From NCBI GenBank assembly GCA_032986305.1, contig GCA_032986305.1_3672.1: DNA of 64,000 nucleotides; one strand, 5' to 3'. The stretch is from a phage. The translations under genes were made by a program, and so were the position numbers. This document shows positions 1-64,000 of the stretch, piece by piece. Positions within the stretch are counted from its first letter, which is position 1. Each line of letters starts with the position of its first letter. The notes beneath the pieces were generated by a model. That model was not told the DNA's origin. It worked only from the letters and a program-made list of their open reading frames with translations, and ran no database searches.

Positions 1-3000
1 GCGATGGTGAACGGTCTAGGTGCTAAATTATCAGTCATTGGGAATTTACAAAGGTCTGCTGCCCTAGTCACTGGTGAAGACCCTGTAGGGATAAACGAGG
101 ACTCACAAGATCCTAACTCAAACTGAGGTATTGCGACGTCAATCCAATCCCCTGCGGCGTGTTGAGAACCCTCCGGCGGGGCAATCTGGAACTGGCACCC
201 AATATTCATGTCAGAGGCCACTGCCTCAAACGTAGCAACAACCCTTATCCAAGCAGGTCCGGCTGTTTGCCATCTCTCAGCTTTTACTTTAATTCTCCCG
301 GCTGCACCACCTGTTGTTTTAACTTCAAGTGTTGACAGGTTAACATAGGCATCACCCTGGAATACTGTGGTGGATCCGTTATACATGTCGAATCTTACAC
401 GCAGTCTCTGGTGAGCTTTACCACCTCTTGCAATAATAGATCCAGTACAAAATTTCTCAGCACCTGTTACATCTGCACCTCGGGTGGCTGGAACTGTAGC
501 CAGGTTTAACGCCGTTGTTTCTACACCGGATACGTTGCTTACTGTAAATCTTGCACCTTTTGTGCCGTTGGTGTTTGTTACAGTGTTGCCGACCGTAATC
601 TGTGACTGGGCTCCCCATTTGCTCGGGTCTTCACTGTTAAGCATCAGATTTGTCCTTTGACCTTCAATGAGCAGACCATCTCTTTCGAAACGTGGTTGGT
701 TTGCCTGTGCAACAGCCATGACACCGCGCTTAGTGAAATATGTTGCTGTAGAAGGTCTGGAGAACACCATCTCACCTTCACCTAGTACAGGTTTTAGATT
801 AGAGGTTAAAGGCAACCACAGGTCAGGCATGACTGGGGCAGTTGTACTTTCTGGGAAGCTCGTTCTCTTCCAAGGGCTCCAGTTCATTCCGCTGCCAGTG
901 TTATTATAGTACCTTTCCCACGTTCCCCCAAGATACATTTTATATATCTGGACACAACCTGTACCTTCGTTGGCAGAGTTTCTAAGCACGATCAGCGTAC
1001 CAGCCATCTGCTGCCCTGGTGGGTAGTGTCTTTCCGCTGTGGCGTTGGCATTTGCCTCTTGATGGTAAATACCTTCGCGATCCGCTTTGTAATCGTTAAG
1101 GTCACTAGTCCCCAACCCTTGACCACGGTGCTGAATAACTTTGTTCCACGCTCTGTGGTTACCCTGCTCTATGGAACGGGTGTACAGCTGATCTAAACGA
1201 CCTGCCATCTGGAAAGCATAGTTTCCAGAAAACGCCACAGACAGACCGCCAACAACCATCGAACCTTCTGGCCCGTTGACGTTGCCAGCCATTATTTTGG
1301 ACGGATTATTATTTCCGAACTGGTTGTTCCAGTCTGCACCTGTGTGGCATACAAAACCACCAGGGGCCGAGAAAGTACCGTCTTTGTTGAAATTGTAGAA
1401 TCTGTGAGCGGAACCTACAACATCACGAACAATAACTTGACCAGCTTCTGGAGTAGACCTGAACTCTGCTTGGCCTTGGAGGCCAGCACCATTGCCGCAT
1501 TTAGAGGTAAACGTACCGTTAGTCAGGTCATCTGTCCCATCCGATGCGCACTGGAATCCTGCATTAGAGAATAACGCCTTTCTAGGACTGCCGTAGCACA
1601 AATAATCAATACCGTCTGCCCATAGCTCGACTTTTGGCATGTTCATTTTGCTCATCACCGCATAGCGTTCAGCAGTGCCTATATAGTGCCACTGTGTGCC
1701 GCCACCAGTGTAGAACCCAGAGGTACCTTTGAAGTCAACAATAGGTCTGGTGTTGGTATTGTTATCTCCAAGAACAGCCAGATTTAAATCTGCTGACTGG
1801 AGAGGTGCAACGAACTTAACACCGTCCTGATTGTTTGTTACAGAGCCAACTTGATAATCTTGCTCTCTGGTAAACACTTCGACAACATTTCTACTTGCGT
1901 ATATGCTGACAGGGAAAGCACGAGCCTCTGCATAGAAAGCAACATACTCTTGTTTACCCCTTGTCGGAGCAACCATCCCAAGAAGTGCTTTTTCATTTTG
2001 ATAGAAATTCACTACCCCGTAGAAAGAGTCCCCTCTATCTGTCCAACCGCCAGTTCTATAGTGGCACTGTAAGGTGGCGCAGTTCATAGGGTCACCGCCA
2101 GATGACGATCTGGTGACTAAGGTAATATCAGTGCCAGTTGCTGGAGCATAATACGGATCTGTTCTAACGATGATTGGGTAATATTTCCCATCTTCCATCC
2201 CTGCAGTTCTTGGCAGTGTTAAGAAATCTTTGACACCCGCAGCTATAGGAACTTTGAACAGATTCTGAGCATCTGCCAGGGTTGTAGCCCCTGTACCACC
2301 TGCAGCTTGAGGTAAAGGCTCCCACTTGGCCTTCCGGTTGTTATAAACACCCCACTCAAGCGTTCCTTCACCTTGCTCGTCCATACCGCCATCCCAGATG
2401 ACCATCTTGGCGGCTTTCTTAGATCCCCAGAAACCTCTTTCTGCTCCTGAACTGCGGATCCATTCTCCAAGTCCCCAGTTTGCCATCTGACCGTTCAGAT
2501 CACCAACCTGCATATATTTAGGACAATCTAAGACCCCATCCTCACGGAAACCTAAATATCTATGAGTTTCAGATCCTTTTGCACCTTTGTGCAGGTGGAT
2601 TGTTAACCACGCCCTATTGTCGTTTCTTACCTCGGAGTAGATCCTATAACCATGTTCAAGAACACCATCGGTGTTATATTTATCCCCATGGAGAATACCT
2701 GAAGCAGATTTAACATCTCCTGAGTATTGAGCTAAGTAAAGGTGCCCGAAAGCAGGGGAGTTGTTTTTACCAAGGCCGATATGAGATCTGAAGGTGTCAT
2801 CATTCCGAGGTCTGACCATCGGCTGCCATGCAGTCCACTGGTTTGTGTTGGCCTGATAGGTTCTCAAATACCAAACATCCACGTTAGAGAATGGATAGTA
2901 TTCCTGACGACAGCCTGTGCCACCGTTAGCATTGTTCTGCCAAACAATCAGGTGACCAGCACCAGAACCTGCAGGATAACCATTTGCCTCAGTTGCATTA

Positions 3001-4007
3001 GCAGTCATCGGCTGGTAGTATATGCCGTCCTGATTACCAGTCAAGTTATTGATATTGAAATTTTCCTCAAGGGCTGCACGTTGCTTATAGAAAGCACCGA
3101 TATTGATACGGACTCCAGCAGCATCTCTGGCTCCTGTACCGCCTTGCTCTATAGCAAGAGGTTGCCACGAGGCTGTTTGTTGGTTCCACATACCCCAACG
3201 ACCTGCTGCATCAAGCTGCAAGTACCCTGCCGTGTTTAAATCATCTCCGGCACGGATAACTGTTCTTGTTGGGTTGTTTGCCTCCAGGCGTTTAAATTCA
3301 TCACGAAGTGCTATTCTTTTTGTTGTTGCTACACCGTTGGTTACTGCAATGGTATACATGGCTCCAGAGGTAGCGCCACGGAAAACACCATCAACAGTCG
3401 TAGTATCACGACGAGATACCACACCGTTCAGAAATTTTTCACCAGCTGCTTCAGAAGGGTAGTTAGTAGTTCTTCCCTCTTCAATAACTGCAGGACCAAC
3501 AAAGTTGACAAGGTGAATAACATCACCTACAGTATGCACTGTACCAAAATCTACCCGCTGTGCAAGCGCTTTAGCATCGTTGGCTGTCTGAACCGTAACA
3601 TCCATTACATCCTGTACAGACTGCCCCTCGGCTGTCATGATCATAGATGCGCCAATGGTAGACTCCAGCTCCTCCCTTAAGGACGGGTCTGTATACACCA
3701 TCCATGCAGCGTCGGTGATCCCACCGTCAGAGTATGGTGAAGACAGTGCAGGAACAGTATGTGGAAATTCGCCTTTCCAACGCAGGTAGAGGTCTTCCTC
3801 TTCGAAGTAGGCAAAATCCATTGGGCCGTTTAACTTACCACCTTCCTTAAAGGAGATTACATGAGAAACAGTCCCATCCACATGGACAACATCGCCAATT
3901 TTTACACGACGGGTCAGGTCTGGTTGTTGAACAACCAGGTAATCATCCTCTGTCACTGCGGTAGTGGCAGGAAGAGATTCAATTCTGACAACTTTAATAT
4001 CAGCCAT
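1..4007 (-). CDS. large tail fibre/tailspike protein, 3'-truncated by window edge (at least ~1335 codons in window)
   Basis: ATG at 4007-4005 (reverse) with AGGAGA 6 nt upstream; spot translations in this frame (around 2030-2072 and 1-150) are stop-free and protein-like; absent from ORF track presumably because no stop lies inside the window; distal end of tail module. Confidence 0.5.
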   Translation of the reverse strand, partial: MADIKVVRIESLPATTAVTEDDYLVVQQPDLTRRVKIGDVVHVDGTVSHVISFKEGGKLNGPMDFAYFEEEDLYLRWKGEFPHTVPALSSPYSDGGITDAAWMVYTDPSLREELESTIGASMIMTAEGQSVQDVMDVTVQTANDAKALAQRVDFGTVHTVGDVIHLVNFVGPAVIEEGRTTNYPSEAAGEKFLNGVVSRRDTTTVDGVFRGATSGAMYTIAVTNGVATTKRIALRDEFKRLEANNPTRTVIRAGDDLNTAGYLQLDAAGRWGMWNQQTASWQPLAIEQGGTGARDAAGVRINIGAFYKQRAALEENFNINNLTGNQDGIYYQPMTANATEANGYPAGSGAGHLIVWQNNANGGTGCRQEYYPFSNVDVWYLRTYQANTNQWTAWQPMVRPRNDDTFRSHIGLGKNNSPAFGHLYLAQYSGDVKSASGILHGDKYNTDGVLEHGYRIYSEVRNDNRAWLTIHLHKGAKGSETHRYLGFREDGVLDCPKYMQVGDLNGQMANWGLGEWIRSSGAERGFWGSKKAAKMVIWDGGMDEQGEGTLEWGVYNNRKAKWEPLPQAAGGTGATTLADAQNLFKVPIAAGVKDFLTLPRTAGMEDGKYYPIIVRTDPYYAPATGTDITLVTRSSSGGDPMNCATLQCHYRTGGWTDRGDSFYGVVNFYQNEKALLGMVAPTRGKQEYVAFYAEARAFPVSIYASRNVVEVFTREQDYQVGSVTNNQDGVKFVAPLQSADLNLAVLGDNNTNTRPIVDFKGTSGFYTGGGTQWHYIGTAERYAVMSKMNMPKVELWADGIDYLCYGSPRKALFSNAGFQCASDGTDDLTNGTFTSKCGNGAGLQGQAEFRSTPEAGQVIVRDVVGSAHRFYNFNKDGTFSAPGGFVCHTGADWNNQFGNNNPSKIMAGNVNGPEGSMVVGGLSVAFSGNYAFQMAGRLDQLYTRSIEQGNHRAWNKVIQHRGQGLGTSDLNDYKADREGIYHQEANANATAERHYPPGQQMAGTLIVLRNSANEGTGCVQIYKMYLGGTWERYYNNTGSGMNWSPWKRTSFPESTTAPVMPDLWLPLTSNLKPVLGEGEMVFSRPSTATYFTKRGVMAVAQANQPRFERDGLLIEGQRTNLMLNSEDPSKWGAQSQITVGNTVTNTNGTKGARFTVSNVSGVETTALNLATVPATRGADVTGAEKFCTGSIIARGGKAHQRLRVRFDMYNGSTTVFQGDAYVNLSTLEVKTTGGAAGRIKVKAERWQTAGPAWIRVVATFEAVASDMNIGCQFQIAPPEGSQHAAGDWIDVAIPQFELGSCESSFIPTGSSPVTRAADLCKFPMTDNLAPRPFTI

Positions 4008-4042
4008 TCTTTCTCCTGAAAGGGGGCAAACAGCCCCCTATG

Positions 4043-6640
4043 TTAAAGGTACAATCCACGGTATTGAGCATAAAGTCCCAGACCGCGAAGGATTTCGCCA
4101 GAGTGATAGCCTACCGGATCAGAAACTGCCCAGCAGCCGTTTAAAACATTATCCCCGTTAATGAAGTGGTGCTTTTGCAGTAACTTCACACAGGCTTCTA
4201 CAACAATATCTATTTGAGGTATTGTCTCTGAATACCCGCACAGACCTAGCCAGCAGCAACCTGCAAGCCATTCACCTACCACCCACATCCTGTCCCCTCT
4301 GTCTTGATAAGAATATCCACCAGAGGTGTTAAAGTCTGTAGGTAGATTTCCTGAGTGAGAGGACTGGAATCTGTTGAGGAACCATGCCCATTTCTGGCAG
4401 AACAGGAACAGTCTTTCATCAACAGGTTCTTTATGTTTCTTAAGCTCATATAGTGTGCGACACGCAGCAACAAAGGCTCTTGATTGGAGTTTAGAGTTAT
4501 CTACCATCTCCCACCAACCAGTCAACCCCTCATTACCTCTCTGCCATACGTAGCGGGATGCAACTGGTCCTTCTGTTTTAAATGTGTTATTATACCAAAC
4601 TTGGGAGTCGTACATAAATCCAATCGTATTTGCCAATCTTTGACGATCTATGTTTTCCGCACCCATACAGTAGACTACCGGATATTGCATTCCGGGGTAG
4701 GGCCAATTTGGCCTTTCCTCTAGAAGATAATTTTCCTTATCTATCACCTTTCCGGCAGGGAACACACCTGGAGTGTGTCTGTATGCGCCTTGCTTGTAGT
4801 TTCTGACATAGCAATCACCAACCTTGGCTGTTGATTCTGTCTTGCTTGCCATCCATACACTAAACCAGATCAGATAAGCATCCCTATCTGCAACATAAAA
4901 TTGTGGCAGCGTGTTGACGCAATACAGATCGAACAAGCCATTGCCTATCTGCCTGTCGCTCAGATTGAAATCTACAGAGGTAATTCCTTTAGGGTTAGCA
5001 AAGAAAGGTTTAATCTCATCTTCTGTGTGATGAGGTTGTGTTGGGTCTAGTTTAAAATCACCTAGGGTAAGAGTTTCTGTTATCCATTGTCCATTAGTGG
5101 CATATAGATCAGCATACCATAACCAACGGTCTTTGTCAAGAAATTTGACCCTTATCATCTCATCATCTGATCGATAAGTTACTGAGTTTAAAGAAATCTC
5201 TCTTCCAAAATTGAAAGTTACCTTGCCTCTTGCTATGTTGCAACGGGTGAAGTTGTCGGAGTGGTTATAAATGTCGGTATCATACTGCATACTAACACTA
5301 GCGCCACCGCTTACGACAATGTTTTCCTCTTTTGGTAAGAGATACGGGTTACCATCTTTACCAACCACCTCTACGAAATCAGTAACCTTGGCAACTGTCT
5401 CTGTTACCTCTGCCCCTCCAAAAGGGACACCTATCCTATACTGTTTTTTGTTATTGTTGCCATCGTTAAGGATGAAGTGTGGCTGGAACAGAACCCCTTC
5501 TCCTCCGAAATTCATAACAATTTCAGCATCTCTGCCTATCTTGTATGTAGTCCCTTTTTGAATTATTTCGCAAGGCTGACGTGCGTTCATTCTAAAATTG
5601 ATATACCCGTCGCTGTCCCTGCTCATGACAGGAACTGTTCCTGCGACTAGACAAGTACCATCTGTGAACGGTGCCTTAATTAACGTGGTCTTTCTAAACA
5701 GTTTGTCGTAGGCATTTATATCGCTGAAATTAAGCAGCTTATTATAAGACTGCTTAAACGCGGTGTAATACTTTTCCTCACCTGTCAAGGTGTAGAGTTG
5801 ATAACAAGCGTCACACCACATTTCTTCCCCGTCCAACTCTGGGGCTTGATTGTCTGCAACCACGTTTATAGGATTTACAATTACAGGGGATCCAGCAGGT
5901 ATCACTGATCCACCCTGCTCTTGTGGCAATCTCACACAGTAGGTTACCTTGTGGCTGCCTGTAACACCCTTATCCTGCAGTTGGATTGTGCCGAACTCTA
6001 CAGACGTATGACCGCTGTCGGCTATGCTACCGTTAGCCCAATAGCGATTACCATCCCATGCTATATACCACTCAACCCACCAACTTAACCCAGATGTTGT
6101 CCAATTTGGGTTAGCATCTGTGCCGCCGTAAACATCAGAGTCTACAGTGTTTCTTCCTAGCACACCGTTATACGCTTGGAATGCCTTATCTAGGTATTCA
6201 CCCCATGTCGGAGATCCGGCTGGGATTTTTCCTCTACCATTGGTAAAAGACACCACTACATCTTTAAACCCGCCATGTGATGGAACCCCATCTGTGGATA
6301 ATGGGTAGTGGGACAATCTTTGCATTTTACTTTCTACTGCATAGGCACCCAGAAGATGACTGTTGTAGGCTTCCCAAGCTTCTTTGGCCCTATCTAGGTA
6401 AAAATCGCTTTTTGATGCCCTGTATGCCTCAATGTACCCCAGAATCAACACAGCCTGAGCTTCATGCATTGCCCAATCATTATTTATCTTACTTCCTGAC
6501 CAACCTGACGCTATAAGTCCATCCTGGTTTACCAGTTTGTTCTGCGTGGGGAGATTGGTAATGCCTGTGTTGTTATCGAGGCACTTCCTGTGCCCCTCAA
6601 TCATCTGAAATACGTTATCAATGTTGTGTTGAATACGCAT
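4043..6640 (-). CDS. tail fibre/tailspike protein (865 aa)
   Basis: long ORF with AGGAG RBS, directly downstream of baseplate genes; size and position typical of receptor-binding fibre. Confidence 0.5.
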   Translation of the reverse strand: MRIQHNIDNVFQMIEGHRKCLDNNTGITNLPTQNKLVNQDGLIASGWSGSKINNDWAMHEAQAVLILGYIEAYRASKSDFYLDRAKEAWEAYNSHLLGAYAVESKMQRLSHYPLSTDGVPSHGGFKDVVVSFTNGRGKIPAGSPTWGEYLDKAFQAYNGVLGRNTVDSDVYGGTDANPNWTTSGLSWWVEWYIAWDGNRYWANGSIADSGHTSVEFGTIQLQDKGVTGSHKVTYCVRLPQEQGGSVIPAGSPVIVNPINVVADNQAPELDGEEMWCDACYQLYTLTGEEKYYTAFKQSYNKLLNFSDINAYDKLFRKTTLIKAPFTDGTCLVAGTVPVMSRDSDGYINFRMNARQPCEIIQKGTTYKIGRDAEIVMNFGGEGVLFQPHFILNDGNNNKKQYRIGVPFGGAEVTETVAKVTDFVEVVGKDGNPYLLPKEENIVVSGGASVSMQYDTDIYNHSDNFTRCNIARGKVTFNFGREISLNSVTYRSDDEMIRVKFLDKDRWLWYADLYATNGQWITETLTLGDFKLDPTQPHHTEDEIKPFFANPKGITSVDFNLSDRQIGNGLFDLYCVNTLPQFYVADRDAYLIWFSVWMASKTESTAKVGDCYVRNYKQGAYRHTPGVFPAGKVIDKENYLLEERPNWPYPGMQYPVVYCMGAENIDRQRLANTIGFMYDSQVWYNNTFKTEGPVASRYVWQRGNEGLTGWWEMVDNSKLQSRAFVAACRTLYELKKHKEPVDERLFLFCQKWAWFLNRFQSSHSGNLPTDFNTSGGYSYQDRGDRMWVVGEWLAGCCWLGLCGYSETIPQIDIVVEACVKLLQKHHFINGDNVLNGCWAVSDPVGYHSGEILRGLGLYAQYRGLYL

Positions 6641-6641
6641 C

Positions 6642-7310
6642 TTAGATAGCTCCTGCTATAATCAGTGCCCCGTACCAAGTTAGCCCGTTGTCGTAGGTTT
6701 CTAACTTGAAAATATCTGTTGCACCAGCTGTAAATGTTAGGATAGGATCTCTTCCGTATGCCCATTTAACATTATCAGGCCAATAGACTTTGTTGCCTCC
6801 AGAGGTCTGAGTAATGCATACGGTTATAGTTCTCGCCACCCCTTCAAGGCCTTCTGTTTGATTTTCAAAAGAGATTGTGGTATTTGAAGTTAGTCGAACT
6901 TTAAAAGTGTCCGCAACTTCAAGATCCATATCAAGCTGACCACCAATAGATCCGTAATCAACTATTCTGCCAGAAGAAGTTGCAGCAAGCTCCCCAAAAA
7001 CAGACCAGGCTTTTGCAGACACACCCCCAGCACCCTCTACAGTAGAGTCTGGAAGGATTATTTTAGGATAATCCCCGTTCCACGTGTAGTAGCGCTTGGT
7101 CTCTGGGTCATAAGCAAAGTCCTTCTTGCTCTTAAGATAACCACCCTCTGTGAAATAGACTATTTTGGTAATGCTGAGATCGTTGACAACATCGTCAATC
7201 TTAGCCTTTCTTGTCCCATCAGTCTGATTGACAACCAAGAAGTCATCACTCAGGACTGTTTCTGCATCTTCAAGATCTGGAATTGGTATTGTAGGATAAG
7301 CTACAGCCAT
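6642..7310 (-). CDS. tail/baseplate-associated protein (222 aa)
   Basis: ORF tightly packed in tail module; no recognised motif. Confidence 0.35.
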   Translation of the reverse strand: MAVAYPTIPIPDLEDAETVLSDDFLVVNQTDGTRKAKIDDVVNDLSITKIVYFTEGGYLKSKKDFAYDPETKRYYTWNGDYPKIILPDSTVEGAGGVSAKAWSVFGELAATSSGRIVDYGSIGGQLDMDLEVADTFKVRLTSNTTISFENQTEGLEGVARTITVCITQTSGGNKVYWPDNVKWAYGRDPILTFTAGATDIFKLETYDNGLTWYGALIIAGAI

Positions 7311-7319
7311 GATTTCTCC

Positions 7320-8036
7320 TTAGTTAACATCAATAGCACGACCAGACTGGTTGGCAATAGCCTCATCATTAGAGGTAGCAATAACACCAGAGTATTCGCG
7401 CTCATCTGGAGCAAGCGTCCAGGTATTGCGGTTAATGGTTTGTTCTGCCTCGGTCATCAGCAGATCTTTATCCTGAGTCAACAGAGAGCCGACAGGGATC
7501 GGGTTTTCCATCTCAGGACCAGCATACTGGTTCCACCATGTGGCATCTCCGGTTCTAGGCAACCTGAAGTTGATCAGGTAATACAGTTTATTAGCCCACT
7601 TAATCCAACCTTCATCATCACATAGAGAGGTTGTCCCAGAATCAGGTTGTGGATAGGTAAACTGATCAAGACCTACGAAAGCAAGTCTTACAATCTCGTT
7701 CTCCTTGGTAACAACCTCAAAGAACGCTTGATATGTTCTCGATCTTCGATCCATGGTAGATTGGAAGTTTATGATGTTTAGCACATCCGGCTCTTGTCTT
7801 GCCACTTCCATAATCTTGTTATCAAGAACAGTCTTCATGACTTTCTTGCTAAGAAAGTCCATATAAGGGAAGCCAAACAATTCGTCAAAGTACCAGCTCC
7901 CTTTCCAGGTATTAAACCTCATCCACAGGCGCTGGCGCAGACTTACTTGGTTCGAGTCTATCAACTTAAGACCTTTGTCTATCGCCAAATCGCCTGTCTG
8001 TGGGTCCATCAATATATCACTATAAAGCGTAGCCAT
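7320..8036 (-). CDS. baseplate protein (238 aa)
   Basis: ORF in baseplate block; function from position only. Confidence 0.35.
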   Translation of the reverse strand: MATLYSDILMDPQTGDLAIDKGLKLIDSNQVSLRQRLWMRFNTWKGSWYFDELFGFPYMDFLSKKVMKTVLDNKIMEVARQEPDVLNIINFQSTMDRRSRTYQAFFEVVTKENEIVRLAFVGLDQFTYPQPDSGTTSLCDDEGWIKWANKLYYLINFRLPRTGDATWWNQYAGPEMENPIPVGSLLTQDKDLLMTEAEQTINRNTWTLAPDEREYSGVIATSNDEAIANQSGRAIDVN

Positions 8037-8048
8037 GCAAGCCCTCTA

Positions 8049-8726
8049 TTAGTGCGGTCCACTTGTCTCACCATCAGGGCAAGAGTGGGTATGACCTTTA
8101 TATTCTGCATAGAATGAGTCCAAATCCACACCAGCAGCAGTTATGATTCTGCCCGATGGGTCTATTGTGGCACCATTCATTCTAATATTTCCGTCCACAG
8201 CAGCTCGTAAATTGGCAGCTCCGTTGGTGAAAGAAAACTCCCCGCTGCTGTCGCACCGTAATGTCCCACCGGGTGTTTGAAGCTCAAAATCACCAGAAGG
8301 TGTAAGCTTAAAATAAACCCTATCATTCCATAACTCTACATTATCAGGATCGATCTGCAGAGCGTTAGAGTCTGAATGAACAGAGGTTATTGCCCACCCT
8401 GGAAACAGGCCGTGAGTTTGTTGATCATCATTATTGTTTTCATTTCTCTCTGAAAACTGCAATCCTACAACATCTCCAGCCTTAATAGGAAGTGTTAACC
8501 TTGCCTTCCCACTGTTTGCAGACATCACCTGGATTGGCACATCATAGATAAGAGGGTATCTCTCAACATCTCCGTCATCAAACGTGGTTTCAGCTATTGG
8601 CTGCACTGCTGCGGAGGGGATACTGTAATCTACACTGACAACTCTGGCCCTGATACTGGTGTGGTAGTCCCTCATTATTTTTTCTATAAAGGATCTTACA
8701 GCAGCATCTTTCCTATTTATTGCCAT
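8049..8726 (-). CDS. baseplate central spike protein, P2 gpV-like (tentative)
   Basis: 225 aa; C-terminal HxH motif (..GHTHSCPDG..) resembling the metal-binding apex of gpV-type spikes; position in baseplate block. Confidence 0.4.
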   Translation of the reverse strand: MAINRKDAAVRSFIEKIMRDYHTSIRARVVSVDYSIPSAAVQPIAETTFDDGDVERYPLIYDVPIQVMSANSGKARLTLPIKAGDVVGLQFSERNENNNDDQQTHGLFPGWAITSVHSDSNALQIDPDNVELWNDRVYFKLTPSGDFELQTPGGTLRCDSSGEFSFTNGAANLRAAVDGNIRMNGATIDPSGRIITAAGVDLDSFYAEYKGHTHSCPDGETSGPH

Positions 8727-9724
8727 TATACCTCCTCAGTTTTGTCAACAACTCCACCCACTGTTTCCCCAAGGCCAAGCTCTGTAGTGTAATCACCACC
8801 TTCTATGGTGCCCTTATGATGCACTGTGATCACCTTATAGAAGCCTGTGTACTGCCTGCTTTTAAGATAAATGGTGGACTCTGGGAGGATAGCTCCGTTG
8901 AGACATGTGGTTACAGTAAGACCAACATCCTCTCTCGGGTTTTTCTTTTTCTTACTTGTGCCACCTTTCGCAGCAGCTTTAGCTTTTCGTTTTTTAGCAG
9001 GTTCTGGGTTTTTAGGAGTAGGTGATCCGTGCATCCCAGATTCTGCACTTATTTCAAACACAGAATCCTTGAACCTTTTTCCAACCTTGGTCCAATACAA
9101 AGCCCCATCCTGAACGCTAAACGTCGAGTTGGTCAGCCTTGCAAACCTGCGGAGGTTCTCTGCAGTGTTTCCAGAGAAAGCCATAGAGTATTGCAAAGTC
9201 TGGTTTCCAAAACCAACAACCCTACCTTTTGGCAAGTTCATATCCTTCAGTAGGTCATTAAGCACAGAGTTCAGAGGTGTACCTTTCTGATAAGATCTTG
9301 TGCTTTGGCACTTAATGATGTTCTCAGTGCCATCCCCAAAGATGAACTTAGTTTTTCTGGTCGGGCCTTCCCATCTGTCCTCAACAAACTCTACAGTTCC
9401 AGAGAATATCAACTGGTTCTCATTATCATAGCCAGCCTCAAACATAACTGCAAGAGCATCAGCTTGATGCATATCTAGATAGTTAACTGTATCGTCAGAC
9501 AGGTTGTAAACTGTCACATAGCCTTTGTTTGGCTCTTTGGTATTGTCCTTTTGTATGTCAAACTCTATATTGGCAGCACCAGTGTCCGAACTAATCTCAT
9601 AAACTCCGGAATCACTCTCTCCTTTCTTTTCAACAGATTTTGGGATATTGGTTTTTGATTTACCGCCATGTTCTACAGGACGACCAAACAATAATCGCCA
9701 TGTTCTACGTCTGTACTCTGCCAT
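8726..9724 (-). CDS. baseplate/tail protein (332 aa)
   Basis: ORF with lysine-rich segment; position in tail module. Confidence 0.35.
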   Translation of the reverse strand: MAEYRRRTWRLLFGRPVEHGGKSKTNIPKSVEKKGESDSGVYEISSDTGAANIEFDIQKDNTKEPNKGYVTVYNLSDDTVNYLDMHQADALAVMFEAGYDNENQLIFSGTVEFVEDRWEGPTRKTKFIFGDGTENIIKCQSTRSYQKGTPLNSVLNDLLKDMNLPKGRVVGFGNQTLQYSMAFSGNTAENLRRFARLTNSTFSVQDGALYWTKVGKRFKDSVFEISAESGMHGSPTPKNPEPAKKRKAKAAAKGGTSKKKKNPREDVGLTVTTCLNGAILPESTIYLKSRQYTGFYKVITVHHKGTIEGGDYTTELGLGETVGGVVDKTEEV

Positions 9725-10104
9725 TATTCTAACCCTTGCTGTTCCTTGTAAAGATCAACTGGGGTACCGTATACAAGTTGCAGCTCAGACCTTGCTCCAA
9801 GGTTGTATCTTCCAACCCTTCCCCAATATTGATCGTCTTTAAACGACAGCACCATCAATCTACCTTTCGGTAAATCGTCTCTGTAATGCAGTCCGTCTAG
9901 AATATCTTGACAAGCTGTTACTTTTCTAGTTACTAAAGGGCTGTCACCTACCGGACCAAGAGATAACCACCAGGACTCATCCCTCTCATTCCATTGCATA
10001 CGCATTTCATACGTCTCATTGTCTAAAACAACACGCATGGTTTGATCAGGAAAGCCGTCAATGTCCCACACAAAGGTGATTATGCACCAATCTTTAAGTT
10101 CCAT
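9724..10104 (-). CDS. tail protein (126 aa)
   Basis: ORF, start overlaps upstream stop; position only. Confidence 0.35.
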   Translation of the reverse strand: MELKDWCIITFVWDIDGFPDQTMRVVLDNETYEMRMQWNERDESWWLSLGPVGDSPLVTRKVTACQDILDGLHYRDDLPKGRLMVLSFKDDQYWGRVGRYNLGARSELQLVYGTPVDLYKEQQGLE

Positions 10105-10117
10105 TACACGCTCCCCC

Positions 10118-11002
10118 TTATTTTCCGTTAACTTTGTTGTAGTTTCCCTGCTCAGATGGGACTATGGTAGAAGGTCTTCCATATTCCTGATAATACCAAT
10201 CAGCAGCAGATTGGGTAACACCGTTTTCATCCGTCCACATCATAGATTTGTATGGCTGCCACTCTTCTGCGGCATTTGTGGATGCAGTGTCTGCAAATGC
10301 CCCTGTGTCCCTCTTGTTACCTACGTTACTGCCATTCTTACAGTCGTTGACAGCACCTTTTTGCTGGGTCTTGCCTACTTTCTTAGGGTTGCTGTATACA
10401 GTTGCATTAACAACCTTGTTCAAGTAGAATGTGCGGAACTCTGTAAGTTCTACATCAAACACCATCGCAGCACCTTCACCAACAGACTTGTTGGCAGAAA
10501 GGCTGGTTATGATGTAGTTCTCAAGGAGTCTTTCCTCGGTAACCAAAGAAACCAACTGGCGCTTATTAATGATCTCAGTCAAAGCCTCCAGTGCAGCGCC
10601 CGGTCGCATAGATGCTGCAGGGTTTTTAGAGTCAGTATTCCTGTCAATGTAGTTTTGCTCATAGATTATATGTGGTGATGTATTTACCCTGCCAGTAAAA
10701 GAAAATACACCATCTTTAATTACAGCGTGGTCTGACAGGGTAGATTTATCTTCCACCGCAAAATCAGTCTTATCAACAGTATGTTTGAAAGAGTAGTTCT
10801 CAATCTGATCGAAGATGATGGCAAGATCGTTAGTAAAGTTTTTACCCTTCATCTCCGTATTGCGACCACCATAGTTAAGACCGCTGACAAACATAGTGTA
10901 CTTTACATCGCTTTCAGTTTGCTGTTCTGCCTTTTCAGCCTTTGGAGATTTAACCTCTTGAGGCTTGTACAGGTCTTTTTCATCAACTATATTGCTTGGC
11001 AT
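10118..11002 (-). CDS. tail protein (start moved to internal ATG with GGAGAGG RBS)
   Basis: ORF track 10118-11029; internal Met (MPSNIV..) has a better RBS. Confidence 0.35.
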   Translation of the reverse strand: MPSNIVDEKDLYKPQEVKSPKAEKAEQQTESDVKYTMFVSGLNYGGRNTEMKGKNFTNDLAIIFDQIENYSFKHTVDKTDFAVEDKSTLSDHAVIKDGVFSFTGRVNTSPHIIYEQNYIDRNTDSKNPAASMRPGAALEALTEIINKRQLVSLVTEERLLENYIITSLSANKSVGEGAAMVFDVELTEFRTFYLNKVVNATVYSNPKKVGKTQQKGAVNDCKNGSNVGNKRDTGAFADTASTNAAEEWQPYKSMMWTDENGVTQSAADWYYQEYGRPSTIVPSEQGNYNKVNGK

Positions 11003-11065
11003 AACCTCTCCAGGACACTCCGATACCATCTAAATATTGTATCATAAAATAGCCGTTTTTACAAC

Positions 11066-11096
11066 ACCGATAAAATAAAGGGGGCCGGAGCCCCCC
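11066..11096 (-). terminator. intrinsic terminator downstream of tape measure gene
   Basis: GC stem (GGGGG..CCCCC, 11080-11096) followed on the minus strand by a U-rich tract. Confidence 0.45.
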
Positions 11097-11109
11097 TGTG
11101 TGCTGTTTA

Positions 11110-13452
11110 TTACCAAAGATCTGTTGACATAAAGTTAATATCTTTGTTATTCTCCCACTCAAGTTTTGCATCAAGTATTTTGCTAAACTCCCCCTCATCT
11201 ATTGAAATCGTGATTTTGCCATCACTGATCTCTAAAGGTAGCATTTCCATAGTTCTTAATTGAGAAGCAAAACCAGGACCACCCGGCAACGGAAGAGTCC
11301 CTCCCGGTAAGGTGTCCAAAGGATCAACAAACCCGTTACCTCCCGATATGATATCTTTGCGAATCATATCGCTGATAGTATCCAGTTGCTGATTTCTCTC
11401 ACTCAGCGGGTTGAAACGGTCATTAAATAACTCCCCGGCACTTAATATTGTACCGATAATACCAAGCTTCCCAAGCAGGCCAACTTTACCGCCAGGTGTC
11501 TTGAGGCCACCTCCCCCTTTTCCTGCCGCACCACCACCACCAGATCCTTCTGTGGTAGCTGCACCTGCACCTGCTGCTCCAGCTGCGCCTCTTATAGAAC
11601 TAAGGAATTTGAAGGTTTTTACAAGCATAGATGCCATGACAAAACCTTTTGTCAGGGCGTTCACTACCAGCATGATGGCAGCAGCAAACCCTGCCCATTT
11701 AGCATAGCTAAAGGTGTCATTAAGCTCTTCAGAATATTCCTTCGTCTTAGCTGTTATGAATCCCCATTTAATCCCCCATTCAAGGAAAAACATGCGGATC
11801 TTGACTATGGTATTGTTTAGTTCACCAACTACCCAGTTGAGGCCTCTCATAAACCCGCTAACAAAATCACCAGAGGCATCCCACACAAATTGCAAAGTCT
11901 CACCTGTGCGAATCAGTGTATAATAGAACTCTGTTAATTCATCAGCCCAACGGGTGAACAGCTTCTGACGAGATAGTTCGATGAAGGTTTTCAGCCTGTT
12001 TTCTGCCAGTACGTTAGACTTCTGCATTCTTTCATAACCAGCTGCAGATGCCTCGTTCATGTACTTAGCCACATACTTCATGATCTTGGCTGTTTTAACC
12101 TCACCTTTCTTCATCATGTCCATGAACTGATCCATGGATAGTTCAGAAAGACCAAAAGCCTCTTTGGTGGCTTTGATAAAAGGTTCGTATGCACCAGGCA
12201 ATGCTTCAGCAAGTTGTTGCTTCAGTTCTTCGGACATTACCTGTCCTTTACCGAGCATTTGCTGGATTGCCATGATGCCACGCTGGTATTTTACCTCATC
12301 GGCACCGTAAGCAGCAGCATACTGTGAGTATGCAGAGAATAGCTCATGCACCTCTTGATTTGTCATCTGGTTTTTGGCGTTTACCGCCATCTGGGCGTAA
12401 CCTTGAAGACCAGATTTGAGATCAAAACCAAGACGCATAGCCTCTTGCTGGACAAACGCAACCTCACTGTTGGCTTTGTTTGGATCTCCAGTAACAGCAG
12501 TAAGAGCAGCACTTGCCCCCTCCATCATGTGACCAGATCTGTTCACAGCAGTAAATCCAGAGAAAGCCGTATACGCAGCTGTTGCATTAATAACAGATCT
12601 ACGTAAGTCTCTCATGGCATCGCCTAGTGTAAGCGTTTGGCTGGTGGCGCTTTTAAATCCAGACTGCAGCGCTGACAGGTGGGCGTTAAAGGTTGACTTT
12701 TTCATCTCCCCGCGAGCAAACCTGGACTCTAACTCTGAGTATCCTGGCAAGCTTCCACGGAATCCGGCTCCATACTTGGCAGAAAGTCTTATCGCAGAGT
12801 TGTAGAGGTGGGTTCTCCTTGCCTCACGATCCGACATAAGCCTATTATCCATACCAGCTTTACTGTCTCTTCTTAGCTGTCTATGATAACGATTCATAGC
12901 GGCTGTTTGAGCTTTCACAAGGTTAGGGTCGGAAGCCACACCACCCATATTAGGGTTACCTGGGATATACTTGAAAGATTTGGCATTAGCCAGAACTCTT
13001 GCCTTGGGTGCCTTATAACCGCCGTAAGACACTGGTGTAGATTTGGCAGCCTTTTTGGCCTCTTTAGCTTGCTGCTGGTAGAACTTACGCATCCTAGCCA
13101 TTTCTGGATTTTTAGCGGTAAGATTACCCACAGCTTGTTTGCGTCTCGCGTTCTCCCTACGTTCTATTGCAGCCCTTACTGCAGCCTCTTTCTTGGCTTG
13201 TGCTACGCTCTCCCTGTGCAGTTTAGCATTTGCCTGAGATTGCTGTCTGGCAACCCGTTGCATTGTTTGCTGGGTTTTAACAGCCACTGCCTGCCATCTA
13301 CTCATTGGGTTGGCTGAGTTAAAATCCTCGCCAAGTTTCCTGAACTCCCTCCCAATACTGCGAATTTTCTCTACAGCTTTTTTGTAGGAGGAGTTCTCTA
13401 TCTCAAAGCCAATCTTGTTGACTGTTGTGGCAACTATTTTGTTTGTAGCCAT
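11110..13452 (-). CDS. tail tape measure protein (780 aa)
   Basis: long ORF immediately after chaperone pair; coiled-coil-like Ala/Gln/Lys-rich N-terminal half and Gly-rich segment; canonical position. Confidence 0.7.
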   Translation of the reverse strand: MATNKIVATTVNKIGFEIENSSYKKAVEKIRSIGREFRKLGEDFNSANPMSRWQAVAVKTQQTMQRVARQQSQANAKLHRESVAQAKKEAAVRAAIERRENARRKQAVGNLTAKNPEMARMRKFYQQQAKEAKKAAKSTPVSYGGYKAPKARVLANAKSFKYIPGNPNMGGVASDPNLVKAQTAAMNRYHRQLRRDSKAGMDNRLMSDREARRTHLYNSAIRLSAKYGAGFRGSLPGYSELESRFARGEMKKSTFNAHLSALQSGFKSATSQTLTLGDAMRDLRRSVINATAAYTAFSGFTAVNRSGHMMEGASAALTAVTGDPNKANSEVAFVQQEAMRLGFDLKSGLQGYAQMAVNAKNQMTNQEVHELFSAYSQYAAAYGADEVKYQRGIMAIQQMLGKGQVMSEELKQQLAEALPGAYEPFIKATKEAFGLSELSMDQFMDMMKKGEVKTAKIMKYVAKYMNEASAAGYERMQKSNVLAENRLKTFIELSRQKLFTRWADELTEFYYTLIRTGETLQFVWDASGDFVSGFMRGLNWVVGELNNTIVKIRMFFLEWGIKWGFITAKTKEYSEELNDTFSYAKWAGFAAAIMLVVNALTKGFVMASMLVKTFKFLSSIRGAAGAAGAGAATTEGSGGGGAAGKGGGGLKTPGGKVGLLGKLGIIGTILSAGELFNDRFNPLSERNQQLDTISDMIRKDIISGGNGFVDPLDTLPGGTLPLPGGPGFASQLRTMEMLPLEISDGKITISIDEGEFSKILDAKLEWENNKDINFMSTDLW

Positions 13453-13506
13453 GCTTTCCTCATAATAAAAAGGGCCAGATCCCAGAAAAGGAATCCGGCC
13501 CTTAGA

Positions 13507-14240
13507 TTATCCTCTCCTGCGTTTAGCTTTCGCAGCAGCTGCGGCAGCCTTCTGCTCCCGCTCCATTTCCCTGTTTTGGACGGTATCTAGGAATTCTTCG
13601 ATATCAAGATACTCACAGAGCTTCAGGAAATACGCCATATCTGCAAGATTTAGCGATTCAAAATTTTCCCCTTTGAAATTCTTGAGCACCCTGCACCAAA
13701 GAAAGTCGAACCAGTTAAGTGAACTGTTCTTGGCTGCCCACTCACTGGCCCTCACAACAACCTTGCTTATTCCTGCTCTTCCGGAGTCTGATCCAGATTG
13801 TTCACCTGCTGGATCATACCCATCTGCTGTAACATCTCCAGAAGGCTTCCTAAACCGTCTTGTGTGAAAAAACAGCCGTAGTTAACCTCCAGAACCTTAC
13901 CTGCCAGCTTAATCATCTCTAGCAGATGCCCTGCAAACACAACATCAGGGTTAAGCTTATCCACACCATCCACGGTAATATCTTCGAACAAGATTTTAAA
14001 TAACTCTTCAATAGAGTTGTCATCAAGTTCTTGGAACAGGTAAGCCAGGGCTGTAGGAAGGACCTCTGCCATATTCTGACCGCCTGAGAGAATAGATCCA
14101 CCGATAGCACCTAGCGGGACAGCCACAATCTTACCGATTTTAGGCATGTTTTTCATTGCTTTCATCGGTCCCCAGTGGGTGATCACAAAGTTGTGCCCTG
14201 CTAAATCAATCTCTGTTGTAGGTCTAAAATTTATAGCCAT
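13507..14240 (-). CDS. tail assembly chaperone frameshift product (G-T-like fusion via -1 programmed frameshift)
   Basis: -1 frame is open from the heptamer TTTTTTC (reverse of 13866-13872) through ORF 13507-13755; read by hand the shifted frame continues ..FHTRRFRKPSGDVTADGYDPAGEQSGSDSGRAGISKVVVRASEW.. Confidence 0.5.
13767..14240 (-). CDS. tail assembly chaperone (G-like, 157 aa)
   Basis: ORF between tail tube and tape measure genes; overlapping -1 frame ORF downstream. Confidence 0.55.
   Translation of the reverse strand: MAINFRPTTEIDLAGHNFVITHWGPMKAMKNMPKIGKIVAVPLGAIGGSILSGGQNMAEVLPTALAYLFQELDDNSIEELFKILFEDITVDGVDKLNPDVVFAGHLLEMIKLAGKVLEVNYGCFFTQDGLGSLLEMLQQMGMIQQVNNLDQTPEEQE
13866..13872 (-). 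other. slippery heptamer U UUU UUC for -1 ribosomal frameshift
   Basis: X XXY YYZ pattern in the G reading frame (codons tgt ttt ttc). Confidence 0.45.
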
Positions 14241-14350
14241 TTTATAGCATCCTTATTAGTCATGTTGTGCACCATATTTGTGTATTTTACCATGATTATG
14301 GTGCATTGTCAATTTAACCTTTCAAGCAATTCAAGAACGTGTGTCAAAAC

Positions 14351-14384
14351 CATAAAAGCAAAAAGCCCCACCCGAAGGTGAGGC
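14351..14384 (-). terminator. intrinsic terminator after tail tube gene
   Basis: minus strand GCCTCACC-TTCG-GGTGGGGC hairpin followed by TTTTTGCTTTTAT. Confidence 0.5.
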
Positions 14385-14402
14385 TTATGCTAAAGTGTGC
14401 CC

Positions 14403-14876
14403 TTAGATAATACCTGCAAGACCTGCGAGGCCAGTAAGAGCACCAGTGATGTTATCACGGTTGAGCCATGCATCCAGAATACCGATATCCCAGTCCAATT
14501 GACCTACTTCGGTTCCGTAAGTCAGGTCAGGCTGTTTCTGGATCCAACCAATTGTGGAAATACCAGGACCCTGGCTACCTTCCAGCAGAACCGGGAAGAA
14601 TACCAGGCCAGTAATCGATGCCTGTTTCTGCCAGTCAGAAAGGTAAGCGTTCCATACAGAAGTGTTCTGCAAAGATACAGTCATAACACCAGATTGGTTA
14701 CGAGACAGGGCCGCAGACATTTCGCCATCCACACCAACGTGAGGGTAGATGTTATCTTCATTTCTTGAAACAACGATCTTGGTGTCAGCAGCGAAGCCAG
14801 TGACACGCTGCTGCATCAGGTACAGTTTGACCTTTTTAGGGTCATAAGCATAAGGAGTTAAAATTTGAGTTTCCAT
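14403..14876 (-). CDS. tail tube protein (157 aa)
   Basis: small ORF immediately downstream of the 458-aa sheath-sized gene; AAGGAAG RBS. Confidence 0.55.
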   Translation of the reverse strand: METQILTPYAYDPKKVKLYLMQQRVTGFAADTKIVVSRNEDNIYPHVGVDGEMSAALSRNQSGVMTVSLQNTSVWNAYLSDWQKQASITGLVFFPVLLEGSQGPGISTIGWIQKQPDLTYGTEVGQLDWDIGILDAWLNRDNITGALTGLAGLAGII

Positions 14877-14886
14877 CTAGTCTTCC

Positions 14887-16263
14887 TTATTCAGTCATTG
14901 CAACAGCATTGGTGGATTTAGAACCAACTTTGTCCAGAAGGACGTTGATCCGGATACGAACGAAGTGCAGGGCGTTGTTATACACCAGTTCTACTTTCAC
15001 ACCTTCCAGAACACGAGCAGCCAACTGATTGGTTGGGATCTCTGCACGTTTAGGAACTGTGATGATCGGGTCGTAGAACACATTGTTGTCTTCGTCAAAA
15101 CCTGTCAGGATCGCGCCATTCTTAATGCCAGTATTGATCGGGTTGTTCATCAGAACAGACTTGATAACCGGAAGATCATCATCAGACATCTTCATGCTTA
15201 AACCCATATTAGAGCGACGATGCATGTACCCAAACATAGATTCTTCAGATCTGAACTTGATCCAGTGTGCAAAACGAATAGCGTCTGCATACTGACCTGA
15301 AGCACACTTGCCTTCCCAGAAAGCGCCAACACCGTTAATCATTCTGTAGAAGTTAACGTGGTTTTCCCAAATCGCCATACGCTGAGTTAAAGTCAGAGAT
15401 GGTGCAATCACACCAGGCATCTGTTTTAAATGCAAGCTGTCGCCATAGGACGGATCGTTAGATGCCATAGCGCCTATGATACCACCCTCTGGAAAATCTT
15501 TATCAGCACGAGGATCGTACATGCCAACACTGTCATATTGTGCAGCCATCAGTTTGGTGGCGATGTTATTATCTTTACCCGTCACATCTTCTGCAGTAGA
15601 GTAGACATGCAGCTTGTAGTTAGCCTGAGCCCACTTAGCACATGCTTCAATGTCGGTGTGGTCTTCATGGCACAGGAAGTACCAATTGTCACGCTCAGCA
15701 TTGATCTTATCAACTACTGTAGAAGGTTTTTCAGCATTGGCGATATTTTTGATTGTATAGTTACCAGTATGGTAACCAACAGTACAGTCACCAGTGATGG
15801 TGATAACACCATCGGCAGCCTCTACAGTGATATCGTCCAAGTTATCATCTGCTTCGATCTTAGTCTTCATTGACTCTGCAATCTGAGTTGCACCTGTTCC
15901 ACCAGAGATAGGTACTATCAAAGAAGTATTGTAGCTACCTTTTGCAATAGTCATTACGACATCGGTATCAGCTGCGGCAGCAATACCTTTAAAATCTACA
16001 GTGGTCTTTTCTTTGGCCTGTCTGCCGATCATAACGTATTGTGGAGGGAATACACCACCAAAAGCTTTTGCTGCAAACTCATACGCTGCAGAGCCTTGTG
16101 CGAAACCATCTTCCACCATCTGATCCAGCTCTGCATATACGCGAGCTCGCTCAGTAAAGTTGTTGTGGATAGCGATGAACAGGGGAGTTTCGAAACCTAC
16201 AGTGTCAATAGGCTGGGTTCCGAGGTTAACTGTAACATCTACCACTTTATCTAAATATGGCAT
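14887..16263 (-). CDS. tail sheath protein (458 aa)
   Basis: size and position (before tube, chaperone, tape measure) typical of contractile-tail sheath. Confidence 0.55.
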   Translation of the reverse strand: MPYLDKVVDVTVNLGTQPIDTVGFETPLFIAIHNNFTERARVYAELDQMVEDGFAQGSAAYEFAAKAFGGVFPPQYVMIGRQAKEKTTVDFKGIAAAADTDVVMTIAKGSYNTSLIVPISGGTGATQIAESMKTKIEADDNLDDITVEAADGVITITGDCTVGYHTGNYTIKNIANAEKPSTVVDKINAERDNWYFLCHEDHTDIEACAKWAQANYKLHVYSTAEDVTGKDNNIATKLMAAQYDSVGMYDPRADKDFPEGGIIGAMASNDPSYGDSLHLKQMPGVIAPSLTLTQRMAIWENHVNFYRMINGVGAFWEGKCASGQYADAIRFAHWIKFRSEESMFGYMHRRSNMGLSMKMSDDDLPVIKSVLMNNPINTGIKNGAILTGFDEDNNVFYDPIITVPKRAEIPTNQLAARVLEGVKVELVYNNALHFVRIRINVLLDKVGSKSTNAVAMTE

Positions 16264-16335
16264 TTGTTTCCTCTTAATATCTGTGCACGGATATCAAACA
16301 CGCAGTGTAATCATTACACTACACAATTATAACGA

Positions 16336-16887
16336 TTACTGACCACTGTCTGTAACCGCTTTACCAGAATTGGGTGAAGGGAAGTGTGTGGTTATTTCAG
16401 CCTTAATTCCCTGAAGATCCTCAAAAGCCCCAATGTCTGTTTCAACAAACCTTACGTTAAATGTCAGCATCACAGTGGCTCTATTTTCATACGTCTGCTT
16501 ATTCAACGGCACTCTTTGAGGTGAGATTGTTGAATTGTTAGAGTAGGCAAAGCACGATCCCAGAGGGAAATACTTGTCATAAAACATTGGAAGGTTTATT
16601 GCTTGCAATACTCTGCTAAGTGCAGCATATGCCCTGCCACGATAAGCTGTTAGCAGATAGGTAACAGTGTAGCTGTGGGTGACATAAGCATTACCCTCTG
16701 CATCTTGAAACTCATTATCTTCCCAAGTGGTAGGATTGATCGCCAAGGTTTGTAAAAGTACAAACTCACCTTCCGGCTTCGGTATGGTAGAGCTTTCTGC
16801 CAGAACTACAGTTCTTCCTGTGGCAACCTTGACAAGCTTAGCAATGGTTGTTTCAAGATCAGAAAAAACTTTTTCGAAAGCTTCCAT
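16336..16887 (-). CDS. virion structural protein (183 aa)
   Basis: ORF between head and tail modules. Confidence 0.3.
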   Translation of the reverse strand: MEAFEKVFSDLETTIAKLVKVATGRTVVLAESSTIPKPEGEFVLLQTLAINPTTWEDNEFQDAEGNAYVTHSYTVTYLLTAYRGRAYAALSRVLQAINLPMFYDKYFPLGSCFAYSNNSTISPQRVPLNKQTYENRATVMLTFNVRFVETDIGAFEDLQGIKAEITTHFPSPNSGKAVTDSGQ

Positions 16888-17312
16888 CAGTTTTCTCCTT
16901 CAGGCTCTTCTACCACAAAAAATCTATATCTCCCACCACCAGAGGTAACATATGCATCGCATTTTAAAACGGTAAACCATTTCAAGTCACCACGGATGTC
17001 AGGAAGTTGAATTTGATCAGCCATTGCATATGTTCCTTCATCTGGACTATACAACTTGGTTGAGGAGTAAACTGTAAAAGCCTCGTACTGTCTGTCACCT
17101 TCAGGGTTTATTTGAGAGGAGTAATCTTTGGCTGCCCTTCCTGTCAACGGCTGCACAACACACTCTAAGACATCAAACTCTTCATACTCAAGTTCTAACC
17201 CCTCGTTGGCAAAAGGGCCACCAACTGTTTTGTTATACACTCTGTGGCGACCTTTGAATGTTTTACGAGGTATTAGTCTGTTCTTTCCTATCAGCTTATA
17301 ACCTGCTGCCAC
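16887..17312 (-). CDS. virion structural protein (141 aa)
   Basis: ORF; start overlaps upstream stop. Confidence 0.3.
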   Translation of the reverse strand: MAAGYKLIGKNRLIPRKTFKGRHRVYNKTVGGPFANEGLELEYEEFDVLECVVQPLTGRAAKDYSSQINPEGDRQYEAFTVYSSTKLYSPDEGTYAMADQIQLPDIRGDLKWFTVLKCDAYVTSGGGRYRFFVVEEPEGEN

Positions 17313-17328
17313 TCAACCCCCTTATTTT

Positions 17329-17799
17329 TTACTGTCCGATTTTAAAGGTTGCAGATTCAAGCAGCACATCGTAATGCCGCATAGCCTCGTTGAAGCCTTT
17401 CTCTTGTGCCCACTGCTCGCTAACAGTAGGATTACTAAACTGCCCAGCCTCAATAACAAACTGGATAGCTTTGGCCCCTGTGTCCCCCATCTGCTTAAGA
17501 ATAGCCTCTGCACTTGATCCTCTAGCCATAGCTCTCAACAATTTTTCTGTCAAGGTCTGTAGTTGAGTGCTGTGAAATGCAAAGGCTGTCTCCATGAAAT
17601 TGCGAACAGGCAGCCCGTTCCAACCGAAGTTGTGAATGGCTGCCAATGTTGCCATATTTAAGCCTGACGGGTGAGGTTCGTCATAAAAGCCGTAGGTTAT
17701 TGTTTTACTTTCAAGTCTCACAAGTTCTTTGTAGAAGCGATCTAAACGCTTTAGGTTGAACCTTGTTTGACATCTAACCTTTAGCATTATATCCCTCAC
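17329..17799 (-). CDS. head-tail connector/completion protein (156 aa, tentative)
   Basis: position only. Confidence 0.3.
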   Translation of the reverse strand: MRDIMLKVRCQTRFNLKRLDRFYKELVRLESKTITYGFYDEPHPSGLNMATLAAIHNFGWNGLPVRNFMETAFAFHSTQLQTLTEKLLRAMARGSSAEAILKQMGDTGAKAIQFVIEAGQFSNPTVSEQWAQEKGFNEAMRHYDVLLESATFKIGQ

Positions 17800-17840
17800 T
17801 AATGTATTTTACCACAAAGATACATCAAAAGCAACAATTT

Positions 17841-18461
17841 TTAAAAACTGCGTTTGCGTCTTGGGTGGCGAGGAGGTTGGTTATTTAGACCACTGATAGG
17901 TGTAATACCCTGGACATCGAACGGCCCGTTGCTGTTTTCATTAAATTTAACCCGAATTCCTTCATCTACACGAACACCACCAATGATAATCATTCTGCTG
18001 TAAGCATCTAGCTCAGAATCTACATAGTCTGGGTGTGCCAGCAGCCAATCAAGGAAATCTTTCCATTGAGCGTAGGAAGATCCGCCACGAATCTCTATGG
18101 TCTCATCACCTATTTTTTCCAGACGGGAAGTTATACTTGCATTACCGCTGGACACTTCCTGCATCATCAGCCACCGCACAAGTTGCACAAGCACATTGTA
18201 CTTAAGCAGAGGTAGCTTATCAGGATCTGCCGGATAATTTAGTTTCAACTTCTCCATGTCAAGGAATGTTTTAATTACCTCATCAGGGAGAGTTTCCTCA
18301 TCAACATTGCCGAGCAACAACCTCATAATATTAATAAGAGGTTGGTCTGGATCAGGTTCCGGAAGTACAGGATCTTCTTTTGGTGGTTCTTCTGGGGTAT
18401 CGACTACACCATTATGGTTAGGCGGGGACGGGATAATCTCTTCATCTTCATACCATGCCAT
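17841..18461 (-). CDS. virion structural protein (start at internal ATG with GAGGT RBS)
   Basis: ORF track 17841-18518; MAWYEDEE.. start has an RBS; Pro/Glu-rich N-terminal region. Confidence 0.3.
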   Translation of the reverse strand: MAWYEDEEIIPSPPNHNGVVDTPEEPPKEDPVLPEPDPDQPLINIMRLLLGNVDEETLPDEVIKTFLDMEKLKLNYPADPDKLPLLKYNVLVQLVRWLMMQEVSSGNASITSRLEKIGDETIEIRGGSSYAQWKDFLDWLLAHPDYVDSELDAYSRMIIIGGVRVDEGIRVKFNENSNGPFDVQGITPISGLNNQPPRHPRRKRSF

Positions 18462-18520
18462 TTGAAAATACCTCGTAAAAATAAAGCCCCATTCCTGATT
18501 TGGAAGGGGCCTTAACAAAA

Positions 18521-19360
18521 TTATGCCAGTGCAGCCTCAAAATCTTTCATCATATTTTGGAAAGTTTTTGCCTTACTTAAGGTAACACCGTGCTCTTTGG
18601 CGAAGGTTTGGAGTGCATCTTTTGAACCACTTTTGTCATCTTCGTTGTTAAGAGCTGCAGCCTGCTGCAGTATGGCATCAATATCATTGTGAGAAGATCT
18701 TGATTCTTGTGCCTGTTCAGGCTCCTGCTCAGCACCTCCTGGTGCAGCCGGATCTGGAGATTCCTCACCACCAGGTTCAGTAGGACCTACAGGCGGCTCC
18801 GGCTCTGGTTCAGGCGGTGGAGCTATCGTAGAGACAAGTCCAAGATTTACAACCTGAGAACGTTTCTTAGGCCACTCAATGGTGAAAGTTTGGGTATCTT
18901 CTTCATAAACAACGTTGCATTGCTCATCGTTTATGGTCACTTTTTTGGGCATCCCTTCAGGGTCCCACAGATGACCTTCTGCTACGGAAACCTTGAAAGC
19001 AGCATCTACCTCTTTAAACACCGAAGGAGTGAGTGTAATATTGACATCACCGCTTTGAAGTGTTAAAGTGCTTTCATCAAGATTTTCTGTGAAGAACAGA
19101 AGAATAACACCCATACGGATGGTTGAAATGCCTGTATCAATTGGCAGGCCTGTGTGTTTTGCAATCTTCTCGAAGAAGTCTACAATCGTTCTGCATGGAT
19201 AGTGAACACTTCCAATAACGAACTCTGTTGGTGGAAGCAGGGCTGATAAACCAACATTGATTTCTGGATTGTATTGTGCTAAAAATTGATAAAAACTTAA
19301 CTGATTGTTGAAAACTCTTAATAGAGGATCATACTCGACTGGATATACGGCTCTCTTCAC
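18521..19360 (-). CDS. virion structural protein (279 aa) with PEPEPEPP linker
   Basis: ORF directly downstream of major capsid gene terminator. Confidence 0.3.
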   Translation of the reverse strand: MKRAVYPVEYDPLLRVFNNQLSFYQFLAQYNPEINVGLSALLPPTEFVIGSVHYPCRTIVDFFEKIAKHTGLPIDTGISTIRMGVILLFFTENLDESTLTLQSGDVNITLTPSVFKEVDAAFKVSVAEGHLWDPEGMPKKVTINDEQCNVVYEEDTQTFTIEWPKKRSQVVNLGLVSTIAPPPEPEPEPPVGPTEPGGEESPDPAAPGGAEQEPEQAQESRSSHNDIDAILQQAAALNNEDDKSGSKDALQTFAKEHGVTLSKAKTFQNMMKDFEAALA

Positions 19361-19381
19361 GGGACACTCCTGTTAAACCCT

Positions 19382-19417
19382 AATAAATAAAAAAGGGGAG
19401 GGGAGAACCCCCTCCCC
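19382..19417 (-). terminator. strong intrinsic terminator after major capsid gene
   Basis: GGGGAGGGG/CCCCTCCCC stem followed on minus strand by a 6-U run. Confidence 0.6.
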
Positions 19418-19441
19418 ATATGGGATGAATCACATTAGTGA

Positions 19442-20464
19442 TTATTCACTTTTCAGAGTTACTTTAACAACCAGCTCTGGGCGGGTGTTAACTGCCAGCA
19501 TGGAAGTTTCAGATTCGATTTTCTGTTCTCTCAGGTAGGCAGAGTGTTTATACCACATATACAGCTCTTGAGCTGGGGTATTTGCATCTTCCAGAGTGTC
19601 AGCCGGAGCAAAGTGCAGCTGGAACATCTGATCGATACCCATAGGCATCAGACGAGCCTCACCGTCCGGAATGTTGCCAGAGATGTCTTCGATGAAGGTC
19701 ATACCCTTGTGTTCAAACACACGGTAAATGCTCTGTTCACCACCTGCACCCAGACGACGACGCAGCGGTTCCTGAGAAGAGCTGTAGTAGGTGTAAGCCA
19801 GCTCTACCAGCGGGTGATGAACCAGTGCTGAGAAGAATTTCGGAGAGCACAGCGCGATGATGTTATAAGCACCAGCGTTGTCACCAGCCTGCAGAGCAAT
19901 GTGCAGACGTGCATCTTCGATTACTTCCATCGGGTCCTGTGCTGCATTTTTAGGATCGATTTCGATAGATTTCTGGGAAACGCCCCACAGTTTGTAATAG
20001 TCATACTGACAGGTGGTGTCGCCAGGGGCATATGATTTACCCAGAACTGCAGCAAACAGCGCTTTTTCACGCAGAGTTTCGTGGGTCAGACGGATACGAC
20101 GAACCACACGGGTAACTACGTCCTGAACAGTTTTCGGTGCATCAGGGGTGAAGTAGCGACGGAAGTTCTGAACATCTGCAGCGGTGATGCCTTTATCCAG
20201 CGGGAAGAACGGGATGTTCAGGTTTTTGATCTGAGCACGTTCGCTACCAACGTAGTTACGTTCACCACCACGGCGACGTGCAGCAATATCACCAACCACT
20301 TCATCTGCACGTTCAATCTGTGCGATTGTTGAGGTGCCTAGATGAGTTTCAAACAGATCCATACCAGTGATCAGTCGGAATTGGCGCGGAACCAGTTCAA
20401 GAGTAGCACCTAAATCAACAATACCAAAATCATCTTTACGGGTGTTAGCCATTATTTTCTCCAA
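19442..20464 (-). CDS. major capsid protein (lambda gpE-like size, 340 aa)
   Basis: 340 aa ORF after a 124-aa decoration-like gene and scaffold; GGAGAA RBS; followed by strong terminator (high expression unit). Confidence 0.6.
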   Translation of the reverse strand: MEKIMANTRKDDFGIVDLGATLELVPRQFRLITGMDLFETHLGTSTIAQIERADEVVGDIAARRRGGERNYVGSERAQIKNLNIPFFPLDKGITAADVQNFRRYFTPDAPKTVQDVVTRVVRRIRLTHETLREKALFAAVLGKSYAPGDTTCQYDYYKLWGVSQKSIEIDPKNAAQDPMEVIEDARLHIALQAGDNAGAYNIIALCSPKFFSALVHHPLVELAYTYYSSSQEPLRRRLGAGGEQSIYRVFEHKGMTFIEDISGNIPDGEARLMPMGIDQMFQLHFAPADTLEDANTPAQELYMWYKHSAYLREQKIESETSMLAVNTRPELVVKVTLKSE

Positions 20465-20498
20465 ATAACTTTAAAATTTATTTCCCAAAGATCTAGGA

Positions 20499-20873
20499 TT
20501 ATTCCTGAACTTTGTTGCCTTTGGCTTCAAGCGCTGCCAGAACTGCTTCAGCTGCCGCTGTGCCGCCAGCAACTTTCAAATGAGCTTTAGCGAAGGTTAC
20601 ACCGCGAACAGCAACAACCAGCTTGTACTTCTCGCCAACTTTCAGCGGTTCTGCAAGATTTACACGACCAGCAGAGTCGGGCAGAAGCGCACGGTCAACC
20701 AGCACACCAAAGGTGTCTGAACCATCTTGATTAGCCAGAGTACCGGTTTTGGTAACTACTGCGCCAGCAACGTGATCAGCAGTGAGAGTGATTTCAATTT
20801 CTTTAAAGTTGAAACCTGCATCGCTAGAATCAACTTTGCCGAGCACGATATCAGAATATTGAGTGGTGATCAT
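20499..20873 (-). CDS. head decoration protein (lambda gpD-like, tentative)
   Basis: 124 aa ORF immediately upstream of capsid gene. Confidence 0.45.
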   Translation of the reverse strand: MITTQYSDIVLGKVDSSDAGFNFKEIEITLTADHVAGAVVTKTGTLANQDGSDTFGVLVDRALLPDSAGRVNLAEPLKVGEKYKLVVAVRGVTFAKAHLKVAGGTAAAEAVLAALEAKGNKVQE

Positions 20874-20894
20874 TATTTTCCCCTATTAAACAAA

Positions 20895-21875
20895 TTATTT
20901 ATTGGATTCTTTACGTGCGCGAGCCAGAGCTTTAGCGACGTTTTCAGCAATAATGTCTTCAGCAGATTTAGCAATGTCGTCCACCACGACATCACCATCT
21001 TTACCTTGCTCTGTGGTTGCGAACTCTTCTTTAGCTTTTTCAACTTTAGCTTCCAGTTCAGCAATACGAGCTTGAGCTTTTTCCAGCAATTCAACAACAG
21101 GGGCGTTAGCTTTATCCAGCATGAATTCGACCAGAGGTGCGTGGTCTTCTTCAGTGGTGAAGCTTAACGCCTGAGCTTTTTCCAGCATTTTAGCTTTTTC
21201 AACTTCTACCTGAGCCTTGATGATTTCTTCAGCTTTTTCATTGGTAGCTTTCAGTTCTTCGAACTGTTTCAGCAGGTCCAGGTACTCTTGAGACTTGGTT
21301 ACGTCTTCCACCGGATTCTCCTCGGTATTTGCGGATTTATCAACATTGTCCACAGCGTCTGTAACAACTTCTTCTGTGGTTTCCTGTGCCGCTTTAATAA
21401 GTTTCCCTTCTTCATCGAAGAGATCAGCGGTCATCTGCTCAAAAACTTGTTGGGTTTTCAACAGAGTGTATTGGTCAACAATACTTAAATCTTTACCTTC
21501 TTTAGCAGCTTTGTGAATGGTTACGTTATCACAACGTTCTTCTAACCACTGCACACAAGCCTCTGCATCAGCCTGTGCCCACTCCCAATCTGGGTGTTCT
21601 TTTGCCCAAGCTTCTTCCTCAATCTCGAACCCAAGCAGGTGAGCCAGTGCCTTAGCATCGTCATACCACATATCGAAAAAACGACGCAGGTATTCTTCAA
21701 AGCTAAGTTCAACAGTAACTTGGCGAAGAGCCTTAACGATATCCTCTGTTAACTGCTCGGGCTTAAGATCGCTCTTCATTAAAAGAGATACAGGCCTATT
21801 GTTAGCGCTATAGCCTTGCGCCTTGTGGCACAGGGCAATCCCTTTCTCTTTAATAGTGATTGTTTTTTCAGACAT
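20895..21875 (-). CDS. head scaffolding protein
   Basis: 326 aa, acidic, Glu/Lys/Ala-rich coiled-coil-like C-terminal half; between portal and capsid genes. Confidence 0.45.
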   Translation of the reverse strand: MSEKTITIKEKGIALCHKAQGYSANNRPVSLLMKSDLKPEQLTEDIVKALRQVTVELSFEEYLRRFFDMWYDDAKALAHLLGFEIEEEAWAKEHPDWEWAQADAEACVQWLEERCDNVTIHKAAKEGKDLSIVDQYTLLKTQQVFEQMTADLFDEEGKLIKAAQETTEEVVTDAVDNVDKSANTEENPVEDVTKSQEYLDLLKQFEELKATNEKAEEIIKAQVEVEKAKMLEKAQALSFTTEEDHAPLVEFMLDKANAPVVELLEKAQARIAELEAKVEKAKEEFATTEQGKDGDVVVDDIAKSAEDIIAENVAKALARARKESNK

Positions 21876-22290
21876 TACTCATTGCCCTCTTCTACAACAC
21901 TGATCCCGAAGTTTACGTTGGTGATCTCGCCAGTTTCTTCATCAACATTGCCAGTTGCCTGAATGCTTAGTCCACCAACAATGCCAGCCTTCTTAGCTTC
22001 CCATAATTCAGGATTGTTGTATTTAACTTTAGCAACCCAAGAGCCAGCCTTGATGACCTGCTCAGTACCAATTACCACAACATCAAACTCTTCTTGAATC
22101 CACGTCTTTTCAATAGTGAATGCATCTGTGGAGGTCAAGTGGAAAAGGTTTTCAGAAACTAGGCCTGCGGCGTATGCTGCGTCCCAATTATCTTTAGCCT
22201 TTTTGATGGTGTCTTTACTCATCCACTCACCGTGAGCGTCTTTAGTGTCCGGTTCGTAGATGATTTCGTAGGAAATCATTTCTTCCTGTG
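21875..22290 (-). CDS. head morphogenesis protein (start uncertain)
   Basis: ORF track 21875-22447 overlaps portal 3' end; internal ATGs with weak RBS. Confidence 0.3.
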
Positions 22291-22361
22291 GCATCTTATT
22301 CCCCATGTGGATTATTTTATCACGCCAAAGGAGGTTTTGCAACCCCCTGTGTTGATAATTT

Positions 22362-23918
22362 TTAATTTTCCATGTTGGATATGGAATTATCTCTGGTTGA
22401 TGACATCTTAGAAGTGCCGTTGCCAGTGGATCCTGCAGCCATTCCATCGCCAGCCCTACTGATGTCCTGGCCCAAGAGCTTCATTAGCTCTTCCTGATCC
22501 ATGTCCTCGTCAAATCTTTCATCAAACCCACCTACTTCAAGAATCTTATTAATTACTGCAGGAGTTTTTGGCAAGTAACCTACAGCACCGATCCTCTGGA
22601 CAAACTTGGAGAAGCTCTCCATGTCCACCTCTTCAATCAGGCCAGGTTTCAGTTTAGGCATATCATCATCTTCAAGGATGATACCATTCAATGCCAGAAG
22701 CTGTGGAATAAGATCTTTATTGAAGGCCTCAGTGATAATATCTATATCACGCTGAACAAAATGACCATGGATAGACTGTTTTGACTCAGACAGAGAGAAG
22801 GATCCGACGTTATCGTTACCGAGGTTAATAAAGCCAGCACCGAAACGGTCAAGAATCGCCTTCTTACGGGCATCAATCAAATCTTTAGTTGAATACTGCT
22901 TGCCCATACCGTCAACCCCCTTCAGGGTCATGGAGTAAAGCTCTTTACCAGACTTATCTCTATCAGACGGAAGTATAAAGAAACTTTGCTCCCCACTATG
23001 GGCGTTTGCTGCGTCAAGCATAAGATCTGCAACCATTCTCCCTTCCATTGAATTCGGGTCAATACTGGCCTTGTTCAAAATATTGGAAGGAATTTTCAGC
23101 TCAAGCACACCACCAAGGTCTTTGGAACAGCCAACAACCTCAAGGTTTTCAATCAAAACTTTCTCACGGAAAGATCTGTAGCAACCTATCATCGGTGACA
23201 CACCTGCAGGGTTAGATTCTGTTCCTGACAGAGTCATGAGCATAAGCTTTTTAGCAGGGATGAAAATTTCAGGCTCATTAAAGCCTTTTGAAGGCATTGC
23301 AGCAAGAGGTCCAGCCCAGCGTGCATTCTGAGTGTTTAGAAATGCATTAGGTGACTGATAAATACCTGTCAGTGTTCTACTATTCTTGTCAAAGACAAAC
23401 GGCTCTGATCTGGACAGACTGGCCTGAGGTCGGAATGCAATTTTATCAATAAGGAGCATCCCGGCATATTTACCTTCTTTCTCTCTGCGGTATACTTTCT
23501 CAAACAGTGAAAAACCATACTCGTTAAAGGTAGCTGCGCTTCTTGCAATATCCCGAAGGGTTTGTTGGTTTGCTAAATTACGCAAAGAATACTCTATAAG
23601 CTCGGCAGCTTTCTTAGAGTCTTCACTTTTAACATTATAAAGGATCTTAAAATCATTGAATGCTTTCGTGATGAAAACATATTTTGTATCTAAGGCAGTA
23701 GCAACTGTGGAATCACATTTCATAGTCTCCACTGTGGCAATCAGCTGAGGCCAACGCAATTCCTCAACCATCATAGATTGCGATTCTGCCATGATTTGGG
23801 AAAGTGCGCCAGAACCGATCTCACTCATACGAACATTATGAGTTGGTGCGCCTGCGTTCCCAGATTTATTCACAGTTTTGGCTGTGGCGTTGTGTTTCCT
23901 GCGGTTCTTTTTGGACAC
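22362..23918 (-). CDS. portal protein (518 aa; start GTG or downstream ATG)
   Basis: size and position between terminase and scaffold; annotated start is GTG. Confidence 0.6.
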   Translation of the reverse strand: MSKKNRRKHNATAKTVNKSGNAGAPTHNVRMSEIGSGALSQIMAESQSMMVEELRWPQLIATVETMKCDSTVATALDTKYVFITKAFNDFKILYNVKSEDSKKAAELIEYSLRNLANQQTLRDIARSAATFNEYGFSLFEKVYRREKEGKYAGMLLIDKIAFRPQASLSRSEPFVFDKNSRTLTGIYQSPNAFLNTQNARWAGPLAAMPSKGFNEPEIFIPAKKLMLMTLSGTESNPAGVSPMIGCYRSFREKVLIENLEVVGCSKDLGGVLELKIPSNILNKASIDPNSMEGRMVADLMLDAANAHSGEQSFFILPSDRDKSGKELYSMTLKGVDGMGKQYSTKDLIDARKKAILDRFGAGFINLGNDNVGSFSLSESKQSIHGHFVQRDIDIITEAFNKDLIPQLLALNGIILEDDDMPKLKPGLIEEVDMESFSKFVQRIGAVGYLPKTPAVINKILEVGGFDERFDEDMDQEELMKLLGQDISRAGDGMAAGSTGNGTSKMSSTRDNSISNMEN

Positions 23919-23937
23919 AAGCTTTACCCCTCAAAAC

Positions 23938-23970
23938 AGTATAACAAAATAGCCCTCGTGTTAGAGGGCT
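23938..23970 (-). terminator. terminator-like hairpin between terminase and portal genes
   Basis: AGCCCTC..GAGGGCT stem followed by AUUUUGUUAU on minus strand. Confidence 0.3.
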
Positions 23971-24020
23971 AGTATCTCCGATTACTCTATTCTACCACAT
24001 CTAATTAAGATTGGCAACAC

Positions 24021-24827
24021 TTAGATAAAACGCTTGAACATAGAAGGTGATGAGATTGATGGAATCACACAAGGAAGTGCTACCTCCTCTTTCTCCAGGA
24101 AATTAATTGCAGAAGCTACACAGTCAGCCCAGTCGTCTTTTCTGTTAAATGTTGATCTTTCCCCGTTGAATTTTTCAAGTTCAGTCAGAAATGCTTCCAG
24201 AGTATCAGGATGGAAACTGGATTTTACAATCCTAACCATTCCTTGTTGGGCAAGATTGGCAAAAGGTGAGAACCTTGTCAGTTTAGATTTGTTGGAAGGC
24301 ATTGGGTCTTCTTCAACCCTAAACCCTTCGGCGAGCAAGGATCTGGAGGATGTTAAGAACTCACTCTTACCTGCCTGACCGGGGTCCACAGAGAATACGA
24401 TTATACAATCATCACCATCAAACTGCGCCTGTTTCCTGATGATCACATCTCGTTCACCAGCCTTTTTACAGAACTTGCCTTCCAGACCTGTGGAATACCT
24501 CCCGTCATCCACGTTTTCAGGACAATAATCCCCTGACAGGTAATAAAAGCCGTCGCTATCTTTACTTACCTTAACACTGGCGGTAAAGTCAGGAAATTTA
24601 TTACCGGAAGTTCTGTCGGTTCCTGCCTTATCCCATGCCCTGCAAGATACTGATCCAAGGGGTACTCTATCGGCATCACGAAGGAAAGATCTTTGAAAAT
24701 AGTTTGCACCCTCAGGCTTTGCAAACCAGTTGCCATGAAGAAGCTGGGCTTTTTCAAGCTCGGGCAGACCTTCAAGAAAAGCAAGGTATTCTGGGTTGTC
24801 TCTCAAGCAGACAGGATTATCGAATCC
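24021..24827 (-). CDS. terminase large subunit, exon 2 (nuclease domain); 5' boundary approximate
   Basis: 261-aa ORF; continues the reading frame of exon 1 after removal of the intervening intron. Confidence 0.65.
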   Translation of the reverse strand, partial: GFDNPVCLRDNPEYLAFLEGLPELEKAQLLHGNWFAKPEGANYFQRSFLRDADRVPLGSVSCRAWDKAGTDRTSGNKFPDFTASVKVSKDSDGFYYLSGDYCPENVDDGRYSTGLEGKFCKKAGERDVIIRKQAQFDGDDCIIVFSVDPGQAGKSEFLTSSRSLLAEGFRVEEDPMPSNKSKLTRFSPFANLAQQGMVRIVKSSFHPDTLEAFLTELEKFNGERSTFNRKDDWADCVASAINFLEKEEVALPCVIPSISSPSMFKRFI

Positions 24828-25804
24828 TTATATTCAAAGGTGGTCGCAACACCACCTTCCGCACCTTTACGTGCTGCTGCATGTTACCATGCAGAGTAGA
24901 CTATATCACCACCCATTTCAGGGTGCTTCGCTTTTCGAGCGCCATAAGCTTGCGCCCTACTCCCTCTCGGGATAGTCGTTGAACTACATTACCAATCGTA
25001 ATTGTTTGAAATATAGGTGTAAGTCTTACGGTCTTTTATTCCTTTAACAACACTAAAACTTACTCCCCACTTCTTAGCTATTTTATTTACACACAAGACC
25101 TTATCACTAAGATCCTCGCAGATACCTATTATCTTGTGCTCACTTATCCGATTAGAGGTTGGCACTTTTCTAAAGTTAAACTCTTTAGAAATATCTGGGT
25201 ATACTGAGCCATTCTTTATACCACTTACAAGTGGTTGATTGACACCAAACATTTCACAAATGTCTTTTACCCTTGCGCCTTGCTCTAACAGCCTACATAT
25301 TTCAAGAGCAGTGGCATCATCCAGGGACCTGTATTTATTGACATAGTCCTTTTTAAGTCCCATTTCATGAGCGTGATGTGTGTTTTCCTCAGGCGTTGTC
25401 CACTCAAGGTTCCATGCGGCGTTATTCAACTTATTACCATCTAGGTGGTTTACTTGAGTTTTCACGCTGGGATTGTCATTATCAACAAAAGTCATAGCAA
25501 TCACTCTGTGAACGAGCACTTGGAACTTTTTACCGTCCTCGCACAAAGTTACCATAGCATAGCCAGTCTTTTTCTGCACATTAGGATGGAGGAATTTATT
25601 AGAATACAGACTGTAAATTCTGCCATCGTATGTAGCACAATAATGATTGTAGCCTAAAAAGCCTAAATTTTTCATTTCAAACATCTCCCTACTACAGGTT
25701 CGGAAGGGTAATTATAGCTGCTGATTGTCCGTTTAGCAATCGGATTTCCCAGCAATTAACGAAGTTATTCGACGTGCATTTCTGCACGAAGCCACTATCA
25801 TTTA
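24828..25804 (-). mobile_element. group I intron in terminase large subunit gene, carrying an HNH homing endonuclease ORF (boundaries +/- ~20 nt)
   Basis: R-like GTTCAACGACTATC (reverse of 24962-24975) and S-like GATATAGTCT (reverse of 24897-24906) core elements; 3' core nearly identical to the nrdD intron at 53500-53545; interrupts a single terminase reading frame. Confidence 0.65.
24989..25675 (-). CDS. HNH homing endonuclease (intron-encoded)
   Basis: motif ..VHRVIAMTFVDNDNPSVKTQVNHLDGNKLNNAAWNLEW.. (HNH_3-type); ORF lies inside the intron; stop 12 nt before the R element. Confidence 0.7.
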   Translation of the reverse strand: MKNLGFLGYNHYCATYDGRIYSLYSNKFLHPNVQKKTGYAMVTLCEDGKKFQVLVHRVIAMTFVDNDNPSVKTQVNHLDGNKLNNAAWNLEWTTPEENTHHAHEMGLKKDYVNKYRSLDDATALEICRLLEQGARVKDICEMFGVNQPLVSGIKNGSVYPDISKEFNFRKVPTSNRISEHKIIGICEDLSDKVLCVNKIAKKWGVSFSVVKGIKDRKTYTYISNNYDW

Positions 25805-26547
25805 ATGGTTGCGCCTATAAACGAGAATGACAACGGTCTTGGCTTGATCTCCACACCCAGTCCGTTAACCGTGGTGTATTTCTCTATCAACTCTTCTTTA
25901 GAGTCTCCCCAAATAAATTCACCGTCGCGTCGGATAAAATATCTTTTCTTACCGCATTTCTCCGGATCTGGATACCCTTCATCGTCCAACCACCATCTAA
26001 CCAGTTTGGCAAGCATGTGTTCTGAATCGGGGTTACAGCTGATAACCATTCTTGATGGATACTTTGACTGAGATCGCAGACGAGACATCAGATAGTCTAT
26101 CTGCTCCCATTCGAACTGCGTTCCCTCATCGAAGCAAACCATGGTGTACTCAAGCCCTTGATGGTTAAGCTTATCTTGTACATACTCCATGTGGCAGTAT
26201 TTTACAACAGCTCCCTTTTTGCTCCTATCCCACTTGCCAGTGTTCGGATCAAACCGTGGAAAAATGAACTTATGATCCTTCTCTCTGAACTTTGGCTTAA
26301 TGTTTTCAGGCAGATCACTATAAATAGCTACTGCTTTAGGCCATAGTCCACCCTCACCTTCCAACTGTGGGGTTGTTCTTCGGAACATAACCACAGAGCT
26401 GTGGGGGTCATCAATAATTTTAAGCGGCATCAACTGCAAGAGGAACGACTTGCCAGACCCTGCGGCACCGCCGATTACCAAAATATCTGCATCATTTTCG
26501 AGGATCATCTTCTGCTTTTCAGAACACGGTCCGTAAATCTTAGACAT
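25805..26547 (-). CDS. terminase large subunit, exon 1 (ATPase domain); 3' boundary approximate
   Basis: Walker A GGAAGSGKS near the N-terminus; ORF ends at a stop lying just inside the intron. Confidence 0.7.
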
Positions 26548-26834
26548 TAACCTCTCTCCTTTGGAAAAAGTGTTCTAATATAGTCTTGCAAAATGATCAA
26601 TTTAGCTCTATCATTGCTACAAGACAGATTATTATCCCTCATAATGCCAGAGTTCACTGCATCTGGCGCACCTTTCTTCAAAGGCATAGCTTTAGCAGGT
26701 GGTTTCATGGCACCTTCCGGGGGCTTAACAATCAACCTTCCTACATCTGGAGGGTCAATCTTGTATTCTTTCTCAACACTGGTTGCACACCCACATAATA
26801 ACAAGCACGCAATAAACAGTGTAGCAACTCTCAT
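26547..26834 (-). CDS. o-spanin-like outer-membrane lipoprotein
   Basis: signal peptide with L-C-G-C lipobox, Pro-rich periplasmic part, 95 aa; overlaps upstream gene by 4 nt. Confidence 0.45.
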   Translation of the reverse strand: MRVATLFIACLLLCGCATSVEKEYKIDPPDVGRLIVKPPEGAMKPPAKAMPLKKGAPDAVNSGIMRDNNLSCSNDRAKLIILQDYIRTLFPKERG

Positions 26835-27229
26835 CGATCCTCCTGATTGATACTCTCATTATAAATATCTATAAGCTGATCAGGAAGTGTTGACTTCTTA
26901 CCTTCAGGTGATTGGAGGTAGATAATCTGCTTTTCTCTACCTTCCCTCTCAGCCATATTTAATTTATCCTGCAGATCAGAAAGAGATTTTTCAAGGTTTT
27001 TAACCTCCTCTGCGTGGCCCATTTTAATTTTGTCGGCCTGCTTTTGTTGCTGATCAAGGATCCGTTCCCACTTTAACTCTGTTGCTGACACACCCTCTTG
27101 GTAGGCATCATTAAGCTTAGAGTTAAACCAATACACGGCCCCAAGATAAGCTGCACCTATAGCCGCTGCAAAAACTAAACCTTTTATGATCCCTCTATAC
27201 CTACTCAGCCATGTTAAACCTGAAATCAT
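26831..27229 (-). CDS. i-spanin-like protein
   Basis: N-terminal transmembrane helix followed by a charged coiled-coil-like region, 132 aa; paired with the lipoprotein gene. Confidence 0.45.
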   Translation of the reverse strand: MISGLTWLSRYRGIIKGLVFAAAIGAAYLGAVYWFNSKLNDAYQEGVSATELKWERILDQQQKQADKIKMGHAEEVKNLEKSLSDLQDKLNMAEREGREKQIIYLQSPEGKKSTLPDQLIDIYNESINQEDR

Positions 27230-27244
27230 TTTAAGGCTCCAGAA

Positions 27245-27278
27245 ACGAAAAAACCCCGCAGCTATACAGCTAACGGGG
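27245..27278 (-). terminator. intrinsic terminator between tRNA region and spanin genes
   Basis: CCCCG..CGGGG stem then TTTTTT on minus strand. Confidence 0.45.
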
Positions 27279-27334
27279 CGGGTTAAAATTGAGTAACCTA
27301 AATAGATCGAAACTAACTAAAAGGAGACTAATAC

Positions 27335-27603
27335 TTATCGAGGCACTCGGTGGATGATTCTAACAGTAACTGCATTTTCATTCATCAAGTATGCATCTAC
27401 ATCTCTGTAAATATAAAACTTCTGCTCACTATCAACAACACAAGCTACCGCCCCTTCAGAGTTGTCTTCAAAAAAGACCACCACTGCATCGCAGCTGAGT
27501 TCATGATATGACTCTCGAAGATTTACAGCCAGAGGATTGAAATCGTCACGAAAATCTACAGTATTTGTTGGATTTACACGCTCTACAATTTTAAGTGTAT
27601 ACA
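27335..27603 (-). CDS. hypothetical protein (89 aa; start moved to internal ATG)
   Basis: ORF track start overlaps tRNA-Pro; internal MYTLK start has AAGGAA RBS. Confidence 0.35.
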
Positions 27604-27649
27604 TTTTAAAGGTTCCTTTTGTGTGTATATGTTTAAAGTATAACTGAAA

Positions 27650-27726
27650 GTGGTCTCCACGGAGTGATTCGAACACTCGACCTCCTGATCCCAAATCAGG
27701 CGCTCTACCAAGCTGAGCTACGCGGA
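27650..27726 (-). tRNA. tRNA-Pro (anticodon UGG)
   Basis: hand-folded cloverleaf: acceptor CTCCGCG/CGTGGAG, T-loop TTCGAAT, anticodon loop TTTGGGA, CCA encoded. Confidence 0.8.
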
Positions 27727-27737
27727 GTATTTACTAT

Positions 27738-27812
27738 TTGGTGGCCCTGGGTGGAATTGAACCACCGTCTGGCGATTATGAGTCGCTTGCTTGAACCTTC
27801 CAGCTACAGGGC
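27738..27812 (-). tRNA. tRNA-Met (anticodon CAU; elongator or Ile-lysidine type)
   Basis: acceptor GGCCCTG/CAGGGCC, T-loop TTCAATT, anticodon loop CTCATAA, CCA encoded. Confidence 0.75.
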
Positions 27813-27813
27813 C

Positions 27814-27889
27814 TTGGTGCTGATGGCAGGACTTGAACCTGCAACCTATTGATTACAAATCAATTGCACTACCAATTGTGCTACATCAG
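27814..27889 (-). tRNA. tRNA-Thr (anticodon UGU)
   Basis: acceptor GCTGATG/CATCAGC, D-stem GCAC/GTGC, anticodon loop TTTGTAA, T-loop TTCAAGT, CCA encoded. Confidence 0.8.
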
Positions 27890-27894
27890 CAAAA

Positions 27895-27993
27895 AGGTGC
27901 TAGGCGGTGGAATCGAACCACCTATGTATTCAACGACTACCTCGTCTATTTTCAGGATTAAAAATCCTCGCCCTTGCCAAAGGGCTTACCTAG
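27895..27993 (-). tRNA. atypical tRNA-like gene, possibly tRNA-Lys (anticodon UUU) with ~30-nt extra region; may be a pseudo-tRNA
   Basis: perfect 7-bp acceptor pairing GCTAGGT/GCCTAGC, canonical T-arm GGTGG-TTCGATT-CCACC, D-stem GCCC/GGGC, 4-bp anticodon stem with loop TTTTTAA, but ~99 nt long and no CCA. Confidence 0.35.
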
Positions 27994-28091
27994 CTCAGTA
28001 TGTTGACCATGTTGCTAGTCGGCGATGACGACTGTAACATTTGATAATCCGGTTCTGCTTCCGGCTTTCGCTTAATTACAAGGTCAACAAT

Positions 28092-28182
28092 GTGGCGGAG
28101 AGTAATGGAATCGAACCATCATCGAGTCATCCTCAATGGGACGGTTTTCAAGACCGCTTGAGCACCATTGCTCCCTACCCTC
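28092..28182 (-). tRNA. tRNA-Ser (anticodon UGA), long variable arm
   Basis: acceptor GGAGGGT/ACTCTCC, anticodon loop CTTGAAA, extended variable arm, discriminator G, CCA encoded. Confidence 0.7.
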
Positions 28183-28189
28183 CTTTATA

Positions 28190-28218
28190 AATTATACTGA
28201 TAATGACACTGATTTTCG
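28190..28218 (-). promoter_or_regulatory. sigma70-like promoter upstream of tRNA-Ser
   Basis: minus strand TCGAAA-N17-TATAAT, -10 ending 7 nt before the tRNA 5' end. Confidence 0.4.
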
Positions 28219-28296
28219 AGCAGTTAGTGACTAGTATAAACGACGATAAATATCAATGCCATTATCTGTATTATTTACGCATCTAAAAATATAAAT

Positions 28297-28383
28297 TTGG
28301 TGGGGAGTGGTGGAGTCGAACCACCCGAGTCGCAATGACAATAGATTTACAGTCTACACCGCTACCTCTACGGGATAACTCCC
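28297..28383 (-). tRNA. tRNA-Tyr (anticodon GUA)
   Basis: acceptor GGGGAGT/ACTCCCC, anticodon loop CTGTAAA, long variable arm, T-loop TTCGACT, CCA encoded. Confidence 0.75.
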
Positions 28384-28387
28384 CAAT

Positions 28388-28462
28388 TTGGCACCCCGTA
28401 CTGGACTCGAACCAGTGTCAACGGCTTAGAAGGCCGCTGCTTTATCCACTAAGCTAACAGGG
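28388..28462 (-). tRNA. tRNA-Arg (anticodon UCU)
   Basis: anticodon stem-loop GCGGC-CTTCTAA-GCCGT, T-arm ACTGG-TTCGAGT-CCAGT, CCA encoded. Confidence 0.7.
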
Positions 28463-28559
28463 CACTGGGTGGCTTTCTTTTACACCTTAGCCGCCAGAAA
28501 AGGTGGGAGACCATGTTTACAATATTACACTGTTAAGCAAAGTTTGTCAAGAAAATATT

Positions 28560-28898
28560 TTAGCTATTGCTAACAGGCTGTATTTCTGTAGTAAATGGCA
28601 TAAAAGGTGCTGGTTTTTCAGCCTCTTCCACTACCATCTCTTCCTCTTCACCAAACATCTCATCATATTCTTCCTGCATTCGGTCTGCCTTATCAAGAAC
28701 ATACTCTGCAATGCTTTGACGAATATTTTGTTTGGTTTTCGGGTCCAACATCAGCTCTCTTAAAACTTTGTGAGCTTCTGGAACCATCGCTATAAAAGAT
28801 TCCTTCATATCAAGGATGTTCTTCTCTAGCTGAATGGCGTTGGACTCCTCTTTCAGAGGTCTGCCTCTACGGCGACGCTTTTTAGTTGTATCCGCCAT
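28560..28898 (-). CDS. hypothetical small basic/acidic protein with AT-hook-like KRRRRGRP motif
   Basis: start moved to MADTTKK.. with GGAGGA RBS; acidic C-terminal tail. Confidence 0.4.
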   Translation of the reverse strand: MADTTKKRRRRGRPLKEESNAIQLEKNILDMKESFIAMVPEAHKVLRELMLDPKTKQNIRQSIAEYVLDKADRMQEEYDEMFGEEEEMVVEEAEKPAPFMPFTTEIQPVSNS

Positions 28899-28904
28899 GT
28901 TTCC

Positions 28905-29200
28905 TCCATTATCACGTGATAGGTGGATTTTATCATAGCAAATACTGATTGTCAAGTTCGCCGCAGGGTGGTATTCCCTGCGACTTGTCCAGCGTCCTGG
29001 ACCAGCAAGACCCAACAAGTGGGTTACCAGAGGCCTATTACCCGCGCTTCGGCTCGACCTTGTTACAGGTTGGCTGGGGTCACATCGTCATGTGCTGGCT
29101 GCCCCTACCATTTTAAGTGTGGTGCACTATCAAGCCCTCTAAGGGGAACTCAGCCTTCTCCGAACCCTGTTTCAAAGCATCCAGAGATAAAGCCATCAAA
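28905..29200. ncRNA. GC-rich non-coding island, candidate structured RNA (strand and function unknown)
   Basis: GC content visibly above flanking DNA; hairpins CGCAGGG..CCCTGCG and GTCCAG-CGTC-CTGGAC; only an Arg-rich implausible ORF spans it. Confidence 0.25.
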
Positions 29201-29244
29201 TTCATCTTTAAATTGGATATTCATCATGATACACGAAAACAACC

Positions 29245-29487
29245 TCATTGTAAAGCACAAATAAATAAAACATACTTAATTTGTTTGTTATCAGGCTCAG
29301 GGTAGAAGTAGAAGATCTTGCTATCACCGATCTGAACACCACCATCCCAACAACATAGCCCATAACCTGTATTCATACAAGCTAAGTCGTTGGCAAAATC
29401 TATTGCATCATCCAGTGCACGAAATTCACCTTCATCTTCTAAATAATCCTCATTCATGGAACGAAAAACGAGCTTAACCTTAAACAT
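29245..29487 (-). CDS. hypothetical protein (80 aa)
   Basis: ORF only. Confidence 0.3.
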   Translation of the reverse strand: MFKVKLVFRSMNEDYLEDEGEFRALDDAIDFANDLACMNTGYGLCCWDGGVQIGDSKIFYFYPEPDNKQIKYVLFICALQ

Positions 29488-29563
29488 AGCATTACCTGTA
29501 GACCTCGTAAGTTAAAATTGCATCACATCATATTGCAGATCTTATCAGGTAACACTATTTTTG

Positions 29564-29773
29564 TCAACAGATTCCGGCCTTATCCTTCCTGTCTGCGTAT
29601 TCTTTAATCGCAACCTCATCTGCATTAGTGACCAGGTCTTCAAAGTAACTCTCAAGCTCCTCGTCAATGTCAGGAGACCAGCCCTTTTTCCTGTCAGTGT
29701 GAATCGCAGACTTGTTAAACTTAGTACAGTTCTTTGCTACCGGATTGTTCATTAAGCACCCCTCAGCGTTCAT
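29564..29773 (-). CDS. hypothetical protein (69 aa)
   Basis: ORF only. Confidence 0.3.
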   Translation of the reverse strand: MNAEGCLMNNPVAKNCTKFNKSAIHTDRKKGWSPDIDEELESYFEDLVTNADEVAIKEYADRKDKAGIC

Positions 29774-30341
29774 AGTAAATCTTATTTAACATTACCTCAT
29801 CCTTTGCAGAAAGGATATCTAGATATGCATCACCGAATCTACCTGCAACAACCTCTGCATGATACATCACTTCGTTAATATCGTCAAGAGGGATAACTGG
29901 ATGACCGTATCTCTCTGAGTATTGTCTCAGAGTGCGATGTAGGGAGTCATCATCATAGGCAGACTTTTTAATATCGCAAACACGACGAATAGCCTTGATG
30001 TCGAAAAACCCTGTACGATACCAACCAAGAAAAAGGTTTCGTGCAGTGTCAACATCTACATCAATACCATTAAGAACCTTATCTACAAGATAGCTGTCAT
30101 CCTTTGGACCAGCTTCCTTAGTGCGAATGTAGTTGCCATCTTTTCCAGGTGACATCTCCTTCTCATCACCAACCTGCATGCCATCATTTGGCGGTGTTAG
30201 CCACTTATCCGGATGCTTACGATCACGAGCGTTAGAATGATTACGCTGGAAACCAGGCTTCCACTTGAAAGTTTTCTCCATCTGTTCTTCATTCTGATAA
30301 CGTTTTGCAATCTTTTCACGGTCATCTTTGCGTGAACCCAT
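29763..30341 (-). CDS. hypothetical protein (192 aa)
   Basis: ORF with GAGGAGG RBS. Confidence 0.4.
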   Translation of the reverse strand: MGSRKDDREKIAKRYQNEEQMEKTFKWKPGFQRNHSNARDRKHPDKWLTPPNDGMQVGDEKEMSPGKDGNYIRTKEAGPKDDSYLVDKVLNGIDVDVDTARNLFLGWYRTGFFDIKAIRRVCDIKKSAYDDDSLHRTLRQYSERYGHPVIPLDDINEVMYHAEVVAGRFGDAYLDILSAKDEVMLNKIYYER

Positions 30342-30454
30342 AGCTGCCTCCTCTTCAAGTTATAGAAAAACTCACTGTATCACTTTGTAACGAGCTTTTC
30401 TATCAAACTGGTGCGATTGCATTACCTGGTATAGTTTATATAGCTGTGGAGCGA

Positions 30455-30710
30455 TTTAGGGGCCTTCTTGTCAGTTTCCACACATAAACTTCATCCAAGC
30501 TCGCGCGGGAGGCTCTCAACCGACTCCTTACGGCGCTGGCAAGCTTTCGTCGGTGGTCCACATCAGTGCTCGGCCTTTGGCCTGCGCTATCGCTTCGCTC
30601 CCACACATGTTAACAGACCTGCATGTATGCACTTCTGTTATTGTGTGCACCAAGGAGGCCCGGCATCTCGCCCCTCGTAGGCGAGTGCCAATGAAGGGCC
30701 GACACTACCT
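30455..30710. ncRNA. GC-rich non-coding island, candidate structured RNA (strand and function unknown)
   Basis: ~250 bp GC-rich block between AT-rich DNA; hairpins CTCGCC..GGCGAG and GGCC-TTT-GGCC; GGGGCCTTC at one end nearly complementary to GAAGGGCC at the other; only a low-complexity ORF. Confidence 0.25.
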
Positions 30711-30843
30711 ATAGTAAGTAATAATTTTAAAACATGGTACTTAGGATCTAGTATATTCTACATAAGTTAAGTATATGTACTTAGTACCATAAGTACTAGA
30801 TCTTTTATTTTTTATTATTTAGTTATTTTAGTTATATTCTTTA

Positions 30844-30927
30844 TGTGTCCGTATCACGGACAGTTAGTGTCCGTATTACGGACAGATGTGTCCGCGTGAC
30901 GGACAGTAGTGTCCGTATCACGGACAG
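30844..30927. repeat. four tandem ~21-22 bp palindromic repeats GTGTCCGT-N3-5-ACGGACAG (operator or iteron array)
   Basis: copies centred at about 30854, 30876, 30898, 30918; each is a 7-bp inverted repeat; 20-22 bp periodicity; AT-rich palindrome-rich DNA lies next to it at 30720-30840. Confidence 0.6.
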
Positions 30928-31001
30928 TTACTGACCTCTGTTCCAGAGCGAACATAAAACATACGAATCCTTATAGTACAGATATTTAAGTTTTTACTGG
31001 T

Positions 31002-31352
31002 CTAACCAGTTGTTGACATTCGAATAACCTCTTCTGGTGGCAAAACTTTGGAAAATGTACATCTTTTACCTCTCCCTTGTGTGGATATTTCAACCACTCC
31101 TGCACATTCTAAAGTTTTAACACACGCTGCTGCTTTTGTTTTCTTTATCCCAACATCTGCTGCAATTTTCCTTGTGCTGGGTGTGAAGCGTGAATTTCCT
31201 CCAAGCTTATACCAGTTGTGCAGGTAGCAGTATACGATCTTGTCATATAAGTCAAGAACAACAACCTCCCCAGTTGTGTCATTCAAAACTTTTGACATAG
31301 ACAGTATTTCAAGGGGGACTTTAAGATATAGCAGCTTATCCCCATCTTTCAT
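31002..31352 (-). CDS. small helix-turn-helix-like DNA-binding protein (tentative)
   Basis: 116 aa; segment ..STRKIAADVGIKKTKAAACVKTLECAGVVEI.. resembles an HTH; gene ends ~75 bp before the palindromic repeat array. Confidence 0.35.
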   Translation of the reverse strand: MKDGDKLLYLKVPLEILSMSKVLNDTTGEVVVLDLYDKIVYCYLHNWYKLGGNSRFTPSTRKIAADVGIKKTKAAACVKTLECAGVVEISTQGRGKRCTFSKVLPPEEVIRMSTTG

Positions 31353-31399
31353 ATCTCCTGATTCTCCTTGTGTGGCAATTTTCTTTAAAATAGCAGGGA

Positions 31400-31954
31400 T
31401 TACTCCCCGCTGTCAATAGCAAGACTCATTGCAATACGGTATGCCTCTTCTAATGGTAAGAGTCTCCCCCACACATCCCAACCGACATCAAACTGCCTGC
31501 CAAACAACTGCTGTGTGGTTCCGTGAGCATGACCGAACAGTTGGACTGATCCGTGAGGCTTTCTGTTCCACTTTGCAAACTGGTAATGGCTCATACAGAT
31601 CAAATTCTTGTTGTGGCGAAGCTCGTAATAATCTACAACCTCATGACCGAACTCTTTCATAATTCTGACAGTCGTCCTTGTGTCATGGTTACCACGAACA
31701 AGAATAATATGTCCGTTCAACATATTTAGAACATCTGGGAGCAATTTGTTGATATTCTTATCATTAGTGCACGCAATATCTCCCAAGTGAAACACAGTGT
31801 CTGCAGGTGACACAACAGAGTTCCACTTGGTGATGATTCCCGCATTCATACTGTCAAGATTGTGATCATACTGAGATCTGTGTTTTTGACATGAATCGAA
31901 CTCCATGACCCGCTGGTGGAGAAAGTGTGTGTCGCTTGTTACAAAGTATTTCAT
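31400..31954 (-). CDS. calcineurin-like metallophosphoesterase (start at internal MKYFVTSDTHF)
   Basis: motifs D-x-H (SDTHF), GDIA, GNHD, GHAH in canonical order. Confidence 0.6.
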   Translation of the reverse strand: MKYFVTSDTHFLHQRVMEFDSCQKHRSQYDHNLDSMNAGIITKWNSVVSPADTVFHLGDIACTNDKNINKLLPDVLNMLNGHIILVRGNHDTRTTVRIMKEFGHEVVDYYELRHNKNLICMSHYQFAKWNRKPHGSVQLFGHAHGTTQQLFGRQFDVGWDVWGRLLPLEEAYRIAMSLAIDSGE

Positions 31955-31961
31955 ACATTCC

Positions 31962-32372
31962 TCATTTAAGTTTAATGCAGTTTTTAAGCTGGCGTTCCAT
32001 ACGATCCACAACCCTGTCTGGAACATCATGAATGCTTTTATTACCATGGCGGTTTTCAACCACGATCACGGTATAACTATACCCATGACTGATCGCCATG
32101 TCAATATATTCTTGCACATATTTTTCTTTTGTAAACGTATTACTTACCACGATACGGTCGTATCCCATACGCATCATATCTTCTACGTTATCTTTGCACC
32201 ATTTTGCTGCAAGTGTTACTTTACTTGCATCCCAGTTATAATTTCCATCATCGTCGTACCAGAACATGTCGTTCTCAAAATGTGGATACAGACCGTCTAA
32301 AGATAGCGCATTTGCCAGTGTTGATTTGCCAGACCCTGGCAGACCACGCACGATATATAGCATTTTAGACAT
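31962..32372 (-). CDS. P-loop polynucleotide kinase-like protein (T4 Pnk kinase-domain-like)
   Basis: Walker A ..IVRGLPGSGKST.. near N-terminus; start MSKML with GGAGGA RBS; adjacent to phosphatase and divergent from RNA ligase. Confidence 0.55.
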   Translation of the reverse strand: MSKMLYIVRGLPGSGKSTLANALSLDGLYPHFENDMFWYDDDGNYNWDASKVTLAAKWCKDNVEDMMRMGYDRIVVSNTFTKEKYVQEYIDMAISHGYSYTVIVVENRHGNKSIHDVPDRVVDRMERQLKNCIKLK

Positions 32373-32400
32373 AGTAATCCTCCGTTTTAATTTCAACGAT

Positions 32401-32429
32401 AGTATACCTGACTGTTTTGTTAATTTCAA
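32401..32429 (-). promoter_or_regulatory. sigma70-like promoter for kinase-phosphatase operon
   Basis: minus strand TTGAAA-N17-TATACT. Confidence 0.45.
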
Positions 32430-32432
32430 GTG

Positions 32433-32461
32433 TTGACACTAGGTTATTTGTGTGGCAGGAT
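32433..32461 (+). promoter_or_regulatory. candidate early promoter (good -35 TTGACA, weak -10)
   Basis: TTGACA at 32433-32438, back to back with the divergent minus-strand -35. Confidence 0.3.
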
Positions 32462-32472
32462 AGGCTGACAAA

Positions 32473-33408
32473 ATGACAAATGAGGAACGTATGATGAAGT
32501 ATTTTAATGCAGATGACCTAGTAGACAAAGGTCTTGTAACCAGTCGGTATTATCCAGATCTTGGATTAAAGATCTATAAATATGCCAGAAAAGTATTCTA
32601 CAACAATCTGTGGCATTTGTCTCCGCGTTTACTGGAGTGCCGAGGTATTGTTGTTGGCAATGAGGGGAATGTTGTGGCATGGCCTTTCACAAAAGTATTC
32701 AACTTAGGAGAAAACTCCACCAACCTACCGGACAGTAAACTTGTTACTGCGGTAGAGAAAAAGAACGGATTCCTTGGTGTGGTATCATCTCATAAAGGTG
32801 AACTATTGTTCTCAACAACCGGATCTCTTGATTCTCCATATTGTAACCTCACAAAGGAAACCATCCAAGAGCAATGTGGTAATTTAGATCTTATCAAGAA
32901 GGTTATGGGCAATGAAAACATGACATTCATGTTTGAAATTTGTCACCCTTCAGATCCGCATATTGTTCAGGAAGATCATGGCGCATATTTGATAGGTTGC
33001 AGATATAATGATTCTGGAATAATGCTGCCAGAAGCAGCTTTAGATGGGATTGCCAAATACCTTGGCGCAAAACGTCCTCACACTGTGCGTGAAATTCCGT
33101 TCAGCTATGCAAAAGAATTGGCTGCAGAAACAAGAGGTGAAGGGTATATGATTCGTAAGCCTTACTACCCTTATGATCTGCAGCTGAAGATCAAGTCTCC
33201 ATACTATCTGGCACGGAAGGCCGTAATGAGGGGTAAAGCTTGGAAGATTTGGGATGATGATATCTTTAAACGTGTTGACGAAGAGTTTTACGGCATGGTA
33301 AACTTCATTCGTAGCAATTACACAGAAGATGTGTGGAACTGCCTACTGGAGCAGGAACGCAGGGAGATACTCGACCACTATTTCCACAACGAGGACTATA
33401 TGCAATGA
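32473..33408 (+). CDS. RNA ligase, T4 Rnl1-like (alternative start at 32491)
   Basis: recalled T4 Rnl1 motifs: ECRGI, FNLGEN, nucleotidyltransferase motif I KKNG (K-x-[DN]-G), EGYMIRK..LKIKS. Confidence 0.6.
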   Translation: MTNEERMMKYFNADDLVDKGLVTSRYYPDLGLKIYKYARKVFYNNLWHLSPRLLECRGIVVGNEGNVVAWPFTKVFNLGENSTNLPDSKLVTAVEKKNGFLGVVSSHKGELLFSTTGSLDSPYCNLTKETIQEQCGNLDLIKKVMGNENMTFMFEICHPSDPHIVQEDHGAYLIGCRYNDSGIMLPEAALDGIAKYLGAKRPHTVREIPFSYAKELAAETRGEGYMIRKPYYPYDLQLKIKSPYYLARKAVMRGKAWKIWDDDIFKRVDEEFYGMVNFIRSNYTEDVWNCLLEQERREILDHYFHNEDYMQ

Positions 33409-33755
33409 AGAAGTTGATTGTGTGGCTGGATGATTTGAGAGATCCGTCAAATTATGGACTCCCAGACGCTGTTTGGCTGAAGAATTCCTCCGAGTTTATG
33501 GATTTTATTAACGATAATGGAAAGCTCTACAGACGCGTTTCTGAGTGGCATATGGACAACGACTTAGGAGAAGTATTCGAAGGATATGATTGCCTATCCA
33601 TGTTGGAGGAAAAATTTGTATTCGGTAAGCCTCCCGTGGTTGACAACGTGAAGATTTTCGTACATACTTCTAATCCATCAGCGGCTCGTAAATTCATGCT
33701 TGCAGCTGACTCGTTTAAAAAGTTTGGAATAGAGATTAAACAAAACATCTACTGA
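33405..33755 (+). CDS. hypothetical protein, possibly flavodoxin-like/receiver-like fold
   Basis: 116 aa; KKLIVWLDD start and later DxD and VHTSNP segments loosely resemble a receiver-type domain; ATGA overlap with ligase stop. Confidence 0.3.
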   Translation: MKKLIVWLDDLRDPSNYGLPDAVWLKNSSEFMDFINDNGKLYRRVSEWHMDNDLGEVFEGYDCLSMLEEKFVFGKPPVVDNVKIFVHTSNPSAARKFMLAADSFKKFGIEIKQNIY

Positions 33756-33763
33756 GGACACTT

Positions 33764-34525
33764 ATGCGACGACTGATTATTATCTCCGGTGCTGGTTTGA
33801 GCGCTGAATCTGGTATTCCCACTTTCCGATCTGGTAGCACTGCAATGTGGGAGAATTTCAGCATCGATGAGGTGTGCAACATCCACACCTTTGCCAAGAA
33901 CTACTATAAGGTGCATGACTTTTACAATGCACGTCGTGTAGCTCTGGGCAGTGTTGATCCTAACCTTGCACATCTTCGGATCGCTGAGTGGTATTCCCGC
34001 TGGTCTGGTCGTGTGATCAACCTTACCACCAATGTAGATGATTTGCTGGAGCGTGCTGGTGTAAAACATGAAGATATTTTACATGTCCACGGGTATTTGC
34101 CTGAAATCACCTACGAAGATGCTGAAGGTAATGATGTAATTAAAAATATCGGATACACGGAGGTAGATACAGGTAAGTATACCTGGGTTAAGCCCAATGT
34201 AGTGTTCTTCGGTGAGGTTGCTCCTAAGTATACAGACATGTATGACCTGTTGACATCTCTCACAAGCAATGATATGGTGATCCTGGTAGGTTGTTCTAAC
34301 ACAGTTATTAATTTTAACTGGGAATTGTTTCCTGCTACTTGTAAAGGCACAAAACTGCTGATTGTAAACAAGTATGATTCGCAGAGTGCAGATGGAAGTG
34401 GCATTTCACGTAGCGACCTTTATCAATATGAGGATCGCGGGATCCCTGTATGGTTTAACGGTGCTGTTGACGCTTTCTCTGATAAAGTATTTATTGAAAC
34501 TGTAGAAAACTTTATGGAACTTTAA
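33764..34525 (+). CDS. SIR2-family (sirtuin-like) NAD-dependent enzyme
   Basis: motifs GAGLSAESGIPTFR, TNVDDLLERAG, catalytic-type HG, VFFGE; no obvious zinc-ribbon cysteines. Confidence 0.65.
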   Translation: MRRLIIISGAGLSAESGIPTFRSGSTAMWENFSIDEVCNIHTFAKNYYKVHDFYNARRVALGSVDPNLAHLRIAEWYSRWSGRVINLTTNVDDLLERAGVKHEDILHVHGYLPEITYEDAEGNDVIKNIGYTEVDTGKYTWVKPNVVFFGEVAPKYTDMYDLLTSLTSNDMVILVGCSNTVINFNWELFPATCKGTKLLIVNKYDSQSADGSGISRSDLYQYEDRGIPVWFNGAVDAFSDKVFIETVENFMEL

Positions 34526-34538
34526 AAGGAGACCTTTA

Positions 34539-35252
34539 ATGCTGAATACTAAACTGATCGACAACCTGGAAAAACTGTCTCAGCCTGAAAACTACCTTTG
34601 GTCTGCCAACTGGGTGGAAAACTGGAACCGTGTGGCAGCTAAGGTGAAAAAATCATACACACCATTCGAATTACAGCTTAGCTTCATTGAGGAAGAGTTC
34701 AATGAAGTTTTGGAAGAGCTGGAGAAAGGTGATGGTGGAGATCACTTGCTAAAAGAGGCCTGCGATCTTCATGTTGTCACAAGTTATGCCGCTTATCTTG
34801 TTAATGACAATCACGAAAAGTGGTCAAACCTGTTTGATAATCCACGAGGTATTAAGTTCAAGATTGGTGAGTTCTATGATACACTGATCGCTGCGAAAAA
34901 CACCTCTAAGCAAAGAGCGTCTGCTTACCGCTTAGCAGAGTTGTCAACAGCTTTGCTGTTCCAGCTTCGCGGAGATGTGTGCGGGATGATGCGTAAGGTT
35001 CTCAAATCGAATGACAGCAAGTTTGCACGGGTCAACCATCTACGGTATTCACACGGTGCCAGTGCAGATATGCCTGCTGAACAACTCATCGAGTTGGAGA
35101 TTAAAGATCTTGAGCGACGCTTTGATGGTCGATATGAAGGTTTTGTTGCTAAGGAAGAATTCTACAACGGTAATAAAGTTATCATATTCCTTGACAGTAA
35201 AGGTAAGATCATGAAGCCTTCAAGCTTCAAGGATGTAACAGGGTATATTTAA
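34539..35252 (+). CDS. hypothetical protein, possibly MazG/HisE-like nucleotide pyrophosphohydrolase domain
   Basis: N-terminal EExxE-type acidic helix pattern (..FIEEEFNEVLEELEKG..); weak. Confidence 0.3.
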   Translation: MLNTKLIDNLEKLSQPENYLWSANWVENWNRVAAKVKKSYTPFELQLSFIEEEFNEVLEELEKGDGGDHLLKEACDLHVVTSYAAYLVNDNHEKWSNLFDNPRGIKFKIGEFYDTLIAAKNTSKQRASAYRLAELSTALLFQLRGDVCGMMRKVLKSNDSKFARVNHLRYSHGASADMPAEQLIELEIKDLERRFDGRYEGFVAKEEFYNGNKVIIFLDSKGKIMKPSSFKDVTGYI

Positions 35253-35259
35253 CAACATA

Positions 35260-35285
35260 GCCGGGATCACCCGGCTTTACTTGTT
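35260..35285 (+). terminator. intrinsic terminator
   Basis: GCCGGG-ATCA-CCCGGC hairpin followed by TTTACTTGTT. Confidence 0.45.
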
Positions 35286-35624
35286 GTGGAAAGTATGCAA
35301 GTGAGGCAGATAGTTATGTACAAGCACTCTAGAGATCTTGAAAACGATGCTGTGTTTGGGGATCAGATGAAAGAGTTGGTTAAACTCATAGGCAGGATAG
35401 AGGATAAGTTTGACACTAAGATCTACATCGACAGCAAAGTATTCAACCACAAAATATGGACAAATCTGTGTGTTGGACTACATGGAGATAAAGATGTTGT
35501 AAATTTAGTTGTAATTAAGTTCATAGTGTGGCAGAATAAGACTATACGTTATTCCGATCCACACTTACTTGTTTATCCTATAAAAGACCTACTACAGAAA
35601 GAGGACTGCAATGCCGTTATTTAA
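35286..35624 (+). CDS. hypothetical protein (112 aa)
   Basis: ORF only. Confidence 0.3.
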   Translation: MESMQVRQIVMYKHSRDLENDAVFGDQMKELVKLIGRIEDKFDTKIYIDSKVFNHKIWTNLCVGLHGDKDVVNLVVIKFIVWQNKTIRYSDPHLLVYPIKDLLQKEDCNAVI

Positions 35625-35880
35625 TCTTGCTAAACCTGTAGAAGCCCACCAGTTTGACGGAAGCTCTTCATCAGTATCTGATCTGCAACGGTGGATTGAT
35701 ACAGGTGTGTTTACATCGTCACCTGTTCGGACCAGAGATCTTCGTCGCATGTGTGAGCTTGTCGAGCCTTTTGGTAACCTTGTCTTGTACCAAGGAGATT
35801 GGCTAGTTGACTTTATGGGAGACTGGTTGGTAATGAGTAAAGAAGAGATGTTTAAAATTTTTAAGGAAGAGGCCGAGTAA
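35611..35880 (+). CDS. hypothetical protein (89 aa)
   Basis: ORF, overlaps neighbours. Confidence 0.3.
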   Translation: MPLFNLAKPVEAHQFDGSSSSVSDLQRWIDTGVFTSSPVRTRDLRRMCELVEPFGNLVLYQGDWLVDFMGDWLVMSKEEMFKIFKEEAE

Positions 35881-37163
35881 TGCATCAAATCAAAACAACA
35901 CTGTACGCACTGAACAAAGATGGCAGCTACCAACAGTGGAAAGTATTCACTGATGGCGAAAAGGTTATCGTAGAGTTTGGCAAGCTTGACGGTAAATTGC
36001 AGTACAAAGAGACGGTATGCACACCTAAGAACGTAGGTCGTGCCAATGAGACTACAGCTGAGCAACAGGCCGAGCTTGAGGCTATCAGCAAGTGGGAAAA
36101 ACAAGTCCGTCTGGGGTATGTTGAAAACATGGAAGATTGCGAGCAGGGTGTTGATCTTTTACCCATGCTGGTGCATGACTACCTGAAGCGTGGCAAGGCA
36201 CTTAAACTACCTTGCTGGATCTTGCGTAAGTTAGATGGCCTTCGTCTGCTTGTTGTTTTCCAAAATGGTGAGCCTAAATTTATTTCCCGTGGTAATAAGT
36301 CCTACCCTATTCAAGGAAAGCTTTTAGAGCAACTTCGTTCTTTCCATTCTACCACTGGGATTAAACAACTTGATGGGGAACTATACATTCATGGTCTTCC
36401 TTTGCAGAAAATAGTGTCTCTTGCTAAACGGTGGCGAACACAGGAAGAGATTCAGGCCGAGATCGATAAAGACTATGAGGCAGATAAAAAACGCCGTCAT
36501 ACCGCAATTAAGGCAGGCTTATCAACATACAAAAACTTCAACAAGGTAGATATTCCTGTCGATGTTGAGCCTGTTCGTGATGATTTGCGTTACGGTGGGT
36601 ACTGTAGCTACGATCTTGAGTATCACATTTTTGATATTCCTAGCGACAAGGTGTGGTGGGATCCAGAAACAGAGTCTGGACGCTGCAAGGATCTTATGGA
36701 TGCAGAGGATACCGTTACCACTCTGATGCTTGACCATATCAAGGTTGTTGACGCAGAGCTTGCGTACACAGTTGATCATTGCGAAGAATCTGTTGGTATA
36801 TTCATGTCCGAAGGATATGAAGGTACTATCATGCGTAATTTCTGCGGTAAATATGAGTATGGTCAGAGAACATCTGAAGCATTGAAATGGAAAAAGTTCA
36901 ACGACGCAGAGGTGAAAGTTATTGACGTTGAGAAAGATAAGAATGATGAAGGTGTTCTTATCTGTGTTGACAAGGAAGGTGTTGTTGTTAAAATGAAGAT
37001 GAAAGGCACGCACGAGGAGCGTAGCTATGACAGGATGCAGGAAATGATCGGCAAGTTTGTCACCTTCAAATATCAAGCAAGGACAGAAGACAACAACTAC
37101 CAATTCCCTGTCGGTATCTGCGTCCGAAATGTTAACCCAGACACTTGGGAGGTGCTGGAATAA
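35880..37163 (+). CDS. ATP-dependent DNA ligase
   Basis: motif I K-L-D-G-L-R (..ILRKLDGLRLLVV..), motif IV/V-like EGTIMR and LKWKKF, OB-fold-like C-terminus. Confidence 0.65.
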   Translation: MHQIKTTLYALNKDGSYQQWKVFTDGEKVIVEFGKLDGKLQYKETVCTPKNVGRANETTAEQQAELEAISKWEKQVRLGYVENMEDCEQGVDLLPMLVHDYLKRGKALKLPCWILRKLDGLRLLVVFQNGEPKFISRGNKSYPIQGKLLEQLRSFHSTTGIKQLDGELYIHGLPLQKIVSLAKRWRTQEEIQAEIDKDYEADKKRRHTAIKAGLSTYKNFNKVDIPVDVEPVRDDLRYGGYCSYDLEYHIFDIPSDKVWWDPETESGRCKDLMDAEDTVTTLMLDHIKVVDAELAYTVDHCEESVGIFMSEGYEGTIMRNFCGKYEYGQRTSEALKWKKFNDAEVKVIDVEKDKNDEGVLICVDKEGVVVKMKMKGTHEERSYDRMQEMIGKFVTFKYQARTEDNNYQFPVGICVRNVNPDTWEVLE

Positions 37164-37316
37164 TTTAGGTATGCTTAGTAGATAACGGTAGCCAATTGAA
37201 TAAGTGTTTTCAATTTGCACCTACATATACCCTGATGTATGCACTGTGCAACCTAGCCACACCACACAGTGGTGCTGATCGGGGCCTCGTTATGAGTGAA
37301 CTGGAGAGTATGAAAA

Positions 37317-37787
37317 ATGAAACTTGATAAAAATGTTCAACGAAAAGCTTTCTTGGATATGATCGCATATTCGGAAGGCACAGATAATGGTAGACAACCA
37401 ACTAAGGATCGGGGATACGATGTCATAGTTGGTGGCAAGCTGTTTAGCGATTACAGCAAGCATCCAGGTGTGTACGTTAAGCTAAATGCTAAACTTACCT
37501 CCTCCGCTGCTGGGCGTTACCAGGTTTTGGAGAAGTTTGCTAAACACTACATGGAACAGTTAGGATTGCCAGATTTTGGCCCTGCCAGTCAGGACAAGAT
37601 TGCGTTGCAACTGATCCGTGAGTGCAAGGCTCTCTCCGACATTGACGAAGGGCGTATCCACGAGGCTATCCATAAATGCCGTTCCCGCTGGGCTTCGTTA
37701 CCTGGTGCTGGATATGGTCAGCATGAACAGAAGATCGAGAAGTTGATCGAGGTGTTTAAAAAGGCAGGCGGTGTTGTCCTTGATTGA
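37317..37787 (+). CDS. endolysin, lambda R-like lytic transglycosylase
   Basis: close match to recalled lambda R sequence along most of its length (QRKAFLDM..SEGTDNGRQ..GYDVIVGG..DYS.HP..AGRYQ..WASLPGAGYGQ). Confidence 0.85.
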   Translation: MKLDKNVQRKAFLDMIAYSEGTDNGRQPTKDRGYDVIVGGKLFSDYSKHPGVYVKLNAKLTSSAAGRYQVLEKFAKHYMEQLGLPDFGPASQDKIALQLIRECKALSDIDEGRIHEAIHKCRSRWASLPGAGYGQHEQKIEKLIEVFKKAGGVVLD

Positions 37788-37790
37788 TCA

Positions 37791-37819
37791 TTGACATAAC
37801 CACACGGACGTGGTATTGT
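37791..37819 (+). promoter_or_regulatory. sigma70-like promoter
   Basis: TTGACA-N17-TATTGT. Confidence 0.45.
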
Positions 37820-37850
37820 TACCTCATAAAATGTTTAGCAGGGTTTAACC

Positions 37851-38057
37851 ATGAAAGATTTTCTGTTGGCAATTTTGTTCATGGCAGCATGTCTGGCCTG
37901 TGGTGTCGTGTTTGCAGGTGAAACAGCGTATCTTGTCGATGTATATCGGGACAATGGTAAACGTATTTGCCTTTATGAGACAAGTCAAGGTGAGCTCTAC
38001 GAGCTTGTGAAACAAGGCGAGGCTGGATCTTGTCCTCGCACCCATTTCTTTGAATGA
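37851..38057 (+). CDS. small secreted or lipoprotein-like protein (68 aa)
   Basis: hydrophobic N-terminus with Cys in lipobox-like context. Confidence 0.35.
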   Translation: MKDFLLAILFMAACLACGVVFAGETAYLVDVYRDNGKRICLYETSQGELYELVKQGEAGSCPRTHFFE

Positions 38058-38066
38058 GGAGAATAC

Positions 38067-38531
38067 GTGGAAGACGGACGTTTAATGAAGTCTGAACGCA
38101 GGCTTATTGTGCAACTGATCCCAGAAACAGCTTGGTATAATAACCTCCGAAACGCTGTGAAGAAGAGTGAGTGGGATAAGATCCGTAAGAAGTGCTACAG
38201 AGAAGCCAACTACACTTGTGAGGTGTGCGGAGGCAAAGGCAGCAAACACCCTGTGGAGTGTCATGAACTTTACACTTTCGAAGAGGGAGTGATCCGGCTT
38301 GTCGGACTGATAGCGTTGTGCCCGGATTGTCACACATCGGTGCATCCTGGGTTAGCAAATATCCGTGGGAAGTATGCTCAGGCAGTTAGTCAGTTAGCTA
38401 AGGTGAATAAGATCACCAAGGGTATGGCGGAGGCCTATTACCGAGACTGCTTTGCAGAGTGGCGTGAGCTTAGTAAAGTTCCAGAATGGAAGACTGACTT
38501 TTCGTGGATAGAGGGTTACCTTGATGGCTAA
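38067..38531 (+). CDS. HNH-type (His-Me finger) nuclease-like zinc-binding protein
   Basis: C-x2-C .. H-x .. L-x2-L-C-P-D-C-H pattern (CEVCGG..ECHEL..LCPDCH). Confidence 0.4.
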   Translation: MEDGRLMKSERRLIVQLIPETAWYNNLRNAVKKSEWDKIRKKCYREANYTCEVCGGKGSKHPVECHELYTFEEGVIRLVGLIALCPDCHTSVHPGLANIRGKYAQAVSQLAKVNKITKGMAEAYYRDCFAEWRELSKVPEWKTDFSWIEGYLDG

Positions 38532-38814
38532 GAAACCTGTAAAAGAGAAATTTGATAAGACAGCTTTTGTATTCGATACACCTTTGGACGATATCATCAG
38601 AGGTATGCAAGACTTGTATCGGAAGGCTGAATCTGAGCAGCTGTCAGAATCAGAGCTTTACTGGTTGGGTTGGTGGGAGCTTAATCTACCTAAAGCTGAA
38701 AGATCTGATCTAAAAACCGTTAAAACGTGTGCCCAAGAAAATGCTGCACTTGGAATTTACCACAAAAGAAAAAGATCAACAAAAAGCTCTCCAAGAAAGA
38801 CTAAAAAGTCTTGA
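38521..38814 (+). CDS. hypothetical protein with basic C-terminal tail (97 aa)
   Basis: ORF only. Confidence 0.3.
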   Translation: MMAKKPVKEKFDKTAFVFDTPLDDIIRGMQDLYRKAESEQLSESELYWLGWWELNLPKAERSDLKTVKTCAQENAALGIYHKRKRSTKSSPRKTKKS

Positions 38815-38840
38815 CAAATGAGTCTCTGATCTGATATTAT
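38811..38840 (+). promoter_or_regulatory. sigma70-like promoter
   Basis: TTGACA-N18-TATTAT. Confidence 0.45.
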
Positions 38841-38873
38841 CAGTTAACTATTTATTAACTAGGAGAACTAGGT

Positions 38874-39182
38874 ATGCTTAAAATTTTTATTGTTGAAGAT
38901 AAAGATATCGTCCAGTTGTATGCAAATGAGAATCACAAAGGTATGATTCTGAAGAAGGCAAAAAACCTTCATGAAAACACAATTCAACCGGGTGATGTAA
39001 TTAAGATCTGTGGTTATATGATACCAGACTCCTTGATGAAAATAACCCACCACTGGGGGTCTAATCCGTTCCTTTTTGAAAAGTATTGGGATGTTGAGTC
39101 ACTTATTGCAGAGAGTGATGATGCATTTCATTACAGCATCCAACCATCTTGCAGAATAACTAACAGGAGGGGCTTTGAGTAG
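38874..39182 (+). CDS. hypothetical protein (102 aa)
   Basis: ORF with RBS. Confidence 0.3.
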   Translation: MLKIFIVEDKDIVQLYANENHKGMILKKAKNLHENTIQPGDVIKICGYMIPDSLMKITHHWGSNPFLFEKYWDVESLIAESDDAFHYSIQPSCRITNRRGFE

Positions 39183-40314
39183 AGAATATCCACTTATTGA
39201 ATCTGTAGATTGTCTTGCTGATCTTCTCGAACCTGACGCTATAGTTTATTATGACTTCGACCAGGTTGCATATCAAGCTGCGGCAAGTTGTGAAAAAAGG
39301 ACAATTGAGGTAACACACAAAGCCTCCGGACGCAAGAAGATGTTTAAAACACGAACAGAGTTCTGGGGGCGGCAGAAAAACACCGTTGGTGGTTGGTTAA
39401 AAGCTGAGAATACCAACCGTGAAGCCGCATGTAAAAAGGCTGGAAAGGAGTTTATTCCGTGGACACGCGAAGATTTCGATGTCTTGGATATCCAAACCCC
39501 TGATCCTGTAGAGAACTGCTTACACACAATTAAGTGTAAAGCTAATGCAGTTCTTAACTATCTTGGTATTCCGGAAGAGCGATGTGTCGGGGTGTTGGGA
39601 GGCACAGGTAACTTCAGACTAGATCTTCCAATGCCGGAAAGATACAAAGCCAACCGTAACAATACTCTTCGACCACTGCTGCTTGGAGATGCAAGACAGT
39701 ATCTCCAAAAGCAGTATAATGCTCAAGTGATCAACGGTATCGAGGCTGACGACTGGTTAGCTATCCAGCAATTTGAAGGTTGGAACCACTACCAAAAAAC
39801 AGGAAAGTTCAACAAGTTTATTATCTCTATTGATAAGGACCAAAGAACACTACCGGGGCTTGTGTTCGATCCTATGCGAAACGATAAGGGAGATTTTGTA
39901 AGGGAAACCCCTATGCTGATCGATAACGGTATGGGGAACATCTTCATGAAGCCTAATGGAGAGGTTGGTGGTTACGGAATGCTGTTCTTCGGATACCAAA
40001 TGCTGTGTGGTGACTCTGCTGACAATATCAAGCCGTATCAAGGACTTATCGGTAAGGGTAAGTTCGGGGATGCCTCAGCATTCTACCTACTGTCTCAGTG
40101 CAGCACTCCAAAGGAGATGTGGGTGGCTATTATTGATCAGTACAAGAAGTGGTTCCCGAAAGGTGTTGTTAAGTACACTGATTTCAATGGTATTGATCGT
40201 AGAATTTCCGTAGGTCAATGGATGAGTATAATTTTTGACTGTTTGTATATGAAGCGAACATTCAATGATCAGACAAAACTTGTTAACGTTCTTAGAAATG
40301 TTGGAGCAATTTGA
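39175..40314 (+). CDS. 5'-3' exonuclease / flap endonuclease (FEN-like)
   Basis: GIEADDWLA acidic motif and LCGDSADNIKPYQGLIGKG helix-hairpin-helix-type motif. Confidence 0.6.
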   Translation: MSREYPLIESVDCLADLLEPDAIVYYDFDQVAYQAAASCEKRTIEVTHKASGRKKMFKTRTEFWGRQKNTVGGWLKAENTNREAACKKAGKEFIPWTREDFDVLDIQTPDPVENCLHTIKCKANAVLNYLGIPEERCVGVLGGTGNFRLDLPMPERYKANRNNTLRPLLLGDARQYLQKQYNAQVINGIEADDWLAIQQFEGWNHYQKTGKFNKFIISIDKDQRTLPGLVFDPMRNDKGDFVRETPMLIDNGMGNIFMKPNGEVGGYGMLFFGYQMLCGDSADNIKPYQGLIGKGKFGDASAFYLLSQCSTPKEMWVAIIDQYKKWFPKGVVKYTDFNGIDRRISVGQWMSIIFDCLYMKRTFNDQTKLVNVLRNVGAI

Positions 40315-40646
40315 TGACTAAAAATTCTGTAGATAGTGCAATTATGGAAGCTGTTTTTGAGGATGATCATACAACAGGGACCATTAAAACAAAAAATACA
40401 TTTATTGTTGCCACAGGTATGTGGCGGTTGTATGAAGATGACACTATTGCATACATCTTGTATACTGATGATTACGCAGATGATCGTGTATGGTCTGCTG
40501 TTTTAAAAGAGGATTGTGAGCTGATTGAGGGCGAGCGGTTATGCATGTTCACCAGTGTGGAAACAGATGTTAAGCTTTGCTCTCTCGTCTTGTTCAAAGA
40601 TAAGGCTTATGCTCCTGATGAAGGAGAGGAGGATGAGGAAGCATGA
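40311..40646 (+). CDS. hypothetical acidic protein (111 aa)
   Basis: ORF only. Confidence 0.3.
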   Translation: MMTKNSVDSAIMEAVFEDDHTTGTIKTKNTFIVATGMWRLYEDDTIAYILYTDDYADDRVWSAVLKEDCELIEGERLCMFTSVETDVKLCSLVLFKDKAYAPDEGEEDEEA

Positions 40647-41272
40647 GAGAGCGCCTATTATCCATAGACCAGTCGTTGACACACACAGCTTGCGTTGTAT
40701 GGGACGATGGAAAGCCTGTTCATAAGGTTGTGTTACGAACTCAAAGCTCATCTGCAAAAGAGAAGAAACCAGGGACGGTTTCTTTTGCAACAGCTGCTGA
40801 GCGTATTGACTGGATCTGCAAACAGGTCAGATATTATATCCACACGCACGGAGTTGACACCGTGGTTATGGAAGGGCTTTCCTTTGGATCACGCGGAGAT
40901 GCCACACGTGAACTGGCCGGGTTGTTTTACGGTCTTGAAATTATGCTTTGGGATGCCTTAGCTGATTGTGAAAATGACGGCCTGTTTAAGGTCCACACAG
41001 TGACACCAACAACTGCCAAAAAGTTTGCTCGCAGTCATCTTCCTGAAGAACTTGCTTTTGAGGAGAAGAAAAAGCTTGACAAAAAGACAGGTAAAGAGCA
41101 TACTGTGAAGAAACCTGTTACAATGGATAAAAAGTTGATGGTTAAGGCCTGCGAAGTATCTGAACCGGGGTTCCTAGACGGGATCAATTTGGTACAAGGT
41201 AAGGCCGATCTCGCAGATGCTTATTGGATAGGCAGGGCTCATCTGGAGGGATTATCGCAAAGCGTAAAATAA
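40643..41272 (+). CDS. RuvC-like Holliday junction resolvase
   Basis: N-terminal LSIDQS..ACVVWD, VVMEGLSF, ADAYWIG segments matching the RNase H-fold RuvC acidic-residue pattern. Confidence 0.5.
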   Translation: MRERLLSIDQSLTHTACVVWDDGKPVHKVVLRTQSSSAKEKKPGTVSFATAAERIDWICKQVRYYIHTHGVDTVVMEGLSFGSRGDATRELAGLFYGLEIMLWDALADCENDGLFKVHTVTPTTAKKFARSHLPEELAFEEKKKLDKKTGKEHTVKKPVTMDKKLMVKACEVSEPGFLDGINLVQGKADLADAYWIGRAHLEGLSQSVK

Positions 41273-41829
41273 GAAAGAAAGCTGTCAAAGCCCCAGTTCA
41301 TAACGGGTGGTTAAAAGATTCTAAGGACATAGCCAACTTTCGAAAAGAATTGTCAGAGGAGCAGGATGGTCTTGATCCGATCTTGTGCGAGCCACTTCGT
41401 AAGCCTTGTTTAGATCATGATCATCTGACTGGTCGTTGCAGGGGTGTTTTGTCTCAGTGCACTAATACCTTTGAGGGGTATGTGCTTAAATACTGGATGA
41501 AATACTGTAACGAGTATACAGATTGCAGTTTATCAGAGGCGTTGCGCCGGATGGCTGACTATTTGGAGAAAGACTACAGCGACTTCCCGCTCCACAAAAA
41601 CTACAGAGATGATATGACAAAGTTCTTGAGGAGATGCTCTAAAGCTACGATTATTGCACGAGCAGAATCAGATCTCAATCTTGTCATTAATCCGGAGTGC
41701 ACCAAGCATGAGGCTATTGAGTTCTACATGCAGGAGTTTATAAAGAAAACTGAGGAGAGAGATTTCTATGGGGATGAAAAAGGTATTCAATCCTTGCGAC
41801 TCAGTCCTGATCAGGATGAAATACCGTAA
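41224..41829 (+). CDS. endonuclease VII-like (T4 gp49-type) junction-resolving nuclease; start uncertain
   Basis: signature ..CLDHDHLTGRCRGVLSQCTN..; annotated start is TTG overlapping upstream gene. Confidence 0.55.
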   Translation: MDRQGSSGGIIAKRKIRKKAVKAPVHNGWLKDSKDIANFRKELSEEQDGLDPILCEPLRKPCLDHDHLTGRCRGVLSQCTNTFEGYVLKYWMKYCNEYTDCSLSEALRRMADYLEKDYSDFPLHKNYRDDMTKFLRRCSKATIIARAESDLNLVINPECTKHEAIEFYMQEFIKKTEERDFYGDEKGIQSLRLSPDQDEIP

Positions 41830-41989
41830 CTGGAAAGGTGTTGTTGCAGATCGCTGCGTTACTGAGCCTAATTTATGGTTTGGCTCTACAGAGTATCATA
41901 AAGAAGAGCAGTGGTTGATGCGTGCCTTCGATGTAGACAAGGGCGAATATCGTGACTTCGCTTTAAAAGACATTCTTCAGTTTTACTAA
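41768..41989 (+). CDS. hypothetical protein (73 aa)
   Basis: ORF only. Confidence 0.3.
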   Translation: MGMKKVFNPCDSVLIRMKYRNWKGVVADRCVTEPNLWFGSTEYHKEEQWLMRAFDVDKGEYRDFALKDILQFY

Positions 41990-42001
41990 GGAATCTTAAC
42001 G

Positions 42002-42985
42002 ATGATGACAAAGTTAACTCTTGAGCAAATTTTAACACTAAAGCAACAGGGATACACTAATAGACAAATTGCTCGTGAATTTTTAGGCCGTGAGTCACGT
42101 GAGAGCTGGATCCGACTACAGCTTAAACGTGCACAAGAGAATATGTCAGAGATTGTAGGAGAAGCAACGGAGCGCTTCCTTGAAGAGCACAAAGGTGCTA
42201 AAGTTTGGGTGTATGATACAGAGACATCCCCAACAAACGGCTGGTTCTTTGGGCACTATAAGACCAACATTCAAACCTGTGGTATTGAAGTTATGCCTTA
42301 TATGCTAACTTTCGCAGGTAAGTGGTTAGACAGCCCTAGTGTGGTTGACTGCGCTCTTCCAGATTACAAAATGTGGGATGAGGATATTCACAATGATCTC
42401 GAATTGATTCAGGATTTGTGGTATTATCTGGATAAATGCGATGTCGCAGTAGCCCACAATTCAGGTTTTGACTGCGGGTGGGCCAACCAACGATTTGCAT
42501 TTCACGGGTTGCCTCCAACAAGCCCCTACAAAGATGTTGACACCCTTAAAATGATCAAAAAGGCATTCCGTTTGAATGCAAACACTTTGGAGTATGCATG
42601 CAAATACTTCCAACTGGCCCGACAGAAACTGATTGATCACACATTTGAAATGTGGATCAAGTGTGTCCATGGCGATCTTGAGGCATTTAAACAGATGCGG
42701 GAGTATAATGTTGGTGATATCCTGTCTCTGGAAGGACTGTATTTGCTGGCTCGCCCGTTTGCTAAGCAGCACCCAAACATGTCATTGTACTACCAGGACG
42801 AGGAGCCAAAGGTTCGTTGCCCACGCTGTGGTGGAGAACACTTTCACGAGGAAGAAGCTTTGGCATATACTCAGCTGAGTGCATTTAAAACATACCGCTG
42901 CGAAGGTTGTGGATCTGTTGTTCGTGACCGTAACAACATCCGTACCAGAGAAGAAATGAAAAACACCCTGATTCAGATAATCTAA
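42002..42985 (+). CDS. DEDD-type 3'-5' exonuclease with N-terminal HTH and C-terminal zinc ribbon
   Basis: HTH-like GYTNRQIAREF; exonuclease motifs VWVYDTETS, AHNSGFDCGW, YNVGDILSLEGLY; CPRCGG..CEGCG. Confidence 0.5.
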   Translation: MMTKLTLEQILTLKQQGYTNRQIAREFLGRESRESWIRLQLKRAQENMSEIVGEATERFLEEHKGAKVWVYDTETSPTNGWFFGHYKTNIQTCGIEVMPYMLTFAGKWLDSPSVVDCALPDYKMWDEDIHNDLELIQDLWYYLDKCDVAVAHNSGFDCGWANQRFAFHGLPPTSPYKDVDTLKMIKKAFRLNANTLEYACKYFQLARQKLIDHTFEMWIKCVHGDLEAFKQMREYNVGDILSLEGLYLLARPFAKQHPNMSLYYQDEEPKVRCPRCGGEHFHEEEALAYTQLSAFKTYRCEGCGSVVRDRNNIRTREEMKNTLIQII

Positions 42986-42993
42986 CAATTATA

Positions 42994-43021
42994 GGGAGGC
43001 TTGCGCCTCCCTTTTCCTTTT
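42994..43021 (+). terminator. intrinsic terminator
   Basis: GGGAGGC-TTGC-GCCTCCC then TTTTCCTTTT. Confidence 0.55.
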
Positions 43022-43030
43022 GGAGGCACT

Positions 43031-43849
43031 TTGAGCAAGAAAGAGTCCAACGACAAATATTACACAAACCCTGAGTATGCAGAATATCTTGTTGGTAAAG
43101 TAAAAGACAAGTATGGGAATTGTGCATACGTTGAGCCTTCTGCTGGAAGGGGTTCTTTTTCAAAACTATTTTCAAAGATACTGTCGTACGATCTAGTACC
43201 AGATCCTGAATTTGAAGGACCAACACAGTGCATTCAGGCAAACTTCTTGGAGGTGCATCCCAAGGCAGATGTCTTCATAGGTAACCCACCATTTGGCAAG
43301 AATTCATCTTTAGCTTGCAAATTCTTTAACCATTGTGCATCATTGCTAGAGCTTGGCGGGGCTATAGCCTTCATATTGCCACGGACATTTGAAAAAATAT
43401 TTTTTGCAAACAAACTGGACATGTCTATGCACCTTGTCTACAGCGAAAGGTGCCCTAAGAACTCGTTTTTACTTAATGGCAAACCTTACGACGTGCCATG
43501 TGTTTTCCAAATTTGGGAGAAAAAGGCGTGCAATAGGGATCCTGTAGAGATTGGAGAGAATAAGTTATTTTCTTTTAGCACTCCAGATGACTACGACTTC
43601 TGTGTAAGACGTGTTGGGTATAATGCTGGAAAAGTATTGGGGGATGATGACCCAAAATCTGAAGAATCGACATATTTCATAAAATCTTTAGTTGACGGTG
43701 TTGACAGAGTGTTTGCCGAATGCTATTCTTCTTTTCAAGAAGAAGCAGGTAAGACTGCTGGAATGAAGAGTATAGGCAAGAAAGAACTACAATACATTTT
43801 GGAGACCCGGTATGATCAAAAGCATAGACTTGACCAAAGAACTTACTGA
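43031..43849 (+). CDS. DNA N6-adenine methyltransferase (TTG start after terminator)
   Basis: motif IV FIGNPPFG, motif I-like EPSAGRGSF. Confidence 0.55.
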   Translation: MSKKESNDKYYTNPEYAEYLVGKVKDKYGNCAYVEPSAGRGSFSKLFSKILSYDLVPDPEFEGPTQCIQANFLEVHPKADVFIGNPPFGKNSSLACKFFNHCASLLELGGAIAFILPRTFEKIFFANKLDMSMHLVYSERCPKNSFLLNGKPYDVPCVFQIWEKKACNRDPVEIGENKLFSFSTPDDYDFCVRRVGYNAGKVLGDDDPKSEESTYFIKSLVDGVDRVFAECYSSFQEEAGKTAGMKSIGKKELQYILETRYDQKHRLDQRTY

Positions 43850-44270
43850 TGCAAAAGCTTTTGGTGAGACAGCGGTACAAAGAGGCCAGGCGATGGGACT
43901 GGCACTACCTTTCGTCTTAAAAGAGCACTTTACAGATTTTCAACTTATCAAAGGTGATAAGGGAATGCTTATCCTGGAGCATAAGTTGAGTAAGAAACGC
44001 TACAAAGTTGTTTTTAATTCTAAAGCCCCAACAAAACTTGGATTCAGAACTTACAATCTCAACCCATCCTATACTAAGGGTGTTGGAAGGGTAGAACAAC
44101 AGCATTTCAGTGCTAGAGCTTCTTTAGCCCCTTTGATGCTAAATTTCTCAGGGGTGGCTTTAGGATACCTTGATAAGAAAAGAGTTCTTCATGTCCGTTT
44201 CACAGACTTTGTAACGCTTTTAGCTAACAACGAAGTTGATGAAAAGGGACGTGTAAAAACAAACTTCTAA
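43812..44270 (+). CDS. hypothetical protein (152 aa)
   Basis: ORF only. Confidence 0.3.
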   Translation: MIKSIDLTKELTDAKAFGETAVQRGQAMGLALPFVLKEHFTDFQLIKGDKGMLILEHKLSKKRYKVVFNSKAPTKLGFRTYNLNPSYTKGVGRVEQQHFSARASLAPLMLNFSGVALGYLDKKRVLHVRFTDFVTLLANNEVDEKGRVKTNF

Positions 44271-44285
44271 TAACGCATAGTATGA

Positions 44286-44489
44286 TTGGAGACCGCAATG
44301 ACACTAAAGTTAACAATTACAGACAGCTTTTCAGAAAACTTTATCCCAGAAATGATGGGTAAGATGCGATCATTGCTTGATCAGATTGAGGAAGCTGTTT
44401 GGGAAGACGATGCTGTAGTGGCTAACGAGCTAGTAGATAAGTGTAAAAGTATTATTGATGCAGTTGAAGAATATCACGGAGGTTTTTGA
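44286..44489 (+). CDS. hypothetical acidic protein (67 aa)
   Basis: ORF with RBS. Confidence 0.3.
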   Translation: METAMTLKLTITDSFSENFIPEMMGKMRSLLDQIEEAVWEDDAVVANELVDKCKSIIDAVEEYHGGF

Positions 44490-45103
44490 TGGATATTATT
44501 GTTCTTAACGCCCCACCTAGCAGCGGCAAGGATCACATTGCAGATCTCTTGTTGGAAGCTATTCCTAACTCACACCACCGTGAGGTTAAGGAGATGCTCT
44601 TCAGTGTGGCAATTAAGGCAGCTGGTGTAACTCCTCAACTCTGGAATGCACTTTATGACCGCCACTACAAAGAAGAGCCTTGCCCTTTCTTAATGATAGA
44701 CGGCAAGCATGTTTCTCCGCGAGAGTGGATGATCCATTGTAGTGAAAATCTGATTAAACCTATCTTTGGTGAAGATGCTTTCGGTAAGGCCGCAGTCACA
44801 TCCTTGAAGAAAGATTTCCCTAAAGGTAAAGGGGTTGTTGTTTACTCCGATGGTGGATTCAAAGAGGAGCTGGCATGCCTTAGTGAGTACGCATACAGCA
44901 CAGGTGGAGATCTGTTGTTGTTCCGTATTCACCGTGTCGGATATGACTGGGGAAATGATTCCAGAACCTATCTAAGCCTGGAAAAGAACGGAATAAAAGG
45001 GATTGAGTTCGATGTTGTAAATCCTGAAGGTGCACCTTGGGAATGTGCATCGGAGATTGTGTGCAAGTATATTGATGCTAAAGAGGCCCAAGAAGAATGT
45101 TAA
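44486..45103 (+). CDS. P-loop nucleotide kinase-like protein (possible dNMP kinase)
   Basis: N-terminal ..IVLNAPPSSGKD.. P-loop-like; in nucleotide metabolism cluster. Confidence 0.4.
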   Translation: MMDIIVLNAPPSSGKDHIADLLLEAIPNSHHREVKEMLFSVAIKAAGVTPQLWNALYDRHYKEEPCPFLMIDGKHVSPREWMIHCSENLIKPIFGEDAFGKAAVTSLKKDFPKGKGVVVYSDGGFKEELACLSEYAYSTGGDLLLFRIHRVGYDWGNDSRTYLSLEKNGIKGIEFDVVNPEGAPWECASEIVCKYIDAKEAQEEC

Positions 45104-45690
45104 TCGGAATTGATGTAGATTTGACACTGGTAGATTCAGGAACAGCATGGTGGGAGTGGTTGGAGCGTTTGTATGGTCCAGCCAGTAAGACAGTCGTTAA
45201 ACCTTCTAATGGGCTGATGTATTACGATCTGTCAAAGTATTGGCCTGATCGCCCCAAAGAAAACATCATAGGACCTTTTGATTTCTGGAGTGATCCGTTC
45301 CTCTACGACTTTCTTAAGCCTGAAGAGGGGGCTATTGAGGTTATGAAAGATTTGGTGGCTCGCGGTCACAAGCTCGCATTTATCTCGGTATGCAAGAAAG
45401 GTCACCTTGCATCTAAATCAAGGTTCTTAAAGCGCTGGACCAGTGATTTTATGGATCTGGATGATCACACCCAGGGTCACGGCTTCTACGCCACACATTT
45501 CAAAGGTAATGTGGCTGTAGATGTTATAATTGATGACAGGCATGAATACCTGAACCAATTCGCTTCACGACCTGAAGTTATTAAAATCCTAAAAGACACG
45601 CCTTATGAGCAATTCGAAGAGTTAAAGGTCAGTGTTGACTATACCGCTAATAGCTGGTATAAAATAGGAAAGTTTTTAGAAGGTATTTGA
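45097..45690 (+). CDS. HAD-superfamily phosphatase (possible 5'-nucleotidase)
   Basis: N-terminal DxDxT motif (GIDVDLTLVD). Confidence 0.45.
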   Translation: MLIGIDVDLTLVDSGTAWWEWLERLYGPASKTVVKPSNGLMYYDLSKYWPDRPKENIIGPFDFWSDPFLYDFLKPEEGAIEVMKDLVARGHKLAFISVCKKGHLASKSRFLKRWTSDFMDLDDHTQGHGFYATHFKGNVAVDVIIDDRHEYLNQFASRPEVIKILKDTPYEQFEELKVSVDYTANSWYKIGKFLEGI

Positions 45691-45691
45691 A

Positions 45692-45892
45692 ATGGGCAGA
45701 TGTTCTAAAGGTGGCGATCCTGTAGTCAGATACGGTGACTGGCTAGAGGTGTATGATCTGGGAGGTAAGCTGGTGTATGCCTCCAGGATCACCCAAGACA
45801 TGTGCTCCGATATGTTCAACAGATACCTTGCATTTAAGGCTAACATAAACCCAGACGAAATTTCCAAAATTAAAACAAGGAGAGCTAAATAA
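45692..45892 (+). CDS. hypothetical protein (66 aa)
   Basis: ORF only. Confidence 0.3.
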   Translation: MGRCSKGGDPVVRYGDWLEVYDLGGKLVYASRITQDMCSDMFNRYLAFKANINPDEISKIKTRRAK

Positions 45893-46875
45893 TGCTAAAA
45901 CTGTGCACTGCAAAGATCATTGCTGACAGCATTTCCGAGAAAGGTAAGCGTATCACCACTTTTGAGCTAGAGTATCCTCGAATTATTCACTCAGAGCTTA
46001 TGACACATCGAGTGTTCAGCCGAAACGCCATGTCTTCCCGTGCAGTGCCTGTAGGCAAGATGCTACAACAGATTGTGGAGAATCCGGCAATGCCAGTTCG
46101 CTTCGGTGTAAATAAGCGAGGGATGGAAGATGGTGGGAAGCACGATCAAAAGATCCGTGTAGAGTACACCGACATGGAGCTAACTCCTGAAGAGTTTTGG
46201 AAAGAAGCTGCAAAAAACGCCGCTTGGCATGCAGAGAAGTTCGCCCTTGCTGGTTACCATAAGCAAGTATGTAACCGCTTAGTGGAGCCGTTTCAGCGCA
46301 TGAAAACAGTTGTAACAAGCACAGAGTGGAATAATTTCTTCCATCTCCGTTGTTGGCACGATGCTGACCCTACTATTCAGATGTTGGCTAATTGCATGTG
46401 GGAGGCTCTTATGAATAGCACTCCTGAAATCCTTAAACCGGGTCAATGGCACACTCCATATGTAGAGCACGTTTATTTGGACGGAGAGTTTAACTACGCT
46501 GTACGTGACACAGAAGGAAAGCTCTGTATTCTCGATACTAAAGAAGCTCTGTCTATTAGTGCTAGTTGCTGTGCACAAGTATCTTATCGAAATATTGACA
46601 GCACGTTTGAAAAGGCAGATAGTGTGGCTAAAAAATTGATTGGTGGGGATCGTATTCATGCAAGCCCTTACGAGCACCAGGCAACACCTATGGATCACGA
46701 TAACGCAATGGAACGTTTAAACTACTATCTATCTTCATGTGAAATCACACAAGACAGCTGTGTTTGGCAGGAAGGTGTAACCCATCAAGACCGTGATGGT
46801 AAATTCTGGTCTGCCAACTTTTGTGGGTGGGTTCAGCACAGACAACTGCTTAATAACCACTTTGTGAAAGGTTAA
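45892..46875 (+). CDS. thyX: flavin-dependent thymidylate synthase ThyX
   Basis: ThyX signature ..MTHRVFSRNAMSSRA.. (RHR-x-S-type motif); ~330 aa. Confidence 0.8.
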   Translation: MLKLCTAKIIADSISEKGKRITTFELEYPRIIHSELMTHRVFSRNAMSSRAVPVGKMLQQIVENPAMPVRFGVNKRGMEDGGKHDQKIRVEYTDMELTPEEFWKEAAKNAAWHAEKFALAGYHKQVCNRLVEPFQRMKTVVTSTEWNNFFHLRCWHDADPTIQMLANCMWEALMNSTPEILKPGQWHTPYVEHVYLDGEFNYAVRDTEGKLCILDTKEALSISASCCAQVSYRNIDSTFEKADSVAKKLIGGDRIHASPYEHQATPMDHDNAMERLNYYLSSCEITQDSCVWQEGVTHQDRDGKFWSANFCGWVQHRQLLNNHFVKG

Positions 46876-46904
46876 TCCTATCACAGCGATAGGTAACTTT
46901 TGTG

Positions 46905-46933
46905 TTGACTAATAGTATCAGATAGTCTATAAT
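46905..46933 (+). promoter_or_regulatory. sigma70-like promoter
   Basis: TTGACT-N17-TATAAT. Confidence 0.5.
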
Positions 46934-46973
46934 AATGGCTCACTTTGTTGGTGAGCCAGAAATGGAGACAGAT

Positions 46974-47435
46974 ATGAGTAATGTTATGATTCCTAAAAAG
47001 ACATTTATTTCAGTTACTTTAGATTTCCTAGCTACCGTCCCTGGGTTTAACGTTCGCACACGAAACGGTCTCCGAGCTGCACTCTTCACCGTAGGGTTTG
47101 ATTTAAAAAATATTGATGTTCTTCGTGGAAAAAACGTTAGATGCAAAAATAAGCCAACCCATTATCGAAAGGCAGATGTATTTGCTGGTGTCATGCGTGC
47201 AGACTTTAGATACCCACAAATGTATAACGGTGTAGATATTTTAGATGTAGATAAAGCACCTGGTGAGGCAATGCTTGTTCAAGATCTTCCGTATGATATC
47301 TCTGTAGAGGATCGTGTTAATGTAAGAAAGTATACAAAACAATCTGAAAAGGCTGAAGATATTCATATTGTTGATGAACCTTTCAATTTTGAAGATCTGC
47401 ATCGCCTGGAAAAATTATTCGGTATTGAAAGCTAA
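46974..47435 (+). CDS. hypothetical protein (start at ATG after promoter)
   Basis: ORF track start 46935 would precede the predicted transcription start; MSNVMIPKK start has GGAGA RBS. Confidence 0.3.
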   Translation: MSNVMIPKKTFISVTLDFLATVPGFNVRTRNGLRAALFTVGFDLKNIDVLRGKNVRCKNKPTHYRKADVFAGVMRADFRYPQMYNGVDILDVDKAPGEAMLVQDLPYDISVEDRVNVRKYTKQSEKAEDIHIVDEPFNFEDLHRLEKLFGIES

Positions 47436-47445
47436 GGTGGTGAAG

Positions 47446-47676
47446 ATGAGTCATAACTCCAAGTGGAAGGATCTTGGTTTTGCAAGTCGGGCAGAATATG
47501 TTGGTTGGCTTTGGTTCAACGGCCTGACAAACGATATTAAAATGTATGATGATGTTTATTATGATGAGTATACAGGTAAAATTATAAATATCTCTGTAGA
47601 AGAGGATACCTTTATTCAGCAAGATACTGATACCTGCCTTGATAAATACGTTAATGAAGTGGAGGAAGCAAATTGA
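47446..47676 (+). CDS. hypothetical protein (76 aa)
   Basis: AAGGTGGTG RBS before MSHNSKW. Confidence 0.3.
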   Translation: MSHNSKWKDLGFASRAEYVGWLWFNGLTNDIKMYDDVYYDEYTGKIINISVEEDTFIQQDTDTCLDKYVNEVEEAN

Positions 47677-49988
47677 TCACCAAGGTAATTAAAAGCAACG
47701 GATGTGAAGTGGCATTCGACCCAGAACGTTTAAATAAGGCAGCTATTTTCGGTGACGACGGTAACGGCAATTGGTCACACATTGCACTGGATGCATACAA
47801 ACGACTGTATGATGGATGTACAACCAAAGAAGTTAACCAAGCTATCATAGACTCCTGTGTTAGCCGTAAAGACGAAGCACATTCCCGTATGGCTGGTCGT
47901 GTTCTTATTGGTCAGATTTATAAAGAGGCTTTTGGAGGGTTTACAAAGATCCCTTCCTTACCATCATTTTACAACGACATGGTTGAGAAAGGGTATTGGG
48001 AGGATATGGGTTATAGCTTTACCGAGCTAAATACTTTAGACGCTGTTATTGACCACAGCAAAGATCTCGGTTACGGCTATGCAGTCCTTAAACAGTTTCG
48101 CGACAAATACGGGATCAAGGATACTCTTAAAGACACCCTGTTTGAATCTCCCCAGATGATGTTTATGGGGATAGCAATGGCTGTCATGAAGAATATGCCG
48201 AAAGAACGTCGTATCAACGATGTTGTAAAATTATACACTTATCTGTCCGACTTAAAGATCAATGCTCCGACACCGTACTTAAACGGGCTGCGCACAGGTA
48301 AGACAGGGTATGCATCTTGTTGTGTAATAAAAGCGGATGATACAGCAAAATCTATTGGTGTGGCACGTGAAGTTGCGTACACAATGACGGTTAACCAAGC
48401 AGGTATCGGCTACTATTTATCATCAAGATCTGCAGGCGATGGTGTTCGTGGTAACACTATTAAACACATGGGTAAGATTCCATATTATCGAGGTATTGAT
48501 GCTGGGGTTAAGGAGAACAGACAACAATCGCGTGGCGGTTCTGCAACAGTATCATTCCTTGCACTAGACCCGCAGATTGATGAGCTAATCCGTTTGAGAA
48601 ACCCTATGACTGTTGCTTCAAAAAGAATCAACACCATGGACTACTCTATAGGTATTAATAGGTCGTTTATCAACCGTGTGGCTAAGAATTTAGATTGGAT
48701 GCTTGTTTCTTATAAGCACGCTCCTCAACTGCATGAAGGTATCTTCACCATGTCTATGGAGGAGTTTGATGCAGAGGTTGATCGTATCGCTAAAGATGAC
48801 AGTATTCCTAAAACATGGATCCGAGCTAGAGATCTTGCTGTTGAGCTGATCACGCAGCGTACCGAAGTGGGGAGGCTGTACGTATACTGGACAGATGAGA
48901 TGAATAGACATACACCTTTTAAAGATGTGATCTACTCAAGTAACCTGTGTGCAGAAATAGCCCTCCCGACAAAAGGCTATTCAGATATGCGTAATATCTT
49001 CAAGTACGATGCTGATGATGGCGAGGTTGCATTGTGCTTCCTGTCATCTCTTGTAGCTGGAAGGGTTACCCCAGAGGAGTATGAGGATGTTGCATACTAC
49101 ACGGTGCTTATGATTGACAATGTTATGGAAATCATGACATATCCGTATGAAAATATGGAGAGCACTGTTAAAAAACGCAGATCCATCGGGGTTGGCCTTA
49201 CCAATGTTGCACATTTTATTGCCAGCCACAAGGTTACTTACGGATCTCCTGAAAGTAAACAGCTTGTTCACGATCTTGCAGAACTTCACAGCTACAGCTT
49301 GCATAAGGCAAGTTTACGGTTGGCAAAAGAGCGTGGTGTCTGCGAGTGGATGCATAAAACAAAATATCCAGAAGGTTGGTTACCAATCGACACCTATAAC
49401 AAAGAGGTAGATAGCGTGGTGAAAGATCCTTCTCTTAAACAGGATTGGGAAGGGTTACGTAAAGAAATCATTGAAAATGGTGGGCTACGTAATAGCGTTC
49501 TTGAAGCATATATGCCTAATGAAAGCTCTTCGCTGGCAACAAACACCACTAATGGGGTTTATCCTGTCCGTGAGCACATTATCTTTAAAAAATCGCCACA
49601 AGGGCAGGTGCTGTTTATCGTTCCTGACTATGATGAGTTGAAAGAGTATTACACCTCGGCTTGGGACGTTGATACTAACGACATGATCGATATGTATGCT
49701 GTGATTCAAAAATTCACAGGTCAGGCAATCAGCGCGGATTTATACATAGACTACACCAAGTTGAAAGATGGTAAAATTTCAATGAAGGAGCAGCTAGGGT
49801 ACCTTATCCGTGCCACTAAATTCGGGATGAAGACATGGTATTATTTAAACTCTAGGGTTGGTGCTGGTGACTCCTTGGCAGAGGAACTTCATGCCAAGAA
49901 ACAGGCTGAAGATGAAACCAGAAAGAACTACCCTTTGATTGCAGATAGTTCAGTTGAAGATCCGTATTGCGAAAGCTGTGCACTATAA
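47673..49988 (+). CDS. nrdA: ribonucleotide reductase class Ia large subunit NrdA
   Basis: 771 aa; active-site motif SNLCAEIALP, C-terminal redox cysteine pair YCESCAL. Confidence 0.85.
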   Translation: MITKVIKSNGCEVAFDPERLNKAAIFGDDGNGNWSHIALDAYKRLYDGCTTKEVNQAIIDSCVSRKDEAHSRMAGRVLIGQIYKEAFGGFTKIPSLPSFYNDMVEKGYWEDMGYSFTELNTLDAVIDHSKDLGYGYAVLKQFRDKYGIKDTLKDTLFESPQMMFMGIAMAVMKNMPKERRINDVVKLYTYLSDLKINAPTPYLNGLRTGKTGYASCCVIKADDTAKSIGVAREVAYTMTVNQAGIGYYLSSRSAGDGVRGNTIKHMGKIPYYRGIDAGVKENRQQSRGGSATVSFLALDPQIDELIRLRNPMTVASKRINTMDYSIGINRSFINRVAKNLDWMLVSYKHAPQLHEGIFTMSMEEFDAEVDRIAKDDSIPKTWIRARDLAVELITQRTEVGRLYVYWTDEMNRHTPFKDVIYSSNLCAEIALPTKGYSDMRNIFKYDADDGEVALCFLSSLVAGRVTPEEYEDVAYYTVLMIDNVMEIMTYPYENMESTVKKRRSIGVGLTNVAHFIASHKVTYGSPESKQLVHDLAELHSYSLHKASLRLAKERGVCEWMHKTKYPEGWLPIDTYNKEVDSVVKDPSLKQDWEGLRKEIIENGGLRNSVLEAYMPNESSSLATNTTNGVYPVREHIIFKKSPQGQVLFIVPDYDELKEYYTSAWDVDTNDMIDMYAVIQKFTGQAISADLYIDYTKLKDGKISMKEQLGYLIRATKFGMKTWYYLNSRVGAGDSLAEELHAKKQAEDETRKNYPLIADSSVEDPYCESCAL

Positions 49989-50026
49989 TTTTAAAGGGGC
50001 TTCGGCCCCATTTTAGAGGTAGAATA

Positions 50027-51115
50027 ATGGCTGTATTTAATGCTGAGAACACCGCTCATAAAACTGGTGACTATCCGCTGTTTCTGGGACAGCAAATGGG
50101 TATGTACGACTCTATCAACAAAAAATATCCACAACTGTTCGAACTGTACAAAAAACAAAAAGAACAAGACTGGGCAGAGGATGAAGTGGATTTGTCGCAA
50201 TCTATTTCAGATTTTGTAACATGCTCCAAGTCAACTTATGATGTGATGGTGCAGACCTTGATGTGGCAATGGGAGGCTGATAGCGTTGCGGCAAGATCGA
50301 TCATCTGCCTCTTTTCACCATTCATCACTAATAGTGAGCTTTTCACTCTATTGATGAAACAGTCAGAGATTGAAGTTCTTCACGCGCTAACTTACTCAGA
50401 GATTGTTAGACAATGCCTCCCCAATGCCCGTGAGATTATAGAAGAGATTCAGGAAAACCAAAACGTTCTGAGCAGATCTGGCGTTATTGTCAAATACATG
50501 CAAGAGCTTGAGGTTATTGGTGCAAAATACCGACTGGATCCTTCTAGTGTTGAAGAAGATATTGTGCGGAAATGCATTCTTAGAGCGCTTTTTGCACTTT
50601 TAGCCCTGGAAAGTATTGAGTTTATTGCAAGTTTTGCATGCACTTTCGCAGTAGCTGAACAGGGTATTTTTGTTCAGGTGGCGCAGCTTGTTCAAAAAAT
50701 CATGCTTGACGAAATGCTACATTCGAAAGGTGATTTTGCCATCATTGATATCCTGCTTAATGATCCGGCATGGGAGAAAAGCTTCCTTGAGATAAAAGGG
50801 GAGTTAAAAGAGATTCTTGATGAAGTACGAACCAAAGAGTACGGTTGGAGTGACTATATTTTCAGCGAAGGAAGAGCGATTATAGGTCTTAACTCACCAT
50901 TGCTTAAAGAATGGGTTGACTATAACTGCTCACCGATTTATGATTACTACGGCATCGACAAAGACTTTGTGCCGCCAACAAAGGACCCTCTACCGTTTAT
51001 GCAGGTGTGGATGAAACCTTCATTGCAACAGACGGCGAACCAAGAAATGTCGAACACTGACTACCGCGTCAACACAACTGTTAATGACGCTGAAGAAGAA
51101 ATTTGGGAGTTTTAA
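50027..51115 (+). CDS. nrdB: ribonucleotide reductase small subunit NrdB
   Basis: immediately downstream of nrdA; ~360 aa; start ATG with GAGG RBS. Confidence 0.75.
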   Translation: MAVFNAENTAHKTGDYPLFLGQQMGMYDSINKKYPQLFELYKKQKEQDWAEDEVDLSQSISDFVTCSKSTYDVMVQTLMWQWEADSVAARSIICLFSPFITNSELFTLLMKQSEIEVLHALTYSEIVRQCLPNAREIIEEIQENQNVLSRSGVIVKYMQELEVIGAKYRLDPSSVEEDIVRKCILRALFALLALESIEFIASFACTFAVAEQGIFVQVAQLVQKIMLDEMLHSKGDFAIIDILLNDPAWEKSFLEIKGELKEILDEVRTKEYGWSDYIFSEGRAIIGLNSPLLKEWVDYNCSPIYDYYGIDKDFVPPTKDPLPFMQVWMKPSLQQTANQEMSNTDYRVNTTVNDAEEEIWEF

Positions 51116-51118
51116 TAC

Positions 51119-51397
51119 ATGAGCTGTGAAAAATCTTTTTTCTTTATTATTTACGGTAAAGATAACTGCCCACATTGTGTAAGAGCAAAAGAATTTGCAG
51201 TCAGTAAAGGTCTGCCTTTTGTATATAAGACACTTGGCGAGGGTTACACAAAAGAAGAGCTTATTGAGAAGTGCAGTCCAATCGTACCCAGAACGTTGCC
51301 GCAGATCTTCTTAGAAAGCAATCTTGAAAGTGCCCATATAGGCGGTGCCGACGATTTCATCTCTTTTGTTAAGAATGGTTTTGGAGAGAAAAAGTGA
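51119..51397 (+). CDS. glutaredoxin/NrdH-like redoxin
   Basis: CPHC active-site motif (..YGKDNCPHCVRAKEF..). Confidence 0.7.
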   Translation: MSCEKSFFFIIYGKDNCPHCVRAKEFAVSKGLPFVYKTLGEGYTKEELIEKCSPIVPRTLPQIFLESNLESAHIGGADDFISFVKNGFGEKK

Positions 51398-52254
51398 AAG
51401 TTGTAAAACGGGACGGTAGAGAAGAGGTCTATAACGGAATTAAGGTGATCAAGGCGGCAGAGTCCGCCTTACTTGAGTCTGGACATACTGAAGAAGAAGC
51501 TTACCGGATCGCCTGCGCGGTTAATGAAGTTGTTGCTAACAATCTACCAACCGACCAGTGCACGATCTCTGTAAAAAATATCCATATCCTTGTTGAAGAC
51601 GCTCTTATGGATATGGGTTTAAAATGTGCAGCCAGAGAATACATCCAGTATAGGCAGACAAGAGATAATAACAGAGAGGCAGGTGGAAAACTGCTTGCAG
51701 ATATTAGTGGCTTCTTGGATCGCACTTGTGATGAATTTACAAAAGAAAACGCAAATAAGCCTACCAATCATGTACACACTCATCGTGACCTGCTTGCAGG
51801 CATCCTTAGCAAACACCTTGCATCAACACAGATCCTGCCAGACCGTGTCTCAGAAGAGCACAATAAAGGCTTCATCCATGTGCATGATCTTGACTACTTG
51901 ATCAGTCCGTTAACAAACTGTTGTTTGGTAAATTATCCAGATATGTTGGAAAACGGATTCAACATTGGTAACGCCCATGTCAGTAAGCCGAAGTCAATAG
52001 GGGTTGCAACAACAATCCTTAGCCAAATTTCTAGTGCAGTAGCTAGTGCTCAGTATGGGGGTCAGACTATGAGCCATATTGATCATTATCTGGCACAGTA
52101 TGCTGAGGCGACCTATGAGAAGAATCTTAAATTTTGCCAGGAACACTGGTTGCCAGATGCTGAGACTGTTGCAATGCAAATGACAGATAAAGACGTATTT
52201 GACAGCATGCAGACTTTGCTCTATCAAATCAATACGTTAACCTCTGTCAACGGT
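51394..52254 (+). CDS. nrdD: anaerobic ribonucleotide reductase NrdD, exon 1 (GTG start)
   Basis: N-terminal ATP-cone-like MKVVKRDGREEVYNG..; reading frame continues into exons 2 and 3 after intron removal. Confidence 0.7.
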
Positions 52255-52568
52255 TAACAAACTGGCCGTTTTAAAACTCTGCTAACCTCAGTATGAGGGG
52301 TCAGCTGATCGCTGGCTAACGGGGAACGCTAAGGCGAAAGCTATGCCAATCCCGTGACTAGCTTCACAAGGAGTGAGGCGGTTGTAACGACTAACCTTTT
52401 GGTGTAGGGATTATGGAAGATTCCGAAACGCAGAGGTCTGATTAAGAATCACACGGTGTGATTTCAGGCAAGAGATAGTCTGGCCTTGTGGAAACATAAG
52501 GGTGGGGACCGCAAACCCCTTTTATCACATTAAGTTTAGGTCTGGACACCTCAGTATTTGGTAGAATG
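52255..52568 (+). mobile_element. group I intron 1 in nrdD (ORF-less, ~314 nt)
   Basis: non-coding insertion between in-frame nrdD segments; R-like AACGACTAACC (52386-52396), S-like AGATAGTC (52473-52480); 5' exon ends in GGT, intron ends AATG; homologous to the other two introns. Confidence 0.55.
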
Positions 52569-52811
52569 ATTACCAAAAACTACTTGAAAGTCCACAAAAT
52601 GGGTCTTGGTGAAGAATGTATCACACCTGTGTTCCCTAAAGTGCTGTTCTTCCTAGAAGAGGGTGTCAACATGAACCCTGGAGATCCTAACTATGATTTG
52701 AAACGTTTAGCTCTGGAATGCTCTGCAGAGCGGATTTATCCTGACTTTGTTTCTGTTCCACTAAATCGTAAAGTGACAGGCTCGACAGATGGCAAAGTAA
52801 CGAGCATGGGT
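52569..52811 (+). CDS. nrdD: NrdD exon 2
   Basis: encodes ..VFPKVLFFLEEGVNMNPGDPNYDLKRLALECSAERIYPDF.. matching recalled class III RNR sequence; ends in GGT before intron 2. Confidence 0.6.
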
Positions 52812-53573
52812 AAACTATAACTGCTCATGTAAAATCTATCTAAACGGGGAAACTCCAGAACGGACAATCCCGTGCTAAACGTAACAGAACTCCTGACCAA
52901 GAGGAGTCCTGAAATGAGAAAACAAATTCGTGATTTTGAAGGTTATGAAATTGACGAGATGGGCAATGTTTATTGCACCCGCTACGAAAATGAAAGAATT
53001 ATTCATTCGTGGGAAGAGATAAACACAGGTTACCGTCTTGTTAGGATACGCAAGAACAAAAAGACTGTTTGCCTAAGGGTTCACAGACTTGTTGCTGAAG
53101 CGTTCTTACCAAATCCAGACAATTTACCCTATGTTAAGCACAAAGGGGACAACAGGAAAGATAACAGTGTATACAACCTTGAGTGGGGAGCTTGCCCAGA
53201 CAATACGCAAGAAGGATACAACAACAACTGTTATGCTTTTTACACAAGATGCCACGGTGTGAAAGCCACCAACAAATTAACTGGTGAGGTTTTCCACTTT
53301 AAAAGTCTGAGATGTTGTGCTGATGTTTTAGGAGTGGATAGAAAAAGAATATCTGCTATCCTGAAACGTGGTGCGCCTAATAACTATGATTACGAGTTCT
53401 GTTACGAAATGCCTAACGACTAACCGTGATGAATGTAGCGGTGTAGGGTGTAAGCCGATGACACTCGAAATGGTAGACACACTAAGTGTGAAGATATAGT
53501 CTGATCTGCATGGGAACATGCAGCAGCACGTAAAGGTGCGGGGGTGGACTTGCGAACCACCCTGAACATAATG
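52812..53573 (+). mobile_element. group I intron 2 in nrdD, carrying an HNH homing endonuclease ORF
   Basis: R-like AACGACTAACC (53415-53425), S-like AAGATATAGTC (53491-53501); 3' core near-identical to terminase intron; exons rejoin as ..TSMG|CRSFL.. Confidence 0.65.
52915..53423 (+). CDS. HNH homing endonuclease (intron-encoded)
   Basis: GAGGAG RBS; motif ..RVHRLVAEAFLPNPDNLPYVKHKGDNRKDNSVYNLEW..; stop codon lies inside the intron R element. Confidence 0.7.
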
Positions 53574-54536
53574 TGTAGAAGTTTCTTATCGAAATATAGC
53601 GACCCTGTAACAGGCGAGGAGAAATACCTTGGCAGATTTAACTTAGGCGTTGTTAGCCTTAACCTGCCAATGATTGCGGCAAAAGCCAAGACGGAAGGTG
53701 TTGATTTCTTTGCAGTTCTTGACGAATACTTGGATCTTGCATACGAGGCTCACCTTGTAAGGGTTAATCGTCTAAAAGGAACAAAGGCAGGGCAGAACCC
53801 CATCATGTGGTGTGAAGGCGCTCTTGCTCGCCTGGATCCTGAAGAGAGTGTTGATAAACTCTTCTATGACGGGTACGCTTCCATCAGTATTGGGTATATT
53901 GGTGTGTATGAAACCTGTCAGATTTTGGGTAGAGAGGGTGACAAGGCTTTAGCTCTTGGAATCCTTCAGCACATGAGAGATGCTTGTGAGCGATACAAGA
54001 AGGAAAGTAGACTAGCGTTTAGCTTGTACGGCACTCCTTCTGAGAGTCTATGCTATAAAGCTGCAACCTGTCTGGATCGTGAATATCCGGAAGTGTTGAA
54101 GCACGAGCATGAATATCTCACCAACAGTTTCCATCAGCCAGTATGGATAAATAGCTCTCCTTTTGATAAGTGGGAGTATGAGGAAGGTTTTGCTATGATC
54201 TCCTCTGGTGGCAACATCGGATACGTAGAAACACCTAACCTGAAAAACAACCTGGATGCTTTAGAGGCTCTTGTTGACTTCGGGTATAAACATATTATGT
54301 ACTTCGGTATAAACCAGCCTGTTGACCAATGCTTCAAGTGCGGTTTCCAGGGAGAATTTAAAGCCTCTCCAAGAGGTTTTATATGCCCTTGTTGTGGAAA
54401 CCATGAGGAGGGAACGATCAGTGTAATTAGACGTGTGTCTGGATACCTTTCCAGTCCTAACTCCCGTCCTTACAATAAAGGTAAGCAAGCGGAAGTTATA
54501 GAACGGGTTAAGCACTATGGAAGTTGTAGTTGCTGA
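53574..54536 (+). CDS. nrdD: NrdD exon 3 (glycyl-radical C-terminal part)
   Basis: CRSFL..GRFNLGVVSLNLPMIA, C-terminal Cys cluster CFKCG..CPCCG and glycyl-radical-like RRVSGYL. Confidence 0.7.
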   Translation, partial: CRSFLSKYSDPVTGEEKYLGRFNLGVVSLNLPMIAAKAKTEGVDFFAVLDEYLDLAYEAHLVRVNRLKGTKAGQNPIMWCEGALARLDPEESVDKLFYDGYASISIGYIGVYETCQILGREGDKALALGILQHMRDACERYKKESRLAFSLYGTPSESLCYKAATCLDREYPEVLKHEHEYLTNSFHQPVWINSSPFDKWEYEEGFAMISSGGNIGYVETPNLKNNLDALEALVDFGYKHIMYFGINQPVDQCFKCGFQGEFKASPRGFICPCCGNHEEGTISVIRRVSGYLSSPNSRPYNKGKQAEVIERVKHYGSCSC

Positions 54537-54539
54537 TAC

Positions 54540-54569
54540 TTGACAGAAGCCACAAGGATGTGGCATACT
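54540..54569 (+). promoter_or_regulatory. sigma70-like promoter
   Basis: TTGACA-N18-CATACT. Confidence 0.4.
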
Positions 54570-54602
54570 TGGCTAATCTATGAGAACCAAGAGGGATCAA
54601 AG

Positions 54603-55559
54603 ATGCCTAGAGGAAAACAACTTACAACTGAAGAATTTACAAAAAGAGCTAGAGAAGTACATGGCGATAAATATGACTATTCAAAAACCGTATATAAAAC
54701 TGCTAAAAGTAAGGTTGTAATTGTATGCCCTGTTCATGGTGAGTTTACGCAGATCGCTGGACATCATATCCTTGACGGTAGTGGGTGTCCTAAGTGTGGT
54801 AGAGTGCCAGTAGGCAATAAGCTTAGAAACGATTCTAGTGATATTATCAAAAAATTTGTAAAAATCCACGGTGACACCTATGATTATTCTAAGGTTGAAT
54901 ATGTTAACTATAAAACTCCTGTAAAAATTGTATGCCCTGAGCACGGAGTGTTCTTGCAATCCCCATCTAACCATTTGAAAGGCCAAGGGTGCCCTGAGTG
55001 TAGTAAACTCATTAGCGCAGCAAAAAGGAATAAAGGCCCTGAATTCATAGAAAGAGCCAAAGAAATCCATGGCGATAAATATGACTACTCTTTTGTAGAT
55101 TATATGACTTGCGAAGATAAGGTAGAGATAATCTGCAACACTTGTGGAAATCACTTCACCCAGACACCTTCTTGCCACCTGTCTGGTCGTGGATGCCCTA
55201 AATGTGCCAAAAACGGTTTCTTATCTCACAACTATGGGAAGCTTTACCTCATGGTTGATAACTTAGAAGCGCCAACACTTATGAAGATTGGTGTGAGCGT
55301 CAATGTAGAAGCGAGGAAGGGAAGGATATTAAGAGCATCCAAGAAGGCTGGTGCAGGTATTTATGATCTCCACATAGTAAAAACATGGGGCGGATCGACT
55401 GAAAACATGCTGAGTGTAGAAAAATCTGTGCATGAAGCCTTCAATAAGTATAAAATAAACTTCTCTAAAGTATTTAGTGGAAGCACTGAATTCTTTCACT
55501 ACAGACCTGAAGTGTTTAGCATAGTGGAAGCAGTATACAAAGAGATCTGTGGTAAATGA
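54603..55559 (+). CDS. free-standing homing-endonuclease-like protein: three zinc-finger repeats plus C-terminal T5orf172/GIY-YIG-related domain (tentative)
   Basis: three repeats of HGDKYDYS..C(P)..HG.F..H..G.GCP.C; C-terminal ..GKLYLMVDN..KIGVS..HIV..; between nrdD and nrdG. Confidence 0.45.
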   Translation: MPRGKQLTTEEFTKRAREVHGDKYDYSKTVYKTAKSKVVIVCPVHGEFTQIAGHHILDGSGCPKCGRVPVGNKLRNDSSDIIKKFVKIHGDTYDYSKVEYVNYKTPVKIVCPEHGVFLQSPSNHLKGQGCPECSKLISAAKRNKGPEFIERAKEIHGDKYDYSFVDYMTCEDKVEIICNTCGNHFTQTPSCHLSGRGCPKCAKNGFLSHNYGKLYLMVDNLEAPTLMKIGVSVNVEARKGRILRASKKAGAGIYDLHIVKTWGGSTENMLSVEKSVHEAFNKYKINFSKVFSGSTEFFHYRPEVFSIVEAVYKEICGK

Positions 55560-55611
55560 TCGTAGAAAGATACACATGTCTTAAATATGCTATTAACTAA
55601 GGAGGTGCAGT

Positions 55612-55728
55612 ATGTCATCGGGTATCTATAAAATCTGCAAGTGCGGTTGTCATTGTAATCTTCGTTGGTGCAAGGCACTGGACGATTTTATTTGGCATTG
55701 CCCTAAATGTGATGCGGAGTATCTATGA
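55612..55728 (+). CDS. small Cys-rich (zinc-ribbon-like) protein, 38 aa
   Basis: AAGGAGGTG RBS; MSSGIYKICKCGCHCNLRWCKALDDFIWHCPKCDAEYL; ATGA overlap with nrdG start; below ORF-track size cutoff. Confidence 0.4.
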   Translation: MSSGIYKICKCGCHCNLRWCKALDDFIWHCPKCDAEYL

Positions 55729-56198
55729 ATATTGCCGGATACACAGAAATATCTTACACCGAAGGGCCAGGTATTAGAACTGCCTTATGGGTATCTGGGT
55801 GCCCACACGCTTGCCCTGGTTGCTTTAATCAGGCATTTTGGTCAAAAGATAAGGGGAGAGAGTTTACTGAAGAAGACTTGCAAAAAATCTTGTCAGATTT
55901 AGATAACCCGTCTGTGTGCGGTATCTCTCTGCTGGGTGGAGAACCCTTAGCATACTATAATGAGCCAGATATTATTAGCCTGATGGAGAAAATTAAGGAA
56001 AAATTTGGTGACAAGAAAACTATTCTTGTATATACTGGGTTCACATTTGACCATATCTCTAGTGATGTTCTTAAACTGGCTGATATCATCATTGACGGTA
56101 AGTATGTAAAAGATTTACCAACCAAGAAACCGTTCCGAGGTAGTGATAACCAAAGAATGTTTAAAAAAGTATCAGGCGGTTGGGTTCAGGTAGACTAG
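55725..56198 (+). CDS. nrdG: anaerobic ribonucleotide reductase activating protein NrdG (radical SAM)
   Basis: 157 aa; N-terminal Cys cluster ..WVSGCPHACPGCFN..; adjacent to nrdD. Confidence 0.65.
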   Translation: MNIAGYTEISYTEGPGIRTALWVSGCPHACPGCFNQAFWSKDKGREFTEEDLQKILSDLDNPSVCGISLLGGEPLAYYNEPDIISLMEKIKEKFGDKKTILVYTGFTFDHISSDVLKLADIIIDGKYVKDLPTKKPFRGSDNQRMFKKVSGGWVQVD

Positions 56199-56201
56199 TT
56201 G

Positions 56202-56231
56202 TTGACAAAGCTTTGTTAAGTTGGTTATAAT
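56202..56231 (+). promoter_or_regulatory. sigma70-like promoter
   Basis: TTGACA-N18-TATAAT. Confidence 0.5.
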
Positions 56232-56260
56232 TGTCGTAATGAAAGCAGAGGAGGTGCCAA

Positions 56261-56374
56261 ATGGCTAAAAAAGCCTTGAAGAAGGCGTACAAGAAAGAGA
56301 TTGCGCTTGAGCTTAAGAAAAAACACAAGCGTGAAAAGAAACATCATGAGGATGAAGAGGGGGTGCAACAGTGA
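56261..56374 (+). CDS. small highly basic protein, 37 aa
   Basis: GAGGAGG RBS then MAKKALKKAYKKEIALELKKKHKREKKHHEDEEGVQQ; below ORF-track cutoff. Confidence 0.35.
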   Translation: MAKKALKKAYKKEIALELKKKHKREKKHHEDEEGVQQ

Positions 56375-56721
56375 CACAAGAACGTATCGATTTGGCTAAT
56401 AAGTTTGTAGATCTCATTTTGCCACGGTTAGTTACTCAACATGCAGACGCTATTTCTACTAATCTTGATGGCTTACGCCTAATGCTGAATCGCACAGATG
56501 ACCCTCGTATTCGGGCTGATTTAGAAGCCTCTGCCAACAAACTGGAAAAGTTCTTGCAAGTAGATACGCAAGAGGCCTTACACAAGATTATGGTGGAAGG
56601 TTTCTCTAAAGAATTTACCATTAAAGAGCTTAAGGAGCTGATCCACCAAGAAGAGATGAATATCCGAGTTCAGGCTGTTGCAAGCAGCATGGAAGCGGCT
56701 ATTGAAAAACTGTTGCAGTAA
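56371..56721 (+). CDS. hypothetical protein (116 aa, GTG start)
   Basis: ORF overlapping upstream stop. Confidence 0.3.
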   Translation: MTQERIDLANKFVDLILPRLVTQHADAISTNLDGLRLMLNRTDDPRIRADLEASANKLEKFLQVDTQEALHKIMVEGFSKEFTIKELKELIHQEEMNIRVQAVASSMEAAIEKLLQ

Positions 56722-56759
56722 AAGTGCTTGGTACATCTCAATCTGAAAGGAGTCCCAAC

Positions 56760-57548
56760 ATGGGTCGAGCTAAAGAAACAAAACGCATGCGTGATGAAGC
56801 TAGAGAGGCTCGCAAATCTGATCGCCTGCGTAAGGCTGCTGAGAAATTTGCTGACGAACGAGAGCACACCGCTCCAGCTCTCCGACCAATGAATAAGAAG
56901 CAGCAAAAGTATCTTGATTATCTAGGGTCACGTAAGATTATTATTGTAAACGGTGTGTTTGGATCCGGTAAGACATTCATGGCATCTGCATATGCAGGTG
57001 ATCTTCTGCGTAAGAACGAGATTGATAAGATCATTGTTGCACGTCCTTATGTACAGACCGGAAAATCAAGCGGATACAAACCGGGAACGTCAATGCAGAA
57101 GCTTTGGCCTTACCTTCGTAGTATGATGGACACTATTTGTCGTCGTGTTGGCAAAGGTGCTTTTGCCGCAATGCTAGGAGACGGTCAGAACAGCCGTATC
57201 GAGATTTGTGAAGTTGAAAGCATTCGTGGTCGTAGTTTCGATGAGCGATGCTTTGTCCTGATTGACGAGGCACAGCAAACTAACCCTGAAGAAATGTTGT
57301 CAATTATCACAAGGATCTCTGATCAGGCAACCCTTGTAATTATGGGCGATAATAGCCAACGTGACATCCCTGGTAAATCTGGCCTTGCATGGGTGACGGA
57401 TTTCTTTACTCGTCATCCAGATCCTGAGGTTGGAATGATCAGCTTTGATAGTCCAGACGATGTCGTTCGTTCCGGGTTGGGTCGTCAGATTGCACTCAAT
57501 CTTATTGAGGATCGTGCAAATCATATTTGGACCCCTGTTTCCGAGTAA
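56760..57548 (+). CDS. PhoH-like ATPase
   Basis: Walker A GVFGSGKT, Walker B-like LIDEAQ; start ATG with GAAAGGAG RBS. Confidence 0.6.
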   Translation: MGRAKETKRMRDEAREARKSDRLRKAAEKFADEREHTAPALRPMNKKQQKYLDYLGSRKIIIVNGVFGSGKTFMASAYAGDLLRKNEIDKIIVARPYVQTGKSSGYKPGTSMQKLWPYLRSMMDTICRRVGKGAFAAMLGDGQNSRIEICEVESIRGRSFDERCFVLIDEAQQTNPEEMLSIITRISDQATLVIMGDNSQRDIPGKSGLAWVTDFFTRHPDPEVGMISFDSPDDVVRSGLGRQIALNLIEDRANHIWTPVSE

Positions 57549-57555
57549 TACAGAA

Positions 57556-57580
57556 GGGTGGTTATTCCACCCTTAAATAT
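57556..57580 (+). terminator. terminator-like hairpin
   Basis: GGGTGG-TTATT-CCACCC followed by TTAAATAT. Confidence 0.35.
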
Positions 57581-57592
57581 CTAAAACAGTTG

Positions 57593-57621
57593 TTGACAAA
57601 TAGGCAAGCTTTAGATATTAT
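57593..57621 (+). promoter_or_regulatory. sigma70-like promoter
   Basis: TTGACA-N17-TATTAT. Confidence 0.5.
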
Positions 57622-57649
57622 TATCGGACAAAACAAGGAGGAGGACAGT

Positions 57650-57961
57650 ATGGCTACAATACAAGAGAAACTGAATAAAATATACTGCCTGTTTGTCTAT
57701 AACGGCGAGACAATTTTGGCAAATAAAGGATCCAAGAATGTGTGGATCAAGGACAGTGGTGGTAATATAATCAACTTAGCGTTGCTACGTGAGCGCCGAC
57801 ACAGATTCTTTATCGAGTCTCGGATTATTGAAAGCAGCACCTGCTACAGAACAGGCGATAAAGTAATTGTTGACAATGATACGTGGTATGTGGTAGACTG
57901 GCAATCATTGAGTTGTGATGCTTCTGACAATCGTAAGTATTCCATAGTGATTGCTAAATAA
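57650..57961 (+). CDS. hypothetical protein (103 aa)
   Basis: strong AAGGAGGAGG RBS before MATIQEK. Confidence 0.4.
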   Translation: MATIQEKLNKIYCLFVYNGETILANKGSKNVWIKDSGGNIINLALLRERRHRFFIESRIIESSTCYRTGDKVIVDNDTWYVVDWQSLSCDASDNRKYSIVIAK

Positions 57962-58021
57962 AGGTAAATGTGAATCAGGTTTAAATAAATAGCTTTCAAC
58001 TTCCAATATTAAGGATTTCTC

Positions 58022-59071
58022 ATGAATTTAACACCTCGCAGCACCATGGTACACGGCATGAAAGAAAAACAGAACGGTTTCGAACCTATGAGTAATAAAA
58101 TGTTTGGTATGCCGGGCGGTATCATGGAAACATACAGCTACCCAACACCTGTTGTTGACCACGTTCTTTATATCGACGATTTGGAAGACCTACAGGATCA
58201 TATGTCTCGTCTGCAGACGATCCGTATGGCTCAGCCGGAAGAAAGCATTCGGGTAATCATCAATAGCCCTGGGGGTTGCGTGCACATTGCAATGGCTTAT
58301 CTGCAGGCATTCCGCGAGTCTCAGGCAAGCGTTGTTGCACATGCTGAAGGGATGTGCTGCTCTGCTGGAACAATCCTATGGCTGGGTTGCAAAGAACGCA
58401 CCGTGGCTCCGGACACAGAGTTTATGTTCCACTACTATCAAGGCGGCACTTATGGTAACGGTGTGAACATGAATACTCAGGTCAGCTACTGGAAAAAACG
58501 TTTCGAACGCCTGATCGAAAAATACTACGGTGGGGTGCTTACAGAAGATGAGATCGCATCCATCACAGCTGGTGGCGAAGTGTGGTTGGACGGAGAAGAG
58601 CTGGCAGCACGCACTGGAGCTATTATTCTGGATGAAGGCAACATACAACGCATCCAGAACGGACAAAAACCGAAAAAGCTTCTGGCAAAAGGTGATGAAG
58701 AAGGCGTGTTAGGTGAAGCAGGTCTTCCGGAGATTCACCAGTGCACATCTTTAGATGAGTTAGTTCATGCTGTTGAATCTGCAAAAGCGGGTGGTTCGAA
58801 AGGTGATGTTCACACTGTGTTCCTGAATCTGCAGATGGAGAGTGGCGAGACCGTCAGAATTGCCCTGGGTGAGATTACTTCAGAAGATCTGCAGAGATTC
58901 TCTGTCGTTGAACTTCAGGATATTCTGTCTCAATTGAAGACTACTCTGAACGGCGGTGAAGAGGTTAAGGTGAAAGATAAGACTCGCAAGCGTCTGGTGG
59001 ACAATATTATTAAAACAGCAAAAGAGCTCAATGAAAAAATCCTGGGTGCAGGAATTGTCGAAGAAGCTTAA
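58022..59071 (+). CDS. ClpP-family serine protease-like protein with C-terminal extension
   Basis: ..IINSPGG.. motif, Ser in GMCCSAGT, His in MFHYYQ; 349 aa. Confidence 0.55.
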   Translation: MNLTPRSTMVHGMKEKQNGFEPMSNKMFGMPGGIMETYSYPTPVVDHVLYIDDLEDLQDHMSRLQTIRMAQPEESIRVIINSPGGCVHIAMAYLQAFRESQASVVAHAEGMCCSAGTILWLGCKERTVAPDTEFMFHYYQGGTYGNGVNMNTQVSYWKKRFERLIEKYYGGVLTEDEIASITAGGEVWLDGEELAARTGAIILDEGNIQRIQNGQKPKKLLAKGDEEGVLGEAGLPEIHQCTSLDELVHAVESAKAGGSKGDVHTVFLNLQMESGETVRIALGEITSEDLQRFSVVELQDILSQLKTTLNGGEEVKVKDKTRKRLVDNIIKTAKELNEKILGAGIVEEA

Positions 59072-59084
59072 ACATTAATTCTAA

Positions 59085-59108
59085 AGCCCTCTTCGGAGGG
59101 CTTTTATG
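59085..59108 (+). terminator. intrinsic terminator
   Basis: AGCCCTC-TTCG-GAGGGCT then TTTTAT. Confidence 0.55.
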
Positions 59109-59122
59109 ATCTGGAGATTTGC

Positions 59123-59656
59123 ATGACTTGTGCTAGAAAACCTGATGAACAACGTAACGCCTACGATGAGTATGTGACACCGGAGTGGTGTGCAGAAGGG
59201 CTGTATGACCTTATTCCGTTCCCAGAAGACTGGACCTACTTAGAGCCTTGCAGGAATAGTGCCTCAGGTGTGTTCTACTCCCGTATGCCGTTAGGATCTG
59301 CATGGGGAGAAATCCAAGAAGGTGTTGACTATCTGAATACAGAATACAACCATGTTGACTGTATTATCACCAACCCACCATACAGCCTGGCTCGTGAGTT
59401 TGTAGACAAGGCGTTGAAAGATGCTGACGTAGTTATTATGCTTTTGCGTCTTAATTTTCTGGAAAGCAAAACCAGATTCGAATGGTGGCTTGATAATGCA
59501 CCTACCACTGTGATCACAATATCTAAGCGCCCGTCATTCCAATCCAATGGTAGAACGGATGGGCAGGCATATGCATATTTTGTATGGGACAAGAAAAACC
59601 GTCTAGACTTGCCGCCATTTATGTGGTTGGCACCACCAGAGGCAGACTTGAAATGA
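59123..59656 (+). CDS. small DNA methyltransferase (N6-adenine type, motif IV NPPY)
   Basis: ..CIITNPPYSLA..; 177 aa. Confidence 0.5.
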   Translation: MTCARKPDEQRNAYDEYVTPEWCAEGLYDLIPFPEDWTYLEPCRNSASGVFYSRMPLGSAWGEIQEGVDYLNTEYNHVDCIITNPPYSLAREFVDKALKDADVVIMLLRLNFLESKTRFEWWLDNAPTTVITISKRPSFQSNGRTDGQAYAYFVWDKKNRLDLPPFMWLAPPEADLK

Positions 59657-59937
59657 AAATGAGTGCTAAGGACAAGTTGCACCAGTTAGCGCTAAAACGT
59701 CCTGTAACGCTCCCTGACGAGCTTAACTCCATTTATGATGCGATTGTAGGGGAGATACAAAATAAAGCGTTAGCAGGCTTTCTGGGATGCGGATTTTCGA
59801 TAAATCTACCCTCACATCTCTCAGATTACTTCCCACACATTGTTGGGGATTTGAGGGCAGGAGGTCTGCAGGTGGATGTTGTTGGCATCTCTCCGGAGAA
59901 AAATAACACAGTTGCCTACTTGACAGTGACCTGGTAG
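59653..59937 (+). CDS. hypothetical protein (94 aa)
   Basis: ATGA overlap with methyltransferase stop. Confidence 0.3.
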   Translation: MKMSAKDKLHQLALKRPVTLPDELNSIYDAIVGEIQNKALAGFLGCGFSINLPSHLSDYFPHIVGDLRAGGLQVDVVGISPEKNNTVAYLTVTW

Positions 59938-59974
59938 TAGTGTATTTTGTTTTCAACAAGAGGGGGGGTCATCC

Positions 59975-60214
59975 ATGTATAAGTCATTTTCAATTTACTC
60001 AAGACAGGCAAAACACTACACAGAGATTCTGATCACTCAGAAAAAATCTGTAGAAGGTGAGTGGGAATATCATCATAAAATGTTGCGTCCAGACTGGGTT
60101 TTTGATAGACTTATTGCTATGATCCCTCTTGGAGAAGTATACCCTATGACAGGCCATAGGGATGCTTGGGATTTAATTGACTATATAGATTCATTTAAGG
60201 AGCCCAGTGTATGA
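59975..60214 (+). CDS. hypothetical protein (79 aa)
   Basis: ORF only. Confidence 0.3.
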   Translation: MYKSFSIYSRQAKHYTEILITQKKSVEGEWEYHHKMLRPDWVFDRLIAMIPLGEVYPMTGHRDAWDLIDYIDSFKEPSV

Positions 60215-60609
60215 AGATTGAGATCACTAAAGAAGGTAAGAAAGTGTCTGGAGACTATGCAACAGTAATTCGAGATTTAATGTTTGAAACCACCAAGTTC
60301 GGCACATCTAAAGTTGGTCAAACTGTTAGTGTGCAAGGTAATATCGTCTCAGGAGAGAAGATAATCATCGTAATAAAAGGCCAGGACCCTGTAGAAGGGA
60401 CAGTGGGCCGAGGAGGCTACCTGTGTATCTCTGAAGAGCCTCGTATGCTAGTTGCTGATAACTCTACAGGTAAAAAGCGGGTATGTAACACGGACGAGGT
60501 GATGATTATCTATCCAGTCAACCCAGATGATCCGGCAACATGGATTGTGGGAAATGAAATCTTCTCTTTAGAAGAGTTATCCTTCCCAGCTCCGCGCTCT
60601 GTTCAGTAA
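60211..60609 (+). CDS. hypothetical protein (132 aa)
   Basis: ORF only. Confidence 0.3.
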   Translation: MKIEITKEGKKVSGDYATVIRDLMFETTKFGTSKVGQTVSVQGNIVSGEKIIIVIKGQDPVEGTVGRGGYLCISEEPRMLVADNSTGKKRVCNTDEVMIIYPVNPDDPATWIVGNEIFSLEELSFPAPRSVQ

Positions 60610-60648
60610 TAATTTATCTTACCAGGGACGGTAGAAGTAGGAGGTAGC

Positions 60649-60882
60649 ATGAAAGTTAAATTTCTTACAGATTTAGGGTACCCTTCCTTGGTTGACTGCA
60701 TTGGTAAAATTGTGGAAGCAAAACGGCTATCTGCAAACGATAATGTTGTCATGGTTAAGGGAAAAGATTTATTAGCTGCAGGTGCAGAGTCTGGCAGGAT
60801 CTCTCCTGACTATACATATTACCTATCTTTAAGTAATCTACCAGAACGAGGTGGCAAAGGCCTTGAAGTTGTGGAGGAGTGA
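60649..60882 (+). CDS. hypothetical protein (77 aa)
   Basis: GGAGG RBS. Confidence 0.3.
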   Translation: MKVKFLTDLGYPSLVDCIGKIVEAKRLSANDNVVMVKGKDLLAAGAESGRISPDYTYYLSLSNLPERGGKGLEVVEE

Positions 60883-61412
60883 CAGGTATGCTTCTTATTA
60901 ACTGGGAAGACCTCTATGGGGACAAAGACCCTGTTGCGTTTGTTGATCGTAGATGGAGATATACTGAAGAACAACTGGCTGCAAAAAATTTAACTGCGAA
61001 ACGCAGAAAGATCATCCAGTGCAAGTATAAATACGCACAGTTTGCTGCAAAAGTGTCTCCACAAATCGAGAGCTTTGTGCTTAAATTGTATGACGAGTAC
61101 CTCAAATTCAGATTGGATTTTGTACAGGTATACCGTACACAGTTGCGCCCAGATACTAGCATTTGTAGATGGAAGGTTGTTTGTGACGGTAAAGATTTGC
61201 CGCTCAGCTTGACAATTGAGCAGCGTTGTGGGTATCATGAGTGCGGTCTGTATGAGACTTGGGATGTCATTGTAGATCCTGCTAAGTACCTGAACACGGA
61301 GGAGCTGGAATATATCAATAAGGTTATTCTAGATATGTTTTTCAGCTACACCTGTGAAAACTCCAAGAAAGAACGGGATACTTTTCTTGACACCATAAGC
61401 AACCATCTGTAG
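60879..61412 (+). CDS. hypothetical protein (177 aa)
   Basis: ORF only. Confidence 0.3.
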   Translation: MTGMLLINWEDLYGDKDPVAFVDRRWRYTEEQLAAKNLTAKRRKIIQCKYKYAQFAAKVSPQIESFVLKLYDEYLKFRLDFVQVYRTQLRPDTSICRWKVVCDGKDLPLSLTIEQRCGYHECGLYETWDVIVDPAKYLNTEELEYINKVILDMFFSYTCENSKKERDTFLDTISNHL

Positions 61413-61442
61413 TATACAATTTAACCTACAAAGGGAGGGCTA

Positions 61443-61679
61443 ATGAGTATAAATGTTGTGTTAATAGGTTACCTGGTAATATCCGTTATAACAGCGGTAT
61501 TCTTGACAGGTATATGCATCGTGTCCAGACGAAGGGTGAAGTTTGATGATTTTATCACCATCATCACTGCTGCACCTTTTTGGCCTGTTGTTATCTTCAT
61601 AGTGATAATGTGTCTGGTTGATTACTACAAGAATATCCGTAAGGAGAAAAAGGAGAGTAGAGATGGATACCGCACCTAA
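61443..61679 (+). CDS. small membrane protein, two predicted transmembrane segments (78 aa)
   Basis: two hydrophobic stretches; AAGGGAGGG RBS. Confidence 0.35.
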   Translation: MSINVVLIGYLVISVITAVFLTGICIVSRRRVKFDDFITIITAAPFWPVVIFIVIMCLVDYYKNIRKEKKESRDGYRT

Positions 61680-61815
61680 AACTATCTATGCTGTTCTTAA
61701 AGAGATTGCGTTCTACGCAGATCTTAGCAAGGCACCTTTATGGGAAAAGAGCATGTATTTAAAATGGTGCGTTAATTTAGGGAGACCTTCTAGTGTTTCA
61801 AGCCATGTTTATTGA
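61663..61815 (+). CDS. hypothetical small protein (50 aa)
   Basis: AAGGAG RBS before MDTAPK. Confidence 0.25.
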   Translation: MDTAPKTIYAVLKEIAFYADLSKAPLWEKSMYLKWCVNLGRPSSVSSHVY

Positions 61816-61898
61816 GATGCTATCCGGGGTATTGTTACTGGTAGCCATCTTAGGTGGTGCAGTTCTGATGTATAACTATCTTGAAAAAGGAGACAGCA

Positions 61899-62084
61899 AT
61901 GGTAAAAAATAAATCTTTAGAGCAGGCTGAAAACCTTCTCCACGAGCTGGTAAAGGAGTGGAAAGTTGAATACTCAGATTTTAATGCACGAGAGGGTGAA
62001 GATTATTGGCCTACGGAGCGCTCAGAGGGAGAGTGGTATCAAGATTTTATAGAATGGCTATATCAGACGTGTGATGAGGGGTGA
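61899..62084 (+). CDS. hypothetical protein (61 aa)
   Basis: AAGGAGA RBS before MVKNK. Confidence 0.3.
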   Translation: MVKNKSLEQAENLLHELVKEWKVEYSDFNAREGEDYWPTERSEGEWYQDFIEWLYQTCDEG

Positions 62085-62542
62085 CGATGTTTGTTAAATA
62101 TGTAAAAACGTGCCTCAACAATCTTGGTAGAGAGCATTGGTACACCTTGCTTGAAAAAGGAGAAATTTTAACAAAATCTGGAAAGATAACTTTGATACCC
62201 TTGGACGATAAAGATCCGTCACTACTTATCATAGATGATTACGTTACAGGTGTGTCGTACGAGGTCTCTGTGGAGAGGTTAATACGTAGATCTGGAGGTC
62301 CTTATGACCGAAGAGAGTATGTTTTCGATTCTGTTACAGAGAAGGAAGATCCGTCTCTAATGTTTAGGATGGTAATCAGGGATATGAAATCATCTATAAA
62401 TAGGATCGTAAAGGACATTAAGGAGCCTTTTAGGGTAAAAGTTAAGAAGTTTTTTGATTCTAAGATTAACATACTTGCCGTTGTGCTAGGCGTAATTCAA
62501 CTTCTGTTAATTTTGCACTATCTTGAACTGTTGTTTAAGTAG
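62081..62542 (+). CDS. hypothetical protein with C-terminal hydrophobic segment (153 aa)
   Basis: ORF only. Confidence 0.3.
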   Translation: MTMFVKYVKTCLNNLGREHWYTLLEKGEILTKSGKITLIPLDDKDPSLLIIDDYVTGVSYEVSVERLIRRSGGPYDRREYVFDSVTEKEDPSLMFRMVIRDMKSSINRIVKDIKEPFRVKVKKFFDSKINILAVVLGVIQLLLILHYLELLFK

Positions 62543-62602
62543 CGTGCAATAAGGCACAAAGGATGTGCCATAATTAAATAGGTTAAGAAAGAGGTAGAGA
62601 GA

Positions 62603-62968
62603 ATGACAAATATTAAATCGATATTAAAATGGGTAGCTGCTATGGGGCTGGTAACCGTCGTGGCTTTTATAGGGTACTGGGTTTGGGAAACTGAATTAAA
62701 AGATATCGGATATACCAGTCTTGAGAGCAAGGCGTGTATTGGCATAACCGATGCATTCAGGCAAAATGCCATGGATCACGAATGTGTCGATGCAGATATA
62801 GATGAGAAACTGTCTAAGGACAAAGATTTTTACCATGGTCATGCCTTGCTTGATAGTGGTGACACTGTAGAATTCTGGTCGTGGTTCCGTGAAGATGGAA
62901 CAATAAAGACAGCAGTAAAGATTTCCAACAAAGAGTTAATGCTGTTGCAGCAGAAGGAGGTGCAATGA
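62603..62968 (+). CDS. hypothetical protein with N-terminal signal/anchor (121 aa)
   Basis: hydrophobic N-terminus; GAAAGAGG RBS. Confidence 0.3.
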   Translation: MTNIKSILKWVAAMGLVTVVAFIGYWVWETELKDIGYTSLESKACIGITDAFRQNAMDHECVDADIDEKLSKDKDFYHGHALLDSGDTVEFWSWFREDGTIKTAVKISNKELMLLQQKEVQ

Positions 62969-63252
62969 TTTGGATATCCTACACTGATGGCACCATGCTG
63001 TATACTGCAGGTACTAGGTATGAAGTCCAGGAGGACGATAAAAAATTTATCGTAAAAACATTTGACAAGGACGACAACCTTTTGTTAGAATTGACTTACA
63101 AGGTTGGGGAGGTATCTAGCATCCAATTGGATTGCGGTCATAAAGATAACCCGCTCAAGAAACCTGGGGTAGGTAAAGCTTCAGAAGAACGCCTGTCTCG
63201 TATTGCAGAAAGCGTTTCTGCACAAAAATCTAAGAAGGGGACTAGAAAATGA
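62965..63252 (+). CDS. hypothetical protein (95 aa)
   Basis: ORF only. Confidence 0.3.
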   Translation: MIWISYTDGTMLYTAGTRYEVQEDDKKFIVKTFDKDDNLLLELTYKVGEVSSIQLDCGHKDNPLKKPGVGKASEERLSRIAESVSAQKSKKGTRK

Positions 63253-63443
63253 AAAACTTACGTTTTAACACTTATTACTACAACACTTTGAATGATTTGT
63301 ATTATATTATTCGAAGTAAAAGTCCTGAAACAGTCCTATTCTGCCGCGAACCTTTCAAAGGAGAGGAAGTAGAGTCTGAGATGAATGTTAGCCATATTAC
63401 CTCTTTGTTGCTCTCAGGTGCAATGGAAGAAGCAATATTCTAA
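63249..63443 (+). CDS. hypothetical protein (64 aa)
   Basis: ORF only. Confidence 0.25.
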   Translation: MKNLRFNTYYYNTLNDLYYIIRSKSPETVLFCREPFKGEEVESEMNVSHITSLLLSGAMEEAIF

Positions 63444-63460
63444 ACCGGGCGGGAGGGTTT

Positions 63461-63646
63461 ATGAAGCACTATTGCCTGTTTGGTAGGATGGGTGTAGAGT
63501 GTGATTGGGTTTTCTTAAAACTTGTCAGCATCCGAGAGTCAATCCCAGAGGAAGAGCAAGAAAGTGAGCTGATGTCATGGATCAACTATTACGGCAACAC
63601 TTTCCGGTATGTCAAAATGGAAGGGCTGCCAAGCGAGGATGATTGA
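63461..63646 (+). CDS. hypothetical protein (61 aa)
   Basis: ORF with GGGAGGG RBS. Confidence 0.25.
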   Translation: MKHYCLFGRMGVECDWVFLKLVSIRESIPEEEQESELMSWINYYGNTFRYVKMEGLPSEDD

Positions 63647-63648
63647 TT

Positions 63649-63738
63649 ATGATTGCATCAATATTAACGTTTATGGGTGGCGTGGCAGTCGGATTCATTA
63701 TTTGCCTGTTTATAGTGATTATGTCTATGCGAGGCTGA
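63649..63738 (+). CDS. small hydrophobic peptide (29 aa)
   Basis: MIASILTFMGGVAVGFIICLFIVIMSMRG; below ORF-track cutoff. Confidence 0.2.
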   Translation: MIASILTFMGGVAVGFIICLFIVIMSMRG

Positions 63739-63741
63739 CTT

Positions 63742-64000
63742 ATGAAACTGTTCGAGTGGTTTAAAAAGTTTAAATATCGGGCCGTTGCTGTATCGAAATG
63801 GACCGTCCGCTGGGTGGACAATGATGGAACACAAATTCCCGGTGATCAGGATACCGGATACTGGGTTATGATGGAGAACGGATTTGGGAAAAGGAAGTTT
63901 AAATGTGTTGGTGCTCCTACTCTTTTAAATGTTAGAAGTGTGCCAGGGTACAGCACTATGGTTGTTTGGGAGCTATCCGGTGTTCCTCCTGCCAATGTGC
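63742..64000 (+). CDS. hypothetical protein, 3'-truncated by window end
   Basis: ATG at 63742, frame open to the window end. Confidence 0.3.
   Translation, partial: MKLFEWFKKFKYRAVAVSKWTVRWVDNDGTQIPGDQDTGYWVMMENGFGKRKFKCVGAPTLLNVRSVPGYSTMVVWELSGVPPANV

Follow-up and report, generated by a model that had tools for sequence, protein, structure and literature searches.

A conserved tRNA-like RNA in the tRNA arrays of rV5-like phages and their relatives in the Vequintavirinae

Cleavage of tRNA is a major antiviral strategy of bacteria, exemplified by PrrC, PARIS, retron Eco7 and the Schlafens, and two phage answers to it are known, namely repair of the tRNA and the supply of nuclease-resistant replacement tRNAs. 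The target of PrrC, PARIS AriB and RorSlfn5 is tRNA-Lys(UUU) (PMC10264068, PMC12409363, PMC13056530), PARIS has a second target in tRNA-Thr(UGU) (PMC12409363), and the substitution of phage tRNAs for nuclease-targeted host tRNAs is documented (PMC11464382, PMC11555353). The tRNA-Lys of T5 evades PARIS in this manner and its tRNA-Tyr evades retron Eco7 (PMC11464382, PMC12409363, PMC11555353, PMC10264068). The element described here resembles these replacement tRNAs in being tRNA-Lys-like, in differing from the host tRNA near the nuclease target and in lying beside tRNA-Thr(UGU) in a phage with tRNA repair genes. They are, however, canonical and demonstrably decoding with few point changes, whereas the element departs from tRNA geometry and the loops of its relatives differ.

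Small RNAs of unassigned function also occur in the phage T4 tRNA cluster, where species 1 and 2 (rnaC and rnaD) are matured with the tRNAs. A terminal T-arm-like hairpin is present in rnaC (CCGGGUUCGAAUCCCGG), but these RNAs, at 119-139 nt, do not form full cloverleaves and show no detectable homology to the element: a search of T4 with the family model of the element (R1) returned only tRNA-Thr and tRNA-Leu at ~24 bits, with nothing in rnaC/rnaD (L049:1409-1672). YrlA (RF02553), a tRNA mimic of bacteria that resembles Y RNA, does not decode, has a D/T elbow like that of tRNA and is linked genomically to RNA repair genes; it ends in a Ro-binding stem, whereas the element ends in an acceptor stem. 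The YrlA matches found by Rfam in the window (the whole stretch of 64,000 nucleotides that was analysed) reached 16.6-25 bits, where the gathering score is 69, and overlapped ordinary tRNAs, and no Ro/Rsr gene was seen.

The window belongs to an rV5-like phage (Vequintavirus) of E. coli, and the element is a 97-nt cloverleaf located on the minus strand between tRNA-Ser and tRNA-Thr. The features of the locus are as follows.

28522-28550, minus strand: sigma-70-like promoter upstream of tRNA-Arg, TTGACA-17-TAATAT (consensus scan, 10/12 matches)
27651-28463, minus strand: tRNA array carrying the element (ARAGORN and Rfam)
28389-28463, minus strand: tRNA-Arg(UCU), array member
28298-28384, minus strand: tRNA-Tyr(GUA), array member
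28093-28183, minus strand: tRNA-Ser(UGA), array member, followed by a 98-nt spacer and then the element
27898-27994, minus strand: tRNA-like RNA gene, with G1 at 27994 and discriminator A73 at 27898
27815-27890, minus strand: tRNA-Thr(UGU), array member, after the element
27739-27813, minus strand: tRNA-Met(CAU), array member
27651-27727, minus strand: tRNA-Pro(UGG), array member
31400-32059, minus strand: metallophosphoesterase (Pfam Metallophos; PHROGs phosphoesterase)
31962-32429, minus strand: P-loop/PNK-like kinase (Pfam AAA_33; PHROGs polynucleotide kinase)
32473-33408, plus strand: Rnl1-type RNA ligase (Pfam RNA_lig_T4_1; PHROGs RNA ligase)

An identical array layout is annotated in rV5, LL12 and Murica, and the 'P(tRNA)' annotated in rV5 (NC_011041) occupies the same position as the predicted promoter upstream of tRNA-Arg, which is likely to drive the whole array. 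The gap between the end of the element and tRNA-Thr is 7 nt in the window, and the element's start lies 2 nt past the CCA of the upstream tRNA in Av-05, Seunavirus and L036. The spacer that directly precedes the element in rV5-type phages is conserved, structured and lambda-like; no spacer RNA was found beside the element in Av-05, Seunavirus or Mydovirus. According to ARAGORN, rV5 has no other tRNA-Lys, and NINP13076 carries the element together with an ordinary tRNA-Lys(CUU). The repair-type gene set lies 3.4-5.4 kb from the element, which bears out the original prediction of RNA repair genes nearby. The other ORFs of the window were scanned for tRNA-related enzymes, and only nucleotide metabolism and DNA enzymes were seen. 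A conserved 112-aa ORF beside the arrays (phrog_3330), basic at its N-terminus and acidic at its C-terminus, was considered as an RNA partner and set aside, as it has no known domain and there is no evidence of a link.

The original prediction had placed an atypical tRNA-like gene of ~99 nt in the array, and this position is right to within one base, with 27896-27994 given by ARAGORN and 27898-27994 by Rfam; the gene is indeed atypical and in the array, but it is on the minus strand and measures 97 nt to A73. Read 5' to 3' on that strand, its first half is GCUAGGU AA GCCC UUUGGCAA GGGC G AGGA UUUUUAA UCCU G and its second half AAAAUA GACGA-GGUAG-UCGUU GAAUACAUA GGUGG UUCGAUU CCACC GCCUAGC A CCU. 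Its parts, all on the minus strand, are as follows.

27988-27994, minus strand: 5' strand of the acceptor stem, GCUAGGU, with its partner GCCUAGC at 27899-27905
27970-27985, minus strand: D arm, stem GCCC/GGGC and loop UUUGGCAA (G18 G19)
27953-27969, minus strand: anticodon-arm equivalent, with G26 at 27969, AGGAU at 27964-27968, UUUUA at 27959-27963, AUCCU at 27954-27958 and G44 at 27953
27923-27952, minus strand: oversized variable region, with linker AAAAUA at 27947-27952, hairpin GACGA-GGUAG-UCGUU at 27932-27946 and linker GAAUACAUA at 27923-27931
27906-27922, minus strand: T arm, GGUGG UUCGAUU CCACC, with a canonical T loop

The acceptor stem has the seven pairs predicted, but as six are Watson-Crick and one is a U7-G66 wobble (U7-A66 in rV5 itself) the term 'perfect' was slightly generous. 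The D stem and the T arm with its UUCGAUU loop are canonical, as had been described, although the D arm can be extended to a 6-bp stem with the 4-nt loop UGGC in the fashion of tRNA-Sec (6 bp are predicted by RNAalifold). Position 8 is an invariant A (27987), where U8 is usual. The predicted loop UUUUUAA (27958-27964) on the 4-bp stem AGGA/UCCU is present, with the 'anticodon' UUU at 27960-27962; a fifth pair (U-A) can be formed from the same bases, leaving a 5-nt loop, and in either reading 15 nt separate G26 from G44. Between the anticodon arm and the T arm are 30 nt containing a 5-bp hairpin (-3.7 kcal/mol), so the predicted extra nucleotides and hairpin are there, but not the terminator-like character: the stem is weak and has no U tract, and the 'terminator-like' matches of the scan are a T or D arm plus U-rich sequence. 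CCA is not encoded, as predicted, since A73 is followed by C27897, C27896 and U27895 (CCU) and then by a U run reaching G1 of tRNA-Thr at 27890. The folding of the window copy beats 200/200 shuffles (z = -3.37).

General tRNA models detect the element poorly. ARAGORN, proposed beforehand as a check, calls it on the minus strand of the window as 'tRNA-???', and it misses the copies in Av-05, NINP13076, L036 and L048. When all 4227 Rfam families were searched, in both the default and the sensitive mode, the tRNA model matched at 31.0 bits (27898-27994, minus strand; gathering score 29) only in the sensitive 1.1-kb search, the default 64-kb search of the whole window did not detect the element, and beyond this marginal match those to YrlA, tmRNA and tRNA-Sec were far under threshold. 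Among the matches listed by Rfam at E <= 0.01, none to RF00005 was found for the Av-05, NINP13076, PVP-SE1 and Mydo copies. The family model R1 gives 105.5 bits for the element against <=26 bits for ordinary tRNAs and, across genomes, a single copy per genome at 96-117 bits. GenBank labels range from nothing through tRNA-Lys and tRNA-OTHER (Asp|Gly) to tRNA-Stop; in LL12 and the BASEL phages the tRNAscan-based annotation is tRNA-Lys, and the LL12 annotators remarked that the tRNAscan isotype was inconsistent. No paper mentioning the element was found in the literature on it, on rV5 tRNAs, on phage tRNA-like decoys or on allo-tRNAs. A search of 185,579 genomes for the core motif found no copy in bacteria or prophages, and a relaxed form of it gave just one additional locus in IMG/VR.

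The comparison set consisted of 24 distinct homologues from at least five Vequintavirinae lineages, covering Vequintavirus, Avunavirus, Seunavirus, Mydovirus and metagenomic relatives, in which the element occurs once per genome and inside tRNA arrays. Standard pairing was found in all 480 of the 480 pair cells (100%) as compared to 85% in shuffles, none of 500 of which equalled the observed value, and sliding the 3' partners out of register reduced pairing to 34-47%. Changes on both sides, i.e. compensatory ones, were seen at 10 of the 20 pairs: the seven acceptor pairs are kept in 24/24 homologues with such changes at four of them, three of the four D-stem pairs covary, and T-stem pair 51-63 alternates between U-A and C-G. 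The elbow pair joining the D loop to the T loop is G19:C56 in 16 copies and U19:A56 in eight, without a mismatch. The possible extra pairs of a 6-bp D stem show no variation across homologues, and U14 and U15 are invariant alongside A8. As the acceptor stem, T stem and loop, D arm and elbow pair are all kept, the tRNA L-shape is the predicted fold. The variable region is 30-40 nt in all 24 copies, with conserved A/U-rich linkers of 6-7 nt on the 5' side and 8-10 nt on the 3' side; GAAAA and AAUACAUA do not vary in alignment A1, and the hairpin between them is hypervariable in sequence and length but always retains its pairing. An antisense seed in AAUACAUA was considered and rejected, as no complement to it is present elsewhere in the window. 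A helix of tandem sheared G.A pairs formed by the two linkers, and kissing of the anticodon loop (UCCA) with the variable loop (UGGA), were both rejected by eye, since each can form in some subtypes yet lacks conservation in the FENT2, AV124 and L024 types. The element has been lost in some relatives, through a deletion in V18 that fuses tRNA-Tyr to its 3' half, and it is absent from L052-L055.

It is the comparative pairing, together with the compensatory changes, that decides that the element is more than chance, and it is almost certainly a genuine, conserved and selected structured non-coding RNA of tRNA-like form. The suggestion of a pseudo-tRNA does not survive the retention of all stems and the elbow pair by compensatory substitution across genera, and that of a tRNA with a recent insertion is contradicted by the long variable region and conserved linkers in 24/24 homologues. 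A coincidental acceptor pairing, which had been named as a ground for rejection, is likewise not what was found. The low Rfam score, the miss in the default search, the unencoded CCA of the rV5 clade and the losses in V18 and L052-L055 could all be cited for a decaying pseudogene or a chance cloverleaf, but with complete pairing, half of the pairs compensated (the tertiary pair included) and one high-scoring copy per genome this explanation is effectively refuted.

The anticodon arm of the family members differs from that of tRNA and also among them. G26 and G44 are invariant, and the interval between them is 15-16 nt in 24/24 copies, as compared to 17 nt in a canonical tRNA, so the arm has either 5 bp and a 5-6-nt loop or 4 bp and a 7-8-nt loop, and the canonical 5-bp stem with a 7-nt loop occurs in no family member. 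Pair 31-39 is C-G in 12 copies, U-A in nine and C.A in three, pair 30-40 is U-A, A-U or C-G, and position '33' may be U, A or C. The loops seen are UUUUA, UUAUA, AUCAA, CAUCCA, CUUCCA, CAGCCA, CCUCCA and CCUCAA. In the 7-nt-loop reading, UUU with A73 is confined to the rV5-type copies (the window, rV5, L011, L043 and L047), while Av-05-type copies (Av-05 and L035) have UAU, U73 or C73 and no encoded CCA. In Seunavirus and Mydovirus the loops are of 6 nt (or 8 nt), these being the five from CAUCCA to CCUCAA above, with U73-CCA, and the metagenomic group has (C/U)AUCAAA with U73-CCA. Overall U73-CCA is encoded in 17 of the 24 copies, whose loops are of UCC, GCC or UCA type, and UCA-like loops are found only in six copies, which are metagenomic or from NINP13076. 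On these comparisons the lysine reading is clade-specific and not family-wide; the predicted Lys-type anticodon holds for the rV5 type, but its relatives have UAU, UCC, GCC or UCA-like loops. Between the rV5 and Av-05 types UUU has become UAU, and the discriminator and 3' end have changed, with all stems kept by compensation, which therefore indicates a selected function independent of the lysine anticodon.

The E. coli tRNA-Sec loop is CUUCAAA, and the UCA loop of some homologues is one base off it; the NINP13076 copy has tRNA-Sec as its sole listed, sub-threshold Rfam match (31.4 bits against a gathering score of 47). Further likenesses to tRNA-Sec (RF01852) and allo-tRNAs are a D stem that can reach 6 bp with a 4-nt loop, the lack of U8:A14 and the long extra arm (PMC5389517, PMC7609411), and allo-tRNAs also place many different 'anticodons' on one scaffold. 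The element differs, however, in its 7/5 acceptor/T configuration in 24/24 copies, which is neither the 8/5 (13-bp stack) of tRNA-Sec nor the 8/4 or 9/3 of allo-tRNAs (PMC5389517), and, with respect to tRNA-Sec, in having U73 or A73 and not G73, a variable hairpin set off by long linkers, and a loop that is not 7 nt with U33. With the canonical elongator tRNA (RF00005) it shares the 7/5 stack, TPsiC-type T loop, G18G19, G19:C56 elbow and tRNA-operon position, but A8 replaces U8, and U14 and U15 replace A14 and R15, so that U8:A14 and R15:Y48 are lacking. Its arm is 15 nt and not 17, it has CCU in place of CCA, its anticodon is unconserved among orthologues, and its 30-nt variable region with 6-nt and 9-nt single-stranded linkers contrasts with the canonical 4-5 nt, or with a class II arm right after position 45. 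The likeness of the rV5 clade to E. coli tRNA-Lys(UUU) is in UUU, A37, A38, A73 and the anticodon stem-loop, where positions 30-40 of the window copy (GAUUUUUAAUC) are identical to those of the host tRNA (GACUUUUAAUC) at 10 of 11 bases.

The short anticodon arm, unconserved loop and 30-40-nt variable region with single-stranded linkers make the RNA most likely non-decoding, and on balance the element is probably not a conventional decoder. We tentatively favour a tRNA mimic that is processed as a tRNA but does not decode, perhaps serving as bait for tRNA-Lys nucleases, whereas the specific claim that it is a nuclease bait is a doubtful one. As suggested by the gene layout, it would share a transcript with the phage tRNAs, begun at the promoter upstream of tRNA-Arg, and be excised by the host tRNA machinery, with RNase P acting at the 5' end followed by 3' trimming and the CCA-adding enzyme, which would be needed for the window copy because only CC is encoded. 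Its anatomy suggests that it would decode no codon normally and would instead occupy a tRNA-binding protein. In the most speculative step, the tRNA-Lys(UUU)-like arm of the rV5 clade may bait or compete for PrrC, PARIS AriB or Schlafen-type nucleases, a role which would complement the phage kinase, phosphatase and Rnl1 repair genes. Against the mimic is the fully canonical 7-nt loop of the rV5 clade (Y32, U33, A37, A38), with A73 as in real tRNA-Lys, and the dispensability of the element in some relatives (V18, L052-L055); a bona fide tRNA-Ile(GAU) in the same arrays of Seunavirus and Mydovirus has C33, and therefore odd loops alone do not exclude decoding. Against bait, a stoichiometric decoy must compete with abundant host tRNA-Lys, and we know of no nuclease that accounts for what the other genera carry, namely Gly-like or UCA-like loops.

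The UUU anticodon and A73, with a U32-U33-UUU-A37-A38 loop, form the identity set of E. coli LysRS, and the window loop can be read in exactly this way. The rV5-type element may then be a working, structurally unusual tRNA-Lys(UUU) that is charged by LysRS and supplies lysine decoding after the destruction of host tRNA-Lys, its short stem, the nucleotide it lacks and its large variable arm allowing it to evade nucleases as the T5 tRNA-Lys escapes PARIS. The restriction of A73 to UUU-type copies, the near-identity of the stem-loop to that of the host tRNA, the tRNA-Lys calls in LL12 and the BASEL phages and the lack of another tRNA-Lys in rV5 speak for this explanation, as do the neighbouring tRNA-Thr(UGU), the second PARIS target (PMC12409363), and the precedent of replacement tRNAs (PMC11464382, PMC11555353). 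A 7-nt loop, however, leaves 4 bp and a G.G juxtaposition, one layer below any standard bacterial tRNA (canonical rules: PMC7609411), the isotype was recorded as inconsistent in LL12, CCA is not encoded, the loop is 6 nt or 8 nt in most of the family, and the sister-genus orthologue retains the structure with UAU, U73 or C73 and no CCA; we regard a decoding tRNA-Lys as rather unlikely. The same correlation of loop and discriminator, in which the discriminator switches to A for UUU loops alone, could also reflect an RNA that is aminoacylated but does not decode, its arm and discriminator tracking synthetase identity (Lys in rV5; Gly-like UCC/GCC, U73, G1-C72 and C2-G71 in Seunavirus and Mydovirus) and the RNA either donating an amino acid to some non-ribosomal reaction or serving as a sponge for synthetases. 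The 17 copies with U73-CCA, whose loops end in NCC-A or UCA-A, are in keeping with this, and the C-CUUCCA-G of L034 is the C-CUUCCAA-G of E. coli tRNA-Gly(UCC) less one A. However, 3:70 is C-G or A-U as against G3-C70 of tRNA-Gly, the UAU and U73 of Av-05 match no identity set, a scan of the window ORFs found no aminoacyl-transferase gene, and the correlation may represent a single lineage event, so that this explanation appears improbable.

RNase P requires only the acceptor/T-arm stack and the elbow. The element might accordingly have no role of its own and be a processing or stability module, a tRNA-shaped punctuation that recruits RNase P and 3' enzymes and in rV5 frees the 98-nt lambda-like spacer RNA, and its tight packing inside tRNA operons and its position directly after the spacer in rV5-type phages fit such a module. 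The anticodon stem and variable hairpin are compensated too, however, and the linkers are invariant, beyond the needs of RNase P, and Av-05, Seunavirus and Mydovirus have no spacer RNA to free; this makes a processing module decidedly improbable.

The non-decoding mimic, which we favour, has a more far-reaching form that we consider quite unlikely: a Vequintavirinae 'bait tRNA', a matured and CCA-tailed L-shaped scaffold for which decoding would be geometrically impossible, and whose exchangeable arm tip would copy whatever host tRNA the local defence nucleases attack, making it an uncleavable or sacrificial nuclease inhibitor. The tips would correspond to tRNA-Lys in rV5-type phages of E. coli and elsewhere to loops of tRNA-Gly-like or UCA type in which U33 is often replaced. 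If true, this anti-defence mechanism would be made of RNA and would differ from both the replacement and the repair of tRNAs; a mimic or bait would count as a third counter-defence, based on RNA. If the element is instead a working tRNA-Lys, it would stretch the structural limits of bacterial translation with its 4-bp anticodon stem and 30-nt variable region. A family model would mend the inconsistent GenBank labels and put an end to false 'suppressor tRNA' calls, and the element occurs across a large and therapeutically used phage subfamily which includes rV5-like and PVP-SE1-like phages and their Klebsiella and Cronobacter relatives.

All tRNA genes of the window are carried on its minus strand, and the 2 kb around the element share 99% identity with Escherichia phage rV5, LL12 and Murica, as well as with over 100 further Vequintavirus genomes.

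Features of the tRNA array and the RNA repair genes in the window
28550-28522, sigma-70-like promoter (TTGACA-17-TAATAT)
28389-28463, minus strand, tRNA-Arg(UCU)
28298-28384, minus strand, tRNA-Tyr(GUA)
28093-28183, minus strand, tRNA-Ser(UGA)
27995-28092, minus strand, 98-nt spacer from tRNA-Ser to the element
27898-27994, minus strand, element to the discriminator (27896-27994 in ARAGORN)
27815-27890, minus strand, tRNA-Thr(UGU)
27739-27813, minus strand, tRNA-Met(CAU)
27651-27727, minus strand, tRNA-Pro(UGG)
31400-32059, metallophosphoesterase
31962-32429, PNK-like P-loop kinase
32473-33408, Rnl1-type RNA ligase

The promoter is the site annotated as P(tRNA) by rV5's authors. The element ends 7 nt before tRNA-Thr(UGU), a gene that lies next to or close to it in the genera examined, and in Av-05, Seunavirus and the metagenomic contig L036 it starts 2 nt past the CCA of the preceding tRNA, as a tRNA gene would. 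The RNA repair genes described as adjacent in the original prediction are present 3.4-5.4 kb away, and the ligase has homologues both in other Vequintavirinae and in many unrelated phages. Directly past the ligase (33764-37163, plus strand) are a Sir2-family protein (33764-34525), a protein whose PHROG match carries the annotation nucleotide pyrophosphohydrolase (34539-35252), and an ATP-dependent DNA ligase (35880-37163); the occurrence of a phage Sir2 beside genes for RNA repair may merit its own study. The gene for the large terminase subunit (22362-26547, minus strand) is in pieces, with an HNH homing-endonuclease ORF (24989-25684) between them, in agreement with the rV5 annotation (ORF64ABC plus ORF65), and that of LL12 is described as intron-containing.

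About 70 nt of the spacer, minus strand, read AATTAAGCGAA..CCGGAAGCAGAACCGGAT..CAAATG.GTACAG.CGTCATCGCCG.C.AGCAACA and share 83-88% identity with three other places: an unannotated stretch of phage lambda (~44866-44952, orf-64 to S), P7 ~560 nt downstream of tRNA-Asn and tRNA-Thr, and lambdoid prophages or P1-like plasmids in 426 of 5426 E. coli genomes, annotated in none. Two hairpins are formed, the second of which covaries (GUCG..CGAC versus GGCG..CGCC), and Rfam gave no match to the block. It looks like an undescribed structured element tied to phage tRNA and late-leader regions.

Read from the minus strand, the element is GCUAGGU AA GCCC UUUGGCAA GGGC G AGGA UUUUUAA UCCU G AAAAUA GACGA GGUAG UCGUU, followed directly by GAAUACAUA GGUGG UUCGAUU CCACC GCCUAGC A CCU. 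The original prediction, which had placed it at 27895-27993, was right about the feature and is corrected in strand (minus) and coordinates (27898-27994). The predicted D stem and canonical T arm are both present, as are the U-rich loop on a 4-bp stem with an anticodon readable as UUU and the ~30 extra nucleotides (30 nt, including a 5-bp hairpin), and CCA is not encoded, with ACCU in place of ACCA. The acceptor stem has seven pairs as claimed but is not quite perfect, since in the window six are Watson-Crick and one is a U-G wobble. Nor is the hairpin terminator-like, because its fold reaches only -3.7 kcal/mol and no U tract follows.

Detection of the element by standard tools is marginal. 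ARAGORN, suggested as a check, did call it at 27896-27994, but as 'tRNA-???' with a four-base anticodon, and gave no call for the copies of Av-05, NINP13076, L036 and the homologous locus L048. The Rfam tRNA model scored 31.0 bits, for a gathering score of 29, only when the search was local and run in sensitive mode, and the default search across the window missed it; the best Rfam match of the NINP13076 copy was tRNA-Sec at a sub-threshold 31.4 bits. The single-sequence fold beat 200 of 200 shuffles (z = -3.37). Public annotation is inconsistent: nothing in the rV5 record, tRNA-Lys with 'isotype prediction inconsistent' in LL12, tRNA-Stop(tta) in SophiaRose and tRNA-OTHER (Asp|Gly) in Murica. 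No paper mentioning the element was found in a literature search.

Homologues were sought by sensitive BLAST and by motif scans of IMG/VR and metagenomes. BLAST recovered the element, but not the spacer that precedes it, in Avunavirus (Av-05, 92% identity), Seunavirus (NINP13076, PVP-SE1, SSE121, GAP31, EspYZU15, FENT2) and Mydovirus (KB57, Mydo, Ro1, AV124), in most of whose records it is unannotated or lies under tiny 'hypothetical protein' calls. All motif-scan copies were on ~120-150-kb Vequintavirinae-like contigs or fragments, and there was no match to the motif in 185,579 bacterial and archaeal species (one genome each). As far as seen, the family is limited to Vequintavirinae. After de-duplication 24 distinct sequences remained (alignment A1), and the covariance model built from these, R1, picks out a single copy in each genome fragment (96-117 bits), with ordinary tRNAs, including class II Ser and Tyr tRNAs, scoring at most 26 bits. 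The element is dispensable in some relatives: in Escherichia phage V18 (L007:2451-2547) a natural deletion whose junction lies within the two variable arms has fused the 5' part of tRNA-Tyr with the 3' half of the element, and the 3' half of tRNA-Tyr, tRNA-Ser, the lambda-like spacer and the 5' half of the element are gone. Four more distant contigs keep only the Arg and Tyr tRNAs.

Roughly 20 GenBank records (MG0656xx; 'Campylobacter phage' A12a, C2, D1 and others) carry the label of Campylobacter jejuni phages but share 99% identity with rV5-like phages of E. coli throughout the element region, so the hosts may be mislabelled or coliphages may have contaminated that submission. Several Seunavirus and Avunavirus genomes also have a conserved unannotated stretch 3' of the element (L006:2606-2920 and L005:2600-2960, also the loci L014, L015 and L017), whose first bases, AGUGCAUUAGCUCAGAUUAUUUGA, resemble the beginning of the acceptor and D arm in a tRNA; ARAGORN and Rfam made no call there, and it may be another non-canonical RNA.

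RNAalifold recovered the cloverleaf from A1. Pairs were counted for the acceptor, D and T stems, three anticodon-stem pairs and the tertiary pair 19:56 (20 pairs), and 480 of 480 pair cells (100%) hold standard pairs, compared with 85% in column shuffles (0 of 500 attained the observed value) and 34-47% when the 3' partners were slid by 1-3 columns; the acceptor pairing is therefore not the coincidence that the original prediction had allowed for. Both sides change in 10 of the 20 pairs. The elbow pair, which is the most telling case, is G19:C56 in 16 sequences and U19:A56 in eight, with no mismatches, D loop UUUGGCAA accompanying T loop UUCGAUU and D loop UUUGUCAA accompanying UUAGAUU. The switch may be a single double event, as the eight sequences are related, yet it is exactly what selection on the D-loop/T-loop contact of an L-shaped tRNA fold would be expected to produce. 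This in practice excludes a pseudogene (the pseudo-tRNA of the original prediction) or a chance fold, and it is nearly certain that the element is a real structured tRNA-like RNA. As comparative evidence, these patterns show a family that is selected and L-shaped.

The anatomy, parsed by invariant landmarks, is unusual. The 3' strand of the D stem is followed by an invariant G, the arm, an invariant G and then GAAAA. In a canonical tRNA 17 nt lie between positions 26 and 44; here the anticodon arm has 15 nt in rV5, Av-05 and the L024 group of homologues and 16 nt in Seunavirus and Mydovirus. It can be read as 5 bp with a 5- or 6-nt loop (pair 31-39 being C-G in 12, U-A in nine and C.A in three sequences, and pair 30-40 U-A, A-U or C-G) or as 4 bp with a 7- or 8-nt loop, and none of the 24 copies has the canonical 5 bp and 7 nt. 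Position 8 is invariably A, not U, and positions 14 and 15 are U, so a Sec-like arrangement of six stem pairs and a 4-nt loop may be open to the D arm, as RNAalifold predicts; the pairs that this would add are invariant in the alignment. The variable region (30-40 nt) has invariant flanks, GAAAA at the 5' side and AAUACAUA just before the T stem, around a hairpin of at least four unrelated sequence types and differing lengths with pairing kept in all; GAP31 and FENT2 have near-identical scaffolds and different hairpin types.

The element thus differs from canonical tRNA in anticodon-arm length, U8:A14 and variable-region architecture. It is 7/5 rather than the 8/5 of tRNA-Sec, lacks G73 and scores below the Rfam threshold; it fails on score and topology as a YrlA RNA, and lacks the 8/4 or 9/3 configuration of allo-tRNAs (PMC5389517, PMC7609411). 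T4 rnaC and rnaD, stable RNAs without an assigned function that mature from the tRNA cluster of a phage, have no homology to it and are the closest precedent in kind. It is rated a phage tRNA-like or non-canonical tRNA.

Loops (5-bp reading) and 3' ends in the 24 sequences, with numbers of sequences in brackets
rV5 type: UUUUA (5); A73, then CCU (4) or CAU (1)
Av-05 type: UUAUA (2); U73 or C73, then ACA
Metagenomic group: AUCAA (5); U73-CCA
Seunavirus/Mydovirus: CAUCCA (8), CUUCCA, CAGCCA, CCUCCA and CCUCAA (1 each); U73-CCA

The Lys-type anticodon of the original prediction holds for rV5-type copies and not across the family; it is clade-specific. For the window copy the likeness to tRNA-Lys is real, as positions 30-40 (GAUUUUUAAUC) share 10 of 11 bases with E. 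coli tRNA-Lys(UUU) (GACUUUUAAUC; verified in 5426 genomes). A73 is confined to UUU-type copies, and UUU plus A73 is the LysRS identity set. In the L034 locus the loop and closing pair C-CUUCCA-G equal C-CUUCCAA-G of E. coli tRNA-Gly(UCC) (verified) minus one A, and such Gly-resembling copies have U73, G1-C72 and C2-G71. Between the rV5 and Av-05 types two stem changes are compensatory, and the other differences are in the 3' end, the middle 'anticodon' base and one base of the variable loop; structure is kept and anticodon identity is not. These changes, an ordinary tRNA-Lys(CUU) beside the element in NINP13076, the ARAGORN misses and the tRNA-Sec match weigh against a family-wide Lys function. 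The L036 copy, with a UCA-type loop, shares its 151.9-kb Vequintavirinae-like contig with an amber-suppressor-type tRNA (7862-7934, anticodon CUA, labelled 'Pyl' by ARAGORN).

From the layout, the element would be transcribed together with the array tRNAs and matured by RNase P and 3' processing. In the rV5 clade the CCA-adding enzyme would supply the terminal A, as it acts on the CCA-less T4 tRNAs. As the main rival to a mimic, the rV5-type copy could be a working, nuclease-resistant tRNA-Lys that decodes: its 7-nt loop looks canonical, it has A73, and bona fide phage tRNAs nearby break loop rules too, the tRNA-Ile(GAU) of Seunavirus and Mydovirus having C33 where U33 is near-universal in tRNAs. 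Because no member has a full-sized anticodon arm, the loop and position 33 differ among copies, and the 'anticodon' changes while structure is kept, the selected function is probably not ordinary decoding; we therefore lean towards the element not being a conventional decoder, and a decoding tRNA-Lys is rather unlikely.

The tRNA-Ile(GAU) slot lies just upstream of the element (L006:2419-2494; ~1411-1485 in the loci L018 and L019), with loops ACGAUUC and ACGAUAG, and in FENT2 and GAP31 it holds an Arg(GCG)-type tRNA with C37 instead, so that a variable tRNA slot with rule-breaking anticodon loops adjoins the element.

tRNA-Lys(UUU) is attacked by PrrC (PMC10264068), by PARIS AriB, with a cut at 40/41 of the anticodon stem (PMC12409363, PMC11464382), and by a bacterial Schlafen (PMC13056530). 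Speculatively, and as the most concrete form of tRNA mimicry for the window phage, the element might serve as bait or competitor for tRNA-Lys-directed nucleases, an idea to which we give slightly more weight than to a decoding tRNA-Lys. For the element as such, tRNA mimicry is the most likely mode of action.

Follow-up and report, generated by a model that had tools for sequence, protein, structure and literature searches.

A pseudoknotted RNA motif found near tRNA genes of an rV5-like phage and shared with T4-like and N4-like phages

The stable RNAs C and D of phage T4 (species 1 and 2 RNAs, rnaC/rnaD) are non-coding RNAs of the tRNA gene cluster, co-transcribed with the tRNA genes and presumably excised by host RNases, and they have no assigned function. 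RNAs C and D are mentioned in PMC9697503. The theta ribozymes, which are HDV-like, sit next to tRNAs in gut phages, and a catalytic C at the first position of J4/2 is a criterion for the HDV-like class (PMC10879173). ROOL and GOLLD are structured RNAs frequent in phages and prophages, often adjacent to tRNAs (PMC5737381, PMC12286853). Here we analyse an intergenic block of a phage genome, hereafter called island A, and compare it with these and other RNAs.

The window, i.e. the whole 64-kb stretch of DNA analysed, has a CDS-free gap at 28900-29244 between two minus-strand genes, ORF 29245-29487(-) and ORF 28560-28898(-). The first-pass annotation had described island A as a GC-rich intergenic block with hairpins, located between minus-strand genes close to the tRNA array, and this description was borne out. 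Island A has a GC content of 0.51 (28905-29200), rising to 0.57 in the core stretch 28960-29150, compared with 0.434 for the whole window and 0.37-0.42 for the flanking ORFs. ARAGORN predicted 7 tRNAs at 27651-28463(-), the first of which on the same strand begins (28463) 561 nt downstream, in transcriptional order, of the 3' end of the conserved core (29024). The functional stretch covers roughly 28962-29146, for which 28905-29200 is an adequate frame. The two hairpins singled out initially, CGCAGGG-N7-CCCTGCG and GTCCAG-CGTC-CTGGAC, are present (Table 1), and the proposed lack of similarity to another block, island B (30400-30720), also held: BLAST yields only 7-8-nt words between the two, and the island A covariance model matches the 64-kb window once only. 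Most deposited rV5-like genomes leave island A unannotated. The folding energy of the island is not beyond chance (MFE z-scores relative to shuffles of -1.40 for the minus strand and -0.99 for the plus strand), and thermodynamics was dropped as evidence because these z-scores are not significant. The case for a special island is made by comparative evidence, not by hairpins or GC content.

Table 1. Coordinates of the island A features in the window.
Feature	Position	Strand	Remarks
Core conserved motif, ~82 nt	29024-29105	-	P1 + PK + P2 + three-way junction P3/P4/P5
P1 5' strand GGGG	29102-29105	-	pairs with 29076-29079
P1 3' strand CCCC	29076-29079	-	pairs with 29102-29105
PK 5' strand GCCAG	29095-29099	-	pairs with 29026-29030; crosses P1
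PK 3' strand CUGGU	29026-29030	-	pairs with 29095-29099
P2 hairpin CACAU-GACG-AUGUG	29081-29094	-	optional module
P3 5' strand GCC	29072-29074	-	pairs with 29033-29035; closes the three-way junction
P3 3' strand GGC	29033-29035	-	pairs with 29072-29074
P4 hairpin ACCU-GUAACA-AGGU	29057-29070	-	hexaloop consensus G-U-A-R-N-A (GUARNA)
J1 (CGA), P5 hairpin GCC-GAAG-CGC, J2 (GGGUAAUA)	29036-29056	-	
5' block CCCCUUAGAGGGCUUGAUAGUGCACCACACUUAAAAUGGUA with two small hairpins	29106-29146	-	Vequintavirinae-specific
3' hairpin ACCCA-CUUGU-UGGGU	29010-29024	-	Vequintavirinae-specific
3' hairpin GUCCAG-GACG-CUGGAC	28987-29002	-	GTCCAG-CGTC-CTGGAC of the first-pass annotation
3' hairpin CGCAGGG-AAUACCA-CCCUGCG	28962-28982	-	CGCAGGG..CCCTGCG of the first-pass annotation
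Predicted sigma-70-like promoter TTTACA-17-TATCAT	29226-29254	-	consensus scan, 10/12
Predicted strong sigma-70-like promoter TTGACA-17-TAAAAT (with TG)	28927-28955	-	consensus scan, 11/12

In the core, P1 encloses the optional P2, and a segment inside P1 pairs with one that lies 3' of everything else to form PK. The three-way junction (P3, P4 and P5) sits between the two PK strands, and approximately 20 bases of the junction and loop are unpaired and near-invariant. CGA, GG(U/C)AA and the GC/GC pairs of P5 show little or no variation in any lineage, and P4 is invariant in 43 of 44 distinct copies, the constancy of P4/J1 being in part an ascertainment effect, as the pattern used to collect homologues required the P4/J1 sequence. 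Compensatory GCCU/AGGC changes were found in P4 of locus L066 and of the second core copy present in L041. The third pair of P5 is often mismatched and covaries where paired (GC, CG, AU, GU); in the second copy of L041, P5 is GUC/GAC. P3 has two solid pairs (CG36/GC7 and CG33/UA6/GC3/AU1), and its third pair shifts register between lineages. P1 is paired in 98% of cells, and each of its five alignment pairs shows changes on both sides between lineages (GGGG/CCCC, GGAAC/GUUCC, GGGAA/UUCCC, AAAGG/CCUUU, AAAGC/GCUUU, GAGUG/CACUC and GAAUG/CAUUC). For PK, the three core pairs are 100% paired in an unfitted MAFFT alignment of T4-like copies, with counts of CG12/AU7/UA3/GC1 and GC15/CG8, and its partners across lineages include ACCG/CGGU, CACAC/GUGUG, CCGA/UCGG, CCUG/CAGG, GUGAGGG/CCCUUAC, CGGA/UCCG, GCCCU/AGGGC and CCGAA/UUCGG. 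P2, missing from N4-like copies and from L059, is 100% paired where present and fully compensated in relatives (CUACG-GACG-CGUAG, CCUCAU..AUGAGG, CCA-GACG-UGG); elsewhere it varies between 3 and 6 bp, with loops of 3-16 nt.

An automatic duplex search for helices proved too noisy and was replaced by MAFFT, covariance model and curated alignments. The unfitted MAFFT alignment of 23 T4-like copies has 86% of cells paired, vs 25-47% when the partners are slid, and a covariation score of 0.181 vs 0.055 in shuffles, none of 500 of which reached it. A covariance model-made alignment of 34 copies is 88% paired, with 11 pairs changing on both sides. The same percentage was obtained with 44 distinct copies in a hand-curated, cross-lineage alignment (A3) that was fitted by hand to the structure, in which 19 of the 28 pairs change on both sides and the covariation score is 0.473 vs 0.132 (0/500 shuffles). 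Compensatory changes affect five helices. In paired columns, G.U cells outnumber A.C cells 44 to 12, in keeping with an RNA made from the minus strand. The core of island A is almost certainly a genuine conserved structured RNA family.

The kinship of this core extends well beyond the related phages with which the first-pass annotation had proposed to compare the locus, a comparison that proved decisive. A 44-nt BLAST match links the island to the denV-vs.8 intergenic region of T4-like phages, with 85-90% identity. A covariance model made from T4-like copies only matches 29016-29112(-) with 30.2 bits (E 1.4e-5), its sole match in the window. Pattern scanning collected 49 IMG/VR loci and 39 metagenome loci; the T4-like-only model confirmed 35 of the latter and recognises every lineage. 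Hundreds of T4-like phages carry the core, T4 itself among them, as do rV5-like and related Vequintavirinae, N4-like Klebsiella phages, Shigella phage SF1-1 and metagenomic or uncultured phages. One copy that fits the fold is on a megaplasmid of Pseudomonas serbica (L066). The latter was the only genuine match out of 12 in a pattern scan of 185,579 bacterial and archaeal species (one genome each), and blastn found nothing similar to the core in 5,426 complete E. coli genomes; on these two results, we rejected host mimicry or a prophage origin. Three unrelated virus families share the core, and the host clade is the only thing they have in common.

The motif is always on the transcribed strand, its orientation following local transcription. 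In T4-like phages, it invariably lies 60-80 nt before the start of vs.8, even where Vs.8 is only 34% identical, and it is followed by two T4-like-specific hairpins and then the ribosome-binding site. Vs.8 is a P-loop ATPase-like protein (phrog_1488) with homologues only in T4-likes, and in T4 itself the motif is ~6 kb from the tRNA cluster. Outside the T4-likes, a same-strand tRNA array usually contains the motif or lies within ~1 kb of it. Same-strand tRNAs are 185-560 nt downstream of it in Vequintavirinae and most N4-like loci; over the loci other than that of the window, distances to tRNAs of 185-1150 nt were found, and most loci have it hundreds of nt from the nearest tRNA end. In SF1-1 (L019, L092), tRNAs flank the motif, in L024, L083 and L113 it comes after tRNAs, and in L113 a tRNA ends 12 nt before it. 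A stem of ~20 bp encloses exactly the motif in L043, where adjacent modules are closed likewise. The gene downstream of the island in rV5-likes, from which the motif is separated by a predicted strong promoter, encodes a protein with an N-terminal arginine-rich stretch (MADTTKKRRRRGRP); this gene is missing beside the T4-like and N4-like copies. All-vs-all BLASTP of the ORFs within 5 kb on each side revealed no neighbour protein shared between lineages. We therefore rejected the identification of a partner protein by synteny, there being no cross-lineage family and Vs.8 being restricted to T4-likes.

The elements surrounding the core are lineage-specific. This applies to the two hairpins of the first-pass annotation, which are real but peripheral, the conserved core being the pseudoknot upstream of both. 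The 28962-28982 hairpin occurs only in rV5 proper and is deleted in the diverged Vequintavirinae-like loci L037/L053/L055/L058. The 28987-29002 hairpin is conserved only as a hairpin position: its equivalent in relatives, GCUGG-GGACGGA-CCAGC, has a different stem sequence and a similar loop. They are followed by GCGAAC and AAGUCG, respectively, with no U-tract, and no terminator-like site was found in 28900-29250 on either strand. At the place of the 29010-29024 hairpin, the same four loci have a CCC..GGG hairpin. The 5' block is almost invariant between these loci and the window, with RNAalifold-predicted hairpins CCCY-N3-RGGG and UAGUG-CACCA-CACUA, and is missing from T4-like and N4-like copies. 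That it might be a repeated phage promoter was rejected, as it does not recur elsewhere in the window. The predicted promoter at 29226-29254 overlaps the end of the upstream ORF and would provide a candidate start for the island transcript (TSS near 29219); the four loci have a predicted TTGACA-17-TATACT promoter (11/12, with TG) ~10 nt before the conserved 5' block. On its 3' side, the island ends at the predicted promoter at 28927-28955, which would drive the tRNA array and the downstream ORF. The counterpart of this promoter in relatives is TTGACA-17-TAAACT, and it is annotated as a predicted promoter in phage Gotham.

No reading frame is conserved on either strand across homologues and lineages. 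The three antisense frames are each closed within 12-30 codons in several lineages, the sense frames are likewise broken, and in L020 no frame spans the motif. The length variation of P2 is not in multiples of three. On the grounds of these unconserved frames, we rejected a coding potential of island A, in agreement with the structured non-coding island proposed initially. Several deposited genomes carry spurious ORFs across the motif or a vs.8 gene extended into it.

Searches for known RNA families, also proposed by the first-pass annotation, were negative. With Rfam 15 (4227 models), the whole window gave only tRNAs at the gathering threshold, and the island alone at E<=10 gave only five matches to snoRNA models (10-16.5 bits, E 5.8-8.8), all in its AT-rich 5' part (29124-29248). 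The T4 denV-vs.8 spacer had no Rfam match at E<=10, and ten homologous loci yielded only tRNAs and one group I intron elsewhere. Neither ARAGORN nor the Rfam tRNA model detected a tRNA-like gene in the island. GCGGUAAU may resemble the 16S 530 loop, GUGCGGUAAG the RNase P RNA S-domain, CCUGUAAU the SRP Alu U-turn and GAAUACCACCC the 23S L1 stalk, and there may be a resemblance to the UAA/GAN junction motif, but we relied on none of these likenesses. Searching by gene names, sequence strings and topic, we found no description of the motif in the openly accessible literature. The motif thus is apparently undescribed, and its novelty concerns the RNA family and the fold; in function, it could still turn out to be of a familiar kind, for instance a riboswitch, a decoy or a processing signal.

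Like T4 RNAs C and D, the motif is phage-encoded, non-coding and associated with tRNA genes. It differs from them by its fold, a pseudoknot with a three-way junction. A search with the covariance model (R1) revealed no homology to them: R1 matches each T4-like locus once, at vs.8, and has no match in the tRNA clusters of L081, L093 and L097. ROOL and GOLLD are ~500-800 nt long and come from other bacterial phyla, whereas the motif core is ~80-125 nt, and the Rfam models of both are silent on island A.

Our preferred explanation, to which we give a probability of roughly 40%, is that island A is the rV5-type copy of a phage RNA family acting as a discrete, stable, trans-acting RNA. Host RNA polymerase would transcribe the island early from the predicted sigma-70-type promoters, as part of an untranslated RNA-gene region. 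Host RNases would trim this transcript to a discrete, nuclease-resistant small RNA; RNase III might cut the ~20-bp closing stem of N4-like copies, and RNase E or RNase P might act on the copies in tRNA arrays. The RNA would then act in trans, with its invariant loop and junction nucleotides forming a surface or pocket for a protein or RNA, possibly tRNA-related, that Enterobacterales hosts share. Such a common partner would explain why unrelated phages keep the same ~20 unpaired bases with no neighbouring gene in common. The RNA-gene neighbourhood, the closed module of the L043 type and the near-consensus predicted promoter directly upstream in loci of the L053 type support this model. Against it, the island has no terminator behind it, so that a discrete RNA could arise only through nucleolytic trimming, and the constant T4-like spot before vs.8 looks like that of a 5'-UTR element acting in cis. 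In Vequintavirinae, a second predicted promoter intervenes before the next gene, and some N4-like motifs follow tRNAs. Nor does any single cis model suit every context, but the choice of the trans model was partly one by elimination.

A cis-acting leader, i.e. a riboswitch, a protein-binding operator or a processive antitermination/anti-Rho RNA in the nascent transcript, is a serious if doubtful alternative. Its targets would be vs.8 in T4-likes, and the gene for the arginine-rich protein and the untranslated tRNA array in rV5-likes. The position of the motif directly 5' of vs.8 in all T4-like genomes examined fits this idea, as does its predicted promoter-proximal location upstream of same-strand tRNAs in Vequintavirinae and most N4-like loci. 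Rho naturally targets long untranslated tRNA transcripts, and the lambda order pL-nutL-N parallels that of the rV5-type island. The likeness to lambda nut, HK022 put and rrn boxA leaders is by position only (promoter, structured RNA, arginine-rich gene, RNA genes), and the motif departs from antitermination elements in that T4-like and N4-like copies lack the arginine-rich gene and some copies are downstream of tRNAs; no boxA/boxB consensus was noticed in the island. Strongly conserved unpaired bases are typical of aptamers, and with its ~80-120 nt, H-type pseudoknot, covarying helices and conserved junctions, the motif resembles the SAM-II/V, preQ1-II/III, c-di-GMP-II and ZTP aptamers. Alternative pairings are conceivable: in T4, the type-A PK 5' segment, CAACCUG, is a repeat of the 5' sequence of P3/P4, and in N4-like copies GGUUAG of the 3' flank is able to pair with CUAACC. 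The motif has the aptamer-like conserved fold, covarying helices and invariant junction nucleotides expected of a riboswitch, but a consistent 5'-UTR location and an expression platform are found in T4-likes (vs.8) only; elsewhere a predicted promoter or tRNAs come after the motif, or it comes after tRNAs. The downstream genes are unrelated between lineages, without a consistent function, and neither a terminator nor an SD-sequestering helix was found in the window. The Rfam models of riboswitches and leaders do not match, and the long enclosing stem of N4-like copies resembles an excision signal.

A new small self-cleaving ribozyme or other catalytic RNA could process polycistronic or tRNA-containing phage precursors, in parallel to the HDV-like theta ribozymes beside phage tRNAs, but we consider this distinctly improbable. 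The compact pseudoknot, the variable helices and the ~20 invariant junction and loop nucleotides would suit a ribozyme, and the association with tRNA arrays, very close in L113, recalls the ribozymes that phages are known to place beside tRNAs (PMC10879173). Moreover, the motif and theta ribozymes are both small pseudoknotted phage RNAs whose strands are similarly arranged: P1-PK-P2-P1'-[P3 domain]-PK' superficially recalls the HDV-like nested double pseudoknot, and P1 and PK cross as P1 and P2 do in the latter. Membership in the HDV-like/theta class was nevertheless rejected on defining features. The catalytic C of J4/2 has no counterpart. In the window, the equivalent segment (P3 3' to PK 3') is CU; the relatives have UAC or U there, T4-likes have AAAUA or UUACAU, and N4-like copies lack it altogether (0 nt). 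In HDV-like RNAs a short P3/L3 (and P1.1) is obligatory, whereas the P3-equivalent hairpin of the motif is dispensable, as it is missing in N4-like copies. The P4-equivalent domain is the most conserved part of the motif and the most variable one in theta ribozymes. Theta ribozymes cleave within ~5 nt of a tRNA end, while the motif is 561 nt away in the window and mostly hundreds of nt away elsewhere, and no candidate cleavage site can be named. Their hosts are Bacteroidota/Bacillota, those of the motif Enterobacterales, and neither the Rfam HDV models nor any other known ribozyme model matches. For the hammerhead, the junction strand lengths 7/3/1 match, but by our reasoning the strands follow each other in the opposite cyclic order and have other sequences, and the Rfam models give no signal. 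Finally, island A might have no special role: it could be a GC-rich spacer whose hairpins are due to chance or terminator-like, a site that works as DNA (origin, packaging, recombination) or a small unannotated protein gene. Its folding energy does not stand out from those of shuffles (z -1.4 and -1.0), some depositors have annotated small ORFs across it, and the window has a 113-codon plus-strand open frame there. This reading is strongly disfavoured, to the point of being highly improbable, given the cross-family conservation, the compensatory changes in five helices, the strand-specific G.U pairs, the orientation that always follows local transcription and the lack of U-tract terminators; in bona fide homologues, the 113-codon frame shrinks to 12-27 codons.

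It is unlikely, though conceivable, that the motif represents a new functional RNA class, namely a previously unknown self-cleaving or other catalytic fold, or an RNA that enterobacterial phages would deploy together with their tRNA operons to act directly on a core host machine, which could be the ribosome, RNA polymerase/Rho, RNase P/E or a defence nuclease that targets tRNAs. If so, T4 would have carried an unrecognised functional RNA in its denV-vs.8 spacer. The analysis corrects the annotation of the genomes in which ORFs or vs.8 extensions run over the motif. If upheld, it adds a new orphan RNA class to T4 and to hundreds of coliphages and Klebsiella phages that are therapeutic candidates. 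The sharing of the core by three unrelated families would then suggest either a target in the host or horizontal capture on several occasions. The tie to phage tRNA clusters matters since counter-defence, codon supply and processing are under active study. With a short RNA, helices defined by covariation and the easy genetics of T4, its function is directly testable.

Island A lies in an rV5-like myovirus of E. coli (Vequintavirus). The minus strand carries all local genes, and the surrounding 1.1 kb is 99-100% identical to many deposited Vequintavirus phages. The first-pass annotation had described the island as a GC-rich, hairpin-bearing, non-coding block without sequence similarity to island B, another such block at 30400-30720, and our analyses confirmed this. 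At 28960-29150 the GC content is 0.57; the whole window has 0.434 and the flanking ORFs have 0.37-0.42. Both hairpins were located, and islands A and B have only 7-8-nt words in common. The Rfam scan that it had proposed yielded no match for island A, even at E<=10. The whole island's predicted folding energy does not stand out from that of shuffled sequences (z = -1.40, minus strand; -0.99, plus strand), so its hairpins and base composition would not by themselves make it remarkable.

A sensitive BLAST search with the island A gap against 50,697 phage records matched 119 rV5-like genomes and, unexpectedly, ~460 T4-like genomes. The T4-like matches cover just window 29034-29077, a 44-nt part of the query, at 85-90% identity. 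In T4 and Bp7 they are on the coding strand, in a ~100-160-nt spacer that follows denV or another gene and precedes vs.8. Comparing the window with T4 showed identical single-stranded stretches and enclosing stems of different sequences, with GGGG...CCCC in the window corresponding to GGGAA...UUCCC in T4, and CACAU-GACG-AUGUG to CCUCAU...AUGAGG. With the T4 spacer as query, BLAST found 1,085 matching phage records from many Straboviridae genera (Tequatro-, Mosig-, Dhaka-, Karam-, Kanagawa-, Jiaoda- and Roskildevirus). The core ACCTGTANNAAGGTCGAGC, searched as an exact pattern, gave 49 IMG/VR loci, and a related pattern 39 metagenome contigs. Among genomes representing 185,579 bacterial and archaeal species, one per species, a related pattern gave 12 hits, the single genuine one being on a 1.06-Mb Pseudomonas serbica 'plasmid'. 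E. coli genomes gave no blastn match to the motif, and the Salmonella N4-like phage FSL SP-076 lacks it.

Genuine copies (L-numbers denote fetched loci) comprise those of T4-likes, with 5' halves of two kinds; those of rV5 proper and of distant ~140-kb contigs with the same gene order around the island (L037, L053, L055, L058); those of N4-like podoviruses (Klebsiella phage Pylas and relatives, Schitoviridae) and Shigella phage SF1-1; and singletons (L038, L048, L059, L113, L066). The motif is present in several unrelated Enterobacterales phage families, independently of neighbouring protein genes. The organization of island A was established from alignment with distant relatives, RNAalifold and promoter scans; a search for an intrinsic terminator in the island found none. 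In relatives, a near-consensus TTGACA-17-TATACT promoter is predicted just ahead of the 5' block.

Features of island A and its neighbourhood, with window positions
Feature	Position	Strand	Remarks
ORF	29245-29487	-	upstream of island A
Promoter-like site	29254-29226	-	promoter scan
5' block	29146-29106	-	Vequintavirinae-specific, almost invariant, two small hairpins
Core motif	29105-29024	-	
Hairpin 3' of core	29024-29010	-	
Hairpin GUCCAG-GACG-CUGGAC	29002-28987	-	GACG loop; kept as hairpin, sequence not conserved
Hairpin CGCAGGG/CCCUGCG	28982-28962	-	rV5 proper only
Strong promoter TTGACA-17-TAAAAT	28955-28927	-	predicted
ORF, product starts MADTTKKRRRRGRP	28560-28898	-	upstream of tRNAs, downstream of island A
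Seven tRNAs	27651-28463	-	ARAGORN

One architecture fits all genuine copies. From 5' to 3', it consists of the 5' strands of P1 and of the pseudoknot (PK), an optional hairpin P2 and the P1 3' strand; then the P3 5' strand, 1 nt, hairpin P4 (ACCU-GUARNA-AGGU), CGA (J1), mini-hairpin P5 (GCN-N3-4-NGC) and GG(U/C)AA plus 1-2 nt; and finally the P3 3' strand, 0-11 nt and the PK 3' strand. Since PK crosses P1, the element is an H-type pseudoknot, with a three-way junction as its long loop.

This fold is backed by three alignments of decreasing independence. In a plain MAFFT alignment of 23 T4-like copies, without structural input, 86.1% of the cells are paired (25-47% in slid-partner controls), and the covariation score is 0.181 (shuffled mean 0.055, reached by 0/500 shuffles). 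Its three central PK pairs are formed in 23/23 copies, one as an invariant CG and the others as CG12/AU7/UA3/GC1 and GC15/CG8. The covariance model R1 was built only from these 23 copies, leaving out the pseudoknot, and on its own it set P1 correctly in T4 type A, rV5, N4-like, L048, L059 and L066 copies. It rejected false-positive pattern hits and gave a single match in the window, at 29016-29112(-), with 30.2 bits and an E-value of 1.4e-5, which is rough given the quick calibration. The alignment of 34 copies made with the covariance model has 88.1% paired cells (controls 24-50%), a score of 0.311 (shuffled mean 0.113, 0/500) and changes on both sides in 11 pairs. A hand-curated cross-lineage alignment of 44 distinct copies, N-padded on import and biased because it was fitted to the structure, has 88.0% paired cells (controls 24-47%), a score of 0.473 (shuffled mean 0.132, 0/500) and both-side changes in 19 of 28 pairs. 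P4 and P5 are nearly invariant, the conservation of P4/J1 being inflated as the collecting patterns demanded their sequence, and their rare variants are compensatory (P4 GCCU/AGGC in L066 and the second L041 copy, P5 GUC/GAC in the latter). Alternative conformers are possible at some loci, judging from their sequences: the PK 5' segment of T4 type A (L003/L005), CAACCUG, exactly repeats the P3/P4 5' sequence, and the 3' flank GGUUAG of L024-type N4-like copies is complementary to CUAACC (junction and P4 5' strand).

Genomic contexts differ between lineages. In T4-likes, a Vs.8 homologue is always encoded directly downstream of the motif, down to 34% protein identity, and the tRNA cluster, on the same strand as the motif, is ~6 kb upstream of it. 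In several deposited T4-like genomes the annotated vs.8 CDS reaches back over the motif (L003 903-1553, T4 clone OL964735) or small ORFs are called there; the true start is the AUG 60-80 nt past the motif, because in L005 and other close relatives a stop interrupts the in-frame extension. In some records vs.8 is labelled 'RegB domain endoribonuclease'; Pfam and PHROGs indicate only weak P-loop ATPase similarity. In Jiaodavirus, two motif copies flank a small ORF (L015 255-378 and 794-901), and L041 carries tandem copies (5075-5174 and 5185-5309), the second diverged. In Vequintavirinae, a same-strand tRNA array starts 470-560 nt downstream of the motif. In N4-like loci, tRNAs are found 185-340 nt downstream or 0.7-1.1 kb upstream of it. 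The motif is between two tRNAs in the SF1-1 type (L019, L092) and begins 12 nt after a tRNA in L113; the DNA fetched for L038, L059 and L066 contains no tRNA. In the minimum-energy fold of the N4-like L043, a ~20-bp stem is predicted to close the motif, and copies of the same repeat close neighbouring RNA modules. Such module chains occur upstream of tRNA-Arg/Met in L043 (1930-2310), L024, L029, L075 and L110, with long closing stems and the common repeat CAACAGGUAAGAGCA ... UGCUCUU(A/U)(U/C)CGUUGUG; a T arm resembling that of a tRNA (CCGGUUCGACUCCGG) is part of one module. The UGCUCUU segment may resemble boxA of rrn operons.

Other features of the region were recorded. The product of ORF 28560-28898(-), a phrog_3330 member (no assigned function), opens with an arginine-rich stretch (MVDKKEKTKKRRRRGR in relatives) and then has an acidic tail. 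The rV5-type order of promoter, structured RNA, arginine-rich protein and RNA genes is reminiscent of the lambda pL-nutL-N layout. Two tRNAs may be intron-containing or otherwise aberrant: 27896-27994(-), a 99-nt ARAGORN 'tRNA-???' with a 4-base anticodon (atcc), annotated as tRNA-Lys-TTT in phage Gotham, and 28093-28183(-), a 91-nt tRNA-Ser (ARAGORN); both score below the gathering threshold of the Rfam tRNA model. Only rV5-like phages share a conserved island B (at least 89% identity across 119 records), which has no cross-family match or convincing Rfam hit; a weak rli43 match (22.8 bits, gathering score 100) at 30623-30919 is mostly upstream of it. Four tandem palindromes TGTCCGT-NNN-ACGGACA, ~22 nt apart (30845-30925, minus-strand reading; loops GAT, CAC, AAT, GAT), look like an operator or iteron array; an AT-rich stretch and island B lie immediately downstream of them. 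The distant rV5-like contig L053 harbours a group I intron (RF00028, 81 bits) at 3115-3418, ~3 kb downstream of the motif. Over this region, eighteen 'Campylobacter phage' records (MG065635-MG065682, host C. jejuni) match E. coli rV5-like phages at 97.7-100% identity, suggesting mislabelling or contamination.

The motif is a conserved RNA element that contains a pseudoknot, does not code for protein and lies on the strand that is transcribed. Readings of it as a coding gene, a site acting at the DNA level or a product of chance are essentially excluded: G.U outnumbers A.C in paired columns (44 vs 12), as expected for RNA from the motif strand, and no reading frame over the motif is conserved across homologues. 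We favour a discrete, stable, trans-acting RNA (probability roughly 0.4), because contexts vary, including positions inside and after tRNA arrays, because no neighbour is common to the lineages (no protein family within 5 kb on either side is shared by the major ones), because the N4-like closing stem looks excision-like and because the motif of rV5 relatives has its own predicted promoter. A cis-acting leader (riboswitch, operator or antitermination element) is the main competitor, though a rather unlikely one; in its favour are the invariable association with vs.8 in T4-likes and, in Vequintavirinae, the promoter-proximal position upstream of tRNAs. That the motif is a new ribozyme is improbable. 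HDV-like/theta ribozymes are defined by a catalytic C in J4/2 and by P3 (PMC10879173); by these criteria the motif was rejected as a member, as its J4/2-equivalent junction lacks the catalytic C and can be missing, and its P3 equivalent is dispensable.

None of the 4227 Rfam models corresponds to the motif, no description of it was found in the searchable literature (T4 gene names, sequence strings and topic; subscription-only papers lie outside it), and a T4 transcriptome/proteome study does not mention the denV-vs.8 spacer. On the first two grounds, we rate it as a new RNA family and fold, a rating that applies at that level. As a trans-acting RNA, it would be expressed together with phage RNA genes, be cut to size by RNases of the host and expose its invariant loops and junctions to a host partner.

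Follow-up and report, generated by a model that had tools for sequence, protein, structure and literature searches.

The replication origin of phage lambda comprises four inverted-repeat iterons bound by the winged-helix N-domain of the O protein, has an adjacent AT-rich region and needs transcriptional activation. An origin-like layout of this kind, consisting of a winged-helix gene, four phased palindromes and an AT-rich stretch, lies beside a GC-rich block, here called island B, in a 64,000-nucleotide stretch of phage DNA (contig GCA_032986305.1_3672.1; hereafter the window). The DNA comes from a Vequintavirus, an rV5-like myovirus of E. coli, and the 10-kb stretch around the island is 97–99% identical to relatives such as PDX and FFH2. 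Shared with lambda are the four phased palindromes, the AT-rich neighbour, a winged-helix protein (ORF72, with weak matches to initiators) and, on our reading, early transcription through the region. Unlike in lambda, the winged-helix protein has 116 aa, the sites lie outside its gene and the origin is putative, whereas the lambda origin is without a GC-rich folded module.

Two further replication systems invite comparison. In ColE1, the primer RNA II and the antisense RNA I are structured and origin-proximal, and their folds are kept while their loops diverge. Island B is likewise a strand-specific structured element of several hundred nucleotides beside a (putative) origin, and its variants (the phage and E type versus the E' type, described below) keep the architecture and differ in helix and loop sequence. 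It differs from the ColE1 RNAs in that no sequence or Rfam similarity was found, its sense strand runs away from the iterons and not towards them, and the replicons concerned are of the iteron type. The ssi signals (G4-type, phiX-type primosome assembly sites, RSF1010 ssiA/ssiB) serve a dedicated primase or primosome and consist of 40–140 nt with one to three hairpins. They too are one-strand hairpin clusters next to iterons and an AT-rich region; island B, in contrast, has a multi-domain fold of ~250 nt with a long-range closing helix rich in G.U(T) pairs, and no homology to them was detected.

Other parallels come from satellites, antitermination and stable phage RNAs. Satellites share cis elements with their helpers (P4/P2 cos; PICI cos/pac). 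Here too, the similarity at the nucleotide level resides mainly in a short non-coding element and virion parts are borrowed, and the repeated short motifs around a structured RNA-like core recall seqA, seqB and seqC of P4 CI RNA immunity. Unlike shared cos/pac sites, the island is structured and strand-specific and is found neither at genome ends nor near terminase genes; unlike in P4/P2 and the PICIs, the helper would be a virulent 137-kb myovirus and the putative satellite a plasmid. Lambda nut and HK022 put resemble the locus as hairpin modules in an early transcript that follow a small HTH gene and stand at the start of a long operon. The phage copy differs from them in being much larger, in having no known N-like protein and no predicted terminators nearby, and in being without boxA or boxB: the lambda nut order, a CGCUCUUA-like boxA followed by a boxB hairpin, does not occur in it, nor does GCUCUU on its minus strand. 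The island also recalls T4 species 1 and 2 and GOLLD/ROOL, stable RNAs of phage tRNA regions, in that it is GC-rich, structured and non-coding and shares its strand with the tRNA genes of a large virulent phage. It departs from them in giving no sequence or covariance-model match to these RNAs, in its distance of 2 kb from the tRNAs and in its link to a module of repeats and AT-rich DNA.

rV5-like phages find wide use in phage therapy and in the biocontrol of E. coli O157. The authors of the rV5 genome paper were unable to locate its replication origin (PMC3606486). Island B offers a concrete, mutable candidate for the rV5-like control region and defines a new structured nucleic-acid family.

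Extent and distribution of the island

Island B is placed between ORF71 (29763–30341) and ORF72 (31002–31352), both on the minus strand. Its counterpart in FFH2 has the same position, with ORF71 annotated as hypothetical and ORF72 as 'replication initiation protein'. Kinase, phosphoesterase and RNA ligase genes are its neighbours, and seven tRNA genes follow 2 kb past it on the strand of ORF71 and ORF72. The original prediction, drawn from the letters of the window, had described a GC-rich, non-coding block between genes with multiple stable hairpins, and each of these properties was borne out. GC content is 0.53 at 30400–30599 and 0.60 at 30500–30699, compared to 0.41–0.46 in the coding flanks (background about 0.41) and 0.305 to the right of the island (30700–30899). 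The block is crossed only by four short overlapping ORFs (56, 70, 41 and 53 aa). The 'ORF78' annotated here in rV5 was rejected as a coding gene because L006, a divergent phage, has it in truncated form and the substitutions in this ORF are non-synonymous. Compared with shuffled sequences, either strand folds more stably (z = −2.78 for plus and −2.76 for minus). Conservation sets the limits at ~30454–30707 in place of the 30455–30710 given earlier, and homology to the divergent phages L006 and L140 begins sharply at GTCGGCCC (30703). Near-complementary ends had been noted as well: both sequences are present, GGGGCCTTC at 30459–30467 and GAAGGGCC at 30693–30700, but we rejected a conserved end-to-end pairing because it is not retained in L006, L140 and the satellite copies introduced below, and because GAAGGGCC forms one half of hairpin P1.

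Each of the 119 Vequintavirus (rV5-like) records contains the island, as a single copy. When 50,697 phage records were searched with blastn (11-base words), 119 of the 122 matches fell in this genus, at 89–100% identity, and the rest were chance matches of ≤25 nt; no copy was found in T4 or any other phage outside Vequintavirus. A motif-cluster scan of the whole genome matched the island locus alone. ORF71 and ORF72 are restricted to the genus and distributed as the island is. Among the Rfam 15 families, tRNAs alone passed the gathering thresholds in the window; permissive filters gave rli43 as the best overlap with the island (22.8 bits versus a gathering score of 100), and a scan of three whole satellites returned nothing. 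The earlier suggestion of a ribozyme or riboregulator consequently found no counterpart among ribozyme, riboswitch and sRNA families, and the proposed likeness to the RNAs of the T4 tRNA region did not hold at the sequence level, the blastn matches being confined to Vequintavirus apart from chance.

A host repeat of the REP/BIME kind was rejected on the basis of 5,426 E. coli genomes, which contained no chromosomal match. An exact 18-mer core scan of genome contigs gave 95 loci. Two loci were read, and both proved to be chance matches in coding sequence: L005, from a parallel scan of viral contigs, in a methylase-like stretch (RRWQAF), and L052 in a glycosidase-like gene. The other 18-mer loci, nearly all in unrelated and mostly GC-rich taxa, were treated as chance without reading. 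Exact-pattern scans of viral and metagenome contigs added rV5-like phages and two satellite contigs only, and a literature search on the island, the rV5 origin and these satellites found nothing.

Fold of the element and its strand

Eleven phage copies and seventeen satellite copies were aligned. Read 5' to 3' on the minus strand, from 30707 down to 30454 as delimited by the GC profile and the 119 records, the element begins with hairpin P1 (30657–30700). Its outer stem GGCCC/GGGCC is followed by GGCA/UGCC and CUCGCCU/GGGCGAG, and 16 of 16 pairs form in nine of nine sequences; in the satellite copy L004, two pairs are altered on both sides (G-C to U-A twice). Hairpin P2 (30602–30647) is variable and has the outer stem CACACA/UGUGUG, the UGUGUG strand of which is also used by the long-range helix H1. 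In rV5 and Murica an 18-nt deletion re-forms a shorter hairpin, and in L006 the inner stem is kept via a C-G swap and a G.U pair; P2 is a dispensable part of the element.

The remainder of the element is built around H1. Its 5' strand is motif copy 1, UGUGUGGGAG (30598–30607), and its 3' strand is CUCCCGCGC (30503–30511). The helix (GUGUGGG:CCCGCGC, with two invariant U.G pairs) closes a three-way-junction core, and single-sequence folding predicted this H1-closed junction independently for the phage core and for the E' and hybrid cores of satellites, on the minus strand only. C-to-U changes in the CUCCCGCGC strand, found in L006 and in E' cores, retain G.U pairs in H1. Within the core, the P3 region (30564–30597) holds the hairpins GC-GAUA-GC and GGCC-AAA-GGCC, in place of which satellite cores have unrelated hairpins. 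Motif copy 2, AUGUGGACC (30555–30563), is conserved across all three core types (AUGUGRA). Hairpin P4 (30519–30554) consists of ACCGAC/GUCGGU around a 24-nt loop (30525–30548, GAAAGCUUGCCAGCGCCGKAAGGA) that is invariant in phages and E-type satellites. The P4 stem occurs as ACCGAC/GUCGGU, GCCGAC/GUCGGU, GCUGCC/GGCAGC and UCCGGAU/AUCCGGA, with three fully complementary versions among these forms. L006, Aya and L140 have a G.U pair in it, satellites have three pairs altered on both sides (GCUGCC/GGCAGC), and E' satellites carry UCCGGAU/AUCCGGA at the P4 position. The 3' tail (30454–30502) contains motif copy 3, UGUGUGG (30478–30484), and CCCCUAAAU (30454–30462), both common to satellites. RNA-like loops are seen as cGAAAg in P4 and as CCCUUCGGG in satellite cassettes.

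When the phages were aligned with satellite copy L004, 97% of cells were paired. Eight pairs were altered on both sides, compared to 1.6 in shuffles (none of 500 reached eight) and at most two in slid controls, nearly all of these double changes stemming from one lineage split, phage versus satellite, with few independent lineages. The compensatory changes back P1 and P4. The three-hairpin cassettes of satellites are 100% paired, with compensatory changes in 6 of 12 pairs (0 of 500 shuffles). Diversity within the phages is low, and the covariation term of RNAalifold is positive there, meaning no covariation signal. For H1 the support consists of invariant pairs and one-sided C-to-U changes; its seventh pair is broken in B9-1 and some satellites, and the helix competes with the outer stem of P2 and with another long-range helix, so that the UGUGUG strand has mutually exclusive pairings. 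In B9-1, a double change preserves an alternative long-range helix, GGGAGCG:CGCUCC, which other phages break.

Across the tested helices, G.U cells outnumber A.C cells by 32 to 1, and by 31 to 0 over the core variants, while the plus strand folds 7–10 kcal/mol worse than the minus strand and without H1. The functional strand is therefore the one in the sense of the flanking genes. Given this strand specificity, in the sense of the flanking genes and the tRNAs, and the compensatory changes, RNA is the most natural reading. The strand data favour RNA, and single-stranded DNA of the same strand fits them equally well, both molecular forms being compatible with the fold and the strand bias. The original prediction had looked to related genomes for conservation of structure, and there the helices are indeed preserved by compensatory changes. 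Its proposal of a stable small RNA survives in part, since the structure holds in related genomes and is strand-specific, but no promoter or terminator delimiting a discrete small RNA was predicted. We conclude that island B is a real, conserved, strand-specific folded element that founds a new family matching no Rfam family.

Origin-like neighbourhood and satellite-like plasmids

Upstream of the island lie an AT-rich stretch of ~130 bp (30711–30844; GC about 0.25–0.30, with an 11-bp inverted repeat) and, beyond it, four iteron- or operator-like palindromes TGTCCGTATCACGGACA (30845–30936) spaced 21–22 bp apart. The locus thus combines phased repeated sites with an adjacent AT-rich region, as iteron-type origins do. 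The next gene, ORF72, encodes the 116-aa winged-helix protein and is annotated as a regulator or replication initiator. Its scores against HTH_36 (24.5 bits, cutoff 25) and DUF6945 (27.1 bits, cutoff 28) fall just under the cutoffs, and it weakly matches PHROG 'replication initiation protein' families. An initiator of 116 aa would be very small; the protein could simply be a regulator and the palindromes plain operators. Downstream of the island, ORF71 encodes a 192-aa protein with no assigned function, for which we found no PDB relative and a single-sequence AlphaFold model (pLDDT 39.6) was unusable. L139 has a 50%-identical ORF71 homologue without an island upstream, and the L006/L140 lineage retains the island with another upstream protein and other repeats, which in L140 occupy the same place.

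The sign of the GC skew changes near 32 kb, ~1.7 kb from the island, and the direction of transcription switches there too. The annotation of rV5 has a sigma-70 promoter upstream of the gene homologous to ORF72 and no promoter between this gene and the island, which lies near the head of a transcription unit running from gene 81 to gene 27 (PMC3606486). In the window, neither sigma-70 promoters nor intrinsic terminators were predicted on either strand of 30200–31100, phage-specific promoters being outside the scan. The phage also encodes a 692-aa protein with a DnaB_C domain (primase-helicase-like, gp4-like; gp230 in rV5), which the rV5 genome paper related to podovirus primase/helicases (PMC3606486).

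Searches of E. coli genomes and plasmids returned partial matches to the island, at ~84% identity, on circular plasmids of 13.2–13.7 kb (NZ_CP020521.1 type); one 39.6-kb record holds three island-like copies. These 13–14-kb plasmids encode an HK97-type capsid protein, a Dit-like tail-tube initiator, tail-completion and tape-measure proteins, and Rep-like HTH_36 proteins. Compared with the proteins of the window, the Dit-like protein is 50%, the tail-completion protein 45% and the tape-measure protein 25% identical, and the best phage matches of the Dit-like protein are to Vequintavirus. No portal, terminase, sheath or tube genes were recognised in the plasmids. The capsid family is narrow (18 clusters, all from E. 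coli and on contigs of 13–14 kb, one cluster having 441 members), and the major capsid protein had no match in IMG/VR, nor by tblastn against phages. The island is the strongest nucleotide-level match between plasmid and phage. Because they combine a capsid protein of their own with rV5-type tail proteins, the plasmids are probably undescribed satellites of rV5-like phages; as expected of satellites, they have an incomplete set of virion genes and morphogenesis genes related to those of the helper. We found no literature describing these plasmids.

Satellite copies have one to three cassettes ahead of the core, each starting with UGUGUGG(G) and containing one to three small hairpins; the cassettes vary in number and are shuffled between plasmids at short repeats. 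In five satellites the core is of a second type, E', or a hybrid; its architecture is the same and its P3 and P4 sequences are unrelated. The E' core had no match in the phage collection or IMG/VR. The satellites have their own Rep-like HTH_36 proteins, with no significant similarity between these and ORF72, and their direct-repeat iterons differ between plasmids. The array lies beside the iterons in constant orientation despite these differences. One 13.7-kb satellite contains 10 copies of TGTGTGGG versus 0.31 expected (~30-fold), their strand flipping across the iterons; no enrichment of TGTGTGGG was found in the phage window. Strong sigma-70 promoters of the leftward satellite operon lie downstream of the array, and terminator-like hairpins flanking the array sit on the opposite strand. 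The leader of the capsid operon contains the motifs UGUGUGGG, AUGUGAC and AUGUGGAA, followed by a GC-rich hairpin with a U-rich tail. A boxA-like CGCUCUUU precedes the motif copy in one satellite cassette type only.

The island is thus always attached to an iteron/AT-rich unit and is common to the phage genus and its probable satellites. It is a real feature and not an ordinary one, a new structured family with an informative genomic association. The shared core exposes small plasmids that resemble satellites of a strictly virulent large myovirus, and the literature searched contained no such system. If their status is confirmed, satellite biology would extend beyond temperate helpers and chromosomal islands, and the three interchangeable core types with their swapped initiator/iteron units would constitute a natural experiment from which to learn what the module recognises.

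Candidate functions

Our leading reading, which we hold tentatively, is that the island is a new structured RNA in the early leftward transcript that acts as an origin-proximal handle for the replication or transcription machinery of the phage and has been copied by satellites. The early leftward transcript would start upstream of ORF72 and carry the island in the sense of the flanking genes. On leaving the AT-rich region, it would fold into a module of P1, P2 and the three-way-junction core with P4. Once folded, the module may help replication to start, by activation or priming; it could recruit or position the gp4-like primase-helicase, for instance, or form a stable primer or an R-loop. Satellites would keep their own initiator and iterons and copy the module, with the result that the helper machinery serves them too. 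Several observations count against this reading: the strong satellite promoters lie downstream of the array and the terminator-like hairpins on the opposite strand; E'-type satellite cores have unrelated P3 and P4 sequences with no phage match found; the GC-skew switch coincides with the change in transcription direction; and the predictions placed neither a sigma-70 promoter nor an intrinsic terminator beside the island. We know of no large dsDNA phage origin that has such a module. A bolder version, which we regard as unlikely, is that of a new origin component: a folded single strand, RNA or DNA, would recruit or prime the rV5-type primase-helicase beside an interchangeable initiator/iteron unit. 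The plasmids would then be a new class of satellites of virulent myoviruses, with their own capsid, tape-measure and tail-tip proteins, which hijack the helper replisome by copying the module, and the E and E' cores would be helper-specificity types.

The same fold could instead operate as single-stranded DNA, as a priming or primosome-loading signal like the G4-type ssi or RSF1010 ssiA/ssiB. Opening of the AT-rich region would expose the minus strand, the lagging-strand template of a leftward fork travelled by a 5'→3' DnaB-type helicase, and satellites would copy the signal to use the primase-helicase of the helper. In phage and satellites alike, the folded strand runs 5'→3' away from the repeats and the AT-rich DNA, the polarity of the satellite motif flips across the iterons, the phage has the gp4-like DnaB_C protein, and the cassette hairpins are all Watson-Crick. 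The conserved 5' edge of the island reads GTGTC (GGGTC in L006 and L140), which we take to be T7-type primase recognition pentamers, although pentamers are short enough to occur by chance. P3 contains GCGAAGC, the sequence of a very stable DNA mini-hairpin. The invariant G.T wobbles in the closing helix and the UUCG/GAAA-type loops are more typical of RNA, however, and a three-way junction ~100 nt across is unlike known ssi signals; overall, we judge this reading to be rather improbable.

A cis-acting leader RNA, either a nut/put-like antitermination signal or an attenuator-like switch for downstream transcription or translation, seems doubtful to us. The island would then act close to where the long leftward unit begins, ahead of ORF71, the tRNAs and the late genes, and the satellite operons would respond to the helper. 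Its position resembles that of nutR after pR and cro, with a small HTH gene, the element and then a co-oriented unit of ~50 kb, and the mutually exclusive pairings of the UGUGUG strand would suit a switch. The satellite capsid-operon leader, with its similar motifs, GC-rich hairpin and U-rich tail, and the boxA-like CGCUCUUU ahead of the motif copy in some cassettes point the same way. Against this, the phage island is without boxA, no terminators are predicted in 30200–31100, the strong promoters of the satellite leftward operon lie downstream of the array, and the ORF71 homologue of L139 has no such leader.

It is quite unlikely that the island is a free-standing stable small RNA acting in trans, be it as a decoy or sponge for a UGUGUGG-binding protein or in connection with the neighbouring genes for tRNAs and RNA repair, with Y RNAs or the function-unknown species 1 and 2 of T4 as parallels. 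Such a role would agree with a GC-rich, stable element that shares its strand with seven tRNA genes 2 kb downstream and has a kinase, a phosphoesterase and an RNA ligase gene as neighbours, and with motif repeats between hairpins and a number of cassettes that differs among satellites. It is opposed by the absence of a predicted delimiting promoter or terminator and of similarity to T4 RNAs or Rfam families, and the P4 loop had no antisense target in the phage genome beyond chance; the constant position beside the iterons would be left unexplained.

We consider very improbable a packaging (pac) site in duplex DNA that is recognised by the phage terminase and shared so that the helper packages the satellites, as with P4/P2 cos. 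Vequintaviruses package by the headful and are circularly permuted (PMC8407724; PMC13211470), satellite and phage match best at the island on the nucleotide level, and neither a terminase nor a portal gene was recognised among the satellite genes. Yet covariation and a strong G.U strand bias are not expected of a duplex protein-binding site, the island lies ~4 kb from TerL with no small terminase gene identified nearby, E'-type satellites are without the phage-type P4 loop, and the starts of GenBank records do not match the island position. A last reading, in which the island has no function of its own and is a GC-rich insert, selfish or neutral, or else a gene for a small protein (rV5 'ORF78'), is scarcely credible and largely refuted: its GC content differs from that of the surroundings, cassettes are shuffled at short repeats and ORFs are annotated at the island in some records, but it keeps a fixed position and a single copy in 119 of 119 genomes, is absent from E. 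coli chromosomes, preserves its helices by compensatory changes, and its ORF is truncated in L006 with non-synonymous changes.

Two shorter features separate the island from ORF71 on the minus strand. A 17-mer that contains a near-palindrome, GGUAAUGCAAUCGCACC (30409–30425), is variable among phages, and this 17-mer, with its 10-bp palindrome, is inverted in satellites (GGTGCAATTGCATTACC). Just upstream of ORF71, an almost invariant stretch (30342–30408), the conservation of which exceeds that of the island, is a probable promoter or 5'UTR of this gene.

Satellite-like plasmids and their capsid operon

Circular E. coli 'plasmids' of 13.2–14.3 kb form one family (loci L004, accession NZ_CP020521.1, L003, L106–L108, L111, L115 and L125–L136), in which we found an HK97 capsid gene of their own, rV5-type genes for Dit-like, tail-completion and tape-measure proteins, a gene for a Rep-like HTH_36 protein, variable iterons, and ~2.9 kb of non-coding DNA. 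Probably these elements are satellites of Vequintavirus phages that have so far gone undescribed; a literature search for the family yielded no paper. The L004 segment 2561–2628 contains a perfect promoter (TTGACA-17-TATAAT) and, after it, 35 nt that are 94% identical to window positions 18671–18705, which lie inside a gene of the phage structural region. The leader of its capsid operon (~470 nt) contains UGUGUGGG-type motifs as well as a terminator-like hairpin.

Island A, tRNA region and RNA-repair-like genes

Island A, a second GC-rich non-coding block (window 28899–29244, minus strand; GC 0.53), is located between ORF68 and ORF69 and is kept in the same 119 phages as island B, the GC-rich folded non-coding element. 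Nucleotide comparison of plasmid and phage showed it to be absent from the satellites, and an Rfam scan of the block returned no match. Approximately 44 nt of island A are ~87% identical to ~400 T4-like phages, where the counterpart is found immediately downstream of denV.

Between tRNA-Thr and tRNA-Ser, ARAGORN placed a tRNA-like gene of 99 nt whose anticodon has four bases (27896–27994, minus strand); this gene the Rfam scan of the window did not report. A set of RNA-repair-like genes (31400–33408) spans the point where transcription diverges, comprising a metallophosphoesterase (31400–32059) and a P-loop kinase (31962–32429) on the minus strand and a T4-type RNA ligase (32473–33408) on the plus strand. 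Genes for Sir2 and a DNA ligase come next after the RNA ligase.

Split terminase, a candidate control region and record naming

The large terminase gene (24021–26547, minus strand) is in two parts, N-terminal (25798–26547) and C-terminal (24021–24806), separated by an HNH endonuclease ORF (24989–25684); the arrangement suggests an insertion of the intron or intein type.

A stretch of ~2.4 kb with a single small annotated ORF was found in phage FFH2 (104.4–106.8 kb; about 9400–11850 in the examined locus, L137), which corresponds to the place where a 'non-coding' box and a change in skew have been described in rV5 (PMC3606486). It is a further candidate for a regulatory or origin region.

Among the blastn matches, 18 GenBank entries carry the name 'Campylobacter phage' although they show 97–99% identity over the island B region to E. 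coli rV5-like phages; their name or host attribution looks doubtful.
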